From the IMG/VR virus record IMGVR_UViG_3300036780_000012, positions 9,589 to 73,588 of that record: a stretch of 64,000 nt of DNA; one strand, 5' to 3'. Position numbers and translations under genes: made by a program. Source of the stretch: a virus. This document shows, piece after piece, positions 1 to 64,000 of this stretch (position 1 is the first letter of the stretch; every line of letters begins with the position of its first letter). Under the pieces are notes generated by a model. The model was not told the DNA's origin and searched no databases. It saw only the letters and a list, made by a program, of their open reading frames with translations.

Positions 1-254
1 CCCTGAATGCGCGCCGTGATGACGGAGGCGATCTGTTGTTGGCTTTGCTGACTTCCAGGTTGACTTAGGATGCTCTGCCAAAGCGGTAAGCCGTCTGTCA
101 GATCGGTCCACCATTCACCTTGGAATAATAATAGACGCGTGCCTATGATCTGCTCTACCGCTGCCAAGTCCGATATAAAATTGGACTGCCCCGAACCCCA
201 TACCGGATCATGGTTCGGTCCTAACTGGCGAACGGTGATTGTAGGAGAACTCAT
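1..254 (-). CDS. baseplate wedge / gp46-gp25-like protein (partial, runs off window)
   Basis: Hand-translated, not in ORF track: MSSPTITVRQLGPNHDPVWGSGQSNFISDLAAVEQIIGTRLLLFQGEWWTDLTDGLP...; the RLxLFxGEWxxD-G motif and position after the spike gene fit myophage baseplate wedge proteins. Confidence 0.75.
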   Translation of the reverse strand, partial: MSSPTITVRQLGPNHDPVWGSGQSNFISDLAAVEQIIGTRLLLFQGEWWTDLTDGLPLWQSILSQPGSQQSQQQIASVITARIQ

Positions 255-985
255 AAGACAGGTCCAGTATCACCGCTGCCCGTAGATACCCCAGTATGTT
301 GGTGGGTAAGGAACGTCTTGCCATCTAACGTTCCAGAGTTATTAATGTTCCCATTTACTTGAAGATTTCCGTTCACTGTAATCGTGGTAGCTGTCATAGC
401 AACTGCGCCAGGAGTAACCACTAACTGCGTAGTACCTGAATCCGGCGTCACCGTTATCTCGCCTGCGCCAACTTCTATGTATACCGTTCCGTCATCCTTG
501 CGAATCTGTAATGCAGTAGTCGAATATGCCGGAAGTACGCGCGGTTGCGACCATCCTGCGGGAAGGAAGTAAGCGTCCGATAGATCATGTCGACGGCGTT
601 CTACTTGGTTCGGCATCGGTCCGCTAGAGGGAGCGCCTTGCTGCCACCATGCGTCGATACACATATCAGAGAATACGAGCAGTCCTTCGTCGCCCGCTTT
701 TATTGGCAACGTAACCGAGAATCCTCCCCCTCTATAGCCACCTAGTACAACATCGCTCAGTACTGGCAAATTGACCTGAGCGATATTGGCGTTTTGCAGC
801 ATGTTCTCTTGGATCGCTGGCTGCACGTTAACCGTCTGGTTGCTGTTGACGCTTACTACAATGCCGGGAATCGACACCCTTAAGTCGTGTCCAAACTGGT
901 AGAGCATCTCCATCATCACAGCGAGGCGAGGACCTAGTAACTGACCAAGGTTAAGGAAACTTCCGGGTTGTGCGTTAGCCCCCAT
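251..985 (-). CDS. baseplate central spike (Gp138/GpV-like)
   Basis: PG.V...TVNVQP, G.SVTLP...GDEGLLVFSD..ID.WW, RRHDLSDA motifs; C-terminal HxH (THQH) metal-binding tip. Confidence 0.9.
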   Translation of the reverse strand: MGANAQPGSFLNLGQLLGPRLAVMMEMLYQFGHDLRVSIPGIVVSVNSNQTVNVQPAIQENMLQNANIAQVNLPVLSDVVLGGYRGGGFSVTLPIKAGDEGLLVFSDMCIDAWWQQGAPSSGPMPNQVERRRHDLSDAYFLPAGWSQPRVLPAYSTTALQIRKDDGTVYIEVGAGEITVTPDSGTTQLVVTPGAVAMTATTITVNGNLQVNGNINNSGTLDGKTFLTHQHTGVSTGSGDTGPVL

Positions 986-1982
986 TTGCTAACTGTGCCC
1001 CTTGTCCCGCGACCAACGCTGCCAATTGCGCACTCGCCAGATACCATCCAGTCACATCGGTATACCACTCTTGCCCGCGTGTATCGCCACTGTAACTCGC
1101 CCCAATCACTGCGTATGTTCCGTCTTTATTGAGTAAGCCGGGATACTGTCCTACCTGATACAGGAGTTGCTGAATCTGGGAGTTCTGTATATTGACGCAC
1201 ATGCAGGGTATCTTGACTTCCACGGTTGGGTCGAGAAGAAGTCGAATATCTACCCCTAACTGTGTTTGGCGCGGCGTTCCAATGATTCCGGTCGTAGGTG
1301 TATAGACAACGGCATTAGCCGTATCAATAGGAGTAGCCAGTGCAGCGGTACCGGATAGTCCGGTAAAATTCAATAGTCCTTTTTTCCCTAACCACCATTG
1401 CAGGTTGTTATCTCGCGCCGTCTCTGACAGGAATTTTCCGGGATTCCCAAACGCCGTCTTACTTCGCGGCAGACTTTTATTATTCAGAGTCTGTGTAATC
1501 TGCCCCACTCCAATCGGATGGTAAGAGTTAGCCGCTATGTCAGCTACGATCTGTTGCTGCTGCACACCGGACGCCCAAGACTTGTTGATGTAATTGCTAC
1601 TGACTGCTCCGAGCCAGTTAATGCAGTGTAGGGTAAGTTTGAAGTCAATCTGATTCTCGCGCTCCCAGACGGGTTGGAGTACAAACCCATCCCAGATCAC
1701 CCCATACTTCCCATTCAGGTATCCAGCGCTAAGAATTACTTCCATACCCTGCTGGACCTGATTGAATAACTGAGAAGTCGTAGCTTCATTCAGATTGTAG
1801 ATGCTAATGTCTGCATACCACGGTGTTGACCACCAACTAGTATAAACATCGAACGTCAGACGCAACGCCTCGGGTTCCCATGCGGAGTCGGTTAGCGTAT
1901 AGGCATTCCCGGCAGTCCCACCAGAAGGGATGATTTGCAGTTGATACTTGCGTCCAAACAGCGGATTAGATGCTGCGCTCAC
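975..1982 (-). CDS. baseplate hub protein
   Basis: ISIYNL...LSAGY...GVIWDG and TGIIGTP motifs; lies before the spike gene. Confidence 0.8.
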   Translation of the reverse strand: MSAASNPLFGRKYQLQIIPSGGTAGNAYTLTDSAWEPEALRLTFDVYTSWWSTPWYADISIYNLNEATTSQLFNQVQQGMEVILSAGYLNGKYGVIWDGFVLQPVWERENQIDFKLTLHCINWLGAVSSNYINKSWASGVQQQQIVADIAANSYHPIGVGQITQTLNNKSLPRSKTAFGNPGKFLSETARDNNLQWWLGKKGLLNFTGLSGTAALATPIDTANAVVYTPTTGIIGTPRQTQLGVDIRLLLDPTVEVKIPCMCVNIQNSQIQQLLYQVGQYPGLLNKDGTYAVIGASYSGDTRGQEWYTDVTGWYLASAQLAALVAGQGAQLANGG

Positions 1983-2317
1983 GCCGCTAGCACCGTGTTA
2001 TCTCCCCACACAAGATGGAAATCACTGCCAAGATCATTGTTATTCGGGTAATCAATATCCACGCCCGTCGTATTAATCAGGTAGATACTTCCAATCCCCA
2101 AATACTGATACTGTCGAAGCAGATTGAGTCCCGTCACTAGCGGTATCCCTTGTACTAGCAGATTCTGATTGGCATCCGAGATCGACATGATCCAATAGGC
2201 CGCTACTTCATTGAATGCCAGAATAACGAAGAACGTATACACCGCTCCGTTGATAGACACGGCCACGTTAAAGGTCTGACCCGGAGCGCTGTTGATCGGA
2301 ATAACTTGCAGGCTCAT
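1979..2317 (-). CDS. small baseplate protein (plug-like)
   Basis: FN...YW.MSI.D...GIPLVTG.NLL.QY.YLG motif; synteny. Confidence 0.75.
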   Translation of the reverse strand: MSLQVIPINSAPGQTFNVAVSINGAVYTFFVILAFNEVAAYWIMSISDANQNLLVQGIPLVTGLNLLRQYQYLGIGSIYLINTTGVDIDYPNNNDLGSDFHLVWGDNTVLAA

Positions 2318-3024
2318 GGTTTGGGGATTGCGTCTACCCCATTCAGCGTACTAAATGAAGGTGGCTGAGTACTGAGGGTTCCCGTACTCGTAGTATTCGT
2401 AGCATTCGGGCGCGCACTGACTGTCTGCGAGCTAACGGTAGCAGAAATAATCTGTTCGAAATGCAGAGTTCCGTTAAAGCCTTGGCTGGTACGGAAGTCG
2501 TCGTGGCCGTTGACTAAAGACAGCCACATGTTCTGGTAGGTCTTGAGTCTTGTGACTAGAGTTATCGGAGCTCGAGACGCTTGTATCTGCAGGAAGGCCT
2601 GAAACGCACTTACGCTCTTGCTAGGAACCGAGGAGTACTGGCCCTGTATAAAACTCTGCATAGCGTTCGACATCTTCACCTGCAAAACTATGCGCGCCGG
2701 CAGCAGGTATACATGGTCGATGATTGCTGGCCCTACCTGCACAGGATGTCGTGTACCCACAGCTTCCTGCGTATGGTCCGCTAGCAATATGGCATCGAAA
2801 TAGTAAGTAGTCGGGCTTCCGGTAGCGGCTTGAGTATTGGCTCCGGTTCCAGAAGCATCTGGCGTAGCTACTCCACCTACTGATCCCGAGCTAGTTACCG
2901 ATGTAGCGGGTAATCCAGGAAGCGTGCAAGTTAAGGAATACTGCTGAGGCTGGCCCCAGTTGGCTGGACGATAGGCTCCCGCTGCAAGAAACTCGTTAAG
3001 CGCAATTGCGCCGAGAGCACTCAA
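2314..3024 (-). CDS. tail tube initiator / Dit-like protein
   Basis: T.HPVQ.G..I.DH...P motif; follows tape measure. Confidence 0.7.
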   Translation of the reverse strand: MSALGAIALNEFLAAGAYRPANWGQPQQYSLTCTLPGLPATSVTSSGSVGGVATPDASGTGANTQAATGSPTTYYFDAILLADHTQEAVGTRHPVQVGPAIIDHVYLLPARIVLQVKMSNAMQSFIQGQYSSVPSKSVSAFQAFLQIQASRAPITLVTRLKTYQNMWLSLVNGHDDFRTSQGFNGTLHFEQIISATVSSQTVSARPNATNTTSTGTLSTQPPSFSTLNGVDAIPKP

Positions 3025-4478
3025 GCGTAAGATCCTTGAACGGCTGCAAAGTAGCGCGAAGCTTCTTTTACCGCTGCCTCGTCTATACCCTCTTGTACGG
3101 CCTTCTTGATCTGTTCCTGCGTGGCTCCGGGCTGAGTGATATGGATACCACCAACGTGGATTGTTGGGCTATATGACTGGCGCTTAAAATCAGGGTCCGT
3201 CAGGTAGTTGTAATCCTTGCGCCATTTGCCGAGTACGTCCTTCTGATAAGCGTCAGCATCCGGTCCACTACCGTTATATTGCCGAGCCTTTTCCTCCCAA
3301 GTCGCACCGGGTTTATTCTTAAGCCAGTTCAATCCACCCCAAATATTCTGTAAAGGATCGTTAGGGTCCGTGATGATGCCTTGAGCCATTAACTGCTTGA
3401 TCGTATCCGGCATCAATTGGAACATGCCGATCTCGCCCTTCGATCCACGTTTCGCCCAAGGATTAATACCGGACTCTTTGTCGGCTATCGCCATAGCCAG
3501 TCCAGCAGGAATGCCTAATTTTACGGCGTCTTTCAATATCTCTTCGTCATAGTTCACGCCAGATGGATCGCTTTTACTGTAATCCTGAGTCCGCTCATCT
3601 AACCCGAGATTGCCTATCCATGGAATCATGCGTTGTGTACGTGCGACAATCCCCCCGCCGCCCGGTCCTAAATCCTCAATACCATACCCACCCGGATGAG
3701 TCTTAAAGTACTCGCGAGTATAAGGCTCATGCCCGATGCCTACGCTATGCAGGAAACCTTCTAGCATCGAGGCTCCTGCCGAAACCTTATCAAAGGCCCA
3801 GACCGCTGCCTTACCGATGTCACGCAACGCCGGTGCGATCACGTTCGATGCTACATCGGCGATATGAACGAATCCTTGCGGAGACTGGAACCAGGCATTA
3901 AATTCCTTCAGCCGTTGCTCCAAAGACTCAGACCCGCCAAACAGTTTATTCAGTACGTCCTCGGTAAGCGCTATACCGAACATCTGCAATTCTGGCCCCA
4001 TTCGAGTGAACTCAAAGGCTACATCTCGCACGCGACGCATCGCTATTTCCATGTTGACGAAGCCGCCCATGTTCTGAATCATTCGGTCTTGATCTTCGAC
4101 TAACGTCTTGTAGCGCTCTCGCAACTCAGGCGGACCGAAGATTACGTCCTGCAGAGATACACCTAAAGTATCCAGCGCAATCTGCATCTTGCGAGCCGAC
4201 TCCGTACCCATGAACATACGTCGCGCAAGCATTTGATAACCGAGGTCCTGTTTTGCCAGATTACTCATCATCGAGATAGTGCCCGCTGTTACGCCTGCCG
4301 CGATTGCTGCGAAGGCTCCACTAACAGCTAAAAATCCCAACGTTACATCCTTGGCGAACTTCTCCGTCTTGACCGCAGTCAACTTAAGAGCATCCTCCCA
4401 CCTGCGTTGACTCGGAGCGTCAACGGTGAAACCAAGCGAAACGAGATATTCTTTTATTGTGCTAGTTTTCCCGGCCAT
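3021..4478 (-). CDS. tape measure protein with lytic transglycosylase (SLT) domain
   Basis: N-terminal IKEYLVSLGF; helical body; C-terminal IADKESG...GEIGMFQLMP.T...NI.GG...YNG SLT motifs; only 485 aa. Confidence 0.85.
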   Translation of the reverse strand: MAGKTSTIKEYLVSLGFTVDAPSQRRWEDALKLTAVKTEKFAKDVTLGFLAVSGAFAAIAAGVTAGTISMMSNLAKQDLGYQMLARRMFMGTESARKMQIALDTLGVSLQDVIFGPPELRERYKTLVEDQDRMIQNMGGFVNMEIAMRRVRDVAFEFTRMGPELQMFGIALTEDVLNKLFGGSESLEQRLKEFNAWFQSPQGFVHIADVASNVIAPALRDIGKAAVWAFDKVSAGASMLEGFLHSVGIGHEPYTREYFKTHPGGYGIEDLGPGGGGIVARTQRMIPWIGNLGLDERTQDYSKSDPSGVNYDEEILKDAVKLGIPAGLAMAIADKESGINPWAKRGSKGEIGMFQLMPDTIKQLMAQGIITDPNDPLQNIWGGLNWLKNKPGATWEEKARQYNGSGPDADAYQKDVLGKWRKDYNYLTDPDFKRQSYSPTIHVGGIHITQPGATQEQIKKAVQEGIDEAAVKEASRYFAAVQGSYA

Positions 4479-4662
4479 GATTCAGTTCGTCTATGAGAAG
4501 ATTTATTTCCACTAACTGCTCGAAACTATACGTACCATCGTCTACTTCGCAGTGACGCCAGTAGTTTGCGACGACTGGCCGGAAGAGGTAGGGATCGATT
4601 CCGGGGTGCTCAAGTCCGGGAAGACTACGAGCAGAGTCTTCAGCGCCCCCGGAGCGAAAAAA
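4462..4662 (-). CDS. -1 frameshift extension of tail chaperone (gpGT-like)
   Basis: Slippery heptamer TTTTTTC at 4662-4656 (minus); -1 frame open to TAG at 4462: RSGGAEDSARSLPGLEHPGIDPYLFRPVVANYWRHCEVDDGTYSFEQLVEINLLIDELNHGREN. Confidence 0.75.
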   Translation of the reverse strand, partial: FFRSGGAEDSARSLPGLEHPGIDPYLFRPVVANYWRHCEVDDGTYSFEQLVEINLLIDELNHGREN

Positions 4663-5042
4663 CAGTAGAGGTTGAAAACAAGCCCCGAGATAGTCAGGGC
4701 GGTGAGTGTTACTAGGTCTAACTCTGGAGGAATGAACCGTCCGTCCGCCATTTGCAGCGGCATCGGAACGCGCTGCCCGGCATTATCTTCGTAGCGCTTA
4801 ATGACATTCAGGCACTTAGTCTGAATGCGGTTGAATGTTTCCTCGGGAAGTTGCGAGAGGATCGCCGCAAGAGATATTCCTAAATCTTTCTCGCTTATCG
4901 GCTTCGCATCTCCGGTTTCCAACTGCACCAACAGGCCGCGCATATTGAATTGCGCTGCAATCCAACTTCCGTCGCGGGGAGAGAAAGAACCTATCTGATA
5001 CGTAGTATTTTCAATAACTACGTCTTTTGTGCGTGGCGTCAC
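4542..5042 (-). CDS. tail assembly chaperone (gpG-like)
   Basis: Lies between tube and tape measure genes; contains slippery T-TTT-TTC. Confidence 0.75.
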   Translation of the reverse strand: MTPRTKDVVIENTTYQIGSFSPRDGSWIAAQFNMRGLLVQLETGDAKPISEKDLGISLAAILSQLPEETFNRIQTKCLNVIKRYEDNAGQRVPMPLQMADGRFIPPELDLVTLTALTISGLVFNLYCFFAPGALKTLLVVFPDLSTPESIPTSSGQSSQTTGVTAK

Positions 5043-5058
5043 AATAAGACCTCTTTCC

Positions 5059-5523
5059 TTAAACAGTAATGTTCGCGATATTGCAAGCCATGAGAACCCA
5101 CGTCAGTTTTCCACCTTGCGCGGCATAGGTCTTGTCGGGGATCTTCTCGAAGCTAACGCCCGTCAGGAGATGCTGACTTTGGTCAACAGTATTCCGTAAG
5201 CTCAGACTACTGGCTGCCCAATTAGTAACGTCTCCACCGTCCGCCGCAATCTTCAGCAGGTTATACAGAGCGAGTAATGCTGCGTGTAACGAACTATTCT
5301 GCTGCATCTGAATCGAGACCGCGCCATTGTCTCCAGCGATGTAGCTAGGCATGACGGTAGAATCCGCCGCTACATCATGCGTCGTACGCACTGTATGCAT
5401 GGATACAACGAACTCCCCCATACCGATCTCCCCGGCAAACACGATAGGCGCATCGAAGAGAACCGGGTTAGTCATGGATCCCGATGTGTCTTTGAAAGAA
5501 TACGTGGTAGACTGAGCCGACAT
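5059..5523 (-). CDS. tail tube protein (DUF3277-like)
   Basis: TYSF.D start, ADG/S..M.S...G.V.I...Q.S and F.K.PD motifs; follows sheath. Confidence 0.8.
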   Translation of the reverse strand: MSAQSTTYSFKDTSGSMTNPVLFDAPIVFAGEIGMGEFVVSMHTVRTTHDVAADSTVMPSYIAGDNGAVSIQMQQNSSLHAALLALYNLLKIAADGGDVTNWAASSLSLRNTVDQSQHLLTGVSFEKIPDKTYAAQGGKLTWVLMACNIANITV

Positions 5524-5534
5524 TTAAGTTCTCC

Positions 5535-6941
5535 TTAGAGATTGACGATTACACCGATCACTACCGACTGCACAGCTCCCGCTTCATTGATCACGGTATA
5601 AATCGGTTGCGCCTTCCGAGCGGCTTTATCAGCTTTCGATTGCTGAGAGTAAGGATAGGCTTGACTCAGGAATCCAGCAGGTAGCGGGTCTCCGGGACTG
5701 AGCGACAGCACATCATTTACACCTTGATACGTTCCGGGAGCCAAATATCCGGTATTGACCGCCGCTTGACATGCCCCATTTACTGCATGGATCAACTGCG
5801 TCTCACCCGGATCGGTCTGCGGTACGGACGGCGAAGCGATCAGCAGATTCATTATTGAGTACTGAATAGCCGCTGCCAGAATCGCTCGATTGAGTACTGG
5901 GTCGATAAACAGACCGCTCGGAGTAATGCCGGGAGTCACTAGCGTGTAGGTATTCGCATAACCAACGTAAACGTTACAATTGTTTCCGGTAATCGTATTG
6001 ACTTGCGCTTGCGAGAGCGGTTCGGGACTGACGCCGATTAGAGTCTTGCCCCACTCCGTGAAGTAACTGTTCGGCAAGCCGGTGTTCTGACCGACGACGC
6101 TCCCCATCAAAGCCGCTGCACCATAGGCATTATTCGGAGCCACGCCGCTCTGGGTAGTCGAGTAGACTAAGGCGGTATTCGAATACTCATCACCTTTCAG
6201 CGTCAACGCCAGATTGTTAGGCGCATTATTCAACACGGCGACGTCCGCCGTAGTATGGAAATAGAAAGTAGGAGGAGTAGCAGCTTGAACGTAAGGCGCA
6301 ATCGCTTCTGCATCTGCCGTTGTAGCATTGCAGCACATCACGCCCCAGAATACAGAAGATGCCGAGCGGCAGGCGATTAAGGCGACTAAATAGGTCTCAC
6401 CGACCGCGGTGATGTCTACTTCTAGACCTACCCCATCGCCAGTAGTCGTAGTCGCTAATCCAGTAGCCGTGGAGTACCCGGTACCGTCTGTTCCGGCAGG
6501 TGGCGTAAATACGGCTAGCCCGGTAACGACTCCGCCACCACCTATTGTAGTAACTTCACATTGACCAAGCGTTGCCCCAGATTGGACTACTACAATTACG
6601 TCGCCTACTGCATATCCTGTCCCTGCATTGCCCGAATGAGGAATCACGGTATTTAACGAAGTCAGGTCCTGGCGTCCTACCCAAACATAGTTAGGAGGCT
6701 CCGCTTGACCGAAGTACAGAACGGCAGCAATGTATTCTGGACTGGTAGTAGTAAACCCATCCGTCAGCATAGCCGCTAACGTTTGATACTGCCGGAGACG
6801 CTGATTAGTACCGTAGGAAGGAATCACGGCTGAGGGGCCAATGATTAGCCCTTGGTTGAACAAAGGTGGGGCACCTAGCGATGGTCCAGCAATCACAGTT
6901 ACATCTACGATAGACTGCAGCGGCAGGGCGGGACTAGACAT
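5535..6941 (-). CDS. tail sheath protein (DUF3383-like)
   Basis: IVDVTV start, SPEY.AA..YFGQ...P, VPQTD.G, GYLAPG, AGAVQSV motifs; insertion with GTGY repeats. Confidence 0.9.
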   Translation of the reverse strand: MSSPALPLQSIVDVTVIAGPSLGAPPLFNQGLIIGPSAVIPSYGTNQRLRQYQTLAAMLTDGFTTTSPEYIAAVLYFGQAEPPNYVWVGRQDLTSLNTVIPHSGNAGTGYAVGDVIVVVQSGATLGQCEVTTIGGGGVVTGLAVFTPPAGTDGTGYSTATGLATTTTGDGVGLEVDITAVGETYLVALIACRSASSVFWGVMCCNATTADAEAIAPYVQAATPPTFYFHTTADVAVLNNAPNNLALTLKGDEYSNTALVYSTTQSGVAPNNAYGAAALMGSVVGQNTGLPNSYFTEWGKTLIGVSPEPLSQAQVNTITGNNCNVYVGYANTYTLVTPGITPSGLFIDPVLNRAILAAAIQYSIMNLLIASPSVPQTDPGETQLIHAVNGACQAAVNTGYLAPGTYQGVNDVLSLSPGDPLPAGFLSQAYPYSQQSKADKAARKAQPIYTVINEAGAVQSVVIGVIVNL

Positions 6942-6942
6942 A

Positions 6943-7557
6943 TTAAGATTCCTCCACTACGATGTCGGCGACCGACTGCCCGCCGCTAGTACTGACGATT
7001 ACCTCTGCGCTTACCACCGACTGCGCTATCGCGACTTCCGTAACGAACTCGTTAAACCTTGCGCTGAAGTCTGTACGCTCCCACCATTGACCATCCCTCG
7101 ACTCTGGGACTCTACGAGGTGCGGCAGGATTGGTAACTAAGTAAAGTTGACTGGCGGCGAAGATGTCATGCGTTGCTTGCGAGAACAGACTTGAACGTAC
7201 CTGTCGCGCATGATCGAAACTGTTTGGGCCGACGAACTCCCAGAATACTTCCCAAACACGAGTGTAGTTAGTCTGCTCATAATACGTAGTTACGGCTGCT
7301 TCGTCCTGTCCAACCGTCTGCGAGTAATTCGACTTGTACTTCTCTCGGTTGTACTGATCGTCCACTTCGATCTCGCGAATGTAAACCACATCTTCATTGA
7401 TCTCTTGAGCGGGTTGCCCCTGTTGCTGCCAACCAACTCGAACTTGCGAATACACCGGATCGGTTGGAGAAGTAGGAGCAGGTAGGCCAAGCATGGCGAT
7501 AGTCACCTGCTGGATTACTGCATCCATCTGAACTGGGACTAGGGGGAAAGTGGCCAT
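6943..7557 (-). CDS. tail terminator / neck protein
   Basis: VR..WQ..GQP, W..R.D motifs; directly upstream of sheath. Confidence 0.65.
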   Translation of the reverse strand: MATFPLVPVQMDAVIQQVTIAMLGLPAPTSPTDPVYSQVRVGWQQQGQPAQEINEDVVYIREIEVDDQYNREKYKSNYSQTVGQDEAAVTTYYEQTNYTRVWEVFWEFVGPNSFDHARQVRSSLFSQATHDIFAASQLYLVTNPAAPRRVPESRDGQWWERTDFSARFNEFVTEVAIAQSVVSAEVIVSTSGGQSVADIVVEES

Positions 7558-7710
7558 TTAGTTCGGCTTCGCGAATACTCCTCTATCGCCAACCTGTCCC
7601 GCAATAGCGTTTGTCATAACAGGTTTCCCTGTTGGAATTTTGGTTAATTGTTTTTCTAATTCCTCGATTCGCTTTTTCAATCGAGTAATCTCGTCTTTTT
7701 CCGTATCCAT
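7558..7710 (-). CDS. small coiled-coil hypothetical protein
   Basis: ORF, likely start MDTEKDE; EITRLKKRIEELEKQL heptads. Confidence 0.45.
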   Translation of the reverse strand: MDTEKDEITRLKKRIEELEKQLTKIPTGKPVMTNAIAGQVGDRGVFAKPN

Positions 7711-7754
7711 TCCCCTATGATCCTTCTTGTAGTGTTCAAGTGCAACTATTACTC

Positions 7755-8315
7755 TTATTCTTCGCCTAATACCCACGTCATCGCCTGCCTGAGCGCCGCC
7801 GTATCAATTAACGGGCGACTCGAACCCTTGCGCCGTATCGTACTCGGAGCATTCGGAGCCCAATGATTCTTAGGATTCACAAACCACTGTTTAACCGCAT
7901 TGCTAGCTACTACGCCCGCGAGACTCAACTCTTTGACTACTTCGTCCGCCTTGCCGTCTAACGCGGCCTTCGCTGCCAACTCCAACTCGGGCAGAATCTT
8001 TTCTTGATTCTCCTTATCCTCAATCGCAGGCTCTATGATCGGACGAGCGGGAATACCGCGAATCGCACTGCCATGTGTATGTATATATGTGAGTTCGGCA
8101 TTGTTAATCCCTGACTCCACTGCCATCTTCTCCGCACGCTTCCGCCGCTTCCCTTTCATCTTCATGGACAAGGCAAGCACTTGACGTTTACGTTCTAACG
8201 CATCTGTAGCGGGAATCCCTACGTACACTTGTTTTTTCTTGAGCGCATTCAGGCTAGCCGCCATTGCTTCCGGCGTGACTGAGGACTTACTCGTTACTGA
8301 GACGGTAGGGTTCAT
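7755..8315 (-). CDS. neck / virion morphogenesis protein
   Basis: VYVGIP, NAEL..IH..G...IPARP, PNAPSTIRRKGSSRPLIDT motifs. Confidence 0.85.
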   Translation of the reverse strand: MNPTVSVTSKSSVTPEAMAASLNALKKKQVYVGIPATDALERKRQVLALSMKMKGKRRKRAEKMAVESGINNAELTYIHTHGSAIRGIPARPIIEPAIEDKENQEKILPELELAAKAALDGKADEVVKELSLAGVVASNAVKQWFVNPKNHWAPNAPSTIRRKGSSRPLIDTAALRQAMTWVLGEE

Positions 8316-8506
8316 TTAGATTTGAATGCCAGATTCCGCGAGCAGTACTTAAAGCAACTATTCGTATGAAAGTGGGATTCCAGTTTCTTCGGGACCGTTA
8401 CAGGAGAAGTAGCCGCAGCTTTTATCGCTACCCAAAGCGTCACGCCATTCTGCCCTACTGCTATAGCAGAACCGATCAAAGCGAGTACTAATCCAGCGGT
8501 TGCCAC
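8312..8506 (-). CDS. small membrane protein
   Basis: Hydrophobic N-terminus; coupled to neighbours. Confidence 0.4.
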   Translation of the reverse strand: MATAGLVLALIGSAIAVGQNGVTLWVAIKAAATSPVTVPKKLESHFHTNSCFKYCSRNLAFKSK

Positions 8507-9279
8507 TACTTCCAGGGACCGCCTGCATGGACGATTTTAAGATCGGTTTCCGCGTCATCCAGAACCGGAAGTACCATCCAGAAGAAACCAGCAAGGCCCC
8601 ACTCAGTACCCCAACTATTCTGAATCAATGCTGCTGGAGGACAGTTCGCGGGACGCAGTGTAGGAGTCTCACCGATGTCGTAGCCCACTATCAGAACCTC
8701 GTGACCACCGAGTACATTTTCGCCGGGTTGAGGATTGTAGATTCCAGTACTCTCCACTTCGTCCGATTCAAACGAGGCATAGACAGTAAAGCCTACCTCT
8801 ACGGGCCATGGCGTTGGATCGCCAAGAACGCTAATCGCTACTTGCGATCCGGCCAACCCATGATAGGCACCCATCTTGTACTGAACAGCATTCGCTGTCA
8901 TCTCTGCCGTTGGCTGGATAATCTTCTGGCTGGAATCGGGATACAGCGAATCCTCACAAGTACCATCCGCGATTACTACAGTGGACCCCGTAGTGCCATC
9001 GGAACCGTTATCTTGCGGGAAGTCTCCATTGTCGATCAGTTCGTTCGCATAGACGAACAGCGGACTCAGGACAGGTTGCTGGTTTAAGTACCGACGGAAT
9101 ATCCACTCTAGCGCTTCCGAGAAGGCATGGCCGGTACAGGAACCCAAATTGCCTTGATTCTTTACTGGACCGCACCATTTACGCAAGTCTACAACCTGCA
9201 AGGGAGCAAGCATTGTACGCGTCAGCATACGGTGCACGGGAAGCGGCGCGGGTATTTTGCGATTGAAAATATGGCTCAT
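8506..9279 (-). CDS. papain-family (C1) cysteine protease
   Basis: VDLR...PVKNQGNLGSCT (Gln/Cys), GGHEV (His), QNSWG.EWG..G.F (Asn); start MSHIFNRK overlaps upstream stop. Confidence 0.92.
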   Translation of the reverse strand: MSHIFNRKIPAPLPVHRMLTRTMLAPLQVVDLRKWCGPVKNQGNLGSCTGHAFSEALEWIFRRYLNQQPVLSPLFVYANELIDNGDFPQDNGSDGTTGSTVVIADGTCEDSLYPDSSQKIIQPTAEMTANAVQYKMGAYHGLAGSQVAISVLGDPTPWPVEVGFTVYASFESDEVESTGIYNPQPGENVLGGHEVLIVGYDIGETPTLRPANCPPAALIQNSWGTEWGLAGFFWMVLPVLDDAETDLKIVHAGGPWK

Positions 9280-10091
9280 GCTGCTGCAATCTCCTTGTAT
9301 CGCGTTAATTGCCTGACTTGCGATAGCGTCATCTGCTGAATGCGACCAGCCCTGTATACTCTGTGCGGCCAAGTCAGATGTTCTAGGCGCACAACTGGAG
9401 CAGGCCCACATCTGCAATTCCAGATTCCACCAGCCTGGTAATGCCCCACAGGTTTCTCGCCTACTAATGTCTCGGGAGACGGCGGATCATCCCAGAAGAT
9501 AAGTACGCTTTGCATCTTGCGGTGACTCCGTCGGACTCGCTCATCTTGACTTGTTTCCCACTCGTAAATTGGTAATCCTAAATTCTCGCTTCGCGCCTCG
9601 ATCAACGCCGTATTGCTCTTACTGATCTCTGTTCTCGCTAGCCGCATTGCGCTGGAGCGGACGAGTCGCGCTAAAGGCTCCCTCCCAGAAAGTTCCTTAG
9701 CACGTCCGCCCGCCGCTCCATGTGCCGCTGCCATCGCCGCCACCTGCGCAGCAACGCTCTTAGGTAAAGTCGTAATCAACTGCGCATTCTCTTGTATCAG
9801 TGAGCGCACCCGCTGCCCCACAGGGCCTTTTAGCTCCTTTTGCAGCGCTGAGTACATGAAACGGCTTCTGCCGCTCTGCGCCGCCGCCTCGCGCCAGGAT
9901 CGCGCCTGCCCAAAATACAATCCCGTAATCATCCGAGTTGCGGCTTGCTGCGCATATCGGGTAAAGAATTCTGCACTGCCTATGATCTGAGTACCGAGAG
10001 CGTAACTCTCTTTAATCAGTTTGAACCATAACTGAGTGAGGTTCGAGGCATAGTCGTACTCCGCTCGGCGTCGAGGAGCCCAGTTAATCAT
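9276..10091 (-). CDS. minor head protein, Mu gpF / SPP1 gp7-like
   Basis: LARTE.SK, Y.W.TSQDERVR.SH, G..WNCRC motifs. Confidence 0.9.
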   Translation of the reverse strand: MINWAPRRRAEYDYASNLTQLWFKLIKESYALGTQIIGSAEFFTRYAQQAATRMITGLYFGQARSWREAAAQSGRSRFMYSALQKELKGPVGQRVRSLIQENAQLITTLPKSVAAQVAAMAAAHGAAGGRAKELSGREPLARLVRSSAMRLARTEISKSNTALIEARSENLGLPIYEWETSQDERVRRSHRKMQSVLIFWDDPPSPETLVGEKPVGHYQAGGIWNCRCGPAPVVRLEHLTWPHRVYRAGRIQQMTLSQVRQLTRYKEIAAA

Positions 10092-10191
10092 AGGGGAAAC
10101 ATACTCGGCAGGCAGTAACTCATCCCGATTACAAAGAACACCGCCAACATCACGCCTACAAACACCGCTAGTACGATCAAGGCGAACTCTC

Positions 10192-10392
10192 TCACGCCAT
10201 CAGTCCAGTAGGTAAGGGAATCTGAGTCACTATAACGCTAACCGCGAATAGCAATGTCTTGAGCGCACACTGCGGATTCTCGCAGTACCATCCGCTATCG
10301 TTATCGGTAAGCATCCAACCGCAAGTACAGAACAGATTCAATTGTGCTTTAAATCCCGTACCAGAAGCGCAATGGACAATGTCTTGACTCAC
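10192..10392 (-). CDS. small Cys-rich (zinc-ribbon-like) protein
   Basis: CTCG ... CENPQC. Confidence 0.45.
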   Translation of the reverse strand: MSQDIVHCASGTGFKAQLNLFCTCGWMLTDNDSGWYCENPQCALKTLLFAVSVIVTQIPLPTGLMA

Positions 10393-10751
10393 GCTCCGCG
10401 CATCCTAGTGGCGACGGCATAATTAAATCCGCGATTCCCGTATGGACCAATACTTTGCACGCGCCATCGCTGCCCGCCATAAAGCAGTATGTCGCTTATT
10501 ACCCCTCGCTGCTCGCTAGTCTCATAGATCGTGGTTGATGTTATAAACATACGAGCTCCATGAACGCGATCAGCTTCGGGAATCATCTCCAGGTAAATGT
10601 CTTGAGCCACGGTAACGATGCCATATGCCTGAATATTTTGCGGGGTATTTGCCAACAAGCCACCGACACCGAATGCCACAGTAGTACGCAGGATAGTAAA
10701 TGCCTGCGCTATATCTGGGTTTGTTACTGAATCTAGGAGAGCGGAGATCAT
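10389..10751 (-). CDS. head closure / head-tail joining protein
   Basis: L..IPEADR..G, SD.L.Y.G..WRV, Y...GF..A.A.R motifs. Confidence 0.7.
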   Translation of the reverse strand: MISALLDSVTNPDIAQAFTILRTTVAFGVGGLLANTPQNIQAYGIVTVAQDIYLEMIPEADRVHGARMFITSTTIYETSEQRGVISDILLYGGQRWRVQSIGPYGNRGFNYAVATRMRGA

Positions 10752-11251
10752 CAGCCTTGTGCGTAAACAATCACGTAGTCTTGTATCGGAGTAGTGCCGC
10801 CGTCCAAGTAGCAGAGCGCATTCGCTGCTGGTACGGTTCCGAGAAAGAAGCCTGTAGTATTCACTAACGTGTTGGCCGTCGTAGTTATGGCCGGCAAGAA
10901 TACATGCTGCCCCGTTCCGCAGTTAGTGCCAGTCCCATAGACCAAACTGAAAGTGGGTGTAGTACCGCTAACTCCTACGACTGTTACCTTGCAAACATAG
11001 ATTGGTGTTCCTGAGGGAACGGCTATCAACTGTACCGCCGCTGTTCCAGCAGTAGCACCTAGTAGCGTAGTAGTAGTCTTAGATTGGTCGCAGGAATTGT
11101 AAGACTGCTGGGCGTGGACGATATAGGGCTTAGTCTTGTTATCGTGTAGATTTATTAGAACTGCGAGCGCTACTATTCCCGTAAACACTGTAAGAGGAAA
11201 CCAGAATAACCGTACAGTGGTTTTTGCTACTTCTATAATCTTCTTCATCAT
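10751..11251 (-). CDS. membrane-anchored/exported beta-rich protein with Cys pairs
   Basis: Basic N-terminus, hydrophobic helix, VHA-QQ possible cleavage site; four Cys; Thr/Gly-rich. Confidence 0.6.
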   Translation of the reverse strand: MMKKIIEVAKTTVRLFWFPLTVFTGIVALAVLINLHDNKTKPYIVHAQQSYNSCDQSKTTTTLLGATAGTAAVQLIAVPSGTPIYVCKVTVVGVSGTTPTFSLVYGTGTNCGTGQHVFLPAITTTANTLVNTTGFFLGTVPAANALCYLDGGTTPIQDYVIVYAQG

Positions 11252-11261
11252 AGGAAACCCT

Positions 11262-11843
11262 CTACGCGAGAACCTGATACCAGATCGAACCAACCGCTCG
11301 ACTGACTCCGCCAAGAAGTTCGTCTACTGCCTGTTTGACTCCGAGCCAGGTCTGATTCCCATCCCAGTCGTAATCATGGCCGCAGATTATGCCTTTCGGT
11401 GCTAGCAATTGCTTCCATGCCAAAATGTCTGCTTTGACATCGCGGTACTCATGCGAGCCGTCAATAAACACCATATCGAAGGGCGCGACGTTCTGACTTA
11501 GCAGTTGACTAGCGGCACTTGTACTGCTCATGCGCATCGCAGTCAGGTTAGTTAACCCGGAGATGTTGGCGAGGAATTGCGCGTGCAGCCAGTTGCGATT
11601 CTGCCTCTTCAACATTTCCTTGTGTTCGCCGCTTCCCGACCAAGTATCAACTACAAGAACTGTTCCCGGACAATTATCGGCTAATGCCCGAGTACTGCGG
11701 CCCATCCATGAGCCAATCTCTACCACGCGGTGACTAACGGAACCCATTTCAGCCAGCCATATCATCTCCGCCTCATCCATCCAGCCCTCAATGGTTAGAG
11801 CGCGTGTGATGTTTATGCTGACTTCTGGAGTTGTTCTGGGCAT
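11262..11843 (-). CDS. class I SAM-dependent methyltransferase (Methyltransf_24-like)
   Basis: VVEIGSWMGRST, VDTW, FDMVFIDGSH.Y..V..D, GHDY motifs. Confidence 0.9.
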   Translation of the reverse strand: MPRTTPEVSINITRALTIEGWMDEAEMIWLAEMGSVSHRVVEIGSWMGRSTRALADNCPGTVLVVDTWSGSGEHKEMLKRQNRNWLHAQFLANISGLTNLTAMRMSSTSAASQLLSQNVAPFDMVFIDGSHEYRDVKADILAWKQLLAPKGIICGHDYDWDGNQTWLGVKQAVDELLGGVSRAVGSIWYQVLA

Positions 11844-12487
11844 CTTCCGTTGAACGGAACAGTGAATACTTCTTTGCCGTTATCGCCACCCCATTTAGCT
11901 CGGTAGTATGCCGCGTGCAGGGGATAAACGATGCTGTTGAGGAATCGCAATTTAGGGTCGGCTTTGAGTGTTTGGCTAGGTTCATGCTTGACAGGTAGGC
12001 CGGAGTCCAACGTTAGGTAACTGGCAAGGCGCAAGCGACGATAGTAATCACAGTCTGAGAGATACCAAGGCAGATTTACGTCCCATGGACCAACTGCCAT
12101 ACATGCCTTGACATTCAATGCTACAAGGGCATCGTAGGCAGTAAAAATGCATCCCCAAATACCACCTATATCATTCTCAGTGTCATCTGCGACTCGGCAT
12201 TGTCGAAGAAGTTCATCTCCGTGCCCCTTTAAGGCTTCGGCATCGGAGTGCATAAAGAGACAATACTTTCGCTTCCATTCCTTCGCCATTTGCAAACCGA
12301 AGTTCATAGTCTGAGCAAACGTTAATGGACTGCGCGGATGTATGAACCCACTTAAGCCCCGAGGAAGCCCACAGCCTTCTTCTGAATTGTCTATGACGGA
12401 CGGTCCCAATTGTTGCACAGAAATACACGCCCGTTTCAGTAAATCAGGTCGGTTGACATAGGGAATGAATAGACAGTAATCCTTCAT
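11813..12487 (-). CDS. GT-A fold (GT2-like) glycosyltransferase
   Basis: IPYVNRPDLL, VIDNS, HSDA, GPWD...WY.SD.DY..RL motifs. Confidence 0.8.
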   Translation of the reverse strand: MKDYCLFIPYVNRPDLLKRACISVQQLGPSVIDNSEEGCGLPRGLSGFIHPRSPLTFAQTMNFGLQMAKEWKRKYCLFMHSDAEALKGHGDELLRQCRVADDTENDIGGIWGCIFTAYDALVALNVKACMAVGPWDVNLPWYLSDCDYYRRLRLASYLTLDSGLPVKHEPSQTLKADPKLRFLNSIVYPLHAAYYRAKWGGDNGKEVFTVPFNGRCPEQLQKSA

Positions 12488-13650
12488 GCTGCTACCAAAC
12501 TTTCTTTCGAGGGGGATTGAACTGGCTTAACGCCATCTTCCAACCAAGAGCGCCAGCGAGTCCAGACGTTTCTCCAGTCGAGTTCCTCGGGGAGTTCCCC
12601 GCGTATCCCAATAGAAGTCTCAATTTGCGTAGTCCAATTTTGGACTGAGAATACCGGACGGGAAGCGCCATAAATTCCATCGCTACGCAGAGCGATAGGT
12701 TCGACTAACTGCCATGGTCGCATCCATTCCGCCGCCCCGCCATAGTTACCATGCACACATGGCGTTCCGCACGCTAGTGACTCGAATATCGGATAACCGA
12801 ATCCCTCACCGGACCCGATACCAAGCGTTACATCACAGGCAGAGTAGTTCTCCGCCATCGCTTCATCCGAAAGCATTCCAGTAGTAACGCGCGCTTGCTG
12901 GATACCGAAGTCTTGAAGCAATCCGGGTATATCCCACTCACGAACGAGCGTATCTGTATGCAGCCAGAGTTCTATGTTTTTAGACTTCGCTAACTCCGCA
13001 CAAGTCGCTATCCCTAGTCCCCAATCCTTACGCCGCTGATTCGTTGCGACAATTCCAATCCGTAGAGCTTCGGATGGCTTCCGTTCGCGGGGATAGAACA
13101 CCGATGTATCAATGCCATGCGGTAACGCTTCGAACTCGCATCCATCAAAGGTACGGCTTAGTATCTTCGCGGCCCACTCCGAGTACGCTAGAACGCGGTC
13201 ATAGCCTTCAATCGTTGCTTTCAGCACGCTTCCGAGTTTATCGTTCGGGCCAGTCGCATCTATTGGCAGATAGCCCCACTTCTTAAATAGTTTGCGCTCT
13301 AGAAATGACTTCACGTACGGATCGGGGCAATACTCCGGCCTTGTAAACCAGAGCAATCGACTGACATCCCAAACAGTAAGCACTATGCCTTGCTGATCTC
13401 CTGCGAAGTCTTCCCAAACACTTGGCAGCGTTCGAGCCACCCAGCCCATAGAAGTATTATTGCCGAGAGACTCCATGTTGTACTGCTGAAATCCTAGTGC
13501 CTGCGAACCTGTACCATTAGCCCCGTAGGTAGCTACACGAAACTTTGGACAGTAGCGAGCAATGCGAGTAGCTAAGTCGCGGACAATGCGCCCTAGTCCA
13601 GAGGAAGCGGTTGGAGCATCACCTAACAACAGTAGTGGAATAGGTCTCAT
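12484..13650 (-). CDS. GT-B fold (GT4) glycosyltransferase
   Basis: D.PT..SGLGR, LPHGIDTSVF, NQRRKD, GEGFGYP.FESLACGTP (EX7E) motifs. Confidence 0.92.
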   Translation of the reverse strand: MRPIPLLLLGDAPTASSGLGRIVRDLATRIARYCPKFRVATYGANGTGSQALGFQQYNMESLGNNTSMGWVARTLPSVWEDFAGDQQGIVLTVWDVSRLLWFTRPEYCPDPYVKSFLERKLFKKWGYLPIDATGPNDKLGSVLKATIEGYDRVLAYSEWAAKILSRTFDGCEFEALPHGIDTSVFYPRERKPSEALRIGIVATNQRRKDWGLGIATCAELAKSKNIELWLHTDTLVREWDIPGLLQDFGIQQARVTTGMLSDEAMAENYSACDVTLGIGSGEGFGYPIFESLACGTPCVHGNYGGAAEWMRPWQLVEPIALRSDGIYGASRPVFSVQNWTTQIETSIGIRGELPEELDWRNVWTRWRSWLEDGVKPVQSPSKESLVAA

Positions 13651-13916
13651 TGCAGAATTCTACTCCCGCGAGTCAAGCGATCCTGCTCAAGCTTGATCCC
13701 AATAGCCATGCCGTACCAGACCGCTATCTCTACGGTAAGTGCCGGAGTACATCCCGGAGTTGACATGCACTGCTCGGTGACTTGCGCCAGTAGATGTAGA
13801 ACAGGACGTTCATGCGCCTGGACCTCGATACGAAGCTTATCCATAAGCGCCCGCCGCGAATCGGAGTCATCCTTGAGAAATTCAGAAATCGTGTTCGTTA
13901 CGTCGTAGGGGATCAT
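13647..13916 (-). CDS. hypothetical protein
   Basis: ORF translationally coupled within the late operon. Confidence 0.5.
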   Translation of the reverse strand: MIPYDVTNTISEFLKDDSDSRRALMDKLRIEVQAHERPVLHLLAQVTEQCMSTPGCTPALTVEIAVWYGMAIGIKLEQDRLTRGSRILQ

Positions 13917-13919
13917 AAA

Positions 13920-14438
13920 TTATTCCTGTGGATTGGGCGCATTGAATGCCCAAGGTCCAGCCCATGCGCCCATGCTACCGAATCTGCCTCCGCATCCCCC
14001 GCCTACGTATAGCGGTCCAGCACCCATGATATTGATTAGGCGCTTCAGCCGAATACCGTAAGTCGTGAAATTCCAATGTCCTGCATCCAACTCCAGCGTA
14101 GCAGCAGTATTGTAAGTCACCGTAACATTAGCCCCACTCGATGCCGCGATAGAGCCTTTAGCGATACCGGGAACTGTCTGATCACCGCCCTGCTCTGACC
14201 AAGCCTCTAGAGCTACATTGTGTGCAACGAACAATTCGCAGGCCGTGTAATACATGTTACCCCAGCGCGATTGATTCAGCATCACTACGGCCATCTGCAG
14301 CCAGTAAGCGATAGAGTCAGGCGAAATCTGTAAGGCGTTAGGGTCTGAGTTTCCGCTCGTATCGAACCTAGGATAGTCCGCAAGGAACTGCGCCGATGTA
14401 GGAGCTATGCTCGGATTCGCGATCGGACCAGAGGACAC
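13920..14438 (-). CDS. head-tail adaptor (DUF4054-like)
   Basis: F..DYP.F, L.VAH, V.V.Y, W..T.YG motifs. Confidence 0.85.
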   Translation of the reverse strand: MSSGPIANPSIAPTSAQFLADYPRFDTSGNSDPNALQISPDSIAYWLQMAVVMLNQSRWGNMYYTACELFVAHNVALEAWSEQGGDQTVPGIAKGSIAASSGANVTVTYNTAATLELDAGHWNFTTYGIRLKRLINIMGAGPLYVGGGCGGRFGSMGAWAGPWAFNAPNPQE

Positions 14439-14439
14439 T

Positions 14440-15261
14440 TTAACTCAATCCTGTACTACCTTCAGCGATCTTGTTCCCGATGTTTCTACCTTTAGCGACG
14501 GCTTCACCGATACCGATAGCATCTGTCTGATGTTCTCCTATTTCCATAGCCTCGGAACCTTCTACCAAGTCATCCTTCGCCTTCTTGTGCTCTGACTCCT
14601 CTTTTTCTTCTTCCGCCCACTTCTCGAAGCTTTCATCACCGGGTCCTTGTTTACGGAAATGAGCACCAATATTTGTATTTATAGCTTTATTGACTTTCCC
14701 CGATCCTGGCTGTCCTGCACTACTCGGTTCATGTTTCTTTTGATAACTTTCGGCATAGCGCGATACGGCACGAAGATTAACACCTTTTTGTGATTTTCTG
14801 GCTAGCCTCTCTTCTGGGGTCGAATCATTTTCGGCGTCTTCCGCAATAGCGCTCGGCATTGCTCCCGAAGTCAAAGGTTCTGTTCCCGGTATTCCTCCAT
14901 GTTCGCGGGATGTGAGATTATCGCTTCTGCTATCAGGCGGAGAACTCTGAGTTGGCTGAACCTCATCTCCAACCCCAGCACCATGCCATGTCTTGATACT
15001 GGCGGGACCGACACGAGTACCAGCAAGCATAGGCGCTGCCTCTTCGCGCGGGGCTGGACCAAGATTGCCCCAATAACTTTCATTCTTCTTATTCACTTCC
15101 GATGCCGTCATAGCCGTTTCCGCATCCTTGGCTTTTCCACCTTGAGGATGAGCGGTATGCAAAGCGGCAGCTACTGCCTGCTTCGCAGGGTGACCATGCT
15201 CGACCATTTCGTGAATGTTCTTACTTATTGTTGCGGGACTTGTTCCCTTTACGAGAGGCAT
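14440..15261 (-). CDS. putative internal head protein, low complexity
   Basis: N-terminal MPLVKG.S...IS.NI.E....G.P.KQAVA.A motif common in phage head regions; repeated xxD motifs. Confidence 0.6.
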   Translation of the reverse strand: MPLVKGTSPATISKNIHEMVEHGHPAKQAVAAALHTAHPQGGKAKDAETAMTASEVNKKNESYWGNLGPAPREEAAPMLAGTRVGPASIKTWHGAGVGDEVQPTQSSPPDSRSDNLTSREHGGIPGTEPLTSGAMPSAIAEDAENDSTPEERLARKSQKGVNLRAVSRYAESYQKKHEPSSAGQPGSGKVNKAINTNIGAHFRKQGPGDESFEKWAEEEKEESEHKKAKDDLVEGSEAMEIGEHQTDAIGIGEAVAKGRNIGNKIAEGSTGLS

Positions 15262-15814
15262 TGGAATCCTCTTTCCTGATCTCAGTCTGAAGATTTTCCT
15301 CGAACTCTTCTGGCACTTCAGTTTCGTCCTCAACTGGCGCAGCCGTTCTTGAATCTAACTCTTTCGGCTTCCAGTCGGTAACTTCCGCATGAAACTTAGC
15401 CCGCGCCATCGGGTCTAGCTGCTTTACGAACTCAACCGCCGCTTCCACGCTACTAATCTGCACGCCTTGCGACTGCAGGAACTTCACATGCTTATCGGTT
15501 AAGCCCAGCGTATCGGGAGCAGTCTTTTGATATACCGTCACTCCATTCTTTTTCAGGTGCGAATGATACTGAAGGCTAACCGGCACGGCTTGCGTCCCAG
15601 CCTGAAATACAACTAGGCCACCGTAATTGTCGAGGTTGAGCGCGACTTTATGCGGGAACCTCATCATCACGGTAGGTTCATCAGCTAGAACTGGCGGGAT
15701 AATCGTTCTATCAGTTCTTGTTGAGTTAGGTGTATATTGCCCCAGCGTAAGACTATTCGGACGTGGGGGAGGATCAACGGAAGTCATTAGGGGAATCGTT
15801 TCTTGCGGTGACAT
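15221..15814 (-). CDS. hypothetical head-associated protein
   Basis: ORF after capsid with SD (AGGAG). Confidence 0.55.
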   Translation of the reverse strand: MSPQETIPLMTSVDPPPRPNSLTLGQYTPNSTRTDRTIIPPVLADEPTVMMRFPHKVALNLDNYGGLVVFQAGTQAVPVSLQYHSHLKKNGVTVYQKTAPDTLGLTDKHVKFLQSQGVQISSVEAAVEFVKQLDPMARAKFHAEVTDWKPKELDSRTAAPVEDETEVPEEFEENLQTEIRKEDSNASRKGNKSRNNK

Positions 15815-15840
15815 GATCGGTACTCCTTTTGGTTAATTAT

Positions 15841-15866
15841 AACAAGAGCGCGGTGGCTCGCGCTCT
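15841..15866 (-). terminator. hairpin after major capsid gene
   Basis: 8-bp stem AGAGCGCG/CGCGCTCT, 6-nt loop, followed by UGUU on minus strand (weak U-tract). Confidence 0.5.
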
Positions 15867-17077
15867 CACGACAATCCGCTAGCATACCCAAGGGTCTCGG
15901 GGTACACAATCTCCAACGCTCCAAGACGCGCGAAGTACGTTGTCTTATGGTACATCCCATCATACTGCACCGGAGTCCGTTGCAGCATAGTCATGGGATA
16001 ACGAACGCGCTTCTTGTCCTTGGTATAGGCGCACATAATATCGTACCCAGCGCCCCCGGTTCCAATAGTCCCGCCTGACGCTACGCCCTGACACCATTTA
16101 CAGGGGAAGATAGTTAACTTGCCACGCCCTGAAGTAGTCAGGATATTGTTTTCCTGAATGTACTTCAGGATGCTGACGTTACCGGCCGTGGAGATAATCG
16201 ACGTGCTGATTAACCCAAAAGCAGTAGGCGGAATCAGCAAGCGATCCGGAACTACAGCCCATGCCGAGTTGGCCCAGACCGAAGTCAGCAAGGTATTGAC
16301 ATCTGTAGCGACAGCAACGTAATTGCCTGCCGCAATCTTGCTGGCCCAAGTCGTATTGCTGCTCACGGTAGCCACAGGAGCGTTATAGCCTACCTCCTGT
16401 ACTCCCGCCGTTGTATTAAGTAGCCCTGTAATCAGCGGAGTGCTCGTCTGCAGCGGATTACGCAGCGTGGTATCGCCGACGTATACTTGCTCGTCGATAT
16501 CCATCTGGTGTTTGAGTTGCAGCCCTTCATACTTCTGCTGGTCTATCGGACGACCGAGCCTCGCTGCTGACTCCAGTTCCATAATCGTGTACTTCAGTTC
16601 AATCGCCCATGGAGTGAGCGGATTAGGAATCTTCGCAATATCTACGTCAATTCCGGTGATTTGATCCGTATTCTTGCCCATCCAAGCCTTGCCGTTTCCG
16701 ATGGTCTGACCCGCGCCAAGTCCGCCAGCGGATGCATAGGTAGAGATAGTGTAACTGCTGATTTCATCGGCTATCGTGACATCTTCCCGCAAATCAATGT
16801 CTCGACCCCAAGTTACCGAAGCCAATGGATCATGCAAAGTTTGATCCAATCGCTCCAATTCCCCTACCAAGAACGCACCGGTTGAATCAACCGTGCGCCC
16901 ATCGTGGGTAGTCTCGACGCGCTTCAGTTTCTTGCCAGGCGCATCGCCTTCGCCCGATTGCACCAGTCTCATGGCATCATCGAACGTCATCATTGCATCG
17001 CGCGTCCGACCAGCCACGATCTTACGGTTACCTAGATTTGGCAGGTACGGACTGTGAATCGCTTCCGAGTTCGTCAT
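15866..17077 (-). CDS. major capsid protein (DUF2184-like, HK97 fold)
   Basis: DS.GAFL.GELERLD..L..PL...TW.RDI, Y...ELE.A...GRPID.QK, GLLN, PD.LL.PP, YP.T..Y motifs. Confidence 0.93.
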   Translation of the reverse strand: MTNSEAIHSPYLPNLGNRKIVAGRTRDAMMTFDDAMRLVQSGEGDAPGKKLKRVETTHDGRTVDSTGAFLVGELERLDQTLHDPLASVTWGRDIDLREDVTIADEISSYTISTYASAGGLGAGQTIGNGKAWMGKNTDQITGIDVDIAKIPNPLTPWAIELKYTIMELESAARLGRPIDQQKYEGLQLKHQMDIDEQVYVGDTTLRNPLQTSTPLITGLLNTTAGVQEVGYNAPVATVSSNTTWASKIAAGNYVAVATDVNTLLTSVWANSAWAVVPDRLLIPPTAFGLISTSIISTAGNVSILKYIQENNILTTSGRGKLTIFPCKWCQGVASGGTIGTGGAGYDIMCAYTKDKKRVRYPMTMLQRTPVQYDGMYHKTTYFARLGALEIVYPETLGYASGLS

Positions 17078-17126
17078 AGTCTATTGATTCTCCTTTACTG
17101 AATGTTGTTACTCAGTCCGCACTACC

Positions 17127-17795
17127 TTATGCATGGAAAATTAACTCTCCAACGTAGTTCGCATCCCAGCCGCCTTGATAAACAGTCCGCGGGACAGTAC
17201 CTACCTGAATCACTGAGCCCGAGTCAGTAGCTTCCCAGAGCCCTTGAACATGAGCGCCGGAAGTAACTGCCGTCCAGATGAAGGCTGGTCCGCCCTTTAC
17301 CGGAGCATTGTCCACATTATTGAATGGGATGGAGATGTACCCAAACTTCAGTACATCCATCAGACCACCAGTCGGAGGGGTAGCCGAGCCAATTGTCGCC
17401 GATAACGGCAGCGTGCCAGTGGTTTGAGAGATTGGATATGGACGTACAGTGATACCGTATACGTCCGTCAGCCCCGAGTCGCCAGCAACTAGCGGACGAA
17501 CGCCCTCAGTCGTAGGATCGATGACTACACCCTGTCCGTAATACAGCGGAGGAGCAGTAGAGTCAATCAATACGGGTTCAATCGACGCAGGATGAGTCCG
17601 GTTAACTGCTCCGGCAAATCCAGCAAGCATACGAAAGTCAATCGCAATATCGCGAGTTCTTCCCGCATCCTTCATGCGCCGATCCCTTGCAATAGCCGCA
17701 TAGCGCTTTAAGCCTAGCGGCGACTGCTCCAAGCAATCCGGGTCATAATGGTGGCGGCCCGTAGCCAGTAATTCTTTTAGCTCGTTCCACTTCAT
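17127..17795 (-). CDS. capsid decoration/cement protein
   Basis: RM.AGFAGAV.R, YGI.VRPYP, GY motifs; lies between protease and capsid genes. Confidence 0.75.
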   Translation of the reverse strand: MKWNELKELLATGRHHYDPDCLEQSPLGLKRYAAIARDRRMKDAGRTRDIAIDFRMLAGFAGAVNRTHPASIEPVLIDSTAPPLYYGQGVVIDPTTEGVRPLVAGDSGLTDVYGITVRPYPISQTTGTLPLSATIGSATPPTGGLMDVLKFGYISIPFNNVDNAPVKGGPAFIWTAVTSGAHVQGLWEATDSGSVIQVGTVPRTVYQGGWDANYVGELIFHA

Positions 17796-17834
17796 AATCT
17801 AATTCTCCTCTCGAACAATTTTTACTACGGGTCG

Positions 17835-19238
17835 TTACTTGTACATCTCTGCCAAACGCTTATTCATGTCGGCAGGCGTCTTGATCTTGCCTACCGCACC
17901 AGAGCCACCACCGCTGGCTGTATTACGGTCCTCCGTGGAGTTGCTTCGGGTATTGTTCAGCATCCGCTTATAGCCGCCAACGGAACGGAATACAGTACGT
18001 ACTTCGTCGCACGTCATGCGCTTCATATCGCGGCTACTGAGTACTCCATCCATGTAGGACTTCAACTCTGGTTGTGTATGGGCCAGTTCAAGGACACCGC
18101 GACGGAACTGGCAAACCGCGTCTAGAGTCTTGCGCGGAGCAGCTTTAGCATCGAACGTTGGAGCTTGGTAGCCAGGAGTAATGATCTCAGCCAGACTCAC
18201 GGTTTCCTGCCAACTATCTACGAAGTAAGCCGAGTCCTTGGCTTTCTTAGCCTCATCACCCGTTCCCGGAGGTGCTTCCATCTCCAGCGAGCCTTCGATG
18301 GCCGTATTGTCCTTGGTCTTCTCTTCTTCCTCTTCCTCTTCTTTTTTCTTCTTTTCGAACTCATCTTTCATTGACTTAACATCTTTGCCGATGGTGTCAA
18401 CGGCATCCTCGACCTTCTTCATGCGGGCATCGAGAGCGCGATCCTTCATCTTCGCGTCTTTGCATTTAGCGCAATCGCAGTCCTCTTTGTGCTCGGCATC
18501 CCGAGTCATGCTTGAAATAGTTCTAAGCTGCTCCGTAGTTAGAGCAACCGTATCTCCCTTCGGGGCTTCGGCTAGAGCGGCATTTAAGGCCGCCTCGTCC
18601 TTACCCGCGAAAGCGGCTTTCACTTTATCAATCCAGCTCATAGCACAATCCTCCGTGTTTATAGTTTTTTTGTCACCAATTGCACAACGCGGACCGCAAC
18701 GTCCGTTTTCTACCAAAGCCACATGATTCCCAATGATATTGAATTGCCGATAACGGGCAGGTCCTGTCTTCTCATACTTCGCCTGATATCCACAACTGAC
18801 TTCGCGCAAACCATCGCGCACCGCTTCAATATCGTCTTTATTAGTGATTAAGAGATCGGCTATCGCTACATCGTCTTGCGCTGCTTCTCCGCGCCTCACT
18901 CTCAATACGACACCTGAGGCTAATCGACGCCAATTATCCGGAGTAACATCATCATCCGGATGCGAGTTAACGACAGGCTTACCTTCAAAGCTAGCAAGGG
19001 TTTCGGGACGGAATACATCCTCTGCCGAGCGGTCTACATAGGAAATGCCATCGAGTCCGGTTTCTAGTGGTTGCACTTCGCCGTCAATCTCGGTATAGAC
19101 CTCGCCGGGACCATAGAGCATCTGTCCCGTGCGATAGATTGGCGTATTCTCACATAACAGGAATCCCTCGGGTGTAAGCGATTGCTTCTGCCCAAGACGC
19201 TCCCGTATGAAGTACGTTTGCTTTTGACCGACGATCAT
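17835..19238 (-). CDS. prohead protease-scaffold (DUF2213-like)
   Basis: TPEGFL.C...PI.RTG...Y, VF..ET.ASFEGKPV...HP, EVSCGY, NHVALV..GRCG..CAIGD; charged scaffold C-terminus. Confidence 0.92.
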   Translation of the reverse strand: MIVGQKQTYFIRERLGQKQSLTPEGFLLCENTPIYRTGQMLYGPGEVYTEIDGEVQPLETGLDGISYVDRSAEDVFRPETLASFEGKPVVNSHPDDDVTPDNWRRLASGVVLRVRRGEAAQDDVAIADLLITNKDDIEAVRDGLREVSCGYQAKYEKTGPARYRQFNIIGNHVALVENGRCGPRCAIGDKKTINTEDCAMSWIDKVKAAFAGKDEAALNAALAEAPKGDTVALTTEQLRTISSMTRDAEHKEDCDCAKCKDAKMKDRALDARMKKVEDAVDTIGKDVKSMKDEFEKKKKEEEEEEEKTKDNTAIEGSLEMEAPPGTGDEAKKAKDSAYFVDSWQETVSLAEIITPGYQAPTFDAKAAPRKTLDAVCQFRRGVLELAHTQPELKSYMDGVLSSRDMKRMTCDEVRTVFRSVGGYKRMLNNTRSNSTEDRNTASGGGSGAVGKIKTPADMNKRLAEMYK

Positions 19239-19802
19239 TGTAGACGTTCGATAGTGGCCGAAGCCTTGGAAGCCGTCAGCGTCCCGCTGGCCAGAGTCAG
19301 TTTTACGACCATGGCCGTTGCGGAGCCGTCAGTATCGTAAGTCTGGCAACCGCTATAATTCGAAGCCGCGCTCGTGGTAAACGTGAGCGCAGGAGCCGCA
19401 GTCCCTGTCTGAGTCAATGACAGATTAGTAGGTGTCTGAGCATTACCGTTGGAGTCCTTCCAGGTCATACTCCAACCGACTACAGCAGATGTTGCCGTCG
19501 CTACAGAGAATGTAATACACGCCCGATAGGTAACCAGCAGATGATGGCGGAGTAACGGATAGTAGACTCGTATCAGCAGCAGTCTCTGACTTCTGTAAGG
19601 TCTTACCTACAACGGTTGGATAGCAGGTAATATTGAATGCGCTTGTTAAAGTCGCACTGCATCCCGAAAGCAGGTTAATTACTGGTGGTACGCTCGACAC
19701 GACTCCAACCGAGGAGCCATTGTTATTCACTTGCAGTGTTCCACCTTGCGCGACGCAGAAGGTGGTAGCGAAAAGGAACAGGCAAGACAATAGCGTTTTC
19801 AT
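19235..19802 (-). pseudogene. exported beta-sandwich protein split by a 1-nt frameshift (or assembly error)
   Basis: Signal peptide MKTLLSCLFLFATTFCVA-Q; removing one T near 19532 joins ...TPPSSAG to TYRACITFSVATATSAVVGWSMTWKDSNG... of ORF 19235-19468. Confidence 0.65.
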
Positions 19803-21346
19803 TGCATCAACTCCTGCAGTGCATCCTTAGAACTAGCAGCACTTTTCTTAGCTTTTGCTTTCCCGTTCGGCTTGCCACCTTCTGGCTCAGGAGGATTCTC
19901 GGCTAACTCCATGCTCTGCTCGCCCTGTTCCAGCATCTGCCCATGCTGCTCCTCGGCCATACTTGCACCCGTAGTTTGGGAGGCAGACTTAATATCGTCG
20001 TCGGTTATGTTCGTCCAGCGCCCGCTGATCTTCGATAATTGCCGGAGTTCCTTTAATGCAGTCTGCGGCGAACATATACCGGCATTAAATACACCAGTTA
20101 CATTCGCAGCGTCTTGGCTGCCAATCTGCGCCTTATCATTGTCGCTCAGCACCCAAAGACTGCGAAAATCAAGAGTAAAGCCTTCAGGCAACTTAACCCC
20201 TTCGCTCTGCGCAATCGCTCGATAAATACGAGTCAGCGGAACAAGCAGCCACCTATTCTGCTGTTGTTTGATACCGTCGTAGTACGTTCGCAGATCGGAC
20301 TCACCAGTAGCATTCATACCGATAGGGGATTGACCGAAGAGGCGCGTGAGGGGAATCTGAAGCGCACCGCCTAATTGCTGTCCAAACTGAATCAGAGCAT
20401 CACTAAGGCCAGAGAATGATGGCTGAGCCATAGCCGCAAGCTCGTCCTTGCCGTCGATGAGCGTAATACCCTCAATCGACTGCAACCGCCGCATGAACTC
20501 GGTATAGCGTAATAGGTTCTGCTCGCCTGGTCCACCGTTAGCTATAATCTCTCGCATACCGTCGATCTTGTAGCAACGCAGATAAGCCTTGTAGACAAGC
20601 TGTGCCGCTCCGGTAGTGGCTGAGTCGAAAGCAACCATGCGATCATACAGGCGCTCTAGTACCGATATGCCCCAGAGGTTCTCCATTACGCGCTGCCAGT
20701 AACTTAACCGAATGCCTTCCAGTCGGAGACACCGCGAGTAATGGATTTTCTGCTTGATAACTGCGGGTGCTGTAGCGAGCACGGTGTAGAACTTAGGCAA
20801 GCCGAGATCGGGACCAAGGTCAGTTACCAAATCGTTCAGTGATGGATCAATCATCCACCGATCCAAGACTAGTAAACCCTTGAACTGATCCTTCCCGATA
20901 GTCTCCAAGCGTAGCGGCGTCTCCATCCGCTGCCCGTCAACTAGCATGACTGCAATAGCGCCACCATACAGCCTCGACCATTTCACCGTGTCCGAGATTG
21001 CCGGCCAAATCTGAAATGTATTGACCGCCCGATCCATATGCTCGATATCGTCAGGCTTAACGTCACCCCTGATATCGGCCCCAGCGCGCGTCATGTCATC
21101 AGCTACAACATCGACTGCTACGCCACCAAGCCATGAGCCGCGATGAATCCATTCGAGCAGGGTACGGATTCGGGTTATTGGATTAAACCCGTAACTCGAT
21201 GAACTTAAAAGATTGTCGGTTCCTATTCCTAAATTCGCTGCAAAATTTTGGAGAGAGTCTGCGGTCTTGTTCAAGCGCAAGTCGCGGGCTTTTTTGTCAG
21301 CAGCTAGTGCCTGTTTGACGACGCGCTTGATACTGGCTTTCGCCAT
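19799..21346 (-). CDS. portal protein (DUF1073-like)
   Basis: DSL.NF...LG, W.....VD.VADDMTR.G, RLYGG, IH.SR, WG.S.L, IP.TRLFGQSP.G.NATGESD...YYD motifs. Confidence 0.93.
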   Translation of the reverse strand: MAKASIKRVVKQALAADKKARDLRLNKTADSLQNFAANLGIGTDNLLSSSSYGFNPITRIRTLLEWIHRGSWLGGVAVDVVADDMTRAGADIRGDVKPDDIEHMDRAVNTFQIWPAISDTVKWSRLYGGAIAVMLVDGQRMETPLRLETIGKDQFKGLLVLDRWMIDPSLNDLVTDLGPDLGLPKFYTVLATAPAVIKQKIHYSRCLRLEGIRLSYWQRVMENLWGISVLERLYDRMVAFDSATTGAAQLVYKAYLRCYKIDGMREIIANGGPGEQNLLRYTEFMRRLQSIEGITLIDGKDELAAMAQPSFSGLSDALIQFGQQLGGALQIPLTRLFGQSPIGMNATGESDLRTYYDGIKQQQNRWLLVPLTRIYRAIAQSEGVKLPEGFTLDFRSLWVLSDNDKAQIGSQDAANVTGVFNAGICSPQTALKELRQLSKISGRWTNITDDDIKSASQTTGASMAEEQHGQMLEQGEQSMELAENPPEPEGGKPNGKAKAKKSAASSKDALQELMQ

Positions 21347-21924
21347 TATGCCGCCACCTTGCGGATCATTTGCCACTCTTCCATGGTTCTAGCGCCCTTA
21401 CTTTGATTACAGGGGGGACAGAGTAACTGTAGATTGCTAGGCCAGTTCGAACCGCCTCTCGCTATAGCAAGAATGTGATCAACATGATACTTAGGACTTA
21501 GGTTGGATGGACAAGCCGCACAGATCCCTTTCTGTTTCTGGAATAAAGCGATAATATCTTGTGGGCTGTGCCGACCTCCTACTAACCGTTTTCTTGCTCG
21601 ACGATTGCGAACGAGAACTGCTGCCTTAAGACGTTTCCCTACGATATCACGCTCCCTAGACCTAACTTCCTGTTGTCGAACTTTATCGCGATTAGCTCGT
21701 TTCCATTCACGATTAGCAGCAATGCGTTTTGCTTTGTCTTTTCTGTAGTGCAGTTTAAGATATTCTCGACAATCGCGAACTCTCCCCTTTTCGCGTTCAT
21801 GTTTGCAGCTTACACATGTCTTTGTAGAGATGATACGTTCGCATACATGGCCGCGCTTGCATGGTATACCAGTGAAATAGCGAGTCGGAGAAATGAATGC
21901 AGAAGCAGGAGTCTTGGCACTCAT
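21346..21924 (-). CDS. HNH homing endonuclease
   Basis: N-terminal YFTG.PC.RGH...R....C..C; C-terminal C..C...HVDH....RGGSN...NLQLLC..CN.SKG. Confidence 0.88.
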   Translation of the reverse strand: MSAKTPASAFISPTRYFTGIPCKRGHVCERIISTKTCVSCKHEREKGRVRDCREYLKLHYRKDKAKRIAANREWKRANRDKVRQQEVRSRERDIVGKRLKAAVLVRNRRARKRLVGGRHSPQDIIALFQKQKGICAACPSNLSPKYHVDHILAIARGGSNWPSNLQLLCPPCNQSKGARTMEEWQMIRKVAA

Positions 21925-22139
21925 GAGAAGTTCCTTCCTCGCCACCGTCTCGATGCTCTACGCGGCAAATGAATCGCCTTGTCTCCTACTTCAACTGCAG
22001 GCTGCTTCATCTTAAACGTCACGCTTTTAGCTCCAACATGTACGCTATCTGCATTCTCTGCCGCTACTGGCTTCCATTGCGCATCATTGTCCTTCTGCAT
22101 CTCGCCAACCGTGCGACCCACTGGCTTAAAGTTACTCAT
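21921..22139 (-). CDS. small hypothetical protein
   Basis: ORF coupled to terminase; xxD motifs. Confidence 0.45.
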   Translation of the reverse strand: MSNFKPVGRTVGEMQKDNDAQWKPVAAENADSVHVGAKSVTFKMKQPAVEVGDKAIHLPRRASRRWRGRNFS

Positions 22140-23716
22140 AAGCGCGCCCAGACATCTAATGCCTTACCTTCACCGCCGAGCCAGATGGCCGCTTGGGTCA
22201 TCATGTCCACCTGATCGTCATGCGCTGCCGTGGGAAACATAGTAACTTCATCGACAAACGATGGGCACCAGGCTGCATTACGTTCAATGTACCAATCTCC
22301 GGCTTGCCATTCAGGAGCTGCTGCGAACATGCGAGCTACCTTGCCGCCCTCCGGCTCAATTTCGATTACTCCTGTAGTGTCCTTCTTGAGTGCTTGGATT
22401 ACAGCGGGTCCATTGGCTTTGTCTTCCACGATTACCGCTGTCGCTTGAGGAAAGCGTAAACGCTGATTCTTGATCTCTAGAACCGTACCCTGCATATCGA
22501 GATGTTCTCTTACGACATTCAGGATGTAGCGCTTACGCCCTCGCACCCCTATTACGCCAATACAAACGTAATCCGAAGTCTTCAGGTCTTTGAATGAGCA
22601 ATCAACAGAAAGAAATACACGACTGAATGCTGGGCTGGGAACGTCACCGGGACGCGGCAGTTTTTCATCTGGGAGGCCAGTTAGCGGATCGATGCCACCA
22701 TAGTATCTCACCTCCGCCCGCTTAATCATATTCCCTTCAAGCGGTGCAGGGCGTTGCTGATACTGCCCAGCATAGACCAGTCGATTACGTTTCTTTTCCT
22801 CAACAATGGCCGGAGGGAACCTATCAGGCTGGAGAACGTCTCCCTTTAATCTCAAGTGAACTTTTCCGCTAATCGGGTAGATATATTCTTTATCTTCCTC
22901 AGCCACTAGCGGAATCACAATCTCCGTCCAAGCGCCAGGATCTTCTACTGAGACAAATCCGGCAGTATCCATCTCGTGAAGCCGCTGCATAATCAAGATG
23001 ATTGAAGCTGTAGCCGGATCATTTAGACGTTGCTTAAGCGTATTCGTAATCCAGCGATTCGCTGCTGTTCGTTCCGTGTCCGACAACGACTGCTCAGACG
23101 ACATAGGATCATCGAGAATTGCAATATCGCCCCCACGTCCTTCAGCGCCACTCCCGGTAGAGGTAGCAATCATTTGCCCCATTTTGCTGTTCGAGAACTG
23201 CGTCGTGAGATTACGGTCGGGAGCGAGTTGAAACTTGTCTGCCCATAAGCCTTGAAAGAAATTGCTACTAATCAGGTTCCTGCGCCCTACCGAGTGGTCG
23301 GTGGATAGCGAGTTTGAATATGAGGCACAGAGAAATGAAAGCGATGGATTCTGAAGCCACGCCCAACAAGGGAATGAAATTGTAGCGAGGCTGGACTTAG
23401 CGGTACGAGGCGGAACATTGATCTTCAGTCGTCGCAGTTTCTTCTGAATCACTAATTGCAGATGCTCGCAGATGTAATCGTAATGCCATGACCAACGCAA
23501 TTCACGACCAGGCTCGATCACCTTCCATGCCGCTTTAAAGAAGGCCGAAAGGTTAGTCTCCATTACGATCTTGTCGATATCCGAGATAGGCGAGGCCGCT
23601 GGTGTTTCTGCTTTAATCTCAGACACTAACTGCAATACAAGCGAAAGCTCATGCTCAGTCATAACTGGCATAAGCCGTTTTATCTTATCGACCGGAATTG
23701 CGTACGCGGCACTCAA
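22136..23716 (-). CDS. terL: terminase large subunit
   Basis: INVPPRTAKS (Walker A variant), ILDDP (Walker B), YQQRP, SVDCSFK, IVEDKANG, HDDQVD nuclease motifs. Confidence 0.95.
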   Translation of the reverse strand: MSAAYAIPVDKIKRLMPVMTEHELSLVLQLVSEIKAETPAASPISDIDKIVMETNLSAFFKAAWKVIEPGRELRWSWHYDYICEHLQLVIQKKLRRLKINVPPRTAKSSLATISFPCWAWLQNPSLSFLCASYSNSLSTDHSVGRRNLISSNFFQGLWADKFQLAPDRNLTTQFSNSKMGQMIATSTGSGAEGRGGDIAILDDPMSSEQSLSDTERTAANRWITNTLKQRLNDPATASIILIMQRLHEMDTAGFVSVEDPGAWTEIVIPLVAEEDKEYIYPISGKVHLRLKGDVLQPDRFPPAIVEEKKRNRLVYAGQYQQRPAPLEGNMIKRAEVRYYGGIDPLTGLPDEKLPRPGDVPSPAFSRVFLSVDCSFKDLKTSDYVCIGVIGVRGRKRYILNVVREHLDMQGTVLEIKNQRLRFPQATAVIVEDKANGPAVIQALKKDTTGVIEIEPEGGKVARMFAAAPEWQAGDWYIERNAAWCPSFVDEVTMFPTAAHDDQVDMMTQAAIWLGGEGKALDVWARL

Positions 23717-24048
23717 TTTGGTTTCTGCTGCCCCTCATCAGGTAAGCGAGTTATTACTTGCTCTAACAATTGATCCAGAGCATTTTTCTTTTCCTCGCTC
23801 GTACTCATACGCATAGGGCCACCATTAGGCCCACTAAGTTCGTAAGATTTCGTCGGCGTACCAAACCCGTAAGACAGCACTACTTCAGCAGCCCCGCGTC
23901 GGTCTGTTTCTTTAACCTTCGGGTTTCTAGCCATTCGCATCAGGATTTCGATACACTCCGGCCCATATCGCTGAGCGATAGGCTTGATAAATTCCGTCGC
24001 CTTATTTTTAGCTCCGAGCGGACGGCCCTTTTTTCTTTCAACTAGCAT
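23713..24048 (-). CDS. terS: terminase small subunit
   Basis: GRP.GAKNK.T start, AAEVVL..GFG.P, ELSGPNGGP; overlaps terL start. Confidence 0.75.
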   Translation of the reverse strand: MLVERKKGRPLGAKNKATEFIKPIAQRYGPECIEILMRMARNPKVKETDRRGAAEVVLSYGFGTPTKSYELSGPNGGPMRMSTSEEKKNALDQLLEQVITRLPDEGQQKPN

Positions 24049-24106
24049 TTGGTTATTATTTTATCCACCTAACTTATTACGGTTTAAGCACTTGTAGGCT
24101 TTTCGT

Positions 24107-24325
24107 TCATTTCGCGGTGGTACTCACGGCCTTCGTCGCCGAAATCAGATGACATGATCGACTAGACGCTCTGTCAATAGTTACCGAGCCGTCAGCATGA
24201 TGCCTAATTGAAGGCGCGACATACTCATATCCAAGAGGGCAGTTTACCTTAATCGTTCCACCGGGAACGATGATAGAGATGCTCTCCGGTTCTACCCACT
24301 CAAGTTGCTTGATGTCTTGACTCAT
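24107..24325 (-). CDS. hypothetical protein
   Basis: ORF with GGAGG SD. Confidence 0.45.
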   Translation of the reverse strand: MSQDIKQLEWVEPESISIIVPGGTIKVNCPLGYEYVAPSIRHHADGSVTIDRASSRSCHLISATKAVSTTAK

Positions 24326-24565
24326 CTACTTTCCTCCCGTCGTCGTTACAGCCTTCGTCGCCTGCTGCGTCTGCGCCCACCGCGTAAACCAGGAGAATAG
24401 AGCCTTGCCAATGAAAGCTAGTAAAGCGTATAGCCCAGCCTTGTTAGTGGGTACACCGCCGCCCCAAGAAGTTAAAGCAGCAATCAAGGCAGCTACTAAA
24501 CCTTGGATAAACGAGTGGAAAGCGGTCGAGGTATTGTACTTGTTAAATATCCACTTCAATATCAT
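24326..24565 (-). CDS. two-TM membrane protein (holin-like candidate)
   Basis: Two hydrophobic segments, basic C-terminus. Confidence 0.5.
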   Translation of the reverse strand: MILKWIFNKYNTSTAFHSFIQGLVAALIAALTSWGGGVPTNKAGLYALLAFIGKALFSWFTRWAQTQQATKAVTTTGGK

Positions 24566-24686
24566 TCCTTCTCCTCATCGCTTCCATGATCTACTTTCGT
24601 CTTTCGCCGCGTTCCCTTCTCGCTTTTCCACTTCAACCACTCACGCCAGACTATAACCAGCCAGCGCGTTTTCAAGTCATCCCAAC

Positions 24687-24911
24687 TTAGCGGTTCCACC
24701 AAGGCGCGTTTGGTAACCGAGTAGTCAAGTCCTTCAAGGCTATCTCATTCCGCTTACAGTAGTCCTGAATAAGAATCTCATGCTCCCGCGCGAAATAATC
24801 GAAAGCTTTTTGGATATGCGAGGACAGTTGCGAGAGTCTCCATAGACCGCCAAGGATAACAATGCCTTGAATCAACAATCCCAGTATAAGTGCAATGAGT
24901 CCGATACTCAC
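24687..24911 (-). CDS. single-TM membrane protein
   Basis: N-terminal hydrophobic helix. Confidence 0.5.
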   Translation of the reverse strand: MSIGLIALILGLLIQGIVILGGLWRLSQLSSHIQKAFDYFAREHEILIQDYCKRNEIALKDLTTRLPNAPWWNR

Positions 24912-25137
24912 GGCGGCAGAGGGCGTTCGAGGTCAAATAATTCCTTTAGAACTCCTAGTGTAACTGCACGCTTTAACGGCTCTGGAGCGGCATGGCAAGC
25001 AAAGCAATAACGATCTCGATTAGGACGCACGAACAGATACCCGCACGCTTCGCAAATCTTTAGTGTTACCACGATTGCGCTAGGCGATAGCGAAGGCTGA
25101 CCAGCGCCTAAGTAGCGGTTAATCGTTAACGAGGCGC

Positions 25138-25350
25138 TCACCGTGCTCCCATTCGAAAGATAGGCCAGCGCCAATGCATCATCAGATCAGCACGGCCACG
25201 CAGATACAGTTTGCGGTAGATCAGTTGAGCGTAGTTAGACTTCAAATTCTTGTGGCTCATGCCGACTACCTTGCATAACTCACGTAGCGGTTCGGTCCGC
25301 GTAGCCAGCGCCTCAGCTACTTCGTACTCGCGAGGCGTAAGCACGCTCAT
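25138..25350 (-). CDS. LuxR-type HTH protein
   Basis: LTPRE.EV...LA......EL...GMS....K......IY.KL....R..L. Confidence 0.75.
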   Translation of the reverse strand: MSVLTPREYEVAEALATRTEPLRELCKVVGMSHKNLKSNYAQLIYRKLYLRGRADLMMHWRWPIFRMGAR

Positions 25351-25436
25351 ACGAATAACATCTCCTCTTCGCGCTTAACACGAAGCATCACAGCGAACAC
25401 TAGGACCAAGGTAGCGGCAATGACTAGATAGCGCAT

Positions 25437-25471
25437 AAAACATGAAGGGCCGGAAGCGAAGCTCCCAGCCC
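25437..25471 (-). terminator. intrinsic terminator-like hairpin
   Basis: GGGCUGGGAGC-UUC-GCUUCCGGCCC followed by UUCAUGUUUU on minus strand. Confidence 0.6.
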
Positions 25472-25569
25472 ATTTTAAATAAGGTGAATCCTCATCATCA
25501 CTGCGCTAAGCGTTACGGACCATATTGTCCTCCGTTGTTTTGAAACAATCCCAAGAGAAACGCAAGACA

Positions 25570-25598
25570 AGTTTACGCCCGTGGCTACACGAAGTAAA
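25570..25598 (-). promoter_or_regulatory. sigma70-type promoter
   Basis: TTTACT-N17-TAAACT with AT-rich upstream AAAATTAATT. Confidence 0.6.
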
Positions 25599-25611
25599 GA
25601 ATTAATTTTCG

Positions 25612-25950
25612 CTAGACGGAGCATGTTCTCTGATCCTTGCACGGCCAGCGCCCGTAATTGAAGTCTGCCCCGTCTGGGTAATCTGCTCGCGCCTTCGCTA
25701 TCCGAGTTGTATCTTCGTATGTAACCTTTACGGCTAGGTCAACAATAGAACGGCCCCGAATGCGCTTTCGCACATGGGGCCATGGCTCGCGAGAGGTTTG
25801 AATCAGGTAGGTTCGGCAGTCCGACCAGCGCACGGCATAGCAGGCTAGCGCTAAAAGCGTAAGCGCCTTGCCAGCGAAATGGGGAGGGCTGGGCAAAGCG
25901 CTTAAGTCTACGCTTCGGGGGAAAACTGGGATTTTATTATTCGCGGACAA
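25612..25950 (-). CDS. hypothetical protein
   Basis: ORF track; TTG start. Confidence 0.4.
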   Translation of the reverse strand: MSANNKIPVFPRSVDLSALPSPPHFAGKALTLLALACYAVRWSDCRTYLIQTSREPWPHVRKRIRGRSIVDLAVKVTYEDTTRIAKARADYPDGADFNYGRWPCKDQRTCSV

Positions 25951-26057
25951 AGCGTTGCGAAACGCTTACTTCGTACCAAAACAGAACGCCCTATGCAGGT
26001 AACCCGCTGTTCTGGCCTACGAGCCTGCTCATCGCAGGAGTCAAGTTGTGAGGTTCC

Positions 26058-26216
26058 TTACCGAAAATGTTGCGACAGACCGCTCGATCCCAAAAGCAAA
26101 CTCAAAAAGTAACAAGCTAGCGACAGCCAGCCTAACGACCACCTTGGAGCTCCAACATTGAATCCAGCAAGACATGCGAGCACGAACGCGAATACTAAAA
26201 GAATTACTGAAATCAT
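26058..26216 (-). CDS. small two-TM membrane protein (52 aa)
   Basis: Hand-translated MISVILLVFAFVLACLAGFNVGAPRWSLGWLSLACYFLSLLLGSSGLSQHFR; GGAGG SD; AT-rich promoter-like region upstream. Confidence 0.7.
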   Translation of the reverse strand: MISVILLVFAFVLACLAGFNVGAPRWSLGWLSLACYFLSLLLGSSGLSQHFR

Positions 26217-26463
26217 TCAGTGCCTCCGTGCTTACGATAATAGTTATATTACGAGAGTAAACATTTGTACAGAATATTTTTTCGGTCTAATTTTGACTAA
26301 TCCTTCCTGATCACCGCCGCATACTCCTCGACCTGCGTTCCTGAGTTCACCGTGACCGGCAACCATACGCCGAGCTTCGAGCACCAGTACTTATCGCCAG
26401 CCATAGCCGATCCTGAGGTTACTTGATACCAGCCGCGAAGGATTAGGCGGATATTGTGAGTAC

Positions 26464-26628
26464 TCATGCAGCCCTCATGTATTCGCGTATAGTTTTGTCC
26501 AATTTTGGACTGCGGACAAAAATCGGTCTTTTGCGCGCCATCCAGAGGGCATTAGCCAGCAAGCATCGACGGCACTTGCTATGCTCTTTTGCCCTCTGGC
26601 GCTGACAGTTTGGATTCGAACATTTCAT
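26464..26628 (-). CDS. small Cys4 protein (54 aa)
   Basis: Hand-translated MKCSNPNCQRQRAKEHSKCRRCLL...RSPKLDKTIREYMRAA; contains a palindrome copy. Confidence 0.55.
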   Translation of the reverse strand: MKCSNPNCQRQRAKEHSKCRRCLLANALWMARKRPIFVRSPKLDKTIREYMRAA

Positions 26629-27045
26629 TTAGTGAAGTACCGGAGCGTCTACGGTAACCTCTGCTGAGGTTCCATTCTCGCCAACGCTTGTCGTAGTAAT
26701 TTCCGGCTCTGGCGGTGGGAAGTCCGTTGCCTTCTGCGTTGTTTTCTTCTTTGCTGGCAGTTCGCCAATCTTGACTTTCACCTTCTCATCTACGGCCTGT
26801 ACCCAGCAATGAACGTCTGCATGATGGTATTCGGTTTTCTTGTGCTTCTTCATCAACAGTAGAAGATCGTCATTCAATTCGCCTTCTTGTTTCGTCAGGT
26901 CCATGCGCTGATCGCGGATATCGGCATACTCTTCCGCTTTCTCTTCAAGTTCGGCTAGCGCACGATCTTCCATTCCGGACAGCGTTCCCTGTTTCGGACC
27001 TTTCTTCGCTTTCTTCTCAGTCGTTTTCTTTGCTTTTGGTGGCAT
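26629..27045 (-). CDS. basic coiled-coil protein, putative DNA-binding
   Basis: MPPKAKKTTEKKAKK start; coiled coil. Confidence 0.55.
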   Translation of the reverse strand: MPPKAKKTTEKKAKKGPKQGTLSGMEDRALAELEEKAEEYADIRDQRMDLTKQEGELNDDLLLLMKKHKKTEYHHADVHCWVQAVDEKVKVKIGELPAKKKTTQKATDFPPPEPEITTTSVGENGTSAEVTVDAPVLH

Positions 27046-27205
27046 AGTTTTCCTCGCTTGAAATATCTCCCGTATGCAGAACCTCTCAGCTTTGCTAATG
27101 GGGCTACGGGGGACCCGGAGGTAGGCTGTTTTGGCACCCGCAACTTCCTACCCGCCACTCTTTACTACGATTCCTCCGCTTGTTAGGCAGAGTGTGCCAA
27201 CGCTT

Positions 27206-27739
27206 TTACGCCGCGCTCTCGCTGATCGTGAAACCAGCCGGACTGCTGTCCGAGGTCACATCAATTGCATTGGCTGCGGTACTGATTGTCGCTCCGTTGG
27301 TCAAAGTATCCGAGAACGTTACCACGATTCCCGTAGCATCGACGGGAGGCTGTGGAACGGTACTCAGGAATACGAGGCCGGTTGTATCAGGCAGACGCGG
27401 AGGATTCGCTGTCGGATCGCCAGGGTCTTGTACTGGATTGGTCAACGAAGCAGGCGCACTGCTTGTTCCGGTAATTGGCCCACTACCGCTCGGCAGCGCA
27501 ACCGGATTGCCTGCCGCATTGACTGGCTGGAGCGTAAACAGAACACCTTTGCCATCGTCAAGAATATCGAAGTCAACTGTTGCTTTTGCTTTTGCCATTT
27601 TCTTTTCTCCTGTGCTGATTGATACTACATTTTCGGTTATGTTGAATTTAACTGGATCGAGGAAGAACTCGCGGATTAACCGGAGATCGTGCCCTATCTT
27701 CTCCAGCGCTTCCGCGATGCGCCATAGTTGTTCTGGCAC
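27206..27739 (-). CDS. Ig-like beta-rich hypothetical protein
   Basis: L.PV.A.GNPV motif; Pro/Thr/Ser-rich; internal start MAKAKA possible. Confidence 0.5.
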   Translation of the reverse strand: MPEQLWRIAEALEKIGHDLRLIREFFLDPVKFNITENVVSISTGEKKMAKAKATVDFDILDDGKGVLFTLQPVNAAGNPVALPSGSGPITGTSSAPASLTNPVQDPGDPTANPPRLPDTTGLVFLSTVPQPPVDATGIVVTFSDTLTNGATISTAANAIDVTSDSSPAGFTISESAA

Positions 27740-27747
27740 CTTACCTC

Positions 27748-28479
27748 CTAGGCCGCTTTCTCGCTAGCCTTTGCTTCGGAAAACTTCACGCCGTCCCAGC
27801 CATCCTCGCTGTACGCCTTACGAGCCGCACCGTTCATAACCATGCCGTTGTGCTTCTTCATCTTAAACTTATCGAAGGTTGCAAGCGGCACGGCATAGCC
27901 CTGATCGAGTTTCCCTTTGATGCGAATCGTCGCACAAATGGCTACAGGCAAATCGTTTGCCTTAGCGAATTCTTGCGCAGCATCAAGTCGCTTCTGGGAA
28001 AGTTGCAACCATTGGCCCCGAGCCTCAACGCCGCGCTCATAGTTTACCTGGTGCCAGATGACAGCCGCTTTCCTGCCAAACAGGAGAGCAGTGTAGACGT
28101 TAGGAGTCTCTGTCGGAGTCAGTTCGACTTCCCGCTCAGGCTTCGCAAAGGGGTGATCAACGCGAGGATTCGCAGACTTGCTCGGCTTTTTCTCTTTGGA
28201 TTTCTTCGCAGCCTTGGGCGCTTTCTCTTTCTTAGCCTTCGGCTCTTTCTTGGCTTTAACTTTCTTCGCCTTCGTCACAGTTTCCTCCACTTCCTCGTCG
28301 CTGGCGACTTCTACGCCGCGTTCAATTGATTCAAGCACCAGTTCTGCCCGATTCTCAATGTCCGGGTTGGCTAGAGCCTGCACATGTTTCTTGTAAATCT
28401 CTTTGGCTTTTGCGATTGTGCAACCACGCCGTTCTTGAATCTTTCCAGCGGCTTCTAAATCAAAATAATTGAACTCCAA
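27748..28479 (-). CDS. protein with histone H1-like Lys/Ala-rich linker
   Basis: KAKKVKAKKEPKAKKEKAPKAAKKSKEKK; TTG start after GGAGG; own promoter. Confidence 0.6.
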   Translation of the reverse strand: MEFNYFDLEAAGKIQERRGCTIAKAKEIYKKHVQALANPDIENRAELVLESIERGVEVASDEEVEETVTKAKKVKAKKEPKAKKEKAPKAAKKSKEKKPSKSANPRVDHPFAKPEREVELTPTETPNVYTALLFGRKAAVIWHQVNYERGVEARGQWLQLSQKRLDAAQEFAKANDLPVAICATIRIKGKLDQGYAVPLATFDKFKMKKHNGMVMNGAARKAYSEDGWDGVKFSEAKASEKAA

Positions 28480-28514
28480 GACTTCCTCCGTGATGGCTAA
28501 CCCATCTGGTGAAC

Positions 28515-28542
28515 ACCGTAGCATAATGCATCACGATGTCAA
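28515..28542 (-). promoter_or_regulatory. sigma70-type promoter
   Basis: TTGACA-N16-TACGGT with extended -10 TG. Confidence 0.5.
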
Positions 28543-28580
28543 TAACTTTTATCTTTGTGGAGTGAATGACTTGCAGAGTG

Positions 28581-29324
28581 TCATGCTCCTACATTCCAAA
28601 ATAACGCTCCATCCGATCCATGCTCTTGGATAAAACTCCAAACCTTAGCATCGTAATTACTGCAACTCGGAAAAGGAGGAATGATCTTCGATGGTTGCTC
28701 GAACTTTTCCAATGCCTTCCATAGTTTTGCTCGATCCACATTACATTTGGCACCGACTTGGACAGCATTAAACTCCGATTCAGGCCATGCAGATTGCAGC
28801 GCTCGCGATAGAGTTCCACTACCGGCGCAAGCCCATACTTCTCTGGGCTTAATCGGCATCGCAACGGCAACCTTAGAGAACTCAGCAATGGCTTGCGGAT
28901 GATCTACTCCGAAGGGTACTAACGACGCCCCAACCTCTTTCGCATAGGTCCGCGCCCGAAACTGGACGACAGAGAGATAACCATTTGGGATCATAACGAT
29001 CTTTGCGCCTGCTTCTTCAGCGCGGAGCGTTCGAGCGTGGAGTTCTTTGCGCTGGGCCGTAAAGATAGTAGCTTTGACGCCAATCATGGCACAGCAATGA
29101 GCTAATGCAATCTGAGCATATCCGAAGGCAGGAGATGCGTAAACCCATTCCGAGTTTGGGTTAGATTGTATGAGCGGCAGAATATATCGCATCTTCGAGC
29201 CACCAGCGAGTAAATCATCACGCACAACATAAAATCGCCCAACCTTTTCAATTACTGGCGCTGGCAGCGAGATGGACGATTCGAGATCCAGTGAAGGCCA
29301 GTGCATGTTTAATAGTTGGCTCAT
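28581..29324 (-). CDS. fold-type II PLP-dependent enzyme (D-cysteine desulfhydrase/ACC deaminase/TrpB-like)
   Basis: VVRDDL..GGSK.R (PLP lysine), GYAQIALA, VW.CAGSGTL (phosphate loop), NYDAK.W, LFWNVG. Confidence 0.85.
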   Translation of the reverse strand: MSQLLNMHWPSLDLESSISLPAPVIEKVGRFYVVRDDLLAGGSKMRYILPLIQSNPNSEWVYASPAFGYAQIALAHCCAMIGVKATIFTAQRKELHARTLRAEEAGAKIVMIPNGYLSVVQFRARTYAKEVGASLVPFGVDHPQAIAEFSKVAVAMPIKPREVWACAGSGTLSRALQSAWPESEFNAVQVGAKCNVDRAKLWKALEKFEQPSKIIPPFPSCSNYDAKVWSFIQEHGSDGALFWNVGA

Positions 29325-29350
29325 AGTTCATCTGTCCACCTTTCGCGGAA

Positions 29351-29704
29351 TTACAACGACAATGGCTGAGTTAGCGAGAATGGCCGACTGCCAGCGTTAC
29401 CATTGCATAAACAACAGGAAACTCCATTCATCAACTCGCCCGTCTCCTCGTTAACAACCCGGTCGTCTCGAAAGCCACCATGCCCTCCCCTACTTCGCTG
29501 GTGATCGAACGTAGGGTCAACGATTAAATGATTGCCGCGAACGCAGATATTATGCTGACGTAAGCGCATTTCTTCAGTACGTCGCATGTACTCTGCTCTA
29601 CCTTTCGCTGTATCGCAGCACACCTCGCGCCCATTCGGGTATCGACGCACGGCACCGTCACAAACTAATTCATACCGTAACGATGGTTTCGCTGAAACTG
29701 TCAT
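29351..29704 (-). CDS. HNH-like nuclease
   Basis: C...H...TFDH...RG.GG..RDD...N...C..CN..GS. Confidence 0.6.
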   Translation of the reverse strand: MTVSAKPSLRYELVCDGAVRRYPNGREVCCDTAKGRAEYMRRTEEMRLRQHNICVRGNHLIVDPTFDHQRSRGGHGGFRDDRVVNEETGELMNGVSCCLCNGNAGSRPFSLTQPLSL

Positions 29705-30267
29705 GCCTGTTCACTTACTAGCCACTCGATAAAGTCCTCTAGCGTAGCGGACTCATCGGTTAATTTGTAAGCTTCGTAACAGCCTTCAATCTTCGACCAT
29801 TGACTTGCTGTGAATCGCAAGCGGTGCTCTACTACGCTTTCAATATGTTGCTGAGGAAATTCCTGCTCAAGTACCTGGCGCAGTTCGGCAGGCTTCATCT
29901 TGGCAGCTTGTCTAATTTTGGACTGGCGTCGAACTCCTGAAGAGAGTTGCTTCAGGATGCCAGCCGAACCAAGAGGAATCTGCTCTAGTTCTTTGTCGGG
30001 AATATCAGGAGCAAGTTCCTTGTAACGATTTATCACTAGGTAAAGATAACTCCGCGATCTGGGAGCGGCATCGACAATCCATTTGGTGAAAGATTCAAAC
30101 CCAAGCAGTTCCCAATCCTTATCACGCTCAACATCTACACAGCACTTCGCAATCGAGACCCAATTCGAGAATTGCTCATCAAAGGCACGGACAAAACTGT
30201 CTCGTGCTATGGCTCGCTGCTTTGGAGTTAGAGCCTCACTTGAATTTTTATTTATTTTATTAATCAT
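29701..30267 (-). CDS. HTH DNA-binding protein (DUF3102/ParB-HTH-like)
   Basis: W..LGFESF..W......SRS..Y..I...EL pattern; contains a palindrome variant at 29909. Confidence 0.55.
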   Translation of the reverse strand: MINKINKNSSEALTPKQRAIARDSFVRAFDEQFSNWVSIAKCCVDVERDKDWELLGFESFTKWIVDAAPRSRSYLYLVINRYKELAPDIPDKELEQIPLGSAGILKQLSSGVRRQSKIRQAAKMKPAELRQVLEQEFPQQHIESVVEHRLRFTASQWSKIEGCYEAYKLTDESATLEDFIEWLVSEQA

Positions 30268-31007
30268 TCATTGCCGCCGTCATAGCACGTACATGGCAAG
30301 TGATTTACTCTGGGTGGCATCAGCATCGTTTCTTGATCCCGATGGAACTCTATGATCTGCCGCCACGAATGAGTTCTCGCAAGGCCTTTGATCTGGTAAA
30401 GTTTCGTTGCATTGTTCTCCATGCCTAGCGCCCGAAGTAATAACTCAGGGTGCGCTTTTCCAAGGTCTATAATCTCCTGCTCCTCCATTTCTGGACAGAA
30501 GAAGCATGATGATTTTGGCGGCACGTCGAAGCCGTTGCGTTCAATCGCCTGTACACACTCTTCCCTGTACCAACCCCATTCAATCAAAGGATATTGATTC
30601 CATGGCCGATCAACTGCCATACGATGTGGCTCGCCAGCATCGAATCCGATCAATTTAACATGCTCACTAATGCCAAGGGATTTTAGGTAACGCTCTTGCG
30701 GTCGAATCTTGAACTTGTCGGAGCAGGATCGCCTACCCATTACAATAGAAGGTAATGTATTTGCGGCAAGGCATTCTTCCTCTAGTGTAAATCTTTCCTC
30801 GCGCACCGTGACGATTGCGGGAAATCCATGTCGCTCGCACCAGCAAGAAAATGCTTCCAAGTGCTGATACGTCTCAGGCTTTTCGCCACCCGTATCCGCG
30901 AATAGAATTATGTCTGGCCGCATGCCGCGCTCCCACATTCCAATTAACATTGCCGTCGAGTTGACGCCACCTCCGAAGCTAGCTACAGTTAGCATTTCTT
31001 CTCCCAT
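30264..31007 (-). CDS. PAPS reductase-family (PP-loop, DndC/CysH-like) protein
   Basis: VASFGGGVNSTA PP-loop, FADTG.E...TY, RSCS..FKI.P, GFDA.E..R, YPL, KSSC.FCP. Confidence 0.88.
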   Translation of the reverse strand: MGEEMLTVASFGGGVNSTAMLIGMWERGMRPDIILFADTGGEKPETYQHLEAFSCWCERHGFPAIVTVREERFTLEEECLAANTLPSIVMGRRSCSDKFKIRPQERYLKSLGISEHVKLIGFDAGEPHRMAVDRPWNQYPLIEWGWYREECVQAIERNGFDVPPKSSCFFCPEMEEQEIIDLGKAHPELLLRALGMENNATKLYQIKGLARTHSWRQIIEFHRDQETMLMPPRVNHLPCTCYDGGNE

Positions 31008-31029
31008 TCACAGAATATATCGACCATCT

Positions 31030-31983
31030 TCATTGCTCAAACTCCGTAAAATCTTTCCGAATCGACTCAGGATTCCCGCGAAAGAAACACATCACGTACT
31101 GATGCGCACTACCAGCCTTACGCCCCTTGGCAAATTGACCATTCACTCGTAATGGCAATGAACCAATGGGCGTCAGCAAAACGAATTCATTGTAGAGTTT
31201 GAATCCTGCACCAAGTAGAGCCGAAGCTGTAGGTTGACGCATGTCACGGATAAAACCTTCATCGTCGCGGATATTTCCTACCACCACAATCGCGAAGCGT
31301 TGCGACTTCAATCTGCGAGCAGCGAGCAGCATAATGCGCTGATACTTGATTACAAAGTCTTGCCAGTTATCCAGTGTACTTAGGTCGCGGCGGTCGTTTG
31401 AATAACGTTCAAGATTCCAATACGGGGGACAAGTGAATAGCAGATCGTACTCATCTCCCACCATGTTTTCCAGATTCACGCTATCGCCGCATATCCAGTG
31501 CGGGTTAGGCTGACAAGGAATTTCAATTGCCTGTTTCACGTTCGCATCAATTTGCTCTTGACGAAGATCAATGCCGACGTACTGATAGCCAAGACGACCA
31601 GCTACAATGCCGCGCACGCTGCCACCAGCGAATGGGTCGAAGATACCGAGCGTCGATTTCTCGGGCATATACCATGAGTAAAACAGTTCGCAGAGAACGG
31701 GATCGAAGATGCTACTGGCGTTGCCATCCTCTCCTAAAGCATCACCACGGCCATCACCGCGCCCACGTGCAGCATAATTAGCCGCAGGCATGGCTGAACC
31801 GCCCGGAGCCGCCCAACGCCCCCCCTCGCCTTCCAGTCCTAAAGACAGCCAGTCCCGTTTCCGATCCTGCCACCTGCCCGTTCTCTGGTCGAGCGTCGTA
31901 AATGGCGGCTCTATGAACCTTTGACACATCGCTCCACCGGGAAGTTTATCTACGGTCGTATTCCCGAACAAATCAGTTTCCAA
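31030..31983 (-). CDS. amino-DNA methyltransferase
   Basis: S.FDPVL.E, FDPFAGGSVRG (motif I), FTCPPY (motif IV); TTG start after GGAGG. Confidence 0.85.
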   Translation of the reverse strand: METDLFGNTTVDKLPGGAMCQRFIEPPFTTLDQRTGRWQDRKRDWLSLGLEGEGGRWAAPGGSAMPAANYAARGRGDGRGDALGEDGNASSIFDPVLCELFYSWYMPEKSTLGIFDPFAGGSVRGIVAGRLGYQYVGIDLRQEQIDANVKQAIEIPCQPNPHWICGDSVNLENMVGDEYDLLFTCPPYWNLERYSNDRRDLSTLDNWQDFVIKYQRIMLLAARRLKSQRFAIVVVGNIRDDEGFIRDMRQPTASALLGAGFKLYNEFVLLTPIGSLPLRVNGQFAKGRKAGSAHQYVMCFFRGNPESIRKDFTEFEQ

Positions 31984-34210
31984 TGACTTCCTCCTCGTCC
32001 AAAATTGGACTGTCGATAGCACTCTCTGAGAACAAACCTTTATTCATCGTTGCGGCTGCCGCAAGATTTGCGCACGCCTGCTTCCAGTAAGACTCTTTTA
32101 ATTCGATCCCGATAAACTTTCTTTGCACCTTGACTGCCTCATACCCCTCACTACCGATCCCCGCGAAAGGTGAAAGTACGGTATCAAATGGGTTCGTCCA
32201 CAACTTCAAAGCACGAGCAATTACTTCCAACTGCAAAGGACATATATGCCGCTCGTCGCGTTCTTCGCGTGCCGATTCACGTTGCAAAGTATCGCTCGGA
32301 TTGATATCCATCCAGACAGGAGAGGCATAGCGCTGCCAGACTTGTACCGGTAAATCCTCTGCCGTATGAGTTACACGTTGGGGATTGTCTCCATGCTTTC
32401 GCATTGTTACCAGATAATCCGGAATGCCTTGACGGCTCATGCACGAATCTTTCTTGAGTTGTTTATGAAGTAATCCGAGAGCTTTGGTTCGCTGCATCGC
32501 AGTCACAGGATCTTTCCAGATAGTTACCTGCGAATGCAGAATGAATCCAGCCTGCTCGAATAGAGCAATGAGCTTGCCGCGAAAATCCGTGATACCAATT
32601 ACACCGTCTCGTTCTTTCGATGTAGGGAGGTCCATGCAGTGAAAACTCATCAGTCGCCCAGGCAGCAGAACTCGTAGCAATTCGGGAGCGAGAAAGCGAA
32701 GATGCTCAAAGAACTCCTCATGCGTCCGGGAATTCCCCATATCACGTTCTGAAGCTGAATACGTGTAGAGCGATGCGAACGGAGGGGAAAAAATACTGTA
32801 GTGAATTGAGTTGGCGGGGAACTTGGATAGAACCTCCACGCAATCACCTAGATGCATCGTCCAGACTTCGCCAGCATCAATCTTGTGCTCGTAATTGACT
32901 TTCTGGCGAACATTGCCCTTGATCTCTGCTTGATTTAATTCGTGCATGTTGTTCACCATCTCTTCTGCCATCCTCTGAGCATCGGCCTCTTTGCGTTTGA
33001 TATTCTTCACTACTTCTCCCTCGGCTGTACTGGTAACTATGTAACAATCAACTTCTTGCTTTTGTCCGAACCTCCAACACCTTCTCACCGCTTGGTAAAA
33101 TTGTTCGTATGAATCAGACAACCCGAGAAATACAACGTTATGGCAGTTTTGCCAGTTGAGCCCGAATCCTGCGATGCTAGGTTTCGTGACCAGTATCCGA
33201 ATCTTGCCCGTAGCAAAGTCAATCATGCTGCGTTCTTTGAATTCAATCGAATCAGAGCCGCATACCTCAACTGCTCCGTCAATTCGCTCGACCGCAGCCC
33301 GACTTTCACTGTTAAGATTGCACCATATTAACCATTGCTCTTTTCGCTTTGCAGAAACAATTGCCGCTACCTCGTCGGCCCGTTCCTCGACACTCTTAGA
33401 TCGGGCTTGTTGGCGCTCTTGTAGTGTAACGGCTGGCATCTGAAAGAGCATTCCTTCCGTGCATGTTTCGGCATCGACCTGACGCTCGTGAATTCTTAAG
33501 GCAGGCAGTTGAAACAGATCATCGTTATATCCGAGGTCTGACGGTTTGCGTAGCATTACTGCCCAAGAACATACCCACTTCCAGAACTTCGTCTCAGCAT
33601 GACCCTTGAGCCGCCATTTCGATGTATCCCCACCATCATGCACAAAGAATGTTGAAAGCATTTCTGTGCGCGTCAGGTTGCCTAAAAATTCTGAATGGTT
33701 ACCGAGTTCCATGAAGTCATTCGGGGCTGGGGTTGCCGTACATGCAAGTTTGTACGGGGTATCACGAAATCTCTCGATAATTAGATTGCGGAACTTCCCT
33801 TCAAAATGCTTGACAATGCTCGATTCATCTAGGATGATTGCTTCGTATTTATTCGCATTGAAGTGCTCTAACATTTCATAATTGGTGATTGTAATAGCAG
33901 CATCGCGTTCAGGCTTGCGCTGATAACAGACTTCAACATCGAATTTCCCGCCTTCGCGCACCGTTTGAGGAGCTACGGCAAGAGGGGCGAGAATCAGCGT
34001 CTTAACTTTCAATGCATCGGCCCATTGCAACTGCATTGGTGTCTTACCTAATCCACAATCTGCAAAAATAGCAGAGCGCCCTTTGCGAGCGGACCATCGC
34101 GTAATATCTATCTGAAAATCAAACAACTGCTTATTTAGGCCGACAATATCTTTTCCAGATGCGACATGCGTCACTACTTTTGACGCTAAGAATTGTTTAT
34201 AGTTCTTCAC
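31973..34210 (-). CDS. SNF2-like helicase fused to N4/N6 DNA methyltransferase
   Basis: DCGLGKT, LDESS, TATPAPND, GLNWQ, QAVRRCWRFGQ helicase motifs, then GDC, FSPPF, HICPLQL, SPFAGIGSEG MTase motifs. Confidence 0.92.
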   Translation of the reverse strand: MKNYKQFLASKVVTHVASGKDIVGLNKQLFDFQIDITRWSARKGRSAIFADCGLGKTPMQLQWADALKVKTLILAPLAVAPQTVREGGKFDVEVCYQRKPERDAAITITNYEMLEHFNANKYEAIILDESSIVKHFEGKFRNLIIERFRDTPYKLACTATPAPNDFMELGNHSEFLGNLTRTEMLSTFFVHDGGDTSKWRLKGHAETKFWKWVCSWAVMLRKPSDLGYNDDLFQLPALRIHERQVDAETCTEGMLFQMPAVTLQERQQARSKSVEERADEVAAIVSAKRKEQWLIWCNLNSESRAAVERIDGAVEVCGSDSIEFKERSMIDFATGKIRILVTKPSIAGFGLNWQNCHNVVFLGLSDSYEQFYQAVRRCWRFGQKQEVDCYIVTSTAEGEVVKNIKRKEADAQRMAEEMVNNMHELNQAEIKGNVRQKVNYEHKIDAGEVWTMHLGDCVEVLSKFPANSIHYSIFSPPFASLYTYSASERDMGNSRTHEEFFEHLRFLAPELLRVLLPGRLMSFHCMDLPTSKERDGVIGITDFRGKLIALFEQAGFILHSQVTIWKDPVTAMQRTKALGLLHKQLKKDSCMSRQGIPDYLVTMRKHGDNPQRVTHTAEDLPVQVWQRYASPVWMDINPSDTLQRESAREERDERHICPLQLEVIARALKLWTNPFDTVLSPFAGIGSEGYEAVKVQRKFIGIELKESYWKQACANLAAAATMNKGLFSESAIDSPILDEEEVIGN

Positions 34211-34236
34211 TTGCTTCCTTTCACAATCCTCGCTGA

Positions 34237-34464
34237 CTACTTAACCCAATTCCCCGCCAGTCGCCAATTGCGCCGCATCTGCGCGATGTTAATCTCACTT
34301 ACTCTGATGATTCTCACTAACGTATTTCTATGGACATTCAAACTCCGAGCGCACTCGCTGATATTGAGACCGCATTCGTTTAGCCTGAGAATTACGAACT
34401 CTCGCCGATACTCCCACATCGCCTGATGCAGACTGGCGCGATTCGTAACTCTAGGTAATTCCAT
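34237..34464 (-). CDS. Fis-family HTH protein
   Basis: L....GLN.SECARSLNVHRNTL. Confidence 0.7.
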   Translation of the reverse strand: MELPRVTNRASLHQAMWEYRREFVILRLNECGLNISECARSLNVHRNTLVRIIRVSEINIAQMRRNWRLAGNWVK

Positions 34465-34672
34465 ATTTGTCCATCCACCGCTTCAGTTCCATCGTATCTA
34501 TTCCCAAAACGTTTGAGGTATGTACGATATTCCCGCGATTGAGTTCGAGCGCTCGTACGATAACTGTATTGCGGAAACGGTCCACGATCTCATCCAGTCT
34601 GCGACGGTAGAGCTGGATACTACGGTCGATTAACTCTACGACGCTTCGTTGTTGAACTAGCGGAGTATTCAC
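34451..34672 (-). CDS. Fis-family HTH protein
   Basis: I.RAL....GN...T...LGI....L...M.KYG. Confidence 0.65.
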   Translation of the reverse strand: MNTPLVQQRSVVELIDRSIQLYRRRLDEIVDRFRNTVIVRALELNRGNIVHTSNVLGIDTMELKRWMDKYGIT

Positions 34673-34681
34673 ATGTTTCTC

Positions 34682-36343
34682 CTAAAACGGCGCATCGCTT
34701 TTCGCATCTTCATGTCTACGCCATCCATTCTTTGGCGGTTCCCACGATACTCTTGCTAACTCCGTTGAATCATCTGCTCCGCGAATGATGCGCCAGTAAA
34801 ACGGGTCTACTGGCTCCGCAATCTTCAACTCGCATTCAAACTTTCGTGTCCAAGGCATCTGATCTTCCATCTGCGTAATGCCTACTACCCACTCTAGCCA
34901 TCCGGCAATTGCCGACCCGCCGCGTACTCGCTCCGTCAATCGCGTTCCCGGTAGATTGTTCTTGCTTTCATGGTGGATAAGGCAGATAGAAACTCCCGTA
35001 TCACCCTGAATCCGATTCATCGTATTGACAACCTTTTGCATATCATTGTTGTCATTCTCGTCTCCCGCATGAAGAACACGCATTACATCAAGAATCAGGA
35101 ATTCGCTTTGATACCGTTTTAGGTCTGCAATGAGTGCAGTTACGTCGTCGGGATAGTCCAGCATGATCTTCGGCTTGAGTCCCTTCGCGTTGATATACAA
35201 CCAGCCTTCTAAGTCGATATTTGTAAGATTACGAAACTGCATAATCTTCGTCTTGCGCACTTGGGTTAAGCCTGAAGAATCTTCTCGGCTAACTAATGCG
35301 ACTCGAATACGGCGCGGAATGTAGAAGTCCATCCACTTCTGCCCGGAAGCGAGAGCGAGAGCGAGGTCGAGGACCATATAGCTTTTCCCACTCTTAGGAT
35401 GCGAGATGAAAGAACCGTTTGCTCCAGCTTGAACTAAACCTTCCACAAACCAGTTCACCGTTTCTTGCCGCGTAGCATCGAACTCGGCAGGAGTCATAAA
35501 CAGCGTAGTTGCTGCACTACTCTCTTCCGGCTTCCACCATTTCGTTTTCTTCGCCAGGTCCAAGAGGTCCGCTACTGAATGAGTTTTCAGGAAGTCGCTA
35601 ACATCTCCATGCTCGGGTAACTCTGGGAGTTCTACGATCTTCACACCTTGAGCGTAGCGTAAACAGGAAAGCGCGATGCGAGCCGCATGATCTCTTCCCG
35701 GCTTATCGTTGTCGGGGATAACAAGCACCTGCTTACCAGCCGTATAGAGCGCGAAATCATCTAGCCATTTACCAGCTCCGCGCGGGGAAGTAGTCACCGC
35801 CAGGTGTGGAAACTTCCCCGCTAGAGCCGTCGTCAAGTTATCGGCATCGCGTTCGCCCTCTACGACAATCAAATTCTTCGCGGTTATTACTTCAGGTAAT
35901 TTGTAGAGAACCATTTTCAGATTCTCGGTTTTCCAAATCCAACCGCCCTTTGCGTCAGGCTGACGCTGGGCGAAACGTTTACCGGGATAACGAACTACTT
36001 GAAACAGGAGTTTCCCAAAAGCATCGGTGTAAGGATAAATCGCTTCCGGCTGCTGCCCGAAGTTTAGATGCTGCTCACCTACAATCTCCGCGATCCGAGA
36101 TAGGGCGGCGTCCTTATCACAGCTAGAAAACAGCATCTCGAATTCTAGGACGCCACCTTGTCCGCATCCCGCGTGACATTTCCATGCACCTTTTTCGGTA
36201 CTGATTGAAAGCGATGGAGCCTTGTCATCATGGAAACAGCATTTTGCCATATAACCGGAACCGGATCGGCGCATTCGGTTATCGGCTAGACGAGTTTCGA
36301 AGTAACGGCGAAATTGAGATTCTGTTAGGTCGGAGAGTTTCAC
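34682..36343 (-). CDS. primase-helicase (CHC2 Zn finger + TOPRIM + RepA/AAA_25 helicase)
   Basis: CCFHDD..PS...WKCHAGC, VVEGE.D, PDND..G, PKSGKS, ILD, IHH, RGGSAI. Confidence 0.92.
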   Translation of the reverse strand: MKLSDLTESQFRRYFETRLADNRMRRSGSGYMAKCCFHDDKAPSLSISTEKGAWKCHAGCGQGGVLEFEMLFSSCDKDAALSRIAEIVGEQHLNFGQQPEAIYPYTDAFGKLLFQVVRYPGKRFAQRQPDAKGGWIWKTENLKMVLYKLPEVITAKNLIVVEGERDADNLTTALAGKFPHLAVTTSPRGAGKWLDDFALYTAGKQVLVIPDNDKPGRDHAARIALSCLRYAQGVKIVELPELPEHGDVSDFLKTHSVADLLDLAKKTKWWKPEESSAATTLFMTPAEFDATRQETVNWFVEGLVQAGANGSFISHPKSGKSYMVLDLALALASGQKWMDFYIPRRIRVALVSREDSSGLTQVRKTKIMQFRNLTNIDLEGWLYINAKGLKPKIMLDYPDDVTALIADLKRYQSEFLILDVMRVLHAGDENDNNDMQKVVNTMNRIQGDTGVSICLIHHESKNNLPGTRLTERVRGGSAIAGWLEWVVGITQMEDQMPWTRKFECELKIAEPVDPFYWRIIRGADDSTELARVSWEPPKNGWRRHEDAKSDAPF

Positions 36344-36714
36344 GCAAACACTCCCGCCAACCCATCTTCCGTCATCCAGGTTTGAGGAATCTCAGGTCCG
36401 ATTAAACCACGCAGCGTTGCGAGCTCCTGCCAGTCCAAATACATCGGCGGTAAATCCGTTCTTTCAAACGTTTCTATTTCATGGCAGCGGCGACAGAGAA
36501 CTTCGAGGTCGCTATCCAGTTCACGTCCTATACGCTGATAGTTCTTATGGTGAACATGAAGGCGCTGATCGTAGAACAGAAGTGCGGCGACATTTAGGAT
36601 CCCGCACCGATTGCAAGTCGGATGATCGAACAGGAATATCTTTCGGCGTTGGAGCCATTGCTCGGAAGAAAGATAATCACAGTATTCGCTTCGAGTTCTA
36701 ATTTGCGATTTCAA
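36340..36714 (-). CDS. HNH endonuclease
   Basis: YL.S..W...R, CNRC, LHVHH..Y...G.E...DL..LC..CH. Confidence 0.8.
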   Translation of the reverse strand: MKSQIRTRSEYCDYLSSEQWLQRRKIFLFDHPTCNRCGILNVAALLFYDQRLHVHHKNYQRIGRELDSDLEVLCRRCHEIETFERTDLPPMYLDWQELATLRGLIGPEIPQTWMTEDGLAGVFA

Positions 36715-37433
36715 TGGATCGCCTTTCGCTGAGAAAAGCCATTCTCATATCGGTCGATCCATTTCGTAAAACGATCCTCGGAGTTAAATAACTGCTCCCA
36801 GTCAAGATAACCGTTAGCTTTATGGAATTGTGAATCGCAGAGTTCGTCGATAATATGCTTGAACGTCGTTCCTACCCGAGCGCGGATAAGAGTATTAGGC
36901 GTTCCCTCAGAACGCTCTATGGCAGATTCTTCCTTCCATCGCTTAGCTGCCATTCTATATCTTGCTTTAGTTAGAGAATAGCGTGTAGATTTACCTGCCT
37001 GCTGACAAAAGTACGCAAAGGCTTTTGGGATTGGATCATCACTCTCGACTATATTTTCAGCAGCGGAGAAGAGAGTTTGATCCTGTCCGATTGATCCCAC
37101 TTATTGAACTGCGGGAGATGCCGACTGACTTACAGGTTTAGCGGACCGCTGTTTGTCTCGCTCAATCTGCTGCTGCTTTGTAAGTAAATTCCTCTGACGG
37201 TTAATCTCTTGTTGCATATTGCCAACCTTGCGAATCAGGTAAAGAATCGCCGCCGAGTCCGGAGAAGGTAACGCTCGATGTTTTGCTCTCAGTTCATCGA
37301 GTTTAAGGTTTGAATTCCGTTCGTCATCGTATTCTCTGAGTTTTCGTTTCAGTATCTCCAGTTCAAGTAATACTTCTTTTTCTTCCATAACACTCTCCGT
37401 TTTGCTACCGTCCATTTTGAAAAGAAAGATCAC
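36711..37433 (-). CDS. putative replication initiator, two in-frame ORFs (37101-37433, 36711-37100) separated by one TAA
   Basis: Same frame and abutting; no SD before the GTG at 37100; C-terminal part resembles phage replisome-organiser C-terminal domains; upstream of primase-helicase. Confidence 0.45.
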
Positions 37434-37690
37434 GGGCTAAAGACGTTCGAACTCGAAAATATGTTCGCTCCGGTCCTAACTGAGTACCCGATCCAGTGTC
37501 TCTTACGCCTGCCACGATGGGCGGACACACCTCTGCCTTGCGGCAGCGCCGTCTTTAACTGTCCTGTTTTCAGGAGTCACGAATTTCTCCGTGTGGATAG
37601 TCGGTACTGCCGTTAGCCCGAACCTCAGAAGGGCCGAAGCTGCTTGAGTGGCAGAAAAAACAAAATCCGAATTGTAATGATTTTGCATTC

Positions 37691-37771
37691 AGCCAGTACA
37701 TCATTTCAAGGAGAACAGGTTAGTGGGTGTTGGTGGATGCACTGGCTAAGGAGCTACACCATAGCACCCAC
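37691..37771 (-). ncRNA. structured 5' leader (stem-loop with pseudoknot or alternative pairing)
   Basis: GUGGGUG..UGGUG/CACCA.CACCCAC stem; loop AGCCAGUGCAUC pairs over 12 bp (one GU) with GAUGUACUGGCU next to the AUG at 37688. Confidence 0.55.
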
Positions 37772-37800
37772 ATTCCCGGCTCTTTGAAAAGCTTATGAAG

Positions 37801-37830
37801 AGTCTAAAATAACGCGCCCCTGAAAGTAAA
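37801..37830 (-). promoter_or_regulatory. sigma70-type promoter for replication module
   Basis: TTTACT-N18-TAGACT with upstream GAAATTATTTCC, similar to the promoter at 25570-25598. Confidence 0.55.
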
Positions 37831-38251
37831 GGAAATAATTTCAGATTCTTACTTCGAGCGTTTCTCTATCACCAACTGATGTGTTCTCAGGTTATCCCTG
37901 TCGTGTTTCTGAGATTCTTCGATAGCCATAAACCCAATTTGGCAGACATGACACCAGACGCGGTAGGGAAACGGAATTACAAACTGAGGAGCTACGTGAA
38001 GGTGAAGTAGAGGCTTCATGTAGTTGACTCCACAATCCTATACTTCATTCCGGGACTCACAAGACCTAAATCGTTAACGCATATTTCTGCCTCGCGTTGT
38101 GAATTGAATCCATTAGTAGGATTCATACAAGAACGTATCCACGGACCCTCGACGTTTTTGACGGGAATTGTTATTGTGTCAGAGGTAGGTCGAACTTGAT
38201 TAAAATATGGGTGCGTCCCAGTAGACCGAGCTTCTATGAACCATCTAACCG

Positions 38252-38452
38252 TCATGGCTTCCACAACCTCGTTCCCGCCCAGATAAAGAACCACCAGAAA
38301 CCGATACAGAAGGCGAATAGTCCGATGCCTACAAGTACCTGAGTTAACGGGTTAACCTTGTCCAATTTTGGACTGCCTATCTCCGGCTCCTCGACCTTAA
38401 TCCCGAGCTTATGAAAGTACTTCTTGTCTTCAATGCCCCAGGTTTCGCTCAT
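38252..38452 (-). CDS. small membrane protein
   Basis: C-terminal TM helix; contains palindrome (SPKLD). Confidence 0.55.
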   Translation of the reverse strand: MSETWGIEDKKYFHKLGIKVEEPEIGSPKLDKVNPLTQVLVGIGLFAFCIGFWWFFIWAGTRLWKP

Positions 38453-38636
38453 AAACAGCCTCCAATCCTACTAAGAGTTACTCCTAAGCGCACCGTGAGC
38501 CCTACAAGCGCAGCACGGGCCATCCCTCGAATGCTTGCTTTCGGTATTTCCGGCCCTGCCAACGTTCTCCATGCGAGCGCGGAGCCTAGAATCTGTATCT
38601 GGCCGTTAATCTTTCGCGTTCGGAGCGAGAGTGGTT

Positions 38637-38894
38637 TCATCGCAAAGCCTCGGTAATATCTGCCCTTGAATACGTCAGCGGCTTCAATACTTTTCCGTGC
38701 TCGTCGTAATGGACCGTTCCATCCGGCCAGACCTTTGTCATGTTCGAACGGTGAACCTCATCAAAGACTCGCTCAATATCAATCCCGTAAGATACTGCGG
38801 TGCCAATAATCACGTAAAGCGAATCAAGTTCCATGTTATAGCTTCGTGGTAATGGAGTGCCCTGTATAAGCAAACCAGAAACACTCCGTCCCAT
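38637..38894 (-). pseudogene. truncated MazG-like / PRA-PH NTP pyrophosphohydrolase
   Basis: D.LYV..G.A...G.D....FDEVHRSNMTK.....DGK-like KVLKP C-terminal half present; N-terminal EExxE helix absent. Confidence 0.6.
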
Positions 38895-38933
38895 GCGAGA
38901 CTCTTCGCCATGTCAAATACCTTAGCCCTCATC

Positions 38934-40124
38934 TCACGCCTCCGGCCCAAACAGTTCTTGCTCTACCGCTTCATCCGCTGACATCGCAGCCTGTTCTTCG
39001 GCAGGCTTATCATCTACGAACTTCACGCCAGCTAGTTCGAGTAGGTGCTCTACCTGAAAGAACTCTTTCCCATCTTTTGTTTCCTGTCGCGAGACTTCTG
39101 CCAACATCGTCTTGGGATAGGCACCGGCAATAAAGTAATCATGCATCGACTTATGCCAGACGTACAGTTTGCCATCCTGATTCTGTTGGTTCACGACAGA
39201 GAGTACAAGATACGGCTCTCCAGGTTCGCCTTTTTTTGTCGCCTTCTTATTCTTTTTCTCTGCCGCCTTTACTAAGTACACCGCAGCGGTAATCGGCTTT
39301 GAGGTTAGACGGTCCTGTTCGGCGTGCTTGCAATCCTTTTCATGGCCACCGATTTTTCGGCATTCTCCACACATGGTTGGAGCTTCTTTTGCCGGGGCCT
39401 GAGCCTGTTCGTCTTTGTCCAATTTTGGACTGGCGTTTCTGCTAAGGCCAGTATCCTCATGTCCCCGATTTGGTTCGGAGGATGGTTGCAGATTCGCAAT
39501 ATCCAAGGTCATTGACTCACGCTGGGTTTTCGCCTGTGAGGTATCTGTAGGAATATCCATTGCTTCCTCGGCTAGCGAGATACCTTTGAGTACATCGGCG
39601 AAGGAATCGCGCAAGGCAAATCCTCTCGCTCTCATCTGTCTCATGCGGTTTCGATATTGAATCCACGGGCCTTTGTTTAACAGGCCAGCTTTCGCAGCGT
39701 CGTCATCGCTGAACTTACGTATCACCGGAGAACGCCCACGACGCTTTACAATGCAGGTTGCGACCGTTCCCTCTGTGCTTTCCTGAATGTCTTCGAAGTC
39801 AGGATGTCCGGAGCAAAGGGCTAAAGCTCCATCGCCCCAGAGAGCAGGTCTGCCGTTAATCACCGATACAGACTGCAAGGATTGCATGGGCGGTAAGCCG
39901 ATCTCCGCGCCGAACTGGATCGCCACAATAATATTTGCAGGTTTCTTCTGATAATCTTTCGGTACGATCTCGCTTGCGGCCATCATCTTTGCGAGAGCAA
40001 TCGCCTCGGTAAGATTTGCAGGAGTAAAGGCGGCGAGTCGAGTTTGTTTTGCGCTGCGGTTAGTGTCGATTGCGACAGCAGGTTGGACAGGGAGAGCGAG
40101 AGCGTATTGCTTTGCTTCTGACAT
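38934..40124 (-). CDS. RecT/Redbeta-like single-strand annealing protein
   Basis: A.S..VPK.YQ.KP.N...AI..G.E.GL.PMQ.LQ...VINGRP, A..AGL..K.PW..Y..RM...RA.....RD.F.DVL.G. Confidence 0.85.
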   Translation of the reverse strand: MSEAKQYALALPVQPAVAIDTNRSAKQTRLAAFTPANLTEAIALAKMMAASEIVPKDYQKKPANIIVAIQFGAEIGLPPMQSLQSVSVINGRPALWGDGALALCSGHPDFEDIQESTEGTVATCIVKRRGRSPVIRKFSDDDAAKAGLLNKGPWIQYRNRMRQMRARGFALRDSFADVLKGISLAEEAMDIPTDTSQAKTQRESMTLDIANLQPSSEPNRGHEDTGLSRNASPKLDKDEQAQAPAKEAPTMCGECRKIGGHEKDCKHAEQDRLTSKPITAAVYLVKAAEKKNKKATKKGEPGEPYLVLSVVNQQNQDGKLYVWHKSMHDYFIAGAYPKTMLAEVSRQETKDGKEFFQVEHLLELAGVKFVDDKPAEEQAAMSADEAVEQELFGPEA

Positions 40125-40196
40125 ATTGCCTTTCTTGTTTTTCTAGACATTTCACGCGCCTCTAGAGGCTCCGAGGAAAACAGTTTACTACTTTGA

Positions 40197-41291
40197 TTAT
40201 CCAATCTGTACTAACTTCGGCACTGCCACTGTATGCGGGCGTTTCGCGGCTGGACACATGTCCCAATATCCACAAAACGATTCGGAACAATGCCAATCGT
40301 CGGTATTCGCTGGCATAAAGGCTCCTGTCTTCGTTGCTACATGCCATGAGTGAATCGCTCGGGCGAATCGGAACAAAAACACATTAATGTCGTCCATTGT
40401 TACCGTACTCGAACGCGGAACATAATTCAGGTCATGGCGCTTCGGAGTCCGAACGAGATAGTCGAGCACCGTAGCGTCCGGTAGTTTCTTGTCGAGGACC
40501 AGGGTTGCGAGTCCGTAACTGACAAGCTGATTCGAGTCGTCCGCGCTATCCTCGGATGGAGAACGTTTGCTTGTTTTTGTATCACGGATAACGATTTCTT
40601 TCTTGAATCCACCGTCTACGAAGCCTTCTGCTCTCATCCACTGAGGAATATGGACATTGCGCAATTCGTCTCTAACTGGAACCGTAGTTTCTTCGATGAT
40701 GTCGATAGCTCCGGCAAAGTCCGTTCCGATCCGCGCCGCTGAGTTCATCGCCGCACCTTCTGCATGGAGAATCTTCGCAGCATCTAAGCTCTGCTGTTTA
40801 TCGCCGTCCGTGTGTAATTGCTTCGCTCGCTTTCGCAACCAACCATCCATGTCGATAGCGAATGACCTTTGCACGTACTTTGGTTGAATGACCGGCGCAG
40901 CCTTATCGTAATGCAGGCCGGCAAGCGACACGCTCTTATCAAGCGCCTCTGCCTTTGCCGCATCTTTCGAGATGCCCTCTTTCTTCTCGCTCAGTTCTAC
41001 CTCGAACGGATCGGAAGATTCTTTAGCTTCGAATGTAGCAGCCGCAATATCAACCGCATCCTGGCGTTTCAGGAGTTCACCAGTGTCAATCTTGTTCTGC
41101 AAGTCCTGTGTTACGCTGGCATCTACAGCAGAGCCAACGTGGAGATAGGCAGACGGCGGACGCCTGATTCCTAGTTGATAACGAAACATGGCGCGTAGCT
41201 GACACACCGACATGGTAGACATGAATGATTGATGGTACTGCATTCGCTTTTTAGGCGTAATAGATTTTAGTGCTTCTGTAGCGTCAGGCAT
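40197..41291 (-). CDS. PD-(D/E)XK exonuclease (RecB/Cas4-like)
   Basis: S......C...Y, GS..D, G.IDI, I.D.KT, QL..Y, C....CGY...CP; adjacent to annealase. Confidence 0.85.
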   Translation of the reverse strand: MPDATEALKSITPKKRMQYHQSFMSTMSVCQLRAMFRYQLGIRRPPSAYLHVGSAVDASVTQDLQNKIDTGELLKRQDAVDIAAATFEAKESSDPFEVELSEKKEGISKDAAKAEALDKSVSLAGLHYDKAAPVIQPKYVQRSFAIDMDGWLRKRAKQLHTDGDKQQSLDAAKILHAEGAAMNSAARIGTDFAGAIDIIEETTVPVRDELRNVHIPQWMRAEGFVDGGFKKEIVIRDTKTSKRSPSEDSADDSNQLVSYGLATLVLDKKLPDATVLDYLVRTPKRHDLNYVPRSSTVTMDDINVFLFRFARAIHSWHVATKTGAFMPANTDDWHCSESFCGYWDMCPAAKRPHTVAVPKLVQIG

Positions 41292-41663
41292 CTGCTTTCC
41301 TTTCGAACTTTCTCATTTCGCGACCGCGCTCCATCGCTTCATACTCCTCTTGCGCCTGCCGCTGCCGAATGCGTCTCATGCAGTCCAAAATTAGACAGCG
41401 CTGACTGTTCTTCTTAGCGCTCCAATCAACCGGATTGCACGTGCGGTTTAAGAATTGCTGAAGCAGACGCAATACGGTAGTCGATTGATCGTTTAACTCC
41501 ACAGCGTTCCCTTTCCCTGCCAAAGTCTCTTTACTCCAGAGCCGAGTTCCCAGAACGTCATTACTGCGCAGATTACCGTTACGAGCAGGATAAGACCGAA
41601 CAGGGGAACGGTATAGCCTTGGTCGTCTAGCTCGGCCTGATCTAAACTTGAAAAACTAGTCAT

Positions 41664-42452
41664 TTATTTCACCGCTATCATACGTTTGACCAAATCAACA
41701 GCGGAATTCTGTAGAACTACCAAAGTCGGTTTCAAAGCAGCCCTCGCAGCAGCCCACGCAGCAGCCCTCGCAGCAGCCCCCGCAGCAGCCCCCGCAGCAG
41801 CCCCCGCAGCAGCCCACGCAGCAGCCCCCGCAGCAGCCCACGCAGCAGCCCTCGCAGCAGCCCCCGCAGCAGCCCCCGCAGCAGCCCCCGCAGCAGCCCC
41901 CGCAGCAGCCCTCGCAGCAGCCCCCGCAGCAGCCCACGCAGCATCCCTCGCAGCAGCCCTCGCAGCAGCCCCCGCAGCATCCCTCGTAGCAGCCCTCGCA
42001 GCATAAGCATTATCGCGGACGGCTTCTATAGTGCCGCGAATAGAAGGTGTTTGAGTAAAGTCGGTAATTCTCGGCAGCGATTCTAGCGCTTCGGCACTAG
42101 TAGTCAAGCCAGCTAACCGCAACCACATTGGAGTATGTACGCGAATCAGCCAATCGGCGCATAGTATCGCTCGCTGAACCTCTACCTCTTTCGTTGATCG
42201 GGTACCGATTAGATCGCGGATAAGCGGCTTCAAAAGACGGTCACGGTCCGCATCGCTTGGCAATGCATCATTCCATGAACGCAGGAAAGCGCTGATAACC
42301 GGACAAGCGCATTTAGGATGGTCGCTCCATGATTCACCCGCAACAAAGGCAACAGCTTCCATCACGCAGAAAGTCGAGTCCGGGGAATGCGCTCCGGCTT
42401 TCAAAGATAAGTTAGCAAGTTTATTCCAACGTTCTTCAATTACTGGAGTCAT
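41664..42452 (-). CDS. Ala-rich AAxA-repeat phage protein
   Basis: GAH.....CVMEA.A..AGE.WSD.P.C..PVI......WND domain followed by (AAGA/AARA/AAWA)n. Confidence 0.8.
   Translation of the reverse strand: MTPVIEERWNKLANLSLKAGAHSPDSTFCVMEAVAFVAGESWSDHPKCACPVISAFLRSWNDALPSDADRDRLLKPLIRDLIGTRSTKEVEVQRAILCADWLIRVHTPMWLRLAGLTTSAEALESLPRITDFTQTPSIRGTIEAVRDNAYAARAATRDAAGAAARAAARDAAWAAAGAAARAAAGAAAGAAAGAAAGAAARAAAWAAAGAAAWAAAGAAAGAAAGAAARAAAWAAARAALKPTLVVLQNSAVDLVKRMIAVK
41737..42003. repeat. 12-bp tandem repeat, about 22 units
   Basis: Plus-strand unit GCAGCCC(C/T/A)CGCA. Confidence 0.95.
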
Positions 42453-42479
42453 TAAAGTATTTTCCTTTCCTGAAACCTG

Positions 42480-42725
42480 TCAGTGTGTTTCCTTGTCAAG
42501 ATGGCGAACGCAACGGGCCTCGTCGCCATCTGGTAACAACTGCACCGCTGCCTCTTCTCCGCACTCGCGCCCTTCCCTGTTTACGAATGAGCAAGCAACG
42601 CTATTTACTTCGCGCAAGCATTCCTCGGTACAACGGTGAAGTAATTCTTCACTTGGCAGGACGAGCACGCGCAGAGCCTGGTTCATCTGGTTTACGATCT
42701 CTTTTGCTTCTTGAGCGGATGACAT
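42480..42725 (-). CDS. small Cys-containing hypothetical protein
   Basis: ORF with SD; C..C..C.H. Confidence 0.45.
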   Translation of the reverse strand: MSSAQEAKEIVNQMNQALRVLVLPSEELLHRCTEECLREVNSVACSFVNREGRECGEEAAVQLLPDGDEARCVRHLDKETH

Positions 42726-42961
42726 AATTCCCCTTTTGGCTTTCGACCAATCATTCGCAGGGTGCTGGAGTGTCTCGATCGGGAGTACATCCCTATGCTA
42801 TCTACCCAGTCCATTTGGCATGCCTTTATATGCGGCTGGACTCGACGCTGCTGCGTCTCGAAGGATCTATAGCGGGAGCCGCCCCGCAGATCGGCAGAAA
42901 TCATCGCACTCAATCGGGTTGTCCTCGCAGCACCCAGCGAATTACTGGCTTGTCTCATATC

Positions 42962-43147
42962 CTAACTCCACATCTTCCACGTTACAGCCAAACCAACTGC
43001 AATGATCCCGCAGACTATAGCCAGCAAAAAGTAATCCGTTCGCTGACTATTCAGAACGCAGAGACCATAGCCGTTATTCTCCAAATCCTCGGGGCCGACG
43101 TACCGTCCTCCGCATAGGCAGCAATAAGTTGCAGGTTTGAATTTCAT
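42962..43147 (-). CDS. small CxxC + TM protein
   Basis: Start MKFKPATY after AGGAGG; palindrome directly upstream of the SD. Confidence 0.55.
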   Translation of the reverse strand: MKFKPATYCCLCGGRYVGPEDLENNGYGLCVLNSQRTDYFLLAIVCGIIAVGLAVTWKMWS

Positions 43148-43221
43148 GGGACGCCTCCTGTCTAAAATTGGACTATCCAACTATTCTCCAAGGCCAGCCG
43201 CCCGGAAGAATAGCTCGGCAG

Positions 43222-43386
43222 TCAAAGCACCTGCGAAGGTTGCGATGGGACCGCCGAAACCTTAGCCGCTACCGTTTCCCAAGCTTTCTGCTGCGCGCTT
43301 CCAATACATTCCCATTTTAGGGAGATCATTCTGTTGGTTTTGTAAAGGGCATTGATGTATGTTTCGTAGAGCAATCTATCTTTCAT
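43222..43386 (-). CDS. first gene of leftward early operon (54 aa)
   Basis: Hand-translated MKDRLLYETYINALYKTNRMISLKWECIGSAQQKAWETVAAKVSAVPSQPSQVL; GAGG SD. Confidence 0.55.
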   Translation of the reverse strand: MKDRLLYETYINALYKTNRMISLKWECIGSAQQKAWETVAAKVSAVPSQPSQVL

Positions 43387-43423
43387 TGGCTTGTCCTCGC
43401 AGGTGGATTTCGATTACGAAACC

Positions 43424-43453
43424 AATATACGCAGACTCTCAAACTTCTGTCAA
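43424..43453 (-). promoter_or_regulatory. leftward early promoter
   Basis: TTGACA-N18-TATATT. Confidence 0.7.
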
Positions 43454-43454
43454 G

Positions 43455-43474
43455 CATTATTTAACATTATTTAA
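43455..43474. promoter_or_regulatory. 10-bp tandem direct repeat between divergent promoters (operator or UP element)
   Basis: CATTATTTAA x2. Confidence 0.5.
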
Positions 43475-43491
43475 CAGCCGTTATTATTTGC

Positions 43492-43520
43492 TTGACTTCC
43501 GCAAAACGCAGGTTTACAGT
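43492..43520 (+). promoter_or_regulatory. rightward early promoter (likely leaderless transcript)
   Basis: TTGACT-N17-TACAGT with ATG 7 nt downstream and no SD. Confidence 0.7.
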
Positions 43521-43527
43521 CTCGTTC

Positions 43528-43680
43528 ATGAGCGATTCCCCGATTACATTTCTAAGATTGCCAGAATCACTCCGCAAGGAAGCGCAGAAACTTGCGGTGC
43601 GGGAGGATCGGTCTCTAGCTAACACGCTGCGTATGCTGATTAAGGAAGCATTACAAGCTCGAAACGGGAAGGCGAGATGA
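43528..43680 (+). CDS. Arc/CopG-type ribbon-helix-helix regulator
   Basis: TFLRLPESLR.....LA..EDRSL.N.LR.LI.EAL. Confidence 0.85.
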   Translation: MSDSPITFLRLPESLRKEAQKLAVREDRSLANTLRMLIKEALQARNGKAR

Positions 43681-44099
43681 GCCCTCGAATCAGTTTTACC
43701 GTAATCGGAACTCCTCAACCACAAGGCTCTAGCCGCGCATTCGTTCCGAAAGGCTGGACGCGGGCAATCATTACGTCAGCTAACTCGAAGCTCAAGCCGT
43801 GGCGCCAGGAGATTGCAGGGACCGCCCAAGTAGCGATGAACGAGTCCAAAATTGGACTACTCGAAAATGTCCCGCTCGCTATCGAAGCTGCCTTCTTTTT
43901 TGATAAGCCTAAATCCGCAAAGAAGTCATTGCTTCATAAGATCACAAAACCAGATGCCGACAAACTGTTGCGCGGTTTGCTCGATGCACTAACCGGGATC
44001 GTATTCAAAGACGATGCTCAGATCGTCCAGTGCATCGTTAGAAAAGGGTTTGGAGTTCCTAGCAGAGTCGAGGTTTCCGTAATGGGGGTTTCGCAATGA
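43677..44099 (+). CDS. rusA: RusA-family Holliday junction resolvase
   Basis: F.V.G.P.PQGS.R, KPD.DKL.R..LDALTG..F.DDAQIV. Confidence 0.9.
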   Translation: MSPRISFTVIGTPQPQGSSRAFVPKGWTRAIITSANSKLKPWRQEIAGTAQVAMNESKIGLLENVPLAIEAAFFFDKPKSAKKSLLHKITKPDADKLLRGLLDALTGIVFKDDAQIVQCIVRKGFGVPSRVEVSVMGVSQ

Positions 44100-44256
44100 C
44101 CGACAAGCAATATCACGACCTGATAGAAATTCTGGAACGTGCATGGCAGCGAGCCGAACGATTACCGACAATCAGCCGCGAACGCGATGCTCAGTTAGAC
44201 GATTTGCGGCGAGCGTTGAATATCTTGTTTGAGATATGGCAGGTTAAGGAGACAGC

Positions 44257-44709
44257 GTGAGCAATAGTGTTTGCCTTTTCGTATCAACCGAGGAGTTCGA
44301 TCCTGTTTCCGCGCTGATTCGAGCGCGTACTGAATGCGATTGGTCGCATGTAGGTTTCTACCGACTCGCGAGTAATGTAACGTTTAGCGCTATGTGTGAC
44401 GGTAAAGGCGTGGCATGGCGAGCCTTACGACCAATGCAGAAGATCATGTTGCTGGACGCACCGCATGTAGATGAAGCATTTTCGTATGCGCTAACTCAGT
44501 CTGGAAAGCCGTACAACACTATCGACATCGCCGGGTTAGCCGTAGGCCGCAACTGGGAGACCGTCGATAGCTTTATTTGCTCTACGCTCGTTCTCTGGGC
44601 ATTCGAGAAGGCTGAGTATCCGCTTCTCAACCCTACATTCATTCCGCTGGAACATTACACGCCACGCGACATCTTGTTGAGTCCGTACGTGCAGGAAAGG
44701 AAACCATGA
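44257..44709 (+). CDS. permuted papain-like amidase (YiiX/YebB-like)
   Basis: S.LIR..T...WSHVG (His), GKPY, F.CS.LV..A (Cys), TP.D. Confidence 0.8.
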   Translation: MSNSVCLFVSTEEFDPVSALIRARTECDWSHVGFYRLASNVTFSAMCDGKGVAWRALRPMQKIMLLDAPHVDEAFSYALTQSGKPYNTIDIAGLAVGRNWETVDSFICSTLVLWAFEKAEYPLLNPTFIPLEHYTPRDILLSPYVQERKP

Positions 44710-44981
44710 AGCTGGACGAGAAGCAGATAGAGGAATTACGTCAGTGGGCTTGGGAAGAGGGTTGGGAGGGAAGTCCAACTGGACCTATACACCATCCTGT
44801 CAGGCTTGAGATTAGCACGGAGCCAGACTTACTTCCGGGGAAGAAGCCTTGGGCTGGACGGTACTTTCAACGAGTTGTGGCGCGTGTCTATCTCGTCGAG
44901 CCAAGCTGTATAGGCCCCGGACACGATGACAATTTAGCTATTTGTGAGTGCGAACCGCTTGCGGTAAGGAGATTGCAATGA
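44706..44981 (+). CDS. hypothetical protein
   Basis: Coupled ORF with SD. Confidence 0.45.
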   Translation: MKLDEKQIEELRQWAWEEGWEGSPTGPIHHPVRLEISTEPDLLPGKKPWAGRYFQRVVARVYLVEPSCIGPGHDDNLAICECEPLAVRRLQ

Positions 44982-45778
44982 AGAAAAACCCTACATCTTT
45001 CGACCTGATCGCCGCATTGGATAAGCGGGTAAAAGCAATCGAGAATGAACCTGTTCCGACGACGCCTAAACTCGCTTTACTTTGGCACCAGCGCGATATT
45101 GAAGATTACAATTCCATGCGCGGTATGGTGAAAGAAGTATCAGATGCGCCTAAGATTACACAGTTAGAAGAGTTTGATAAAACAACGTTGTCCCCAGAAG
45201 AGCGCGAAGCATTAGCTAGGATTCTCGCTGCTCCTTCCCGTCCTCCTGTTCGCTGGCCGCGATGGGTAACGGTACTGGCGCTAGCAGGGTTCATAGTCTT
45301 TATAGGGTGGCGAGTCAGTCCAAAATTGGACAAGAATGCTCCCATGCGTCCTACTGCGGATAGTGTATTCTGCCCGGAAGGTAAACTCTGTCCTGATAAT
45401 AGTGGCTACAACCCTCAGCAGAATAACATGGGTTACTTATATCCTAATACGGATGGGCATATTGCTGCGAGTAGCGGCACGGGTACGGTAGGGACCGTAA
45501 TTCTAAAACGATATTCCAAATGGCTGCTTGCAGTTTCCCCGCAGATCGAGGACTGCTGGATACGCATTAGCGTAGGCGATAGTCGGGTCGTGGCCGAGGG
45601 AACGGTTATGGGCGGGAATATAGATACTTATGCGTTCCCTGTCGGTCAAATAGCCACCGTGCGTACAGGATGCCCCGGTGGCGTACGTTACTGGGTAAAC
45701 GGCGAAGAGATTCAACCTGAAGAGTCTAAGCAGCCGCATGATACGAGCAAGGTCGAACTGGTAGAGGTTAAACCGTGA
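44978..45778 (+). CDS. bitopic membrane protein with RodZ C-terminal (DUF4115)-like domain
   Basis: One TM helix after a basic stretch; C-terminal EDCWI.I..G......G....G....F......VRTG.PGGV...VNG pattern. Confidence 0.6.
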   Translation: MKKNPTSFDLIAALDKRVKAIENEPVPTTPKLALLWHQRDIEDYNSMRGMVKEVSDAPKITQLEEFDKTTLSPEEREALARILAAPSRPPVRWPRWVTVLALAGFIVFIGWRVSPKLDKNAPMRPTADSVFCPEGKLCPDNSGYNPQQNNMGYLYPNTDGHIAASSGTGTVGTVILKRYSKWLLAVSPQIEDCWIRISVGDSRVVAEGTVMGGNIDTYAFPVGQIATVRTGCPGGVRYWVNGEEIQPEESKQPHDTSKVELVEVKP

Positions 45779-46011
45779 AGTTAACTATACCAGAGGTCTT
45801 ACCATTGGTCGTCAGCCTATATAAAAAGCATTCCGCAGGATGCTGCCTGCATATAGTGTTAGACGATAACAATGTAGACGATAGCTGTGTAGATTTTTGC
45901 ATTCGGCAAGCGCGGAGGTTAAATCACGCTGACTGCCTAAACTTGGCGCTCTTATTGGCAAGGATGTCCAGAACGCAGCGATTAAAACTAGCGCACAGAA
46001 AATGTTATTAG
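45775..46011 (+). CDS. hypothetical protein
   Basis: AGCCLHIVLDD.N motif seen in small phage proteins. Confidence 0.55.
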   Translation: MKLTIPEVLPLVVSLYKKHSAGCCLHIVLDDNNVDDSCVDFCIRQARRLNHADCLNLALLLARMSRTQRLKLAHRKCY

Positions 46012-46029
46012 AACTAAAAAGGAGAAACA

Positions 46030-46455
46030 ATGAAGCGAATTGCCACTGTAATTCTATTGCTCTCTGCCGCTCTTTACGGGCAGGAGAAGATCAAACCGCT
46101 AACCGCTGAAGAAGAGTTAGACATTCGTACACCTCAGATTCGTTCTATGCAAGACGCCGCGCAAAAGGCAGCTATTACAGCTCAGTATCAGGCAGAGATG
46201 GAAAAAGACCCGAAGTACGTGGCTCTCGATAAGGATCAGCAAGAAGCAGACGCGGAAGCGCAAAAGGCTCTAGATGAGGTGTACTCTTCTCGTCGTCTGA
46301 ATAAGAATGAGGTCGTGTTTTGTATGGGACAGACTCATAACGCAGGAGGTGTAATTGGTGGGCCTTGCGATTCTGCTCCGGCGAATCGACTAAGCCTGCA
46401 ACCGCTAACTAAGGTAAAGTCCGACAATAAGGCTAGTGAGGTTAAGAAACCGTAA
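46030..46455 (+). CDS. exported protein (Sec signal peptide)
   Basis: MKRIATVILLLSAALYG-Q; strong SD. Confidence 0.7.
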   Translation: MKRIATVILLLSAALYGQEKIKPLTAEEELDIRTPQIRSMQDAAQKAAITAQYQAEMEKDPKYVALDKDQQEADAEAQKALDEVYSSRRLNKNEVVFCMGQTHNAGGVIGGPCDSAPANRLSLQPLTKVKSDNKASEVKKP

Positions 46456-46467
46456 CTAGGAGAAGCG

Positions 46468-47202
46468 ATGCCAAACCAAGTGCAGGACTGGATGCTCCGA
46501 GCAGTTAAACAAATCAGGGCAAATTGGTGGCACTCCGGAGTCCCTGATGAATCTATCGCGCAGATCATCGCCGATCACGCTCCGGGGGCGGAACCCATGC
46601 CCGTTCCAACAACGCCGAAGTGTTTGAGCTATGACGAGTGTGATGGCGATCTTCCCGGAGAATGGCATGAGAAAAACTGCCCCTGCTATGTAGAGGAAGT
46701 TGATGGCGTGATGGCGGCCGATTGGGAACGTAGGAAGCCGGAGCTAGATGCGGAGTTCGTGAAATTCAAAGCCCAACGTGAAGCGAAACCCCTTCCTGCT
46801 GTCTCCCCACGGTACGAATGGACACCAGAAGTTGAGACTGCACGGAAACTCCTGATGGAGAAGTTTTCCGATCAGTTCAGTATGGAGGCAATCGCCGAAG
46901 CGGCTTACATACTTGGCGGAAAAGTATCGGCTGGGGCTGTCTCCTCCGCTTCCCGGCCTTACGAAGTAGGCGAGTCCGAGCGCATGAAAGATCCTCAGCC
47001 CGCGAAACTGGTCAAAGCCATGACCGAGGCTCAGGAAGATGGCAGAGAGGCTGTCTCTCCAACGAATGAATTTTCACGTGGACGGCTGTTTCAATTCCAG
47101 CGTATGAAGGACAAGCGTCCACTTGACCCGGTTTATTGGGATATGCACGAATTGCGGGAACTGAAAGCGGCTGTTTCTCCAGAGCCGCAGGAGAAGAAAT
47201 GA
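46468..47202 (+). CDS. mosaic hypothetical protein punctuated by AVSP motifs
   Basis: Four AVS(P/S) motifs separate unrelated segments. Confidence 0.6.
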   Translation: MPNQVQDWMLRAVKQIRANWWHSGVPDESIAQIIADHAPGAEPMPVPTTPKCLSYDECDGDLPGEWHEKNCPCYVEEVDGVMAADWERRKPELDAEFVKFKAQREAKPLPAVSPRYEWTPEVETARKLLMEKFSDQFSMEAIAEAAYILGGKVSAGAVSSASRPYEVGESERMKDPQPAKLVKAMTEAQEDGREAVSPTNEFSRGRLFQFQRMKDKRPLDPVYWDMHELRELKAAVSPEPQEKK

Positions 47203-47564
47203 TTAAAGAATTTACGCCGGGAACGGTTTTGATTGAGCGCGAACGCGAGCGGCAGATTGAGAAAGAAGGCTGGACTTCGGAACACGACGCGCACCACGAT
47301 GCGGGAGAACTGGCCGATGCTGCGGCGTGCTATGCCGATCTGTCCGCTGCGCTTATTCGAGGAGCGAGCGTCGAGGAGTTGAAGCCGCTAATTATTGATG
47401 GCTACGATTCAATGCTGACGTGGCCCTTCGATGATGACGATTTTAAGCCGACCGATGATCCGATACGCAATCTAGTGAAGGCCGGGGCGTTAATCGCGGC
47501 AGAAATTGACAGACTTCAACGAGCTGTCTCCCCAGAGCCAACACTGAAAAAGGAGAACTCATGA
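47199..47564 (+). CDS. conserved phage hypothetical protein
   Basis: ER.RQI..EGW..EHD..H..GELA.AA.CYA ... R.LVKAGALI.AEI.R. Confidence 0.75.
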   Translation: MIKEFTPGTVLIERERERQIEKEGWTSEHDAHHDAGELADAAACYADLSAALIRGASVEELKPLIIDGYDSMLTWPFDDDDFKPTDDPIRNLVKAGALIAAEIDRLQRAVSPEPTLKKENS

Positions 47565-48830
47565 AGCAATTGTTAGCCATACTTCTGTTGACTGGTTTTG
47601 CGTTGGCACAAAGTCTCATACTTGCCGCCGATGAGCGATCCGTTCTGGAAGACGGACACCGGGAAAGCGTTCATCGCCCGCTATCAGGAGTTGAAGCAGT
47701 GCGATGCGCGAGCCGTCAAAAATCTACGCTCTGTATGGCCGGATGTTCACTGCGTCAAGAATCAGATCGGCAAGGGCAACCATTTCGAGTTCACCGGAAA
47801 GTTGTATGAAGAGTGGATGCAACCGAAAAAGGGGAAATAAACAAGGGGGTAAGTAAGATGAGCGAACGACGAGCATGGACGGCGGCGGAACAATTGCTAG
47901 ATGAGTTGTATCACAATCCCGAACTCGTGAATCGCGGCGAGTGGAGAAATCGGGTAGCTCAAATATTGCCGAGATGTCCGCGCAATCAACCAGATGGGAC
48001 TTCGCATGAAGTAACCATGAACGAATCTCCGTGGCGAAAACCAACGCGAGGTTGGATGGGAGCTAGGAGCCAATTTGATTTAGGGGATTGAACCATGAAA
48101 GCACGCAAGCCGAAAAGTAAGACTCTGACCGAACGGGTAGCGGAACTCGAACGCTATACCGCAGAACTGGCGCTACCGCTGCGAGCGGCATCGGGGAAAG
48201 GATAACAAGATGAGTGCCAGAATCTACGTAATTGACAACGCGACCGGGGCGAAAGGTTCATTCTGCATCGAGCGCCCTAGCCATCAGTGGCCAAATACTA
48301 ACGAGTATTGGAATCCACAAGGTTGGTCTGGATCAGGCTATGTATTCACTGACGAAAAACTGGCCTATGCCGTGCGCGACATATTGGCAGGGGAAGGCGT
48401 AAAACGCTGACTAGCGGCGTCAGGGGGGGGGGATAGCTCCATGGACAGGGAGACGCAGAATCGAACCGCCGCAGAGGTTGGGCATGTTGTCGGAGAAGGT
48501 GGCAAATGTTGGTGCAGCCAATGGCATAAATTTGCAAACCCCGCTGGATGCTGCCCTTTTCATATTGATGGTGGACGGCGTGATTTACCATGCGGACCCG
48601 GAACGGTTGCTGCTGAATGGCAAACGGGTGAGCGGCTGCGGGTCGAAGCGGCGTACCGGAAATACTTCTTCGACATTCGCGGGTTCCGACCGTTCCCGGT
48701 GGAAATAACGTTGGATAAGTTGATTGACTTTGTACTGTGGCGGGACAATGGGGCTGTCTCTCAGCCTACACCTGCCAAGGGGGAGAAATGACCGCGTGAG
48801 CTACTCCGAGCAAGACGGGCAGGGAGGACT

Positions 48831-49103
48831 ATGAAGCCGAAACGAATTCAACGCAAGCGAACGAAGGGCTGGAAGATGCCACCAAATACGGTCTATGTGG
48901 GCAGGCCGACGAAATGGGGAAATCCGTATCGGGTGACCCACAACACGCCGCTGGCTAGAGTCTTAATCCATTTCCGGCAATCCGCGTTGTCGATGCAGAA
49001 CGAAATTCAAGCAGAGCTTCGCGGCAAAGACCTAGCCTGCTGGTGTCCACTCGATCAGCCCTGCCACGCGGATGTACTTCTGGAGATCGCCAATGACTTA
49101 TAG
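48831..49103 (+). CDS. DUF4326-family protein
   Basis: RIQRKR.KGW.MP...VYVGRPT.WGNP, ELRGKDLACWC.LD.PCHADVL. Confidence 0.85.
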   Translation: MKPKRIQRKRTKGWKMPPNTVYVGRPTKWGNPYRVTHNTPLARVLIHFRQSALSMQNEIQAELRGKDLACWCPLDQPCHADVLLEIANDL

Positions 49104-49148
49104 CGAGCAAGACGGGCGGGTGATCCTCGCAATGAGCCGGGAAGGAGA

Positions 49149-49520
49149 ATGATGGCGAAAGTAATCGGGTCTGGCGAAATTAAAGGCGAAGTGACGTTGC
49201 TTCTCAGTGAGGCAGAGGCGAAGGCATTGGACGCGCTCGTTGGCTACGGGCCTGAGCCATTCCTGAAAGTTTTCTATGAACATCTTGGCAAAGCCTACCT
49301 TCAGCCGCATGAGCGAGGACTGAAGTCATTGTTTGAATCCGTGCGGACCGGCGAAGGCTCAGTGTCGAATTTCCTGAAACGAATTCACGATGCGCGCGAC
49401 GTTTTCACAGGCCGAAAGAACGCCTACATTCCGCCGGAATATAAGACTCTCACGAGCAAGTCCGAGCATTTGGGCAGCGGACCCATCCCATCGAACCAAG
49501 TTTCAGAGAGTGAAGGCTGA
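49149..49520 (+). CDS. hypothetical phage protein
   Basis: L.E.EA.ALDAL.GYG...FL..FY..LG..Y pattern; AGGAG SD. Confidence 0.6.
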   Translation: MMAKVIGSGEIKGEVTLLLSEAEAKALDALVGYGPEPFLKVFYEHLGKAYLQPHERGLKSLFESVRTGEGSVSNFLKRIHDARDVFTGRKNAYIPPEYKTLTSKSEHLGSGPIPSNQVSESEG

Positions 49521-49640
49521 GAATATGTTGCGTCTGAACTTCGGGGAACCCCCCAGTACACGCAACCAGAGAACAATGAAAGGTTTGGAGACGGGAGTTG
49601 AGCGCGGTTCACGAGACCGCGAGACACAAGGAGATAACAA

Positions 49641-52600
49641 ATGGACGAAATGACGAAAGCCATGCTCCAAGGATTAACCGACGCACAACTGGCAGATATG
49701 GCCGCACTTATAGCGGCAGAGATGAAACGTCGCAAGAAGTGACTAGCGGTCAAGGCCGCCGAGAAATTGCGAGACCGAAAGGAAACCAATGATTGAGCAG
49801 CTTCAGTGCCTATGTATGCTGACTTGGGACGGCAATCTGATCTCTAAGGGTTGCCGTGACGATCTAGTGAAAGCAGGATTAGCGCAACGTTTCGAGGGAG
49901 GCTTCAACCTAATTACCGCCAAGGGCGTGCAATACCTTTACGATCTAGGCTTGCTGCCGAAGAAACTAGCCGGATCAGTCAGGCCGTGACAAGCGGTTCA
50001 CGACATAGCTAGGGGCAAGAGATGCAGCGCAGACCATTTGAACTCGAAGAGGTTGTGATTTGTGTGGCGTTAGCAGTCGTGGGATTGCTTGGATGCCTCT
50101 GGATTTTCGTTGCTGTCACCGTTATCCGAATGCAAGTGCTGGGGGAGGGGATTCCAGAGCTGCGGCACGGCTTCATTGCGCTCGGGGTACTTTTTATAGC
50201 TGGGTTACGTTGATTGGTGCGGCAGTTTGGGCGGCATGGGAGATATTGAATCGTTGAGGATGCAGCGCAAAGGGAGGAAGGGATGATGAGAGAAGTTATT
50301 CAAATTTCCGTTTTGTTTGCCTTGGGGCTTGGCAACTCCATCCTTGCCGCCATAGGTGCGCGGATAACGCTTCGGTTCATGGAACTCACGAATACGAGAC
50401 TGAAGCAGTTGGAGGATAAGACTAATGGCAAATGACACTCCTAGCACGCCGCGCATTTTTAGAAGAATGGATCTCGGACCTGAATGGGACCTATCTCCCT
50501 TCTGACGGAACGCGGATTTATTACGAGAACACGTTTCTGTGGTTTCTTCGCAAGCTGCGCAAGCGCTTTGTCGCGTTTCTCAAGTGGTTTGTTGGATTTC
50601 TCAACGACGATGCGCGATGACTTCTGACCCACGAGAGGAGACAGATGAGCACAGTTCCTAGTGAGACGCCGATTGGTTCGGACGTTTGTCAATGCGGCGA
50701 TTATCGCAGTCAGCACAATTACGGCAGCAACAGCGCTTGCCGAGTCTGCGGCAATATGAGCGGGCCGTACAACGGATGCCAAAAATTCCGCTTCGGGCGA
50801 ATGGCAGGGCAGAGCGAATTGGAACACTGGCGCTTATATCATGGACGCGAATCCGAGGCTTCCCGATGACCATCCCCAGCAGAGAAGAGACGATCCAGCG
50901 AACCGCCAAGCGTGAGAAGTTTGAAGCGTGGGCAGCCACACATAACTTTAGGGGAACATTAGGCACACGCGGGAGTTATTCAGCGCCTGCAATCGCGTGG
51001 ATGGGATGGCAGGCTGGTTACGACGCTGCCCTAAGCCAGTCCGCAAACTCGCCGGATAGACGAGCATGGATTGACTCGATCAATTTGGAACTATCCAATT
51101 TGCGAGACTGGGCGAATCGAGAAGCCAAGTTGAAGGAAAAGGCTGAAGCCGAGTTGAGCCAGTCCGCAGAACGGATCAAAGAACTGGAGGCAGTATTACA
51201 AGAATCGCAACAAATGTTTGAGCAGATCTTGAGGCGGGGCGACATCATGTTCGCCGCCTATGTCAAATGGAAAGATCGGGTGGCGGATCTGCTCTCTGAA
51301 TCGAAATCAAGCACGGCGCAGTCTGCCGAGATAAGGAGGTGAAAATTGATAACTGCCAGCTTAAGGGCGAGCATTCTACTCCTAACATTCCTGGGAACTC
51401 CCAGAATAATTACTGCGTCCCCGATCCGCTGGATCAACCGCGCCTCGTAGGAGCCGTATCGAGGGCGGAGAAGTACCACGGCTCACAAGTTTTGGCGGCT
51501 CTGCTAGCAGAGAGGACAAACTAGATATTTCATGTCAAGTACTTTTTATTTCGTTTGTTATCAACGCGCCATTCTTGGTAAGTGCTTGAAAGGTGCATGA
51601 ACATTGCCGATTCGCGATCTCGGCCTGAGATAATAGTGACAGGAGGAAACATAAATGACACTTGCCCAACTCATTTGGATCGATAAGCGCGGAGGTTGCC
51701 GCATTGAACAAGGACAAGCGGCAAGGCTCGCAAAGAAATTAGAGACGCTACGCTGTCCCGCTGACCTCTGGGTATTGGACGAATACGGAGTGAAGATCGA
51801 AACCATTGGCGGATGCGAATATGCGCCCGACATCGCAGACGACAAGCGTATTAAATGGCAATGGTGGTATGACAAGACGGCGCTTGGTCTATGAAAATGC
51901 CATGCCGTAGGTGCGGAAGGATGGTTGCTGCAACTCGCAGCGGACGACACGCACATAAATGTCCGCACGGTATGCAGTGCGAACCAAACTGGGCTGGAGT
52001 CTGCAAAGAATGCCAGAAGCACTGGGAAGTCTTTCGCCAACTAGCGGCTGAGGCGGAATTGAACTATCAGCACAGTATAGCAATGCAATCGAAACGAGAC
52101 TGATACAGACAACCTAGATATTCTACGAAGTTTTACTGTTAGTCAATTCAATCGTGGTCCGCGCCCTTCAACAGCGGAGGAAAGGTGGGAAATATATGTG
52201 GACAGCACCAGCGGTAATGTTTATCGAAGCCGCAGCCGACAGTCTAAAATCGGCTGATCCTAAAATGCTTGCAGCAGAGGTCAAGGAACTCGGCTCCTTT
52301 GGGAGTACGCGCATCACAGACATGATGGATACTTTATGGCCATCGGCTGGGGACGTAATGGATAACGCATTCAGCGGCATGGAGCACGATACCGATGTGA
52401 TATTCGCTCAGGGATACCTGCTCGGTCTGCAAACCGCACGTCAGATGCTTGCGGGGAGTGCGGCATTGATACTAAAACAGATTGATCCTACCAGCATTCT
52501 ATGAGATGTGGGGTAGGGACTCGTGATGCTTTCCCCAAGGTCCCTGCTTCGTAGAATAAAGAGTTTTGGAACTTTTGAGTTTACCTACAGTCTGAGAGGA

Positions 52601-53175
52601 GAATGGTCAACATGATAAATCAAAATACCGTTGAACAAGAACCAGAGTTGATGGTCGTGCATTGGCCGGGGCAGGATACGGTCGCATGTCCAGAACATCT
52701 TCGCAAATTGGTGGGACTAGCTGCGGTCCTTGGATTCCCCTTAAGTTGGACACCTGCCGGTGAAACTATGGGATGCGACAACTGTCGCACCGAGAAAGCT
52801 AGCCATGCGCAACCCTGAAGTCAGGTAGGCCCCTATCCCAATGCTCAAAGTTCGGAGACATGCTTCGTAGAATAGAAAGGATTTCCTATGCGACCTACTT
52901 ACTTATTGGCAGTTGTGTTAGGGATGGGGAGTTGGGCGGCGGGCAAACCGAGTTCTGGTTATACGGTCATCCCTAAGCATAGTGCTAATGGTCGGCAAGA
53001 GTGGGAAGTGCTCTGCCGTAAGGGAGTGGGCGACGGAATTTGGTCTACGCTCCCTACGCCTACCGAAGCCGATAAATTCTGTGCTTATTGGGAGAATGAA
53101 GATTGGCGTAAACAAGTCGTATCCCCAGCGAAGCCGATTACCAGGGAATGTCCGGTCGATAAGGTTTGTATCTAG
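49641..53175 (+). other. array of small accessory ORFs (e.g. 49789-49989, 50645-50869, 50866-51342, 51655-51894, 52154-52504, 52603-52818, 52888-53175)
   Basis: Consecutive short plus-strand ORFs, many with SD or ATGA overlaps; no recognisable family. Confidence 0.55.
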
Positions 53176-53206
53176 GCAAACCACTTGTTACTGCCCATCT
53201 CTCCCC

Positions 53207-53238
53207 AAGAAAAACGCCCCGACTGTTTAGGCCGGGGC
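53207..53238 (-). terminator. intrinsic terminator of late/lysis operon
   Basis: GCCCCGGC-CUAAACA-GUCGGGGC followed by GUUUUUCUU at the convergence of both arms. Confidence 0.75.
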
Positions 53239-53259
53239 AGGGGAGAACAGAAGCAAAAT

Positions 53260-53853
53260 TTATTTAATCTCGTACTGCTTGCCGAAGAATCCCACCGCAC
53301 TATTGAAATCAGATTTGAATTTCTTTTTCGTCTCGTTGACCTTCTCCCCAAGTTTCGCCTCATCGCCTACGCTTAACTTGGGAATCGTAGCCACGGCCGG
53401 AACGAGAGCAACTAGAGACGCCACAAACGCTTCTACCGCCTCTACTCCTGCAATGAACTTAGCCTGCGAGTTAGGATCGGTAATGTGCAGGTTAGTCAGG
53501 ATTGGAGTTAGATTCGCGGTAAGGGCGGATAGTGCCGCCTGAATCTCAGCCAAGATGCCGGGTTGAGCCGTTGCCGAAGCAGTCTTGTACGAGGCAATCA
53601 GAGCCTTGATATTCACTAGTGCCGTTTGTGCCTGCTGTGCCCAGTTATTGAACTGAGTTACTACCTCTTCGCTGACTCCGGCTCCAAAGGCTGCCAGAAT
53701 CGCCACTAGGGCCTGTAGTGCAGGTCCTAGCAGGGTTATGATGTTAGACGCACTACTTTCCCAATCCGTGCAGGCCGTGGCCAGTAAGCAGAGATCGAGA
53801 ACGGCGAAAATACCGATCAAACGCCAGAACAACTTCGAGTCGAATCTTTTCAT
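53260..53853 (-). CDS. lipoprotein in lysis module (spanin-like candidate)
   Basis: Start MKRFDSK after AAGGAG; hydrophobic stretch ending in lipobox LATA-C; amphipathic helices. Confidence 0.65.
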   Translation of the reverse strand: MKRFDSKLFWRLIGIFAVLDLCLLATACTDWESSASNIITLLGPALQALVAILAAFGAGVSEEVVTQFNNWAQQAQTALVNIKALIASYKTASATAQPGILAEIQAALSALTANLTPILTNLHITDPNSQAKFIAGVEAVEAFVASLVALVPAVATIPKLSVGDEAKLGEKVNETKKKFKSDFNSAVGFFGKQYEIK

Positions 53854-54066
53854 GTACTTTCTCCTTTTAATCGTAGTAAGCGAGAAACGCGAATGTTCCA
53901 TCGCTGCAGGTCGCCGCGAAGGAACCATTGTAGGGGAGGGGAAGTTCGTATTCAGATTGCTCAATAGGTTCGCGCTCGACAGCGCGACTATATCGGATGT
54001 ACTGGAAATCTTTATCGTGATCCATTTATCGGGCGGGCCTTGCGGCATTGGATATTCCTCCTTGAA

Positions 54067-54537
54067 TCAACGTTCTGCAATTTTAACCACGTCCTTAGTT
54101 ATCGGATCTCGTTTCCACCATACACCTAAGTCTGAGCGGAGAATGCTCTTACACTTGCCGAAATCCTGGTATCGAAACTTATCCATGACGTAGCCAGTCC
54201 AGATTACCCTAGAGTTAGGAAAGTCTGGACAACCGTTCCAGAGTGTCCCGCCATCCTCGCGTTCGATCCACCAGTCGTTTGGGCCGAGTTGATTAAGCAC
54301 CTTGACATTATGGTATTCGTAGACAGGATAGTCCGTTATTAGTGTAGCCGCGTAAGCTAATATGCCAGCGGCTAGCATTGCTGTCCAGAGAGGCCATTGC
54401 GACGCTACGAAGCCTTTACTTCTCCGCCGTTCTCGCTCACGCCGCTCCTGTTCTACGATGACTTCCTTTTCCTTATCTTCCGACCAAAGAAAGAGAGACT
54501 GAATCCACCAAGGTAGACTAGCTAGGAGTATCCTCAT
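54067..54537 (-). CDS. membrane-anchored hypothetical protein
   Basis: Internal TM helix, two Cys in C-terminal domain; start uncertain. Confidence 0.45.
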   Translation of the reverse strand: MRILLASLPWWIQSLFLWSEDKEKEVIVEQERRERERRRSKGFVASQWPLWTAMLAAGILAYAATLITDYPVYEYHNVKVLNQLGPNDWWIEREDGGTLWNGCPDFPNSRVIWTGYVMDKFRYQDFGKCKSILRSDLGVWWKRDPITKDVVKIAER

Positions 54538-54710
54538 CCTTCGATTCCGGATCGAGCATTCGAACCAATCGAGCAACTGTCTTTTCGAGAGCCGTAATCC
54601 GCCCAATAGTATTCCAAAGAAGCAAAGCCACTCCGGCCAGTAGCCAACGACCTGCATGGGGCTCATGGACATCCATCTCACTCCTGACTGCCCTGATTTT
54701 GACTACTATA

Positions 54711-55118
54711 CTACTTATTCGACGCACTATCTGGCATTAAAGGAGGCGGCATCTGAGGCAGAAACTCTTTGATCCAAGGTATCTTTGTGACTGCGAAGTC
54801 GAGAACAGAATCCACGCCGAACCCAAAGAACAACGCAAAGAACCCGAATTGAGTAAGCGCGTTAACCTCGTTAGCAAAGTCCTCCCAACCCATAGCACGT
54901 AACATCCCGCCGAGTACCTGGGGTTGGAATGTAGCCCAATATACACCGCTGTCTAGTATGAACCTTACGAGTAATGGTGCCCAACACCGTCGAAGGAACT
55001 GACCAAAGTCGTTAGCTACAGGATTCGGGCCAGTGATAAGGAAGTACGCCCGCTTCAACCAGTAGGCGAATGTACCTACGAGAAAGAACAGCCAAAGCCA
55101 TGCTACATGCCAGTCCAA
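54711..55118 (-). CDS. three-TM holin candidate
   Basis: Three hydrophobic segments; directly after endolysin. Confidence 0.55.
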   Translation of the reverse strand: MDWHVAWLWLFFLVGTFAYWLKRAYFLITGPNPVANDFGQFLRRCWAPLLVRFILDSGVYWATFQPQVLGGMLRAMGWEDFANEVNALTQFGFFALFFGFGVDSVLDFAVTKIPWIKEFLPQMPPPLMPDSASNK

Positions 55119-55120
55119 TA

Positions 55121-55516
55121 TTAGACCTCCTTGTAGAATGTGAAGCGACCGATTACTGCTACTTGGATCATGGCTTTAGCCCAGATAGGTTCCGGGATAG
55201 AATTGTCGAAATAGTTCGTGGCACCGTTAGTTAAATCCGAATCGGTTCCTGCTGCTACAGCGTCTACAATGGCGCAGCACTCTGCAAACTGAGGATCGGA
55301 AGATGAAGGAACGTTGCATAACTGTGGATCTTGCCCGTAGGTCATAGAAGAGAACTGGAGTTTGGCGTATACAGTCTGTGCCCATGACTTACCGGAGGAC
55401 TTGGCTCGATTTGCGATTACATGCGCTACCGCTTGCATACCGTCAGTACCTTCGCCCCGAGCTTCACGCCACAGGCATAGCGCGGTAACCGATAGATTGA
55501 AGCCATCCCAAGTCAT
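55121..55516 (-). CDS. endolysin, SleB/Hydrolase_2-family cell wall hydrolase
   Basis: L..EARGEG..GM.AVA.VI.NR, QFS, D.T.GAT.Y, P.WA, IG.F.FY; start MTWDG overlaps upstream stop. Confidence 0.9.
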   Translation of the reverse strand: MTWDGFNLSVTALCLWREARGEGTDGMQAVAHVIANRAKSSGKSWAQTVYAKLQFSSMTYGQDPQLCNVPSSSDPQFAECCAIVDAVAAGTDSDLTNGATNYFDNSIPEPIWAKAMIQVAVIGRFTFYKEV

Positions 55517-57456
55517 TGCAGTATCGCTGCTCCTTGCGTCAGAGTTAACCCCGGAGTAAAAACGGAGTTGATCGCTCCGGTGCCTGCGGAGAATTGGTAG
55601 GCTCCAATGTCCCAAGTTGAGCCGCGCGTATTTGCGGTTTTCATCACGACCGTATGGTTTGTTAAGTTCTCGGTCGCGTAGGTGGTATCGCTGAGAGCGG
55701 CTGCTAAAACCCCAGTGCAACTTATACCTAGTGTCGAACAGGCGTTTTGTCCAGCTCCAACGGTTGAGTTGGTTGAAGCTACTGGAGCATCAGCATACGG
55801 GGTTTGTGAGTCAGAATATTGGTTAAATGCTGATGCTACGTTTTGGTCCGCACAACCACTTCCCGTACCAGCGCATTGCGATAATTCATTTCCGCTGTCA
55901 ACGCATTTTACCCCGATATTCTCACAAAGCGTGTCGCTGCCGATGATGTGGTTATTGGCTAGATTGAGTGTGCCGCGAAGGGGACCGTAAGCGGTTCCAC
56001 TCGCGCTGGAGTAACCACTTCCCGTAACTGCCGCTTCAAAAGAGGCTGCACTTAGCCCCCCGGAAAGTACCGTAACTACCTGTCCATTCAGCCCTGCATT
56101 TCCGCCGCTGAATCCGGTCAGATAAACGGAAATACCAGCAGTAAAATCAACTCCGTCCCCCGACCCGCTGCAAGAGGCCTGATTGGCGGTTGCGAATGTG
56201 ATAGTTCCACTGCTGCCTGTGAATGAATTGATTGCGGTGGTGCATTCCCCGTTGCCCGCGAGTTGTCCGCCCGAGGCTGAATCTGTGTTATTAAAAACGT
56301 TGAATGTTCCGCAACTTACACCTTGGGTCGGATGAGTGCAGGTCGTGATCCTTTGCAATGCTCCGTTGTTTACTCCGTAAAAAACGTTTCCAAAAGCATA
56401 GTAGACAGCCGATGAGGAAGCGTCATTTCCACTCAGCCATAGAATGAGGCCCCCGCTGCAATCCATGTTGGAATAAACGTTATTGAAAGCATATCCCGCG
56501 TTTCCAATGGCGATGCCTTGCCAGTTGGTCATGTTGCAGTGATCCCCGGAGTTGCCGACAAGAACATGGTCAATCCAGTTACCGGAAATCTGGTTGAAGA
56601 TTCCGTTGATGTTATAGACGTAGCGGCAAACATTATTGGCGAAGATGTAGCCATGCAGCGCGCACAGCATGGGGCTGTCGGTCGTGGTAGGACTGGAGGC
56701 GGGCGAGGGGCTTTGATCCGAGCCATCTACTACATTGTTGTGAACGTTCGTCCCGGTAATCTGCGCGGCTCCGTCGCCAATGTTGGCACTGAATGCCGCG
56801 ATTTGGCAAGTTGAATCCCCGCCGCTATAACTCCAGCCGTGAATGTAAAGGTTCTCAAACTCTCCGTCAGGGGAGAGTGTTTCGTTCAAGTCCCCAGACT
56901 CCATCGCCGCACACGACCATCCCTTTTCCTCAATATTGTCCACGGTCGTATAAATCGCAGTCGAACCATTGTTTAGGAAAACATAAGTGTCTCCTGTCAT
57001 GGCGCTTCCCGCAGGATTGAATACAGGCCGACACCATGAGGCTCCGCAGTTTGAAGAGTTGTACCAGGTCGGATCGACACCGATATAATTCGGATGACTG
57101 GCGGTGCCGCTGAAAGTCCACGTAATACCCAGGTCAGAGGCAGTCCATACCTCTCCTCCACGAAGTATGAAGCCTGTTCCCGCAGAGATGGAAGCGCTGG
57201 AACAGTTATTCGAGCAACTTGGCATGTCCGGAATATGCGCCCAGGGTGCGGCTTCGGTCGTGCCTGCATTAGTATCGGAGCCTGTGGACTTCGAGGCGTA
57301 GTAGCAACTGGTGACGCCCGCAGCCGAGAACGAGGTATATGCAACGTTTTGTATAGTGACCGTCTGCCCACCGGATAAGGTTGGACATGCTCCGCCGGCG
57401 GCGAACGCCGGAATCGCCAGCACGAGCAAGCACGCGAGTTGGAGAAGGCGTCTCAT
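55513..57456 (-). CDS. exported right-handed beta-helix (pectate-lyase-like) protein
   Basis: Signal peptide MRRLLQLACLLVLAIPAFA; YY.S...GSD.N.GT...PW, Asn-ladder NN repeats, C-terminal WDIGAYQF; many Cys pairs. Confidence 0.8.
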   Translation of the reverse strand: MRRLLQLACLLVLAIPAFAAGGACPTLSGGQTVTIQNVAYTSFSAAGVTSCYYASKSTGSDTNAGTTEAAPWAHIPDMPSCSNNCSSASISAGTGFILRGGEVWTASDLGITWTFSGTASHPNYIGVDPTWYNSSNCGASWCRPVFNPAGSAMTGDTYVFLNNGSTAIYTTVDNIEEKGWSCAAMESGDLNETLSPDGEFENLYIHGWSYSGGDSTCQIAAFSANIGDGAAQITGTNVHNNVVDGSDQSPSPASSPTTTDSPMLCALHGYIFANNVCRYVYNINGIFNQISGNWIDHVLVGNSGDHCNMTNWQGIAIGNAGYAFNNVYSNMDCSGGLILWLSGNDASSSAVYYAFGNVFYGVNNGALQRITTCTHPTQGVSCGTFNVFNNTDSASGGQLAGNGECTTAINSFTGSSGTITFATANQASCSGSGDGVDFTAGISVYLTGFSGGNAGLNGQVVTVLSGGLSAASFEAAVTGSGYSSASGTAYGPLRGTLNLANNHIIGSDTLCENIGVKCVDSGNELSQCAGTGSGCADQNVASAFNQYSDSQTPYADAPVASTNSTVGAGQNACSTLGISCTGVLAAALSDTTYATENLTNHTVVMKTANTRGSTWDIGAYQFSAGTGAINSVFTPGLTLTQGAAILQ

Positions 57457-59639
57457 TGCTTGAAACTCAGTCCTACAATGGCATCCGAAGTTCCAGAACC
57501 ACTTGCCTCGATGAATTGTGGCTGAAACGTTCCGGTAGCTCCCGTTGCTAAGAACATCAACACATCTCCAAAGGTATCGCCGGTCAACTGACTCCATGGT
57601 TGCACTGGGTAACCGTCGAATCCGCCCGTTCCCGCTTGGTCACACCATCCAGAACAGATTCCCGCCGCGATAATAATTTCATTCGCGGAAGTGGTTGTTA
57701 GATTGGGACCACTATTCAATCCTCCCGTGGAGGCTGTATAGGCTGCGATCCCGCCGTTCTGATCGAGAGGCGCGCTGGTATTGACGTTCGCAATTTCCGC
57801 GATCAAGATGGAGCGTTGCGTGTTGCTCGTGCCAAACGTTGCCGTGATGGTGACGGTACTCGCGGAAATATTCTTCGCATAGAACGACGCAATGCGGAAT
57901 CCGGCGGCGTTAGTCGCGGCAGTCCCAGTCGTATAGGTATTCGTGCCGTCAGCAACTCCGATGGTTCCTGTAGTGATTCCGTATGCATTGGTGATAACCG
58001 CCAGCGTGTCTCCGGCGTACTTTGGCACGAAGCTAGTCACTACTACCGTCGTACCCGAAGCCGTTGCGTGGTTCACCGCCGACTGCACAACCATGGGATA
58101 AAGCGTTGCGCTTGGCGCCTGGAACGCCGCCAGCATTGTAGACACCGAGAGCGGGGCATCTGCCGCTGTATCCAGCAGGTTCCACGTCAGATTGTGCGGC
58201 GTGTTGGCGCTGAAGTACCAGTGCGAGCAGCCATTGTTCTGGTCAGGAAGGCTCGGGCCGTTGATGCTTTGTCCGCCGACGGTTGAGCAGTCCTGGCCGC
58301 CGACCGTTGATCCCAATGAAGTGTTGTCATAAAAACTACCTGAGGCCAGCACGATTCCGGCACTCGCGGAGGGAGCAAAGCCTGTGAACGGAGTAAACGT
58401 CGCGCCTGTTCCTGAAAAATAACCAACCACTCCGGTCGACGCACATTGCTGCGTTGTGGCTGCTCCTGCAATGTCATAAAAAACTGCTGGCCCAGTGTCT
58501 CCGGTTCCGCTGTGGGTCAAGGTGACGGCAAGATTCCCGCCTGTCGCGTTGGCAAAGAAATACGTGCCCGATGTGTTGCTGGTCGCTGCCGCGCCACCGT
58601 TGAATAACACTGGGCTGGTGAGGCACGGTGACCACGATCCGTTCGTAGTATCGCTGGCTGCGCTGATCGCTTGTGTCCCGCCTGAAGTCTGGACCACTAC
58701 GAGGTCGCCCGTTGCGACTGGCACTTGGTAGTTCAAATCGCTCGACCCGGATGCGGAAGAAACCCGATAAATATGTGAGACGTACATTCCGCTGGGAACT
58801 GTGCCAATCGCGCCAGCTTTCAAGGCCACGCCGAGCGCAACAAAATTGTTCGATGCTCCGGTCAGTTGCGGATTTAACGCTCCCGCACTGGTCTGAATCC
58901 CATGCTGAATTGCGCAAGCGGTTCCTTGGTCGGAGAGATCGGCAACCCACGAACCCGCGATTCCAGTCTGGGTGCCGATGGTGTATTGTCCTACGCCTGT
59001 TAACGTGCTGGTCCCGCAAGCCAGCTCAAACCACATATCCCCATTCGCCGTCGAGGTTGCCGAGCCGGACGTGAAGGTTGTCGCGGAGGTGCCACTGTTG
59101 GTCGCGTAGGCATCGAGAGCAGTAATGTTGTTCAGCTCAATCGCCGCTACAGCGGCGTTCTTCACCGCTGCCGTCCAGGTTAGAGTGATTGCCTTCGCGC
59201 CTGTGGTGGGGCTTAGGGCGAGGTAGCCGCCTACGTAGAAATCGTTGGTGGAATTGTTGCCTTCAGTACCAAGATGGGTGTAGCTATCAGACTTGTCGTC
59301 CGCAATCGTCGGAACGTTCGCGGTGTTGCCCGAAGCCGCCGTGTACTTGTAGAGCACCAGAATCTGATTCCCTGCGAGCAACGGATCGGCAAGCTGCGCG
59401 CAGTAGGAAAGTGTGGGACACTTCAGTGCTCCAGCATAGGTTTGCGTGCCCAAAGCATTCGTATCCGAGCCTGCCGCGTATCGCGCTGGCATCCCGCTGA
59501 AATTCACGAGACTGGGAAGGGTGCCGCCGCTTGCTGGGGCGCCGCCGAGTCCAGCCTTACCGCCGAGTCCAGCCTTACCGCCGAGTCCTTGGCCGAATCC
59601 GAGCGAGGAAAGCAAGAGAACCAAGAATAGTGTTTTCAT
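57453..59639 (-). CDS. exported multi-domain beta-sandwich protein
   Basis: Signal peptide MKTLFLVLLLSSLGFG-Q; (GLGGKA)n; three related repeats with AGN/GD.LVV...D...N.Y/W pattern. Confidence 0.8.
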   Translation of the reverse strand: MKTLFLVLLLSSLGFGQGLGGKAGLGGKAGLGGAPASGGTLPSLVNFSGMPARYAAGSDTNALGTQTYAGALKCPTLSYCAQLADPLLAGNQILVLYKYTAASGNTANVPTIADDKSDSYTHLGTEGNNSTNDFYVGGYLALSPTTGAKAITLTWTAAVKNAAVAAIELNNITALDAYATNSGTSATTFTSGSATSTANGDMWFELACGTSTLTGVGQYTIGTQTGIAGSWVADLSDQGTACAIQHGIQTSAGALNPQLTGASNNFVALGVALKAGAIGTVPSGMYVSHIYRVSSASGSSDLNYQVPVATGDLVVVQTSGGTQAISAASDTTNGSWSPCLTSPVLFNGGAAATSNTSGTYFFANATGGNLAVTLTHSGTGDTGPAVFYDIAGAATTQQCASTGVVGYFSGTGATFTPFTGFAPSASAGIVLASGSFYDNTSLGSTVGGQDCSTVGGQSINGPSLPDQNNGCSHWYFSANTPHNLTWNLLDTAADAPLSVSTMLAAFQAPSATLYPMVVQSAVNHATASGTTVVVTSFVPKYAGDTLAVITNAYGITTGTIGVADGTNTYTTGTAATNAAGFRIASFYAKNISASTVTITATFGTSNTQRSILIAEIANVNTSAPLDQNGGIAAYTASTGGLNSGPNLTTTSANEIIIAAGICSGWCDQAGTGGFDGYPVQPWSQLTGDTFGDVLMFLATGATGTFQPQFIEASGSGTSDAIVGLSFKQ
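59542..59588. repeat. 18-bp tandem repeat x2.6 encoding GLGGKA
   Basis: CCGCCGAGTCCAGCCTTA repeated. Confidence 0.9.
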
Positions 59640-62600
59640 TGCATCACGCAAAAACTTCCCGCTTCTACCGTGAGAGTATCTGCGGAAACGGTTAAGCCAG
59701 TGATTGCTAAGGTTCCCGCTGTCGTGCCGTTCGTGAAGCCGATTTCCATGTCAAATGCCATGTCGGTTGCTGCGGTGCTCACTGCGGTTTCACCGATGCC
59801 GGTCGGGTAACTTGCGCCCGACCCGTTATATTCGAGTCTGGTCGGGGCTGCGGAACTGAGAGTGTTCGTCTTGACGAAGTTGTAAGTGACAAGAGTGGGC
59901 GTGGTTGGTCCCGTCATACCGAAACCAAAATATCCGCCAGTTGCCGACTTCCATAAACCATGGCAGCGGAGCACATAGCTTGTGCTGGCATCGACCGCGA
60001 ACGACATGATCGTGGTCGCGCTGGTAGTCGCGTTCGTGTATGCGGAAGTCAACATGGTTTTCTGCGAAGCCTGCACGAAAGATTCCGTCGTACTAGCACC
60101 AGAGGTGTAACTCTTCATCATGTTGTTATTCGCGGGACCGGCTCCAGCCTTCGTTACCAAATAGGAAGTCACCGAAGTTGGAGCTTGCTCGCAGATCGAA
60201 GTCGCCGTATTGCAGGGTGCGACTGCTGAACTCGTGGTGCCTTGGGGATAGTCAACGAAGCCTGCCGTTGTGCCGTTGGCGACAAACACTGGGGCAACGT
60301 ATCCGCCTGTATCGGTCGAGGTTGCCGTTGTGCCGTTGTCGGTAATACTGGAACTCCCGGCAATCGTATTACCCCCGGAGACGACGTACTTAGGAATGAC
60401 ATTCGTGGTCGGTGCCGCAGCAATGTTTAAGAAGATGGAATCGGCTCCATTCACATAACCGTGATAGTTATTGTTGGTGCTGTCAAAATCCACTACTCCG
60501 GCTGCTGTTGCTGTCTCGCCTGCTTTCACTGGAACTTTGAAGGCCGCTGTCCCTGTGGCCGGGCTGAGATCGAAGATAGTAGTTGAGATTCCGCTGAACG
60601 TGTGTGTCGCATAAGTCAGATCAGCCGCGCCGGTGAGAGCCGCCGCATTGCCGCCAGAAATCGCTACTTGTCCTGCTGTAGCAGCTTCTACTACTACCGC
60701 GCCCGTCAAAGTATTGACCGAGGCCACGCCGCCGCTCGGCGCATTTCCAATCGTGCTCAATTGCCAATGGGTTCCATCAAAACAGGCGGGTTGCGGGTGA
60801 TTTGCTGGAACGTCGCCCGAAGCTAAAGCTGTTCCCATCCACTTTTGTACCGCATCGGCTGCGCTGGAATTTACGTTTAAGGTGAGCGCGCCCGTGTTGG
60901 CTGTCGTAGTTGTATAGAGAACGCAATCGCCTGAGGCGGGAACGAAGGTCGGAGAGGTTGTGCAGGATTGGGCAGTACCGGACGCCGAGGTATCGGCACA
61001 AGCCAAGGGAACGGCTACGTTGTGTGCGGTTGCAGTCGATACTGCGCCAGTCGTAGTCGTATTGACTTCTAGTCCAGTAGCTAGAGTCGCATAGTTCCGA
61101 GGGCTGGTGCCTAAAGTAAGAGTAGCCGTATTCGCTACTCCGGTGCCGCCTTGTGACGCTGTAGCTAGTGCTTCCGAACCCAATGCTCCACCAGAAGTAG
61201 TGGTAACTAATCCAGCGGTAGTCAGCGGGGTAGTGACAGTGCCAGTAAACGTCGGCGATGCCAGCGGCGCGCATCCCGTGCAGGCAGACAAAATCTGTGA
61301 TGCCGTAGCGTTAGTCAATGCCCCAGTCGTTGTCGTGTTGTAAACAATTCCGCTTCCAAGCGTTGCCAGATTCACATTGGAAGTACCAAGGGTAAAATTA
61401 GCGGTATTTGCGACTCCTGAACCACCCTGTCCCGCTGTCAATGGAGTAGTTAGACCAGTAAGCGAGGTGATATTAGCGTTCGCGCCGGAGGAGGCGGCCC
61501 CGATTGTGTTGTAACTGATCGTCACTGCTGCCGATCCATTGAATGACGCACCTGAAGATGCACCCGACCCGGAGTTATTTATCGTCAGGGCGTCAGTTGT
61601 AGTACCTCCAGCAGCGATCCATGTACAAGAGGAGAAGTTACTGCTGGGTGTCGGGCAACTCAGAACTGGCGTAGCCGTTGCTGGTGCGGCGGTAGGCAGT
61701 TGCAGGAAGTAAGATGTGGCCGACGTTGAGTTAAATCCAACAAATCCACTAAGTCCCGTAGTAGTTAGCCCGGACGGTAAAGTGGTATTACCTACCAAGG
61801 TCAACGCTGCTGCGTGCGTGCCGTCGCTAGCGGCGGAGATTGGACCTGCGGAAGCCGTTATTCCTCCCGTTCCGGTATAAGTTAGTAAGTTAGACACATC
61901 AGTCAGTTTAGTATTGCAGTTAGCAGCGCCAGAAACCGCTATGCCAGTAGCAAATTCCCCGCCTGAGCATTGCGACGGTCCAGAAGCTAATGCGGTAGCA
62001 GTACCAGCGTTGCCGGAGGTATTGAGAGCCAGCGTGTTGCTGAATACTGGAGTTCCCGAAAACGTAGGCGAGCCCGACAGGGTTCCCGACAGAGCGGCCC
62101 CATTGATTGTGGGCGTAGTCAGCGTTTTATTGGTAAGCGTCTGGGTGCCGGTAAGAGTTACCGCAACTACTCCATTTACATATAATCCGGAGGCATTAAC
62201 TGTACCTGCTCCCTCTGATCCTCCCGCTGGGCTTCCTGCCGTCATACCACCAGCAATAGATAGGTTACCCGTCGCTCCGATAGAGACTTCTTTCGTTCCC
62301 GGAGTATAGACGCCAGCGCTGGCCGATCCACCGGAATAGAAGTCAGCCAAGTCGCTAGTTCCTGAAACGTCGAATACTACAAGACCGATTCCACCCGTAG
62401 AAGTACCTGCCGCCCCGATTAAGGCTCCAAGCGACGTATTGCTGTTAGTAGAGTTGGTATTCTGAAATACATATGGTGCCGTGAGATTTCCCGTCTCAAC
62501 GCCTGCCCTAGTTACTACATCCCCAGCAGCCGCTTCTGTGATCGTTGTCACCGCAGCCGATCCGGTAAGTTTGCTTTCCGCCATACTAGTGATGTCTGCA

Positions 62601-64000
62601 TTAACGATAGCGCTACTAGTCACATTCTGCGTAGAGCCAGCAAAGTGAGCAATTCCAGCGCCAGGAGATGTAGAGGTTACACATATCGTACAGGCAATAG
62701 TGCCCGTAGTCGAGAATGGGCCACCGGTAATAGGAGCCGTAGTATCCACAAAAGTTACAGTACCGCCAGCCGAAGTAGAGCTGAGAGTCCCGCCCGACAG
62801 AGACAGACCACTACCGATAGCCACATCACTTCCAATTCCAGAATTGTTATAACCAATCAGAGTATTAGCGGTGCCTGTAGCTAATCCAGTCAAGGGAAGT
62901 ACGGTGCCGTTAGTTAAATTGATAGACGCTGGGGTGCCGTAGGCATTGGAGCCAGTCAGTGTAAGATTACCACTGAGCGTTGCGCCTCCAGTAAACGTAC
63001 CGGACAATGCCCCTCCGTTGATCGTTGGAGAGGTAAGTGTTTTACTGGATAGTGTCTGAGTATCGGTTGTACCTACTACTGTCCCAGCAGGGGCTGCTAC
63101 GCTTGAAATTGCACCCGTAGAGGTAGTAACTGTCACTAAGCCAGTAGATAGCGCTCCCGGCAGCAATAATCCACTACCTGCCGCCGCATGTAGATCTAAT
63201 ACGGACGATGAGTCGCCGGTAAGCGTATGGGTGGCAAAAGTGAAGTCCGCCCCCATGTCACTGACCGCAGTAGTACTAGAAGCGTAATAGGCTAAATGAC
63301 CGAGAGAACCGGAGTTCACCGTGCCCGAACCAGTTGGCGTAGCCCACTGCTGGACGCCGCCTACCGTTCCCCAGAATGTTCCATTGCCACCAGTAGTAGA
63401 TAAAGCGGTAGCGGTAGCGGCATTCCCAGTCGTAGATTGGTTGAGGTTAGGAAAATCAGCAGCGACGGCAATGCTAGGAATTCCAGTAGACGTGGTATTT
63501 TTTAATATTCCAGTAGCCAACCCCGATAACAGGGTTCCATTAATACCCTTGACTGTTAGGGCCAGATTTCCCGCCGTGTTAATAGCGTCTCCGGTATGTG
63601 CTGGCTCAGCGGCGGTCGGTAACGTACTCGGGAGACTGAAAGTGCCATTAGTATCGTAGAGTATCCCGGTTGATGCCGCGAACGTTGGAAGCGATGTTCC
63701 ACGAAGCGCCACTACAGTAGCGGCATTCGACCCGGATGTAGTTACATCCTGACTCAACTCCGAAGCCGCACCATTGCTACGAAGTAATCCTGTCCCGGTA
63801 AACAGGGCAGTGACGTCACCAAGTGCAGCCGTACTAAGTAACCCTGTAGTAGTTGTTACCTTGGCTAAACCCGTAGTAAGACTGCCGGTGGTCTGAGTGG
63901 ATAGTGGACCTAGTCCATTCGATCCCGGAGCGAATGTTCCTAAGAAATTGTTGGGTATCGCATTGGTAGAACTGTAGGAAGAATGATACGGCGACCACCG
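59636..64000 (-). CDS. giant Gly/Ser/Thr-rich fibre-like protein (5' end beyond window, >1450 aa)
   Basis: Frame is open from 63757 to the window edge; repeats L.TG...TT.TG..S, QTL..KTLT.PTING, GG(S/T)GVANTA; C-terminal C1q/BclA-like beta-sandwich. Confidence 0.8.
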   Translation of the reverse strand, partial: RWSPYHSSYSSTNAIPNNFLGTFAPGSNGLGPLSTQTTGSLTTGLAKVTTTTGLLSTAALGDVTALFTGTGLLRSNGAASELSQDVTTSGSNAATVVALRGTSLPTFAASTGILYDTNGTFSLPSTLPTAAEPAHTGDAINTAGNLALTVKGINGTLLSGLATGILKNTTSTGIPSIAVAADFPNLNQSTTGNAATATALSTTGGNGTFWGTVGGVQQWATPTGSGTVNSGSLGHLAYYASSTTAVSDMGADFTFATHTLTGDSSSVLDLHAAAGSGLLLPGALSTGLVTVTTSTGAISSVAAPAGTVVGTTDTQTLSSKTLTSPTINGGALSGTFTGGATLSGNLTLTGSNAYGTPASINLTNGTVLPLTGLATGTANTLIGYNNSGIGSDVAIGSGLSLSGGTLSSTSAGGTVTFVDTTAPITGGPFSTTGTIACTICVTSTSPGAGIAHFAGSTQNVTSSAIVNADITSMAESKLTGSAAVTTITEAAAGDVVTRAGVETGNLTAPYVFQNTNSTNSNTSLGALIGAAGTSTGGIGLVVFDVSGTSDLADFYSGGSASAGVYTPGTKEVSIGATGNLSIAGGMTAGSPAGGSEGAGTVNASGLYVNGVVAVTLTGTQTLTNKTLTTPTINGAALSGTLSGSPTFSGTPVFSNTLALNTSGNAGTATALASGPSQCSGGEFATGIAVSGAANCNTKLTDVSNLLTYTGTGGITASAGPISAASDGTHAAALTLVGNTTLPSGLTTTGLSGFVGFNSTSATSYFLQLPTAAPATATPVLSCPTPSSNFSSCTWIAAGGTTTDALTINNSGSGASSGASFNGSAAVTISYNTIGAASSGANANITSLTGLTTPLTAGQGGSGVANTANFTLGTSNVNLATLGSGIVYNTTTTGALTNATASQILSACTGCAPLASPTFTGTVTTPLTTAGLVTTTSGGALGSEALATASQGGTGVANTATLTLGTSPRNYATLATGLEVNTTTTGAVSTATAHNVAVPLACADTSASGTAQSCTTSPTFVPASGDCVLYTTTTANTGALTLNVNSSAADAVQKWMGTALASGDVPANHPQPACFDGTHWQLSTIGNAPSGGVASVNTLTGAVVVEAATAGQVAISGGNAAALTGAADLTYATHTFSGISTTIFDLSPATGTAAFKVPVKAGETATAAGVVDFDSTNNNYHGYVNGADSIFLNIAAAPTTNVIPKYVVSGGNTIAGSSSITDNGTTATSTDTGGYVAPVFVANGTTAGFVDYPQGTTSSAVAPCNTATSICEQAPTSVTSYLVTKAGAGPANNNMMKSYTSGASTTESFVQASQKTMLTSAYTNATTSATTIMSFAVDASTSYVLRCHGLWKSATGGYFGFGMTGPTTPTLVTYNFVKTNTLSSAAPTRLEYNGSGASYPTGIGETAVSTAATDMAFDMEIGFTNGTTAGTLAITGLTVSADTLTVEAGSFCVMQ

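Follow-up and report, generated by a model that had tools for sequence, protein, structure and literature searches.

Six ORFs on the minus strand of a soil phage genome, among them genes for two MTase-like enzymes, a PP-loop protein and a PLP protein, raise the question of which of their products act together and what they would do to DNA. The ORFs run from a SNF2 helicase-MTase gene to the PLP gene at positions 28581-34210 of the window, the 64,000-nt stretch of IMG/VR record IMGVR_UViG_3300036780_000012 analysed here, and neighbours overlap or are separated by gaps of at most 56 nt. All six of the ORFs first noted were confirmed in the sequence. Promoter-like and terminator-like sites in 27000-35000 did not exceed their frequency in shuffled sequence, which fits a single transcription unit and does not prove one.

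Helicase-MTase and Small ORFs

The helicase-MTase gene (31973..34210, minus strand) encodes a 745-aa fusion of a SNF2-type helicase and a beta-class N6/N4 MTase, in whose translation the SPPF motif is legible. The protein matches Helicase_C (3.2e-8) and N6_N4_Mtase (3.6e-15) in Pfam and phrog_16 'DNA helicase' (1.8e-72), and its match to SNF2-rel_dom (3.9e-4) is below the cut-off. Homologues were present at none of 82 loci with a PLP gene and at 3 of 79 loci with a CPPY MTase gene. It belongs to an ordinary phage family that has no link to the PLP gene in other phages.

The two small ORFs encode a 188-aa protein without assigned family (29701..30267, minus strand), whose first 4 nt coincide with the last 4 nt of the PP-loop gene, and a 117-aa Cys/His-rich protein (29351..29704, minus strand). 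Searches of Pfam, PHROGs, NCBIfam and PADLOC returned nothing for either. In Atlas, the 188-aa protein reached viral hypothetical clusters (0.96-0.97) and weak ParB-HTH or DUF3102 leads (0.88). The original prediction had called these two an HTH and an HNH protein; with four HMM libraries blank for both, and weak ParB-HTH-like Atlas leads only for the former, these labels were not confirmed, while the helicase-MTase, CPPY MTase, PP-loop and PLP labels stood. The closest contig (L085) has an MTase 77% identical to that of the window, adjoined by a homologue of the 188-aa ORF (62% identical), together with a homologue of the 117-aa ORF (60% identical); the PLP and PP-loop genes are both absent from it.

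PLP Protein and Its Phage Relatives

The PLP protein (28581..29324, minus strand, 247 aa) matches Pfam PALP at 32.9 bits (5.7e-8), below the cut-off of 35, and phrog_7093 at 3.2e-38, a PHROG that it has in common with gp52 of Pseudomonas phage M6 (2.2e-159). Its AlphaFold2 model (pLDDT 91.7) gave fold-type-II PLP enzymes as top PDB matches in Foldseek (best 1j0a, E 1.3e-10, TMq 0.78), with D-cysteine desulfhydrase among the best structural neighbours, and the fold type first proposed is thereby supported. The hhalign alignment with M6 gp52 (probability 96.5, E 7.4e-10, 28% identity, 212 columns) runs end to end, pairs K44 with gp52 K36 and includes a C-terminal PFP..YD.K.W...FWN.G motif common to both proteins. 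Sequence and model place this protein among the fold-type-II PLP proteins, as a homologue of M6 gp52, with predicted PLP binding and K44 as the predicted Schiff-base lysine. Among 200 homologues, K44 and K227 are conserved in 200, S220 in 197 and the GSG phosphate loop in 197-198. The substrate-loop Asn of desulfhydrases and cysteine synthases, the usual contact of PLP O3', is replaced by Tyr or Phe in the family.

According to Lee et al. (NAR 2021, PMC8989533), gp52 of M6 and gp226 of Salmonella phage ViI serve as PLP-dependent decarboxylases in thymidine hypermodification. There, gp52 is an experimentally proven decarboxylase of a base-attached amino acid in polymeric DNA, the purified protein turning C-alpha-GlyT DNA into 5-NedU; K36 is its likely aldimine lysine, and gp226 was modelled on pdb 1j0a (PMC8989533). 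The likeness of our protein to these enzymes thus covers the PHROG, the paired aldimine lysines in a full-length alignment with gp52 and the short fold-type-II architecture with 1j0a as nearest solved structure, and in each case the gene adjoins the one whose product would attach the substrate group. Decarboxylases of the M6/ViI type had been set aside in the original prediction, yet the protein falls in the gp52 decarboxylase family; since identity to gp52 is only 28%, its reaction type may differ.

The partner also differs: in M6 and ViI it is the amino acid:DNA transferase aGPT-Pplase2, whereas here it is a SAM-dependent amino-MTase-like enzyme. Unlike those phages, the window's genome lacks a 5-hmdU source, a 5-hmdU kinase and a radical SAM isomerase. 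A thymidylate-synthase-like gene and aGPT-Pplase2 were absent from all five genomes or records searched, the window's genome included, in a search whose aGPT-Pplase2 control recovered its target in M6. Tet/JBP had no match in the same five, a result of little weight because the search found nothing in control genomes either. Neither a 5-HMUDK-like gene (phrog_800) nor a radical SAM gene was found in the window's own genome, and phrog_800 had weak matches in three of the four other records. The absence of kinase, transferase and hmU partners, first seen in the window, therefore holds for the full 73.6-kb genome, and this phage is without an hmU pathway.

CPPY MTase and Its Linkage to the PLP Gene

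The second MTase-like enzyme (31030..32022, minus strand, 330 aa) matches Pfam N6_N4_Mtase at 32.6 bits, above the cut-off of 26.7, over residues 127-160 only, as well as phrog_12517 (9.4e-85) and phrog_498 (1.1e-62). Its annotated GTG start gives a 50-nt overlap with the upstream gene and may be wrong. The translation shows DPFAGGS (motif I) and TCPPY (motif IV), and motif I precedes motif IV, an order permuted relative to the Pfam model. Cys takes the place of the usual Asp/Asn/Ser in the catalytic motif of this enzyme and most aligned relatives, and a ParB domain is found at the N-terminus of many homologues. The closest solved structure is 2zie (4.8e-19), the putative modification methylase TTHA0409 of Thermus thermophilus, with M.PvuII and CcrM further away. 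By its SAM-binding motif I and (S/C)PPY catalytic motif, the enzyme is clearly related to the ordinary N6_N4_Mtase amino-MTases, which are often ParB-fused; unlike these, a subset of the CPPY family is obligately PLP-partnered or PLP-interrupted.

Of the 82 PLP loci, 81 include an MTase homologue, always encoded on the same strand as the PLP gene and separated from it by a median of 47 nt; the sole remaining locus stops 63 nt past the PLP gene. At the present locus, three genes and 1705 nt separate the pair; a wider gap occurs at one of the 81 loci only, where the match is partial and lies at the end of a contig. At PLP loci in cellular genomes, the homologue was present in 11 of 13. Long PLP homologues are mostly fusions, 67 of 80 carrying PF01555 and two more matching it weakly, and those of cultured phages include gp1 of Erythrobacter phage R6L and gp70 of Pseudanabaena phage Pam4. 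In the fused proteins the PLP domain lies between MTase residues about 172 and 173, past motif II and before motif III, which is between the SAM-binding and catalytic halves. Such insertion within the partner, seen in one clade, is a further difference from M6 and ViI, and the fusions may derive from one to three events. The CPPY MTase is thus the constant partner of the PLP gene, standing beside or enclosing the PLP domain at nearly all loci, an arrangement that recurs in hundreds of other phages. A targeted literature search found no description of this pairing, and the available portion of the R6L phage paper does not report the DNA chemistry of this pair-carrying phage.

The reverse dependence is weak: 7 of 79 MTase loci have a PLP gene within 6 kb, or 6 of the 57 whose contigs extend far enough in either direction. 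In 47 whole records where the MTase has no PLP gene nearby, 13 of them at least 90% complete, a search of the remainder of the record did not find one either, and the positive control of this search recovered the gene in 5 of 5. Near-identical MTases exist with and without a PLP partner, and no column of the catalytic motifs separates the two groups. Most MTases of the family are thus unpartnered, the main reservation about a PLP-MTase module. Since near-identical enzymes occur in both groups and the catalytic motifs do not differ, the MTase probably does the same chemistry when alone; were that chemistry plain methylation, the PLP enzyme would have no DNA-borne amino-acid substrate.

These observations bear on a reading that we consider quite unlikely, namely that the MTase is an ordinary m4C/m6A enzyme and the PLP-fold protein a non-catalytic specificity or target-recognition module or a regulator. 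Most family members do without the PLP protein, its usual PLP-contacting Asn is replaced, and the insertion between the two MTase halves matches the position at which alpha-class MTases have their recognition domain. However, an invariant K44 and a phosphate loop and S220 kept in at least 197 of 200 homologues are hard to explain without catalysis, and the homologue gp52 is, in the available text on M6, a yellow, active PLP enzyme.

A complex of the PLP protein and the CPPY MTase was predicted with a median score of 0.70, the best of three controls reaching 0.00, although one of the three runs for the pair also gave 0.00 (partner pLDDT at least 79, run agreement at least 0%). In the benchmark, 0.70 was reached by 58 of the 80 solved complexes and by 2 of the 110 pairs that were mismatched. 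The predicted MTase interface comprises residues 225-240, 263-275 and 316-317, with the SAM-pocket motifs outside, and two of its columns, 232 and 233, have Ala in most PLP-partnered MTases and Lys in most unpartnered ones.

PP-Loop Protein and Phosphorothioation Enzymes

The PP-loop protein (30264..31007, minus strand, 247 aa), in which an SFGGGVNS PP-loop and Cys pairs are legible, is PAPS-reductase/SspD-like. It matches phrog_424 (PAPS reductase) at 8.1e-35 and Pfam PAPS_reduct at 21.2 bits, slightly below the cut-off of 22.5. Its match to PADLOC SspD (2e-14, residues 8-202) likens it to the SspD/DndC/BrxP phosphorothioation enzymes, although that to BrxP is marginal (0.0079) and phrog_424 is a phage family without an assigned role. 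This match, the position of the gene between the MTase and PLP genes and the desulfhydrase among the nearest structures to the PLP model all favour the original prediction, in which a PLP desulfhydrase frees sulfur and the PP-loop enzyme installs it in DNA, as a thio-base or phosphorothioate. Such a joint pathway now looks highly improbable. Co-occurrence of the two genes in other phages, the test proposed at the time, is rare: of 49 phage records with the PLP gene, 5 have phrog_424, none of these being among the three that are at least 90% complete, and tblastn found a PP-loop homologue at 1 of 82 PLP loci. PP-loop homologues are instead scattered over 55 unrelated phage records, and the PLP protein lacks the canonical substrate loop of desulfhydrases. 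Dnd and Ssp systems employ a desulfurase of fold-type I (PMC10853773), and none of the SspA/DndA type is encoded in the whole genome. The PP-loop gene sits between the MTase and PLP genes, yet it is unlinked to either in other phages. We infer that this gene shares a replication module with the MTase and PLP genes as an independent neighbour, and that the same goes for the helicase-MTase gene and the two small ORFs.

A Candidate Two-Gene Hypermodification Module

We propose, with a probability of about one half, that the CPPY/SPPY MTase-like enzyme and the short PLP enzyme, and not a PAPS-reductase/PLP pair, make up a two-enzyme DNA-hypermodification module. An uncharacterised DNA modification, as first suggested for the operon, is plausible. 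Several observations weigh against the module: the one-way dependence, the kinship of the MTase with ordinary amino-MTases, the low identity to gp52, the replaced Asn, the small number of fusion events that may be involved, the complex run at 0.00, the wide spacing at the present locus and the lack of a PLP gene in the closest contig. In the proposed mechanism, the two proteins would form a complex on DNA and the MTase-fold enzyme would flip a base, with cytosine N4 or adenine N6 as candidate target because of the (S/C)PPY motif. It would then attach the 3-amino-3-carboxypropyl moiety of SAM, proposed here since a SAM-binding enzyme with a single partner gene has access to no other group that bears a free alpha-amino acid, and the PLP enzyme would decarboxylate the adduct to a cationic aminopropyl side chain. 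The order may also be the opposite, with the PLP enzyme making decarboxylated SAM first and the MTase fold then transferring the aminopropyl group in the manner of spermidine synthase.

A parallel is offered by CmoA/CmoX of Synechococcus phage S-B43, which makes carboxymethylcytosine by means of CmoX, a C5-MTase homologue that uses CmoA-made carboxy-SAM (PMC12783734). As far as the available text of that report goes, a phage MTase homologue and a second enzyme there too yield a non-methyl DNA mark and ParB-domain genes are often nearby, but the system has no PLP enzyme and its sequences are unrelated to those of the PLP-MTase locus.

This precedent, a phage-made SAM analogue for an MTase homologue, also lends something to an unlikely alternative in which the substrate of the PLP enzyme is not DNA but SAM, free or bound to the MTase, and the enzyme decarboxylates or cleaves it, either as an altered cofactor for its partner or for SAM starvation of host defences, the phage MTase being served directly. 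One study has dcSAM inhibiting methylation competitively (PMC2933235). The partner binds SAM, the genes are fused or adjacent, and the MTase core is alike with or without the partner, as expected if only cofactor supply changes. Against this, the predicted MTase interface excludes the SAM-pocket motifs, and we know of no PLP-dependent SAM decarboxylase of fold-type II. The only relatives with a characterised activity, M6 gp52 and ViI gp226, have polymeric DNA as their substrate.

For the two-enzyme module, either route, if true, would provide the phage with a base whose charge and bulk block host nucleases, and the pairing of PLP protein and MTase suggests a DNA modification not previously described.

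Gene content of the cluster

The six genes at positions 28581-34210 of the window are tightly packed on the minus strand, between a primase-helicase gene (34682-36343) and a terminase gene (22136-23716). The source virus record comprises 73,588 bases (window: bases 9589-73588) and was judged 100% complete; the only matching sequencing run is a soil metagenome (DNA, contigs), which may be its source, and no RNA run was listed. A megablast search of positions 28000-35000 against phages gave no match. The original prediction listed a helicase-MTase fusion, a second amino-MTase, a PP-loop protein, an HTH, an HNH and a PLP enzyme, and these six genes and their contents hold, but the labels 'HTH' and 'HNH' are unconfirmed, since the 188-aa (29701-30267) and 117-aa (29351-29704) proteins match nothing in any of four HMM libraries. 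The helicase-MTase (31973-34210; 745 aa) matches Helicase_C (3.2e-8) and N6_N4_Mtase (3.6e-15) and has a visible SPPF motif. The MTase (31030-32022; 330 aa) has motif I (DPFAGGS) ahead of motif IV (TCPPY) and matches phrog_12517 (9.4e-85), while its Pfam score is 32.6 bits vs. a cut-off of 26.7. The PP-loop protein (30264-31007; 247 aa) matches phrog_424 (8.1e-35) and, over residues 8-202, PADLOC SspD (2e-14), with Pfam PAPS_reduct just below the cut-off. The PALP-like protein (28581-29324; 247 aa), here called the PLP protein, scores 32.9 bits vs. a Pfam cut-off of 35.

The listed GTG start of the MTase gene overlaps the 3' end of the helicase-MTase gene by 50 nt (31973-32022), and the true start is probably further downstream, because alignments with homologues begin no earlier than about residue 17-30. 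In the Atlas, the 188-aa protein falls into hypothetical clusters that are exclusively viral (0.96-0.97), and its weak leads (0.88) are to ParB-HTH/DUF1016 and DUF3102. Many homologues of the window MTase start with a ParB domain that is not recognisable in the window MTase itself, so a separate DNA-binding partner is conceivable. Two HNH-type endonuclease genes are located elsewhere on the minus strand, one directly downstream of the large terminase gene (21346-21945; phrog_1035, 7.2e-20) and another immediately upstream of the primase-helicase gene with a 4-nt overlap (36340-36714; phrog_144, 5.1e-9).

Among the matches listed, the closest relative of the region is L085, a 5.7-kb IMG/VR contig (positions 181-5300) whose MTase is 77% identical. 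This contig has homologues of the MTase and of the 188-aa, 117-aa and 258-aa proteins, as well as an SNF2 helicase, but arranged differently, and carries neither a PLP gene nor a PP-loop gene. Therefore, these two genes look like separate, independent insertions in the window phage.

The PLP protein belongs to the gp52 family

By homology, fold and conserved active-site residues, the PLP protein is a member of the family of gp52, the PLP decarboxylase of thymidine hypermodification in Pseudomonas phage M6. The gp52 protein is the founding member of phrog_7093, whose profile matches the window protein at 3.2e-38 and gp52 itself at 2.2e-159. In an hhalign comparison, the two proteins align over their whole length (probability 96.5, E 7.4e-10, 28% identity over 212 columns) and have a distinctive C-terminal motif in common, and the predicted Schiff-base lysine K44 is aligned with K36 of gp52, the probable aldimine lysine of that enzyme (Lee et al., PMC8989533). 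The AlphaFold2 model (pLDDT 91.7) has the fold of a fold-type-II PLP enzyme. Foldseek ranks 1j0a first among its PDB matches (E 1.3e-10, TMq 0.78), and next come D-cysteine desulfhydrase, threonine deaminase and cysteine synthase, which are 13-18% identical; 1j0a was also the template on which ViI gp226, the Salmonella phage counterpart of gp52, was modelled (PMC8989533). Among 200 homologues, K44 and K227 are present in 200/200, S220 in 197 and the GSG phosphate-binding loop in 197-198. Purified gp52 and gp226 are described as yellowish, with absorbance at 410-425 nm; gp52 converts C-alpha-glycinylthymidine in DNA to 5-aminoethyl-dU, and gp226 decarboxylates O-seryl-thymidine (PMC8989533).

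The family is large: of 3086 near-length candidates, 2585 match at E 0.001 or better, and 80 long forms come in addition; in IMG/VR, 417 of the 437 matched stretches encode a relative. A BFVD fold search returned the MTase-PLP fusion of Erythrobacter phage R6L (E 2.4e-29) and, weakly, a Serratia phage protein (1.4e-5), and M6 gp52 was absent among the matches. A PDB sequence search with the PLP profile gave nothing at E 0.01 or better and marginal cysteine-synthase and TrpB matches at E up to 10. Residue 69, which a profile alignment to cysteine synthase places at the canonical substrate-loop Asn, is mostly Tyr (131 of the 200 homologues) or Phe (62), so cysteine synthase or desulfhydrase chemistry is not expected. 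Features of the D-cysteine desulfhydrase/ACC deaminase group are lacking: the substrate-loop Asn is replaced, the protein has 247 aa (relatives about 230) vs. about 320-340 aa, and identity to these enzymes is 14-15%.

The PLP gene is locked to a methyltransferase gene

Gene neighbourhoods were compared at 82 PLP loci, namely the best 80 viral loci of the 417 encoding relatives and two cultured phages. An MTase homologue is encoded on the strand of the PLP gene in 81 of the 82, and the sole remaining locus ends 63 nt past the PLP gene; chance adjacency is ruled out by this count. The gap between the matched segments has a median of 47 nt and is below 1.1 kb in 80/81 loci. In the window, where the PLP and PP-loop genes look separately inserted, 1705 nt lie between the PLP gene and the MTase gene; a wider gap was seen at a single one of the 81 loci, where the match is partial and lies at the end of a contig. 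The PLP family is rare in an independent set of cellular genomes, with 13 loci across 185,579 species, and an MTase gene lies beside it in 11 of the 13.

The MTase is of the window type in 44 of the 81 loci and of a related SPPY type in the other 37, which belong to a lineage of T4-like phages (SbcCD, gp45 clamp, gp44 clamp loader, RNase H). Other genes were also observed in such contigs. In several marine T4-like contigs with the PLP-MTase pair, among them L041 (4980-5591), the gene immediately upstream of the SbcC-like gene codes for a SET-domain protein (Pfam SET 4.6e-5), whose cluster, c23, is found in about a dozen loci. In some T4-like contigs, a collagen-repeat gene is located a few genes downstream of the pair, as in the contig L036 (14100-16385), where the 761-aa product has collagen triple-helix repeats (Pfam Collagen 1e-54).

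The two domains are also found in one polypeptide. According to precomputed annotation, 67 of the 80 PLP homologues longer than 433 aa carry PF01555, and two more match it weakly. The order in the fusions is ParB, MTase residues ~31-172, the whole PLP domain and MTase residues ~173-328, which means that the PLP domain is inserted after motif II and before motif III. In the AlphaFold2 model of one fused protein of 774 aa, from locus L021 (pLDDT 77.3, pTM 0.55), the domains are well folded. Since the fused forms need only three state changes on the PLP-domain tree, one to three events may account for them. The four cultured carriers of the pair are R6L, ZS04, Pam4 and Mae-JY30. The proteins R6L gp1 and Pseudanabaena phage Pam4 gp70 are MTase-PLP fusions, and Microcystis phage Mae-JY30 has the two genes side by side. 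In the R6L paper, as far as its available text goes, gp1 figures as one CcrM-like domain, and no DNA chemistry is given.

Several long homologues have further domains. The fused MTase-PLP protein P0132 (1129 aa) also carries LAGLIDADG_3 (PF14528) in precomputed annotation, which points to an intein, or to a homing endonuclease inserted into the modification gene. Four more distant long homologues, 28-51% identical, have other fusion partners, a protein-kinase/APH-like domain in P0199 and YunG-like domains (PF24585) in P0128, P0131 and P0200. The P0199 fusion is reminiscent of the fusions between kinase and PLP domains that have been described in thymidine hypermodification.

Complex prediction supports binding of the PLP protein and the MTase to each other. 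Three runs on the window's own pair gave 0.00, 0.70 and 0.74 (median 0.70), and the best of three controls gave 0.00; of the reference sets, 58 of 80 solved complexes attained 0.70 vs. 2 of 110 mismatched pairs, with partner pLDDT at least 79 and run agreement at least 0%. Within the predicted interface, MTase columns 232 and 233 are mostly Ala when a PLP gene lies beside or inside the MTase (partnered) and mostly Lys when unpartnered, which gives weak support for the interface because the difference is confounded by relatedness.

Dependence of the pair is one-sided

Ordinary amino-MTases are clearly related to the window MTase, which matches 2zie (4.8e-19) and also CcrM, an N4-cytosine MTase and M.PvuII. 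Both DPFAGGS and TCPPY, the SAM-binding and catalytic motifs of the N6/N4 amino-MTases (PF01555), are conserved in 20 relatives, the Cys at the first position of motif IV being a variant of (D/N/S)PP(Y/F). The MTase family is larger than the PLP family, with a relative encoded in at least 570 of 584 matched stretches. Among the matches listed, a PLP gene was found within 6 kb in 7 of the 79 newly fetched MTase loci, and in 6 of the 57 MTase loci with at least 1.5 kb on both sides. A profile search of 47 whole records without a nearby PLP gene (13 of them at least 90% complete; L113 was left out) found one elsewhere in 0/47, and the same profile was positive in 5/5 known PLP carriers. Partnered MTases group together on the MTase tree (14 changes vs. 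a shuffled mean of 29.2; 0/500 shuffles as low) but are interleaved with unpartnered ones, near-identical MTases occurring in both states. A residue screen of partnered vs. unpartnered MTases gave no cleanly discriminating column, and none in a catalytic motif.

A tailoring enzyme would account for such one-sidedness, given that amino acid:DNA transferases are likewise described as occurring both with and without a decarboxylase (PMC8989533). An ordinary methylase for which the PLP protein is an accessory of another kind would account for it equally well. Because both readings are accommodated, the probability that the PLP protein and the MTase form a DNA-hypermodification module is put at about 0.5, and that of the specific chemistry proposed below considerably lower.

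Sulfur-based and hmU-based routes

The original prediction coupled the PLP enzyme to the PAPS-reductase-like protein in a possible sulfur modification of DNA. This pairing seldom recurs in other phages, an outcome by which the prediction itself had said it would be refuted: by tblastn, a PAPS-reductase homologue is present in 1 of the 82 PLP loci (best 80 viral and two cultured), and phrog_424 is found in 5 of 49 whole PLP-bearing records and in 0/3 of those at least 90% complete. The PP-loop family itself is scattered over 55 unrelated phage records. Compared with the Dnd/Ssp systems, the window has a DndC/SspD-like enzyme with a visible PP-loop, and PP-loop and PLP genes do not regularly co-occur across genomes. 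The desulfurase partner in those systems (DndA, SspA, IscS) is of fold type I, whereas the window PLP protein is of fold type II. The corresponding PF00266 is absent from the 73.6-kb phage genome, and the same search was positive in 14/14 control genomes; a host IscS could still fill this role. On these profile matches, the PP-loop protein is an orphan of a widespread phage family, nearest to SspD. Iyer et al., writing in NAR in 2013, are said to have described ParB and PAPS-reductase associations. The reading of the PLP gene as a sulfur-metabolism auxiliary gene was rejected, as had been anticipated.

The known pathway upstream of gp52 is likewise absent. The hmU-pathway partners had not been visible in the window, and none was clear when the search was widened to the whole genome of the virus. 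Five genomes or records were searched, those of the window virus, three near-complete relatives and R6L. A thymidylate-synthase-like gene (PF00303) and aGPT-Pplase2 (phrog_6364) were found in 0/5, and the latter search finds its target in M6. The Tet/JBP dioxygenase (PF12851) was also found in 0/5, a negative that says less because the search was positive in no control genome. For the 5-hmdU kinase (phrog_800), nothing clear was found in the window's genome and weak matches in 3 of the other 4 records. A radical SAM enzyme is likewise missing from the window's genome. Weak phrog_800 matches apart, the gp52 relatives in the genomes searched stand without the 5-hmdU pathway of hmU source, kinase and amino acid:DNA transferase.

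Proposed mechanism

The gp52-type enzymes would need a free alpha-amino acid hanging from the base. In M6, the gp52-type gene adjoins the transferase that installs this amino acid; in the loci studied here, the neighbour would be a SAM-binding, base-flipping enzyme, and the only amino-acid moiety open to such an enzyme would be the aminocarboxypropyl (acp) arm of SAM. For this reason, acp transfer is proposed. Among MTase-fold transferases, Tyw2 transfers the acp arm and spermidine synthase the aminopropyl arm of decarboxylated SAM (dcSAM). The MTase-fold enzyme may transfer acp to an exocyclic amine (cytosine N4 or adenine N6) in phage DNA, and the PLP enzyme, sometimes within the same polypeptide, would then decarboxylate the acp base to an aminopropyl base. 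In an alternative order, SAM would be decarboxylated first and the aminopropyl arm of dcSAM then transferred. This two-gene, hmU-independent scheme is tentative, and in its specific form we consider it rather unlikely.

Implications

To our knowledge, the only PLP-dependent tailoring of DNA bases known so far acts downstream of 5-hydroxymethyluracil. Neither a PLP-MTase pairing nor an aminocarboxypropyl or aminopropyl DNA base was found described in the literature searched, supplements aside; the supplementary contig tables of PMC8989533 and PMC13229309 may contain examples. The finding could represent phage DNA hypermodification with a gp52-type PLP tailoring enzyme, and a new class if the predicted chemistry holds.

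For the gp52-type enzyme family, this is a second and much larger context, one that ties it firmly to a SAM-dependent amino-MTase. Should the pair make a new base, the result would be a so far undescribed DNA-modification class with SAM as the only substrate. At least 417 viral contigs carry the PLP gene that marks the proposed pathway, among them those of a marine T4-like phage lineage, and so do cultured phages of Erythrobacter, Pseudanabaena and Microcystis. The module would also explain the frequent annotation 'threonine dehydratase' or 'DNA modification methylase' in phage genomes, and would offer a compact two-gene tool for placing primary amines onto DNA. As four cultured carriers exist, the question is directly testable. 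If the MTase proves to be a plain methylase, these phages would still have recruited a PLP-fold domain into an MTase, which is unusual.
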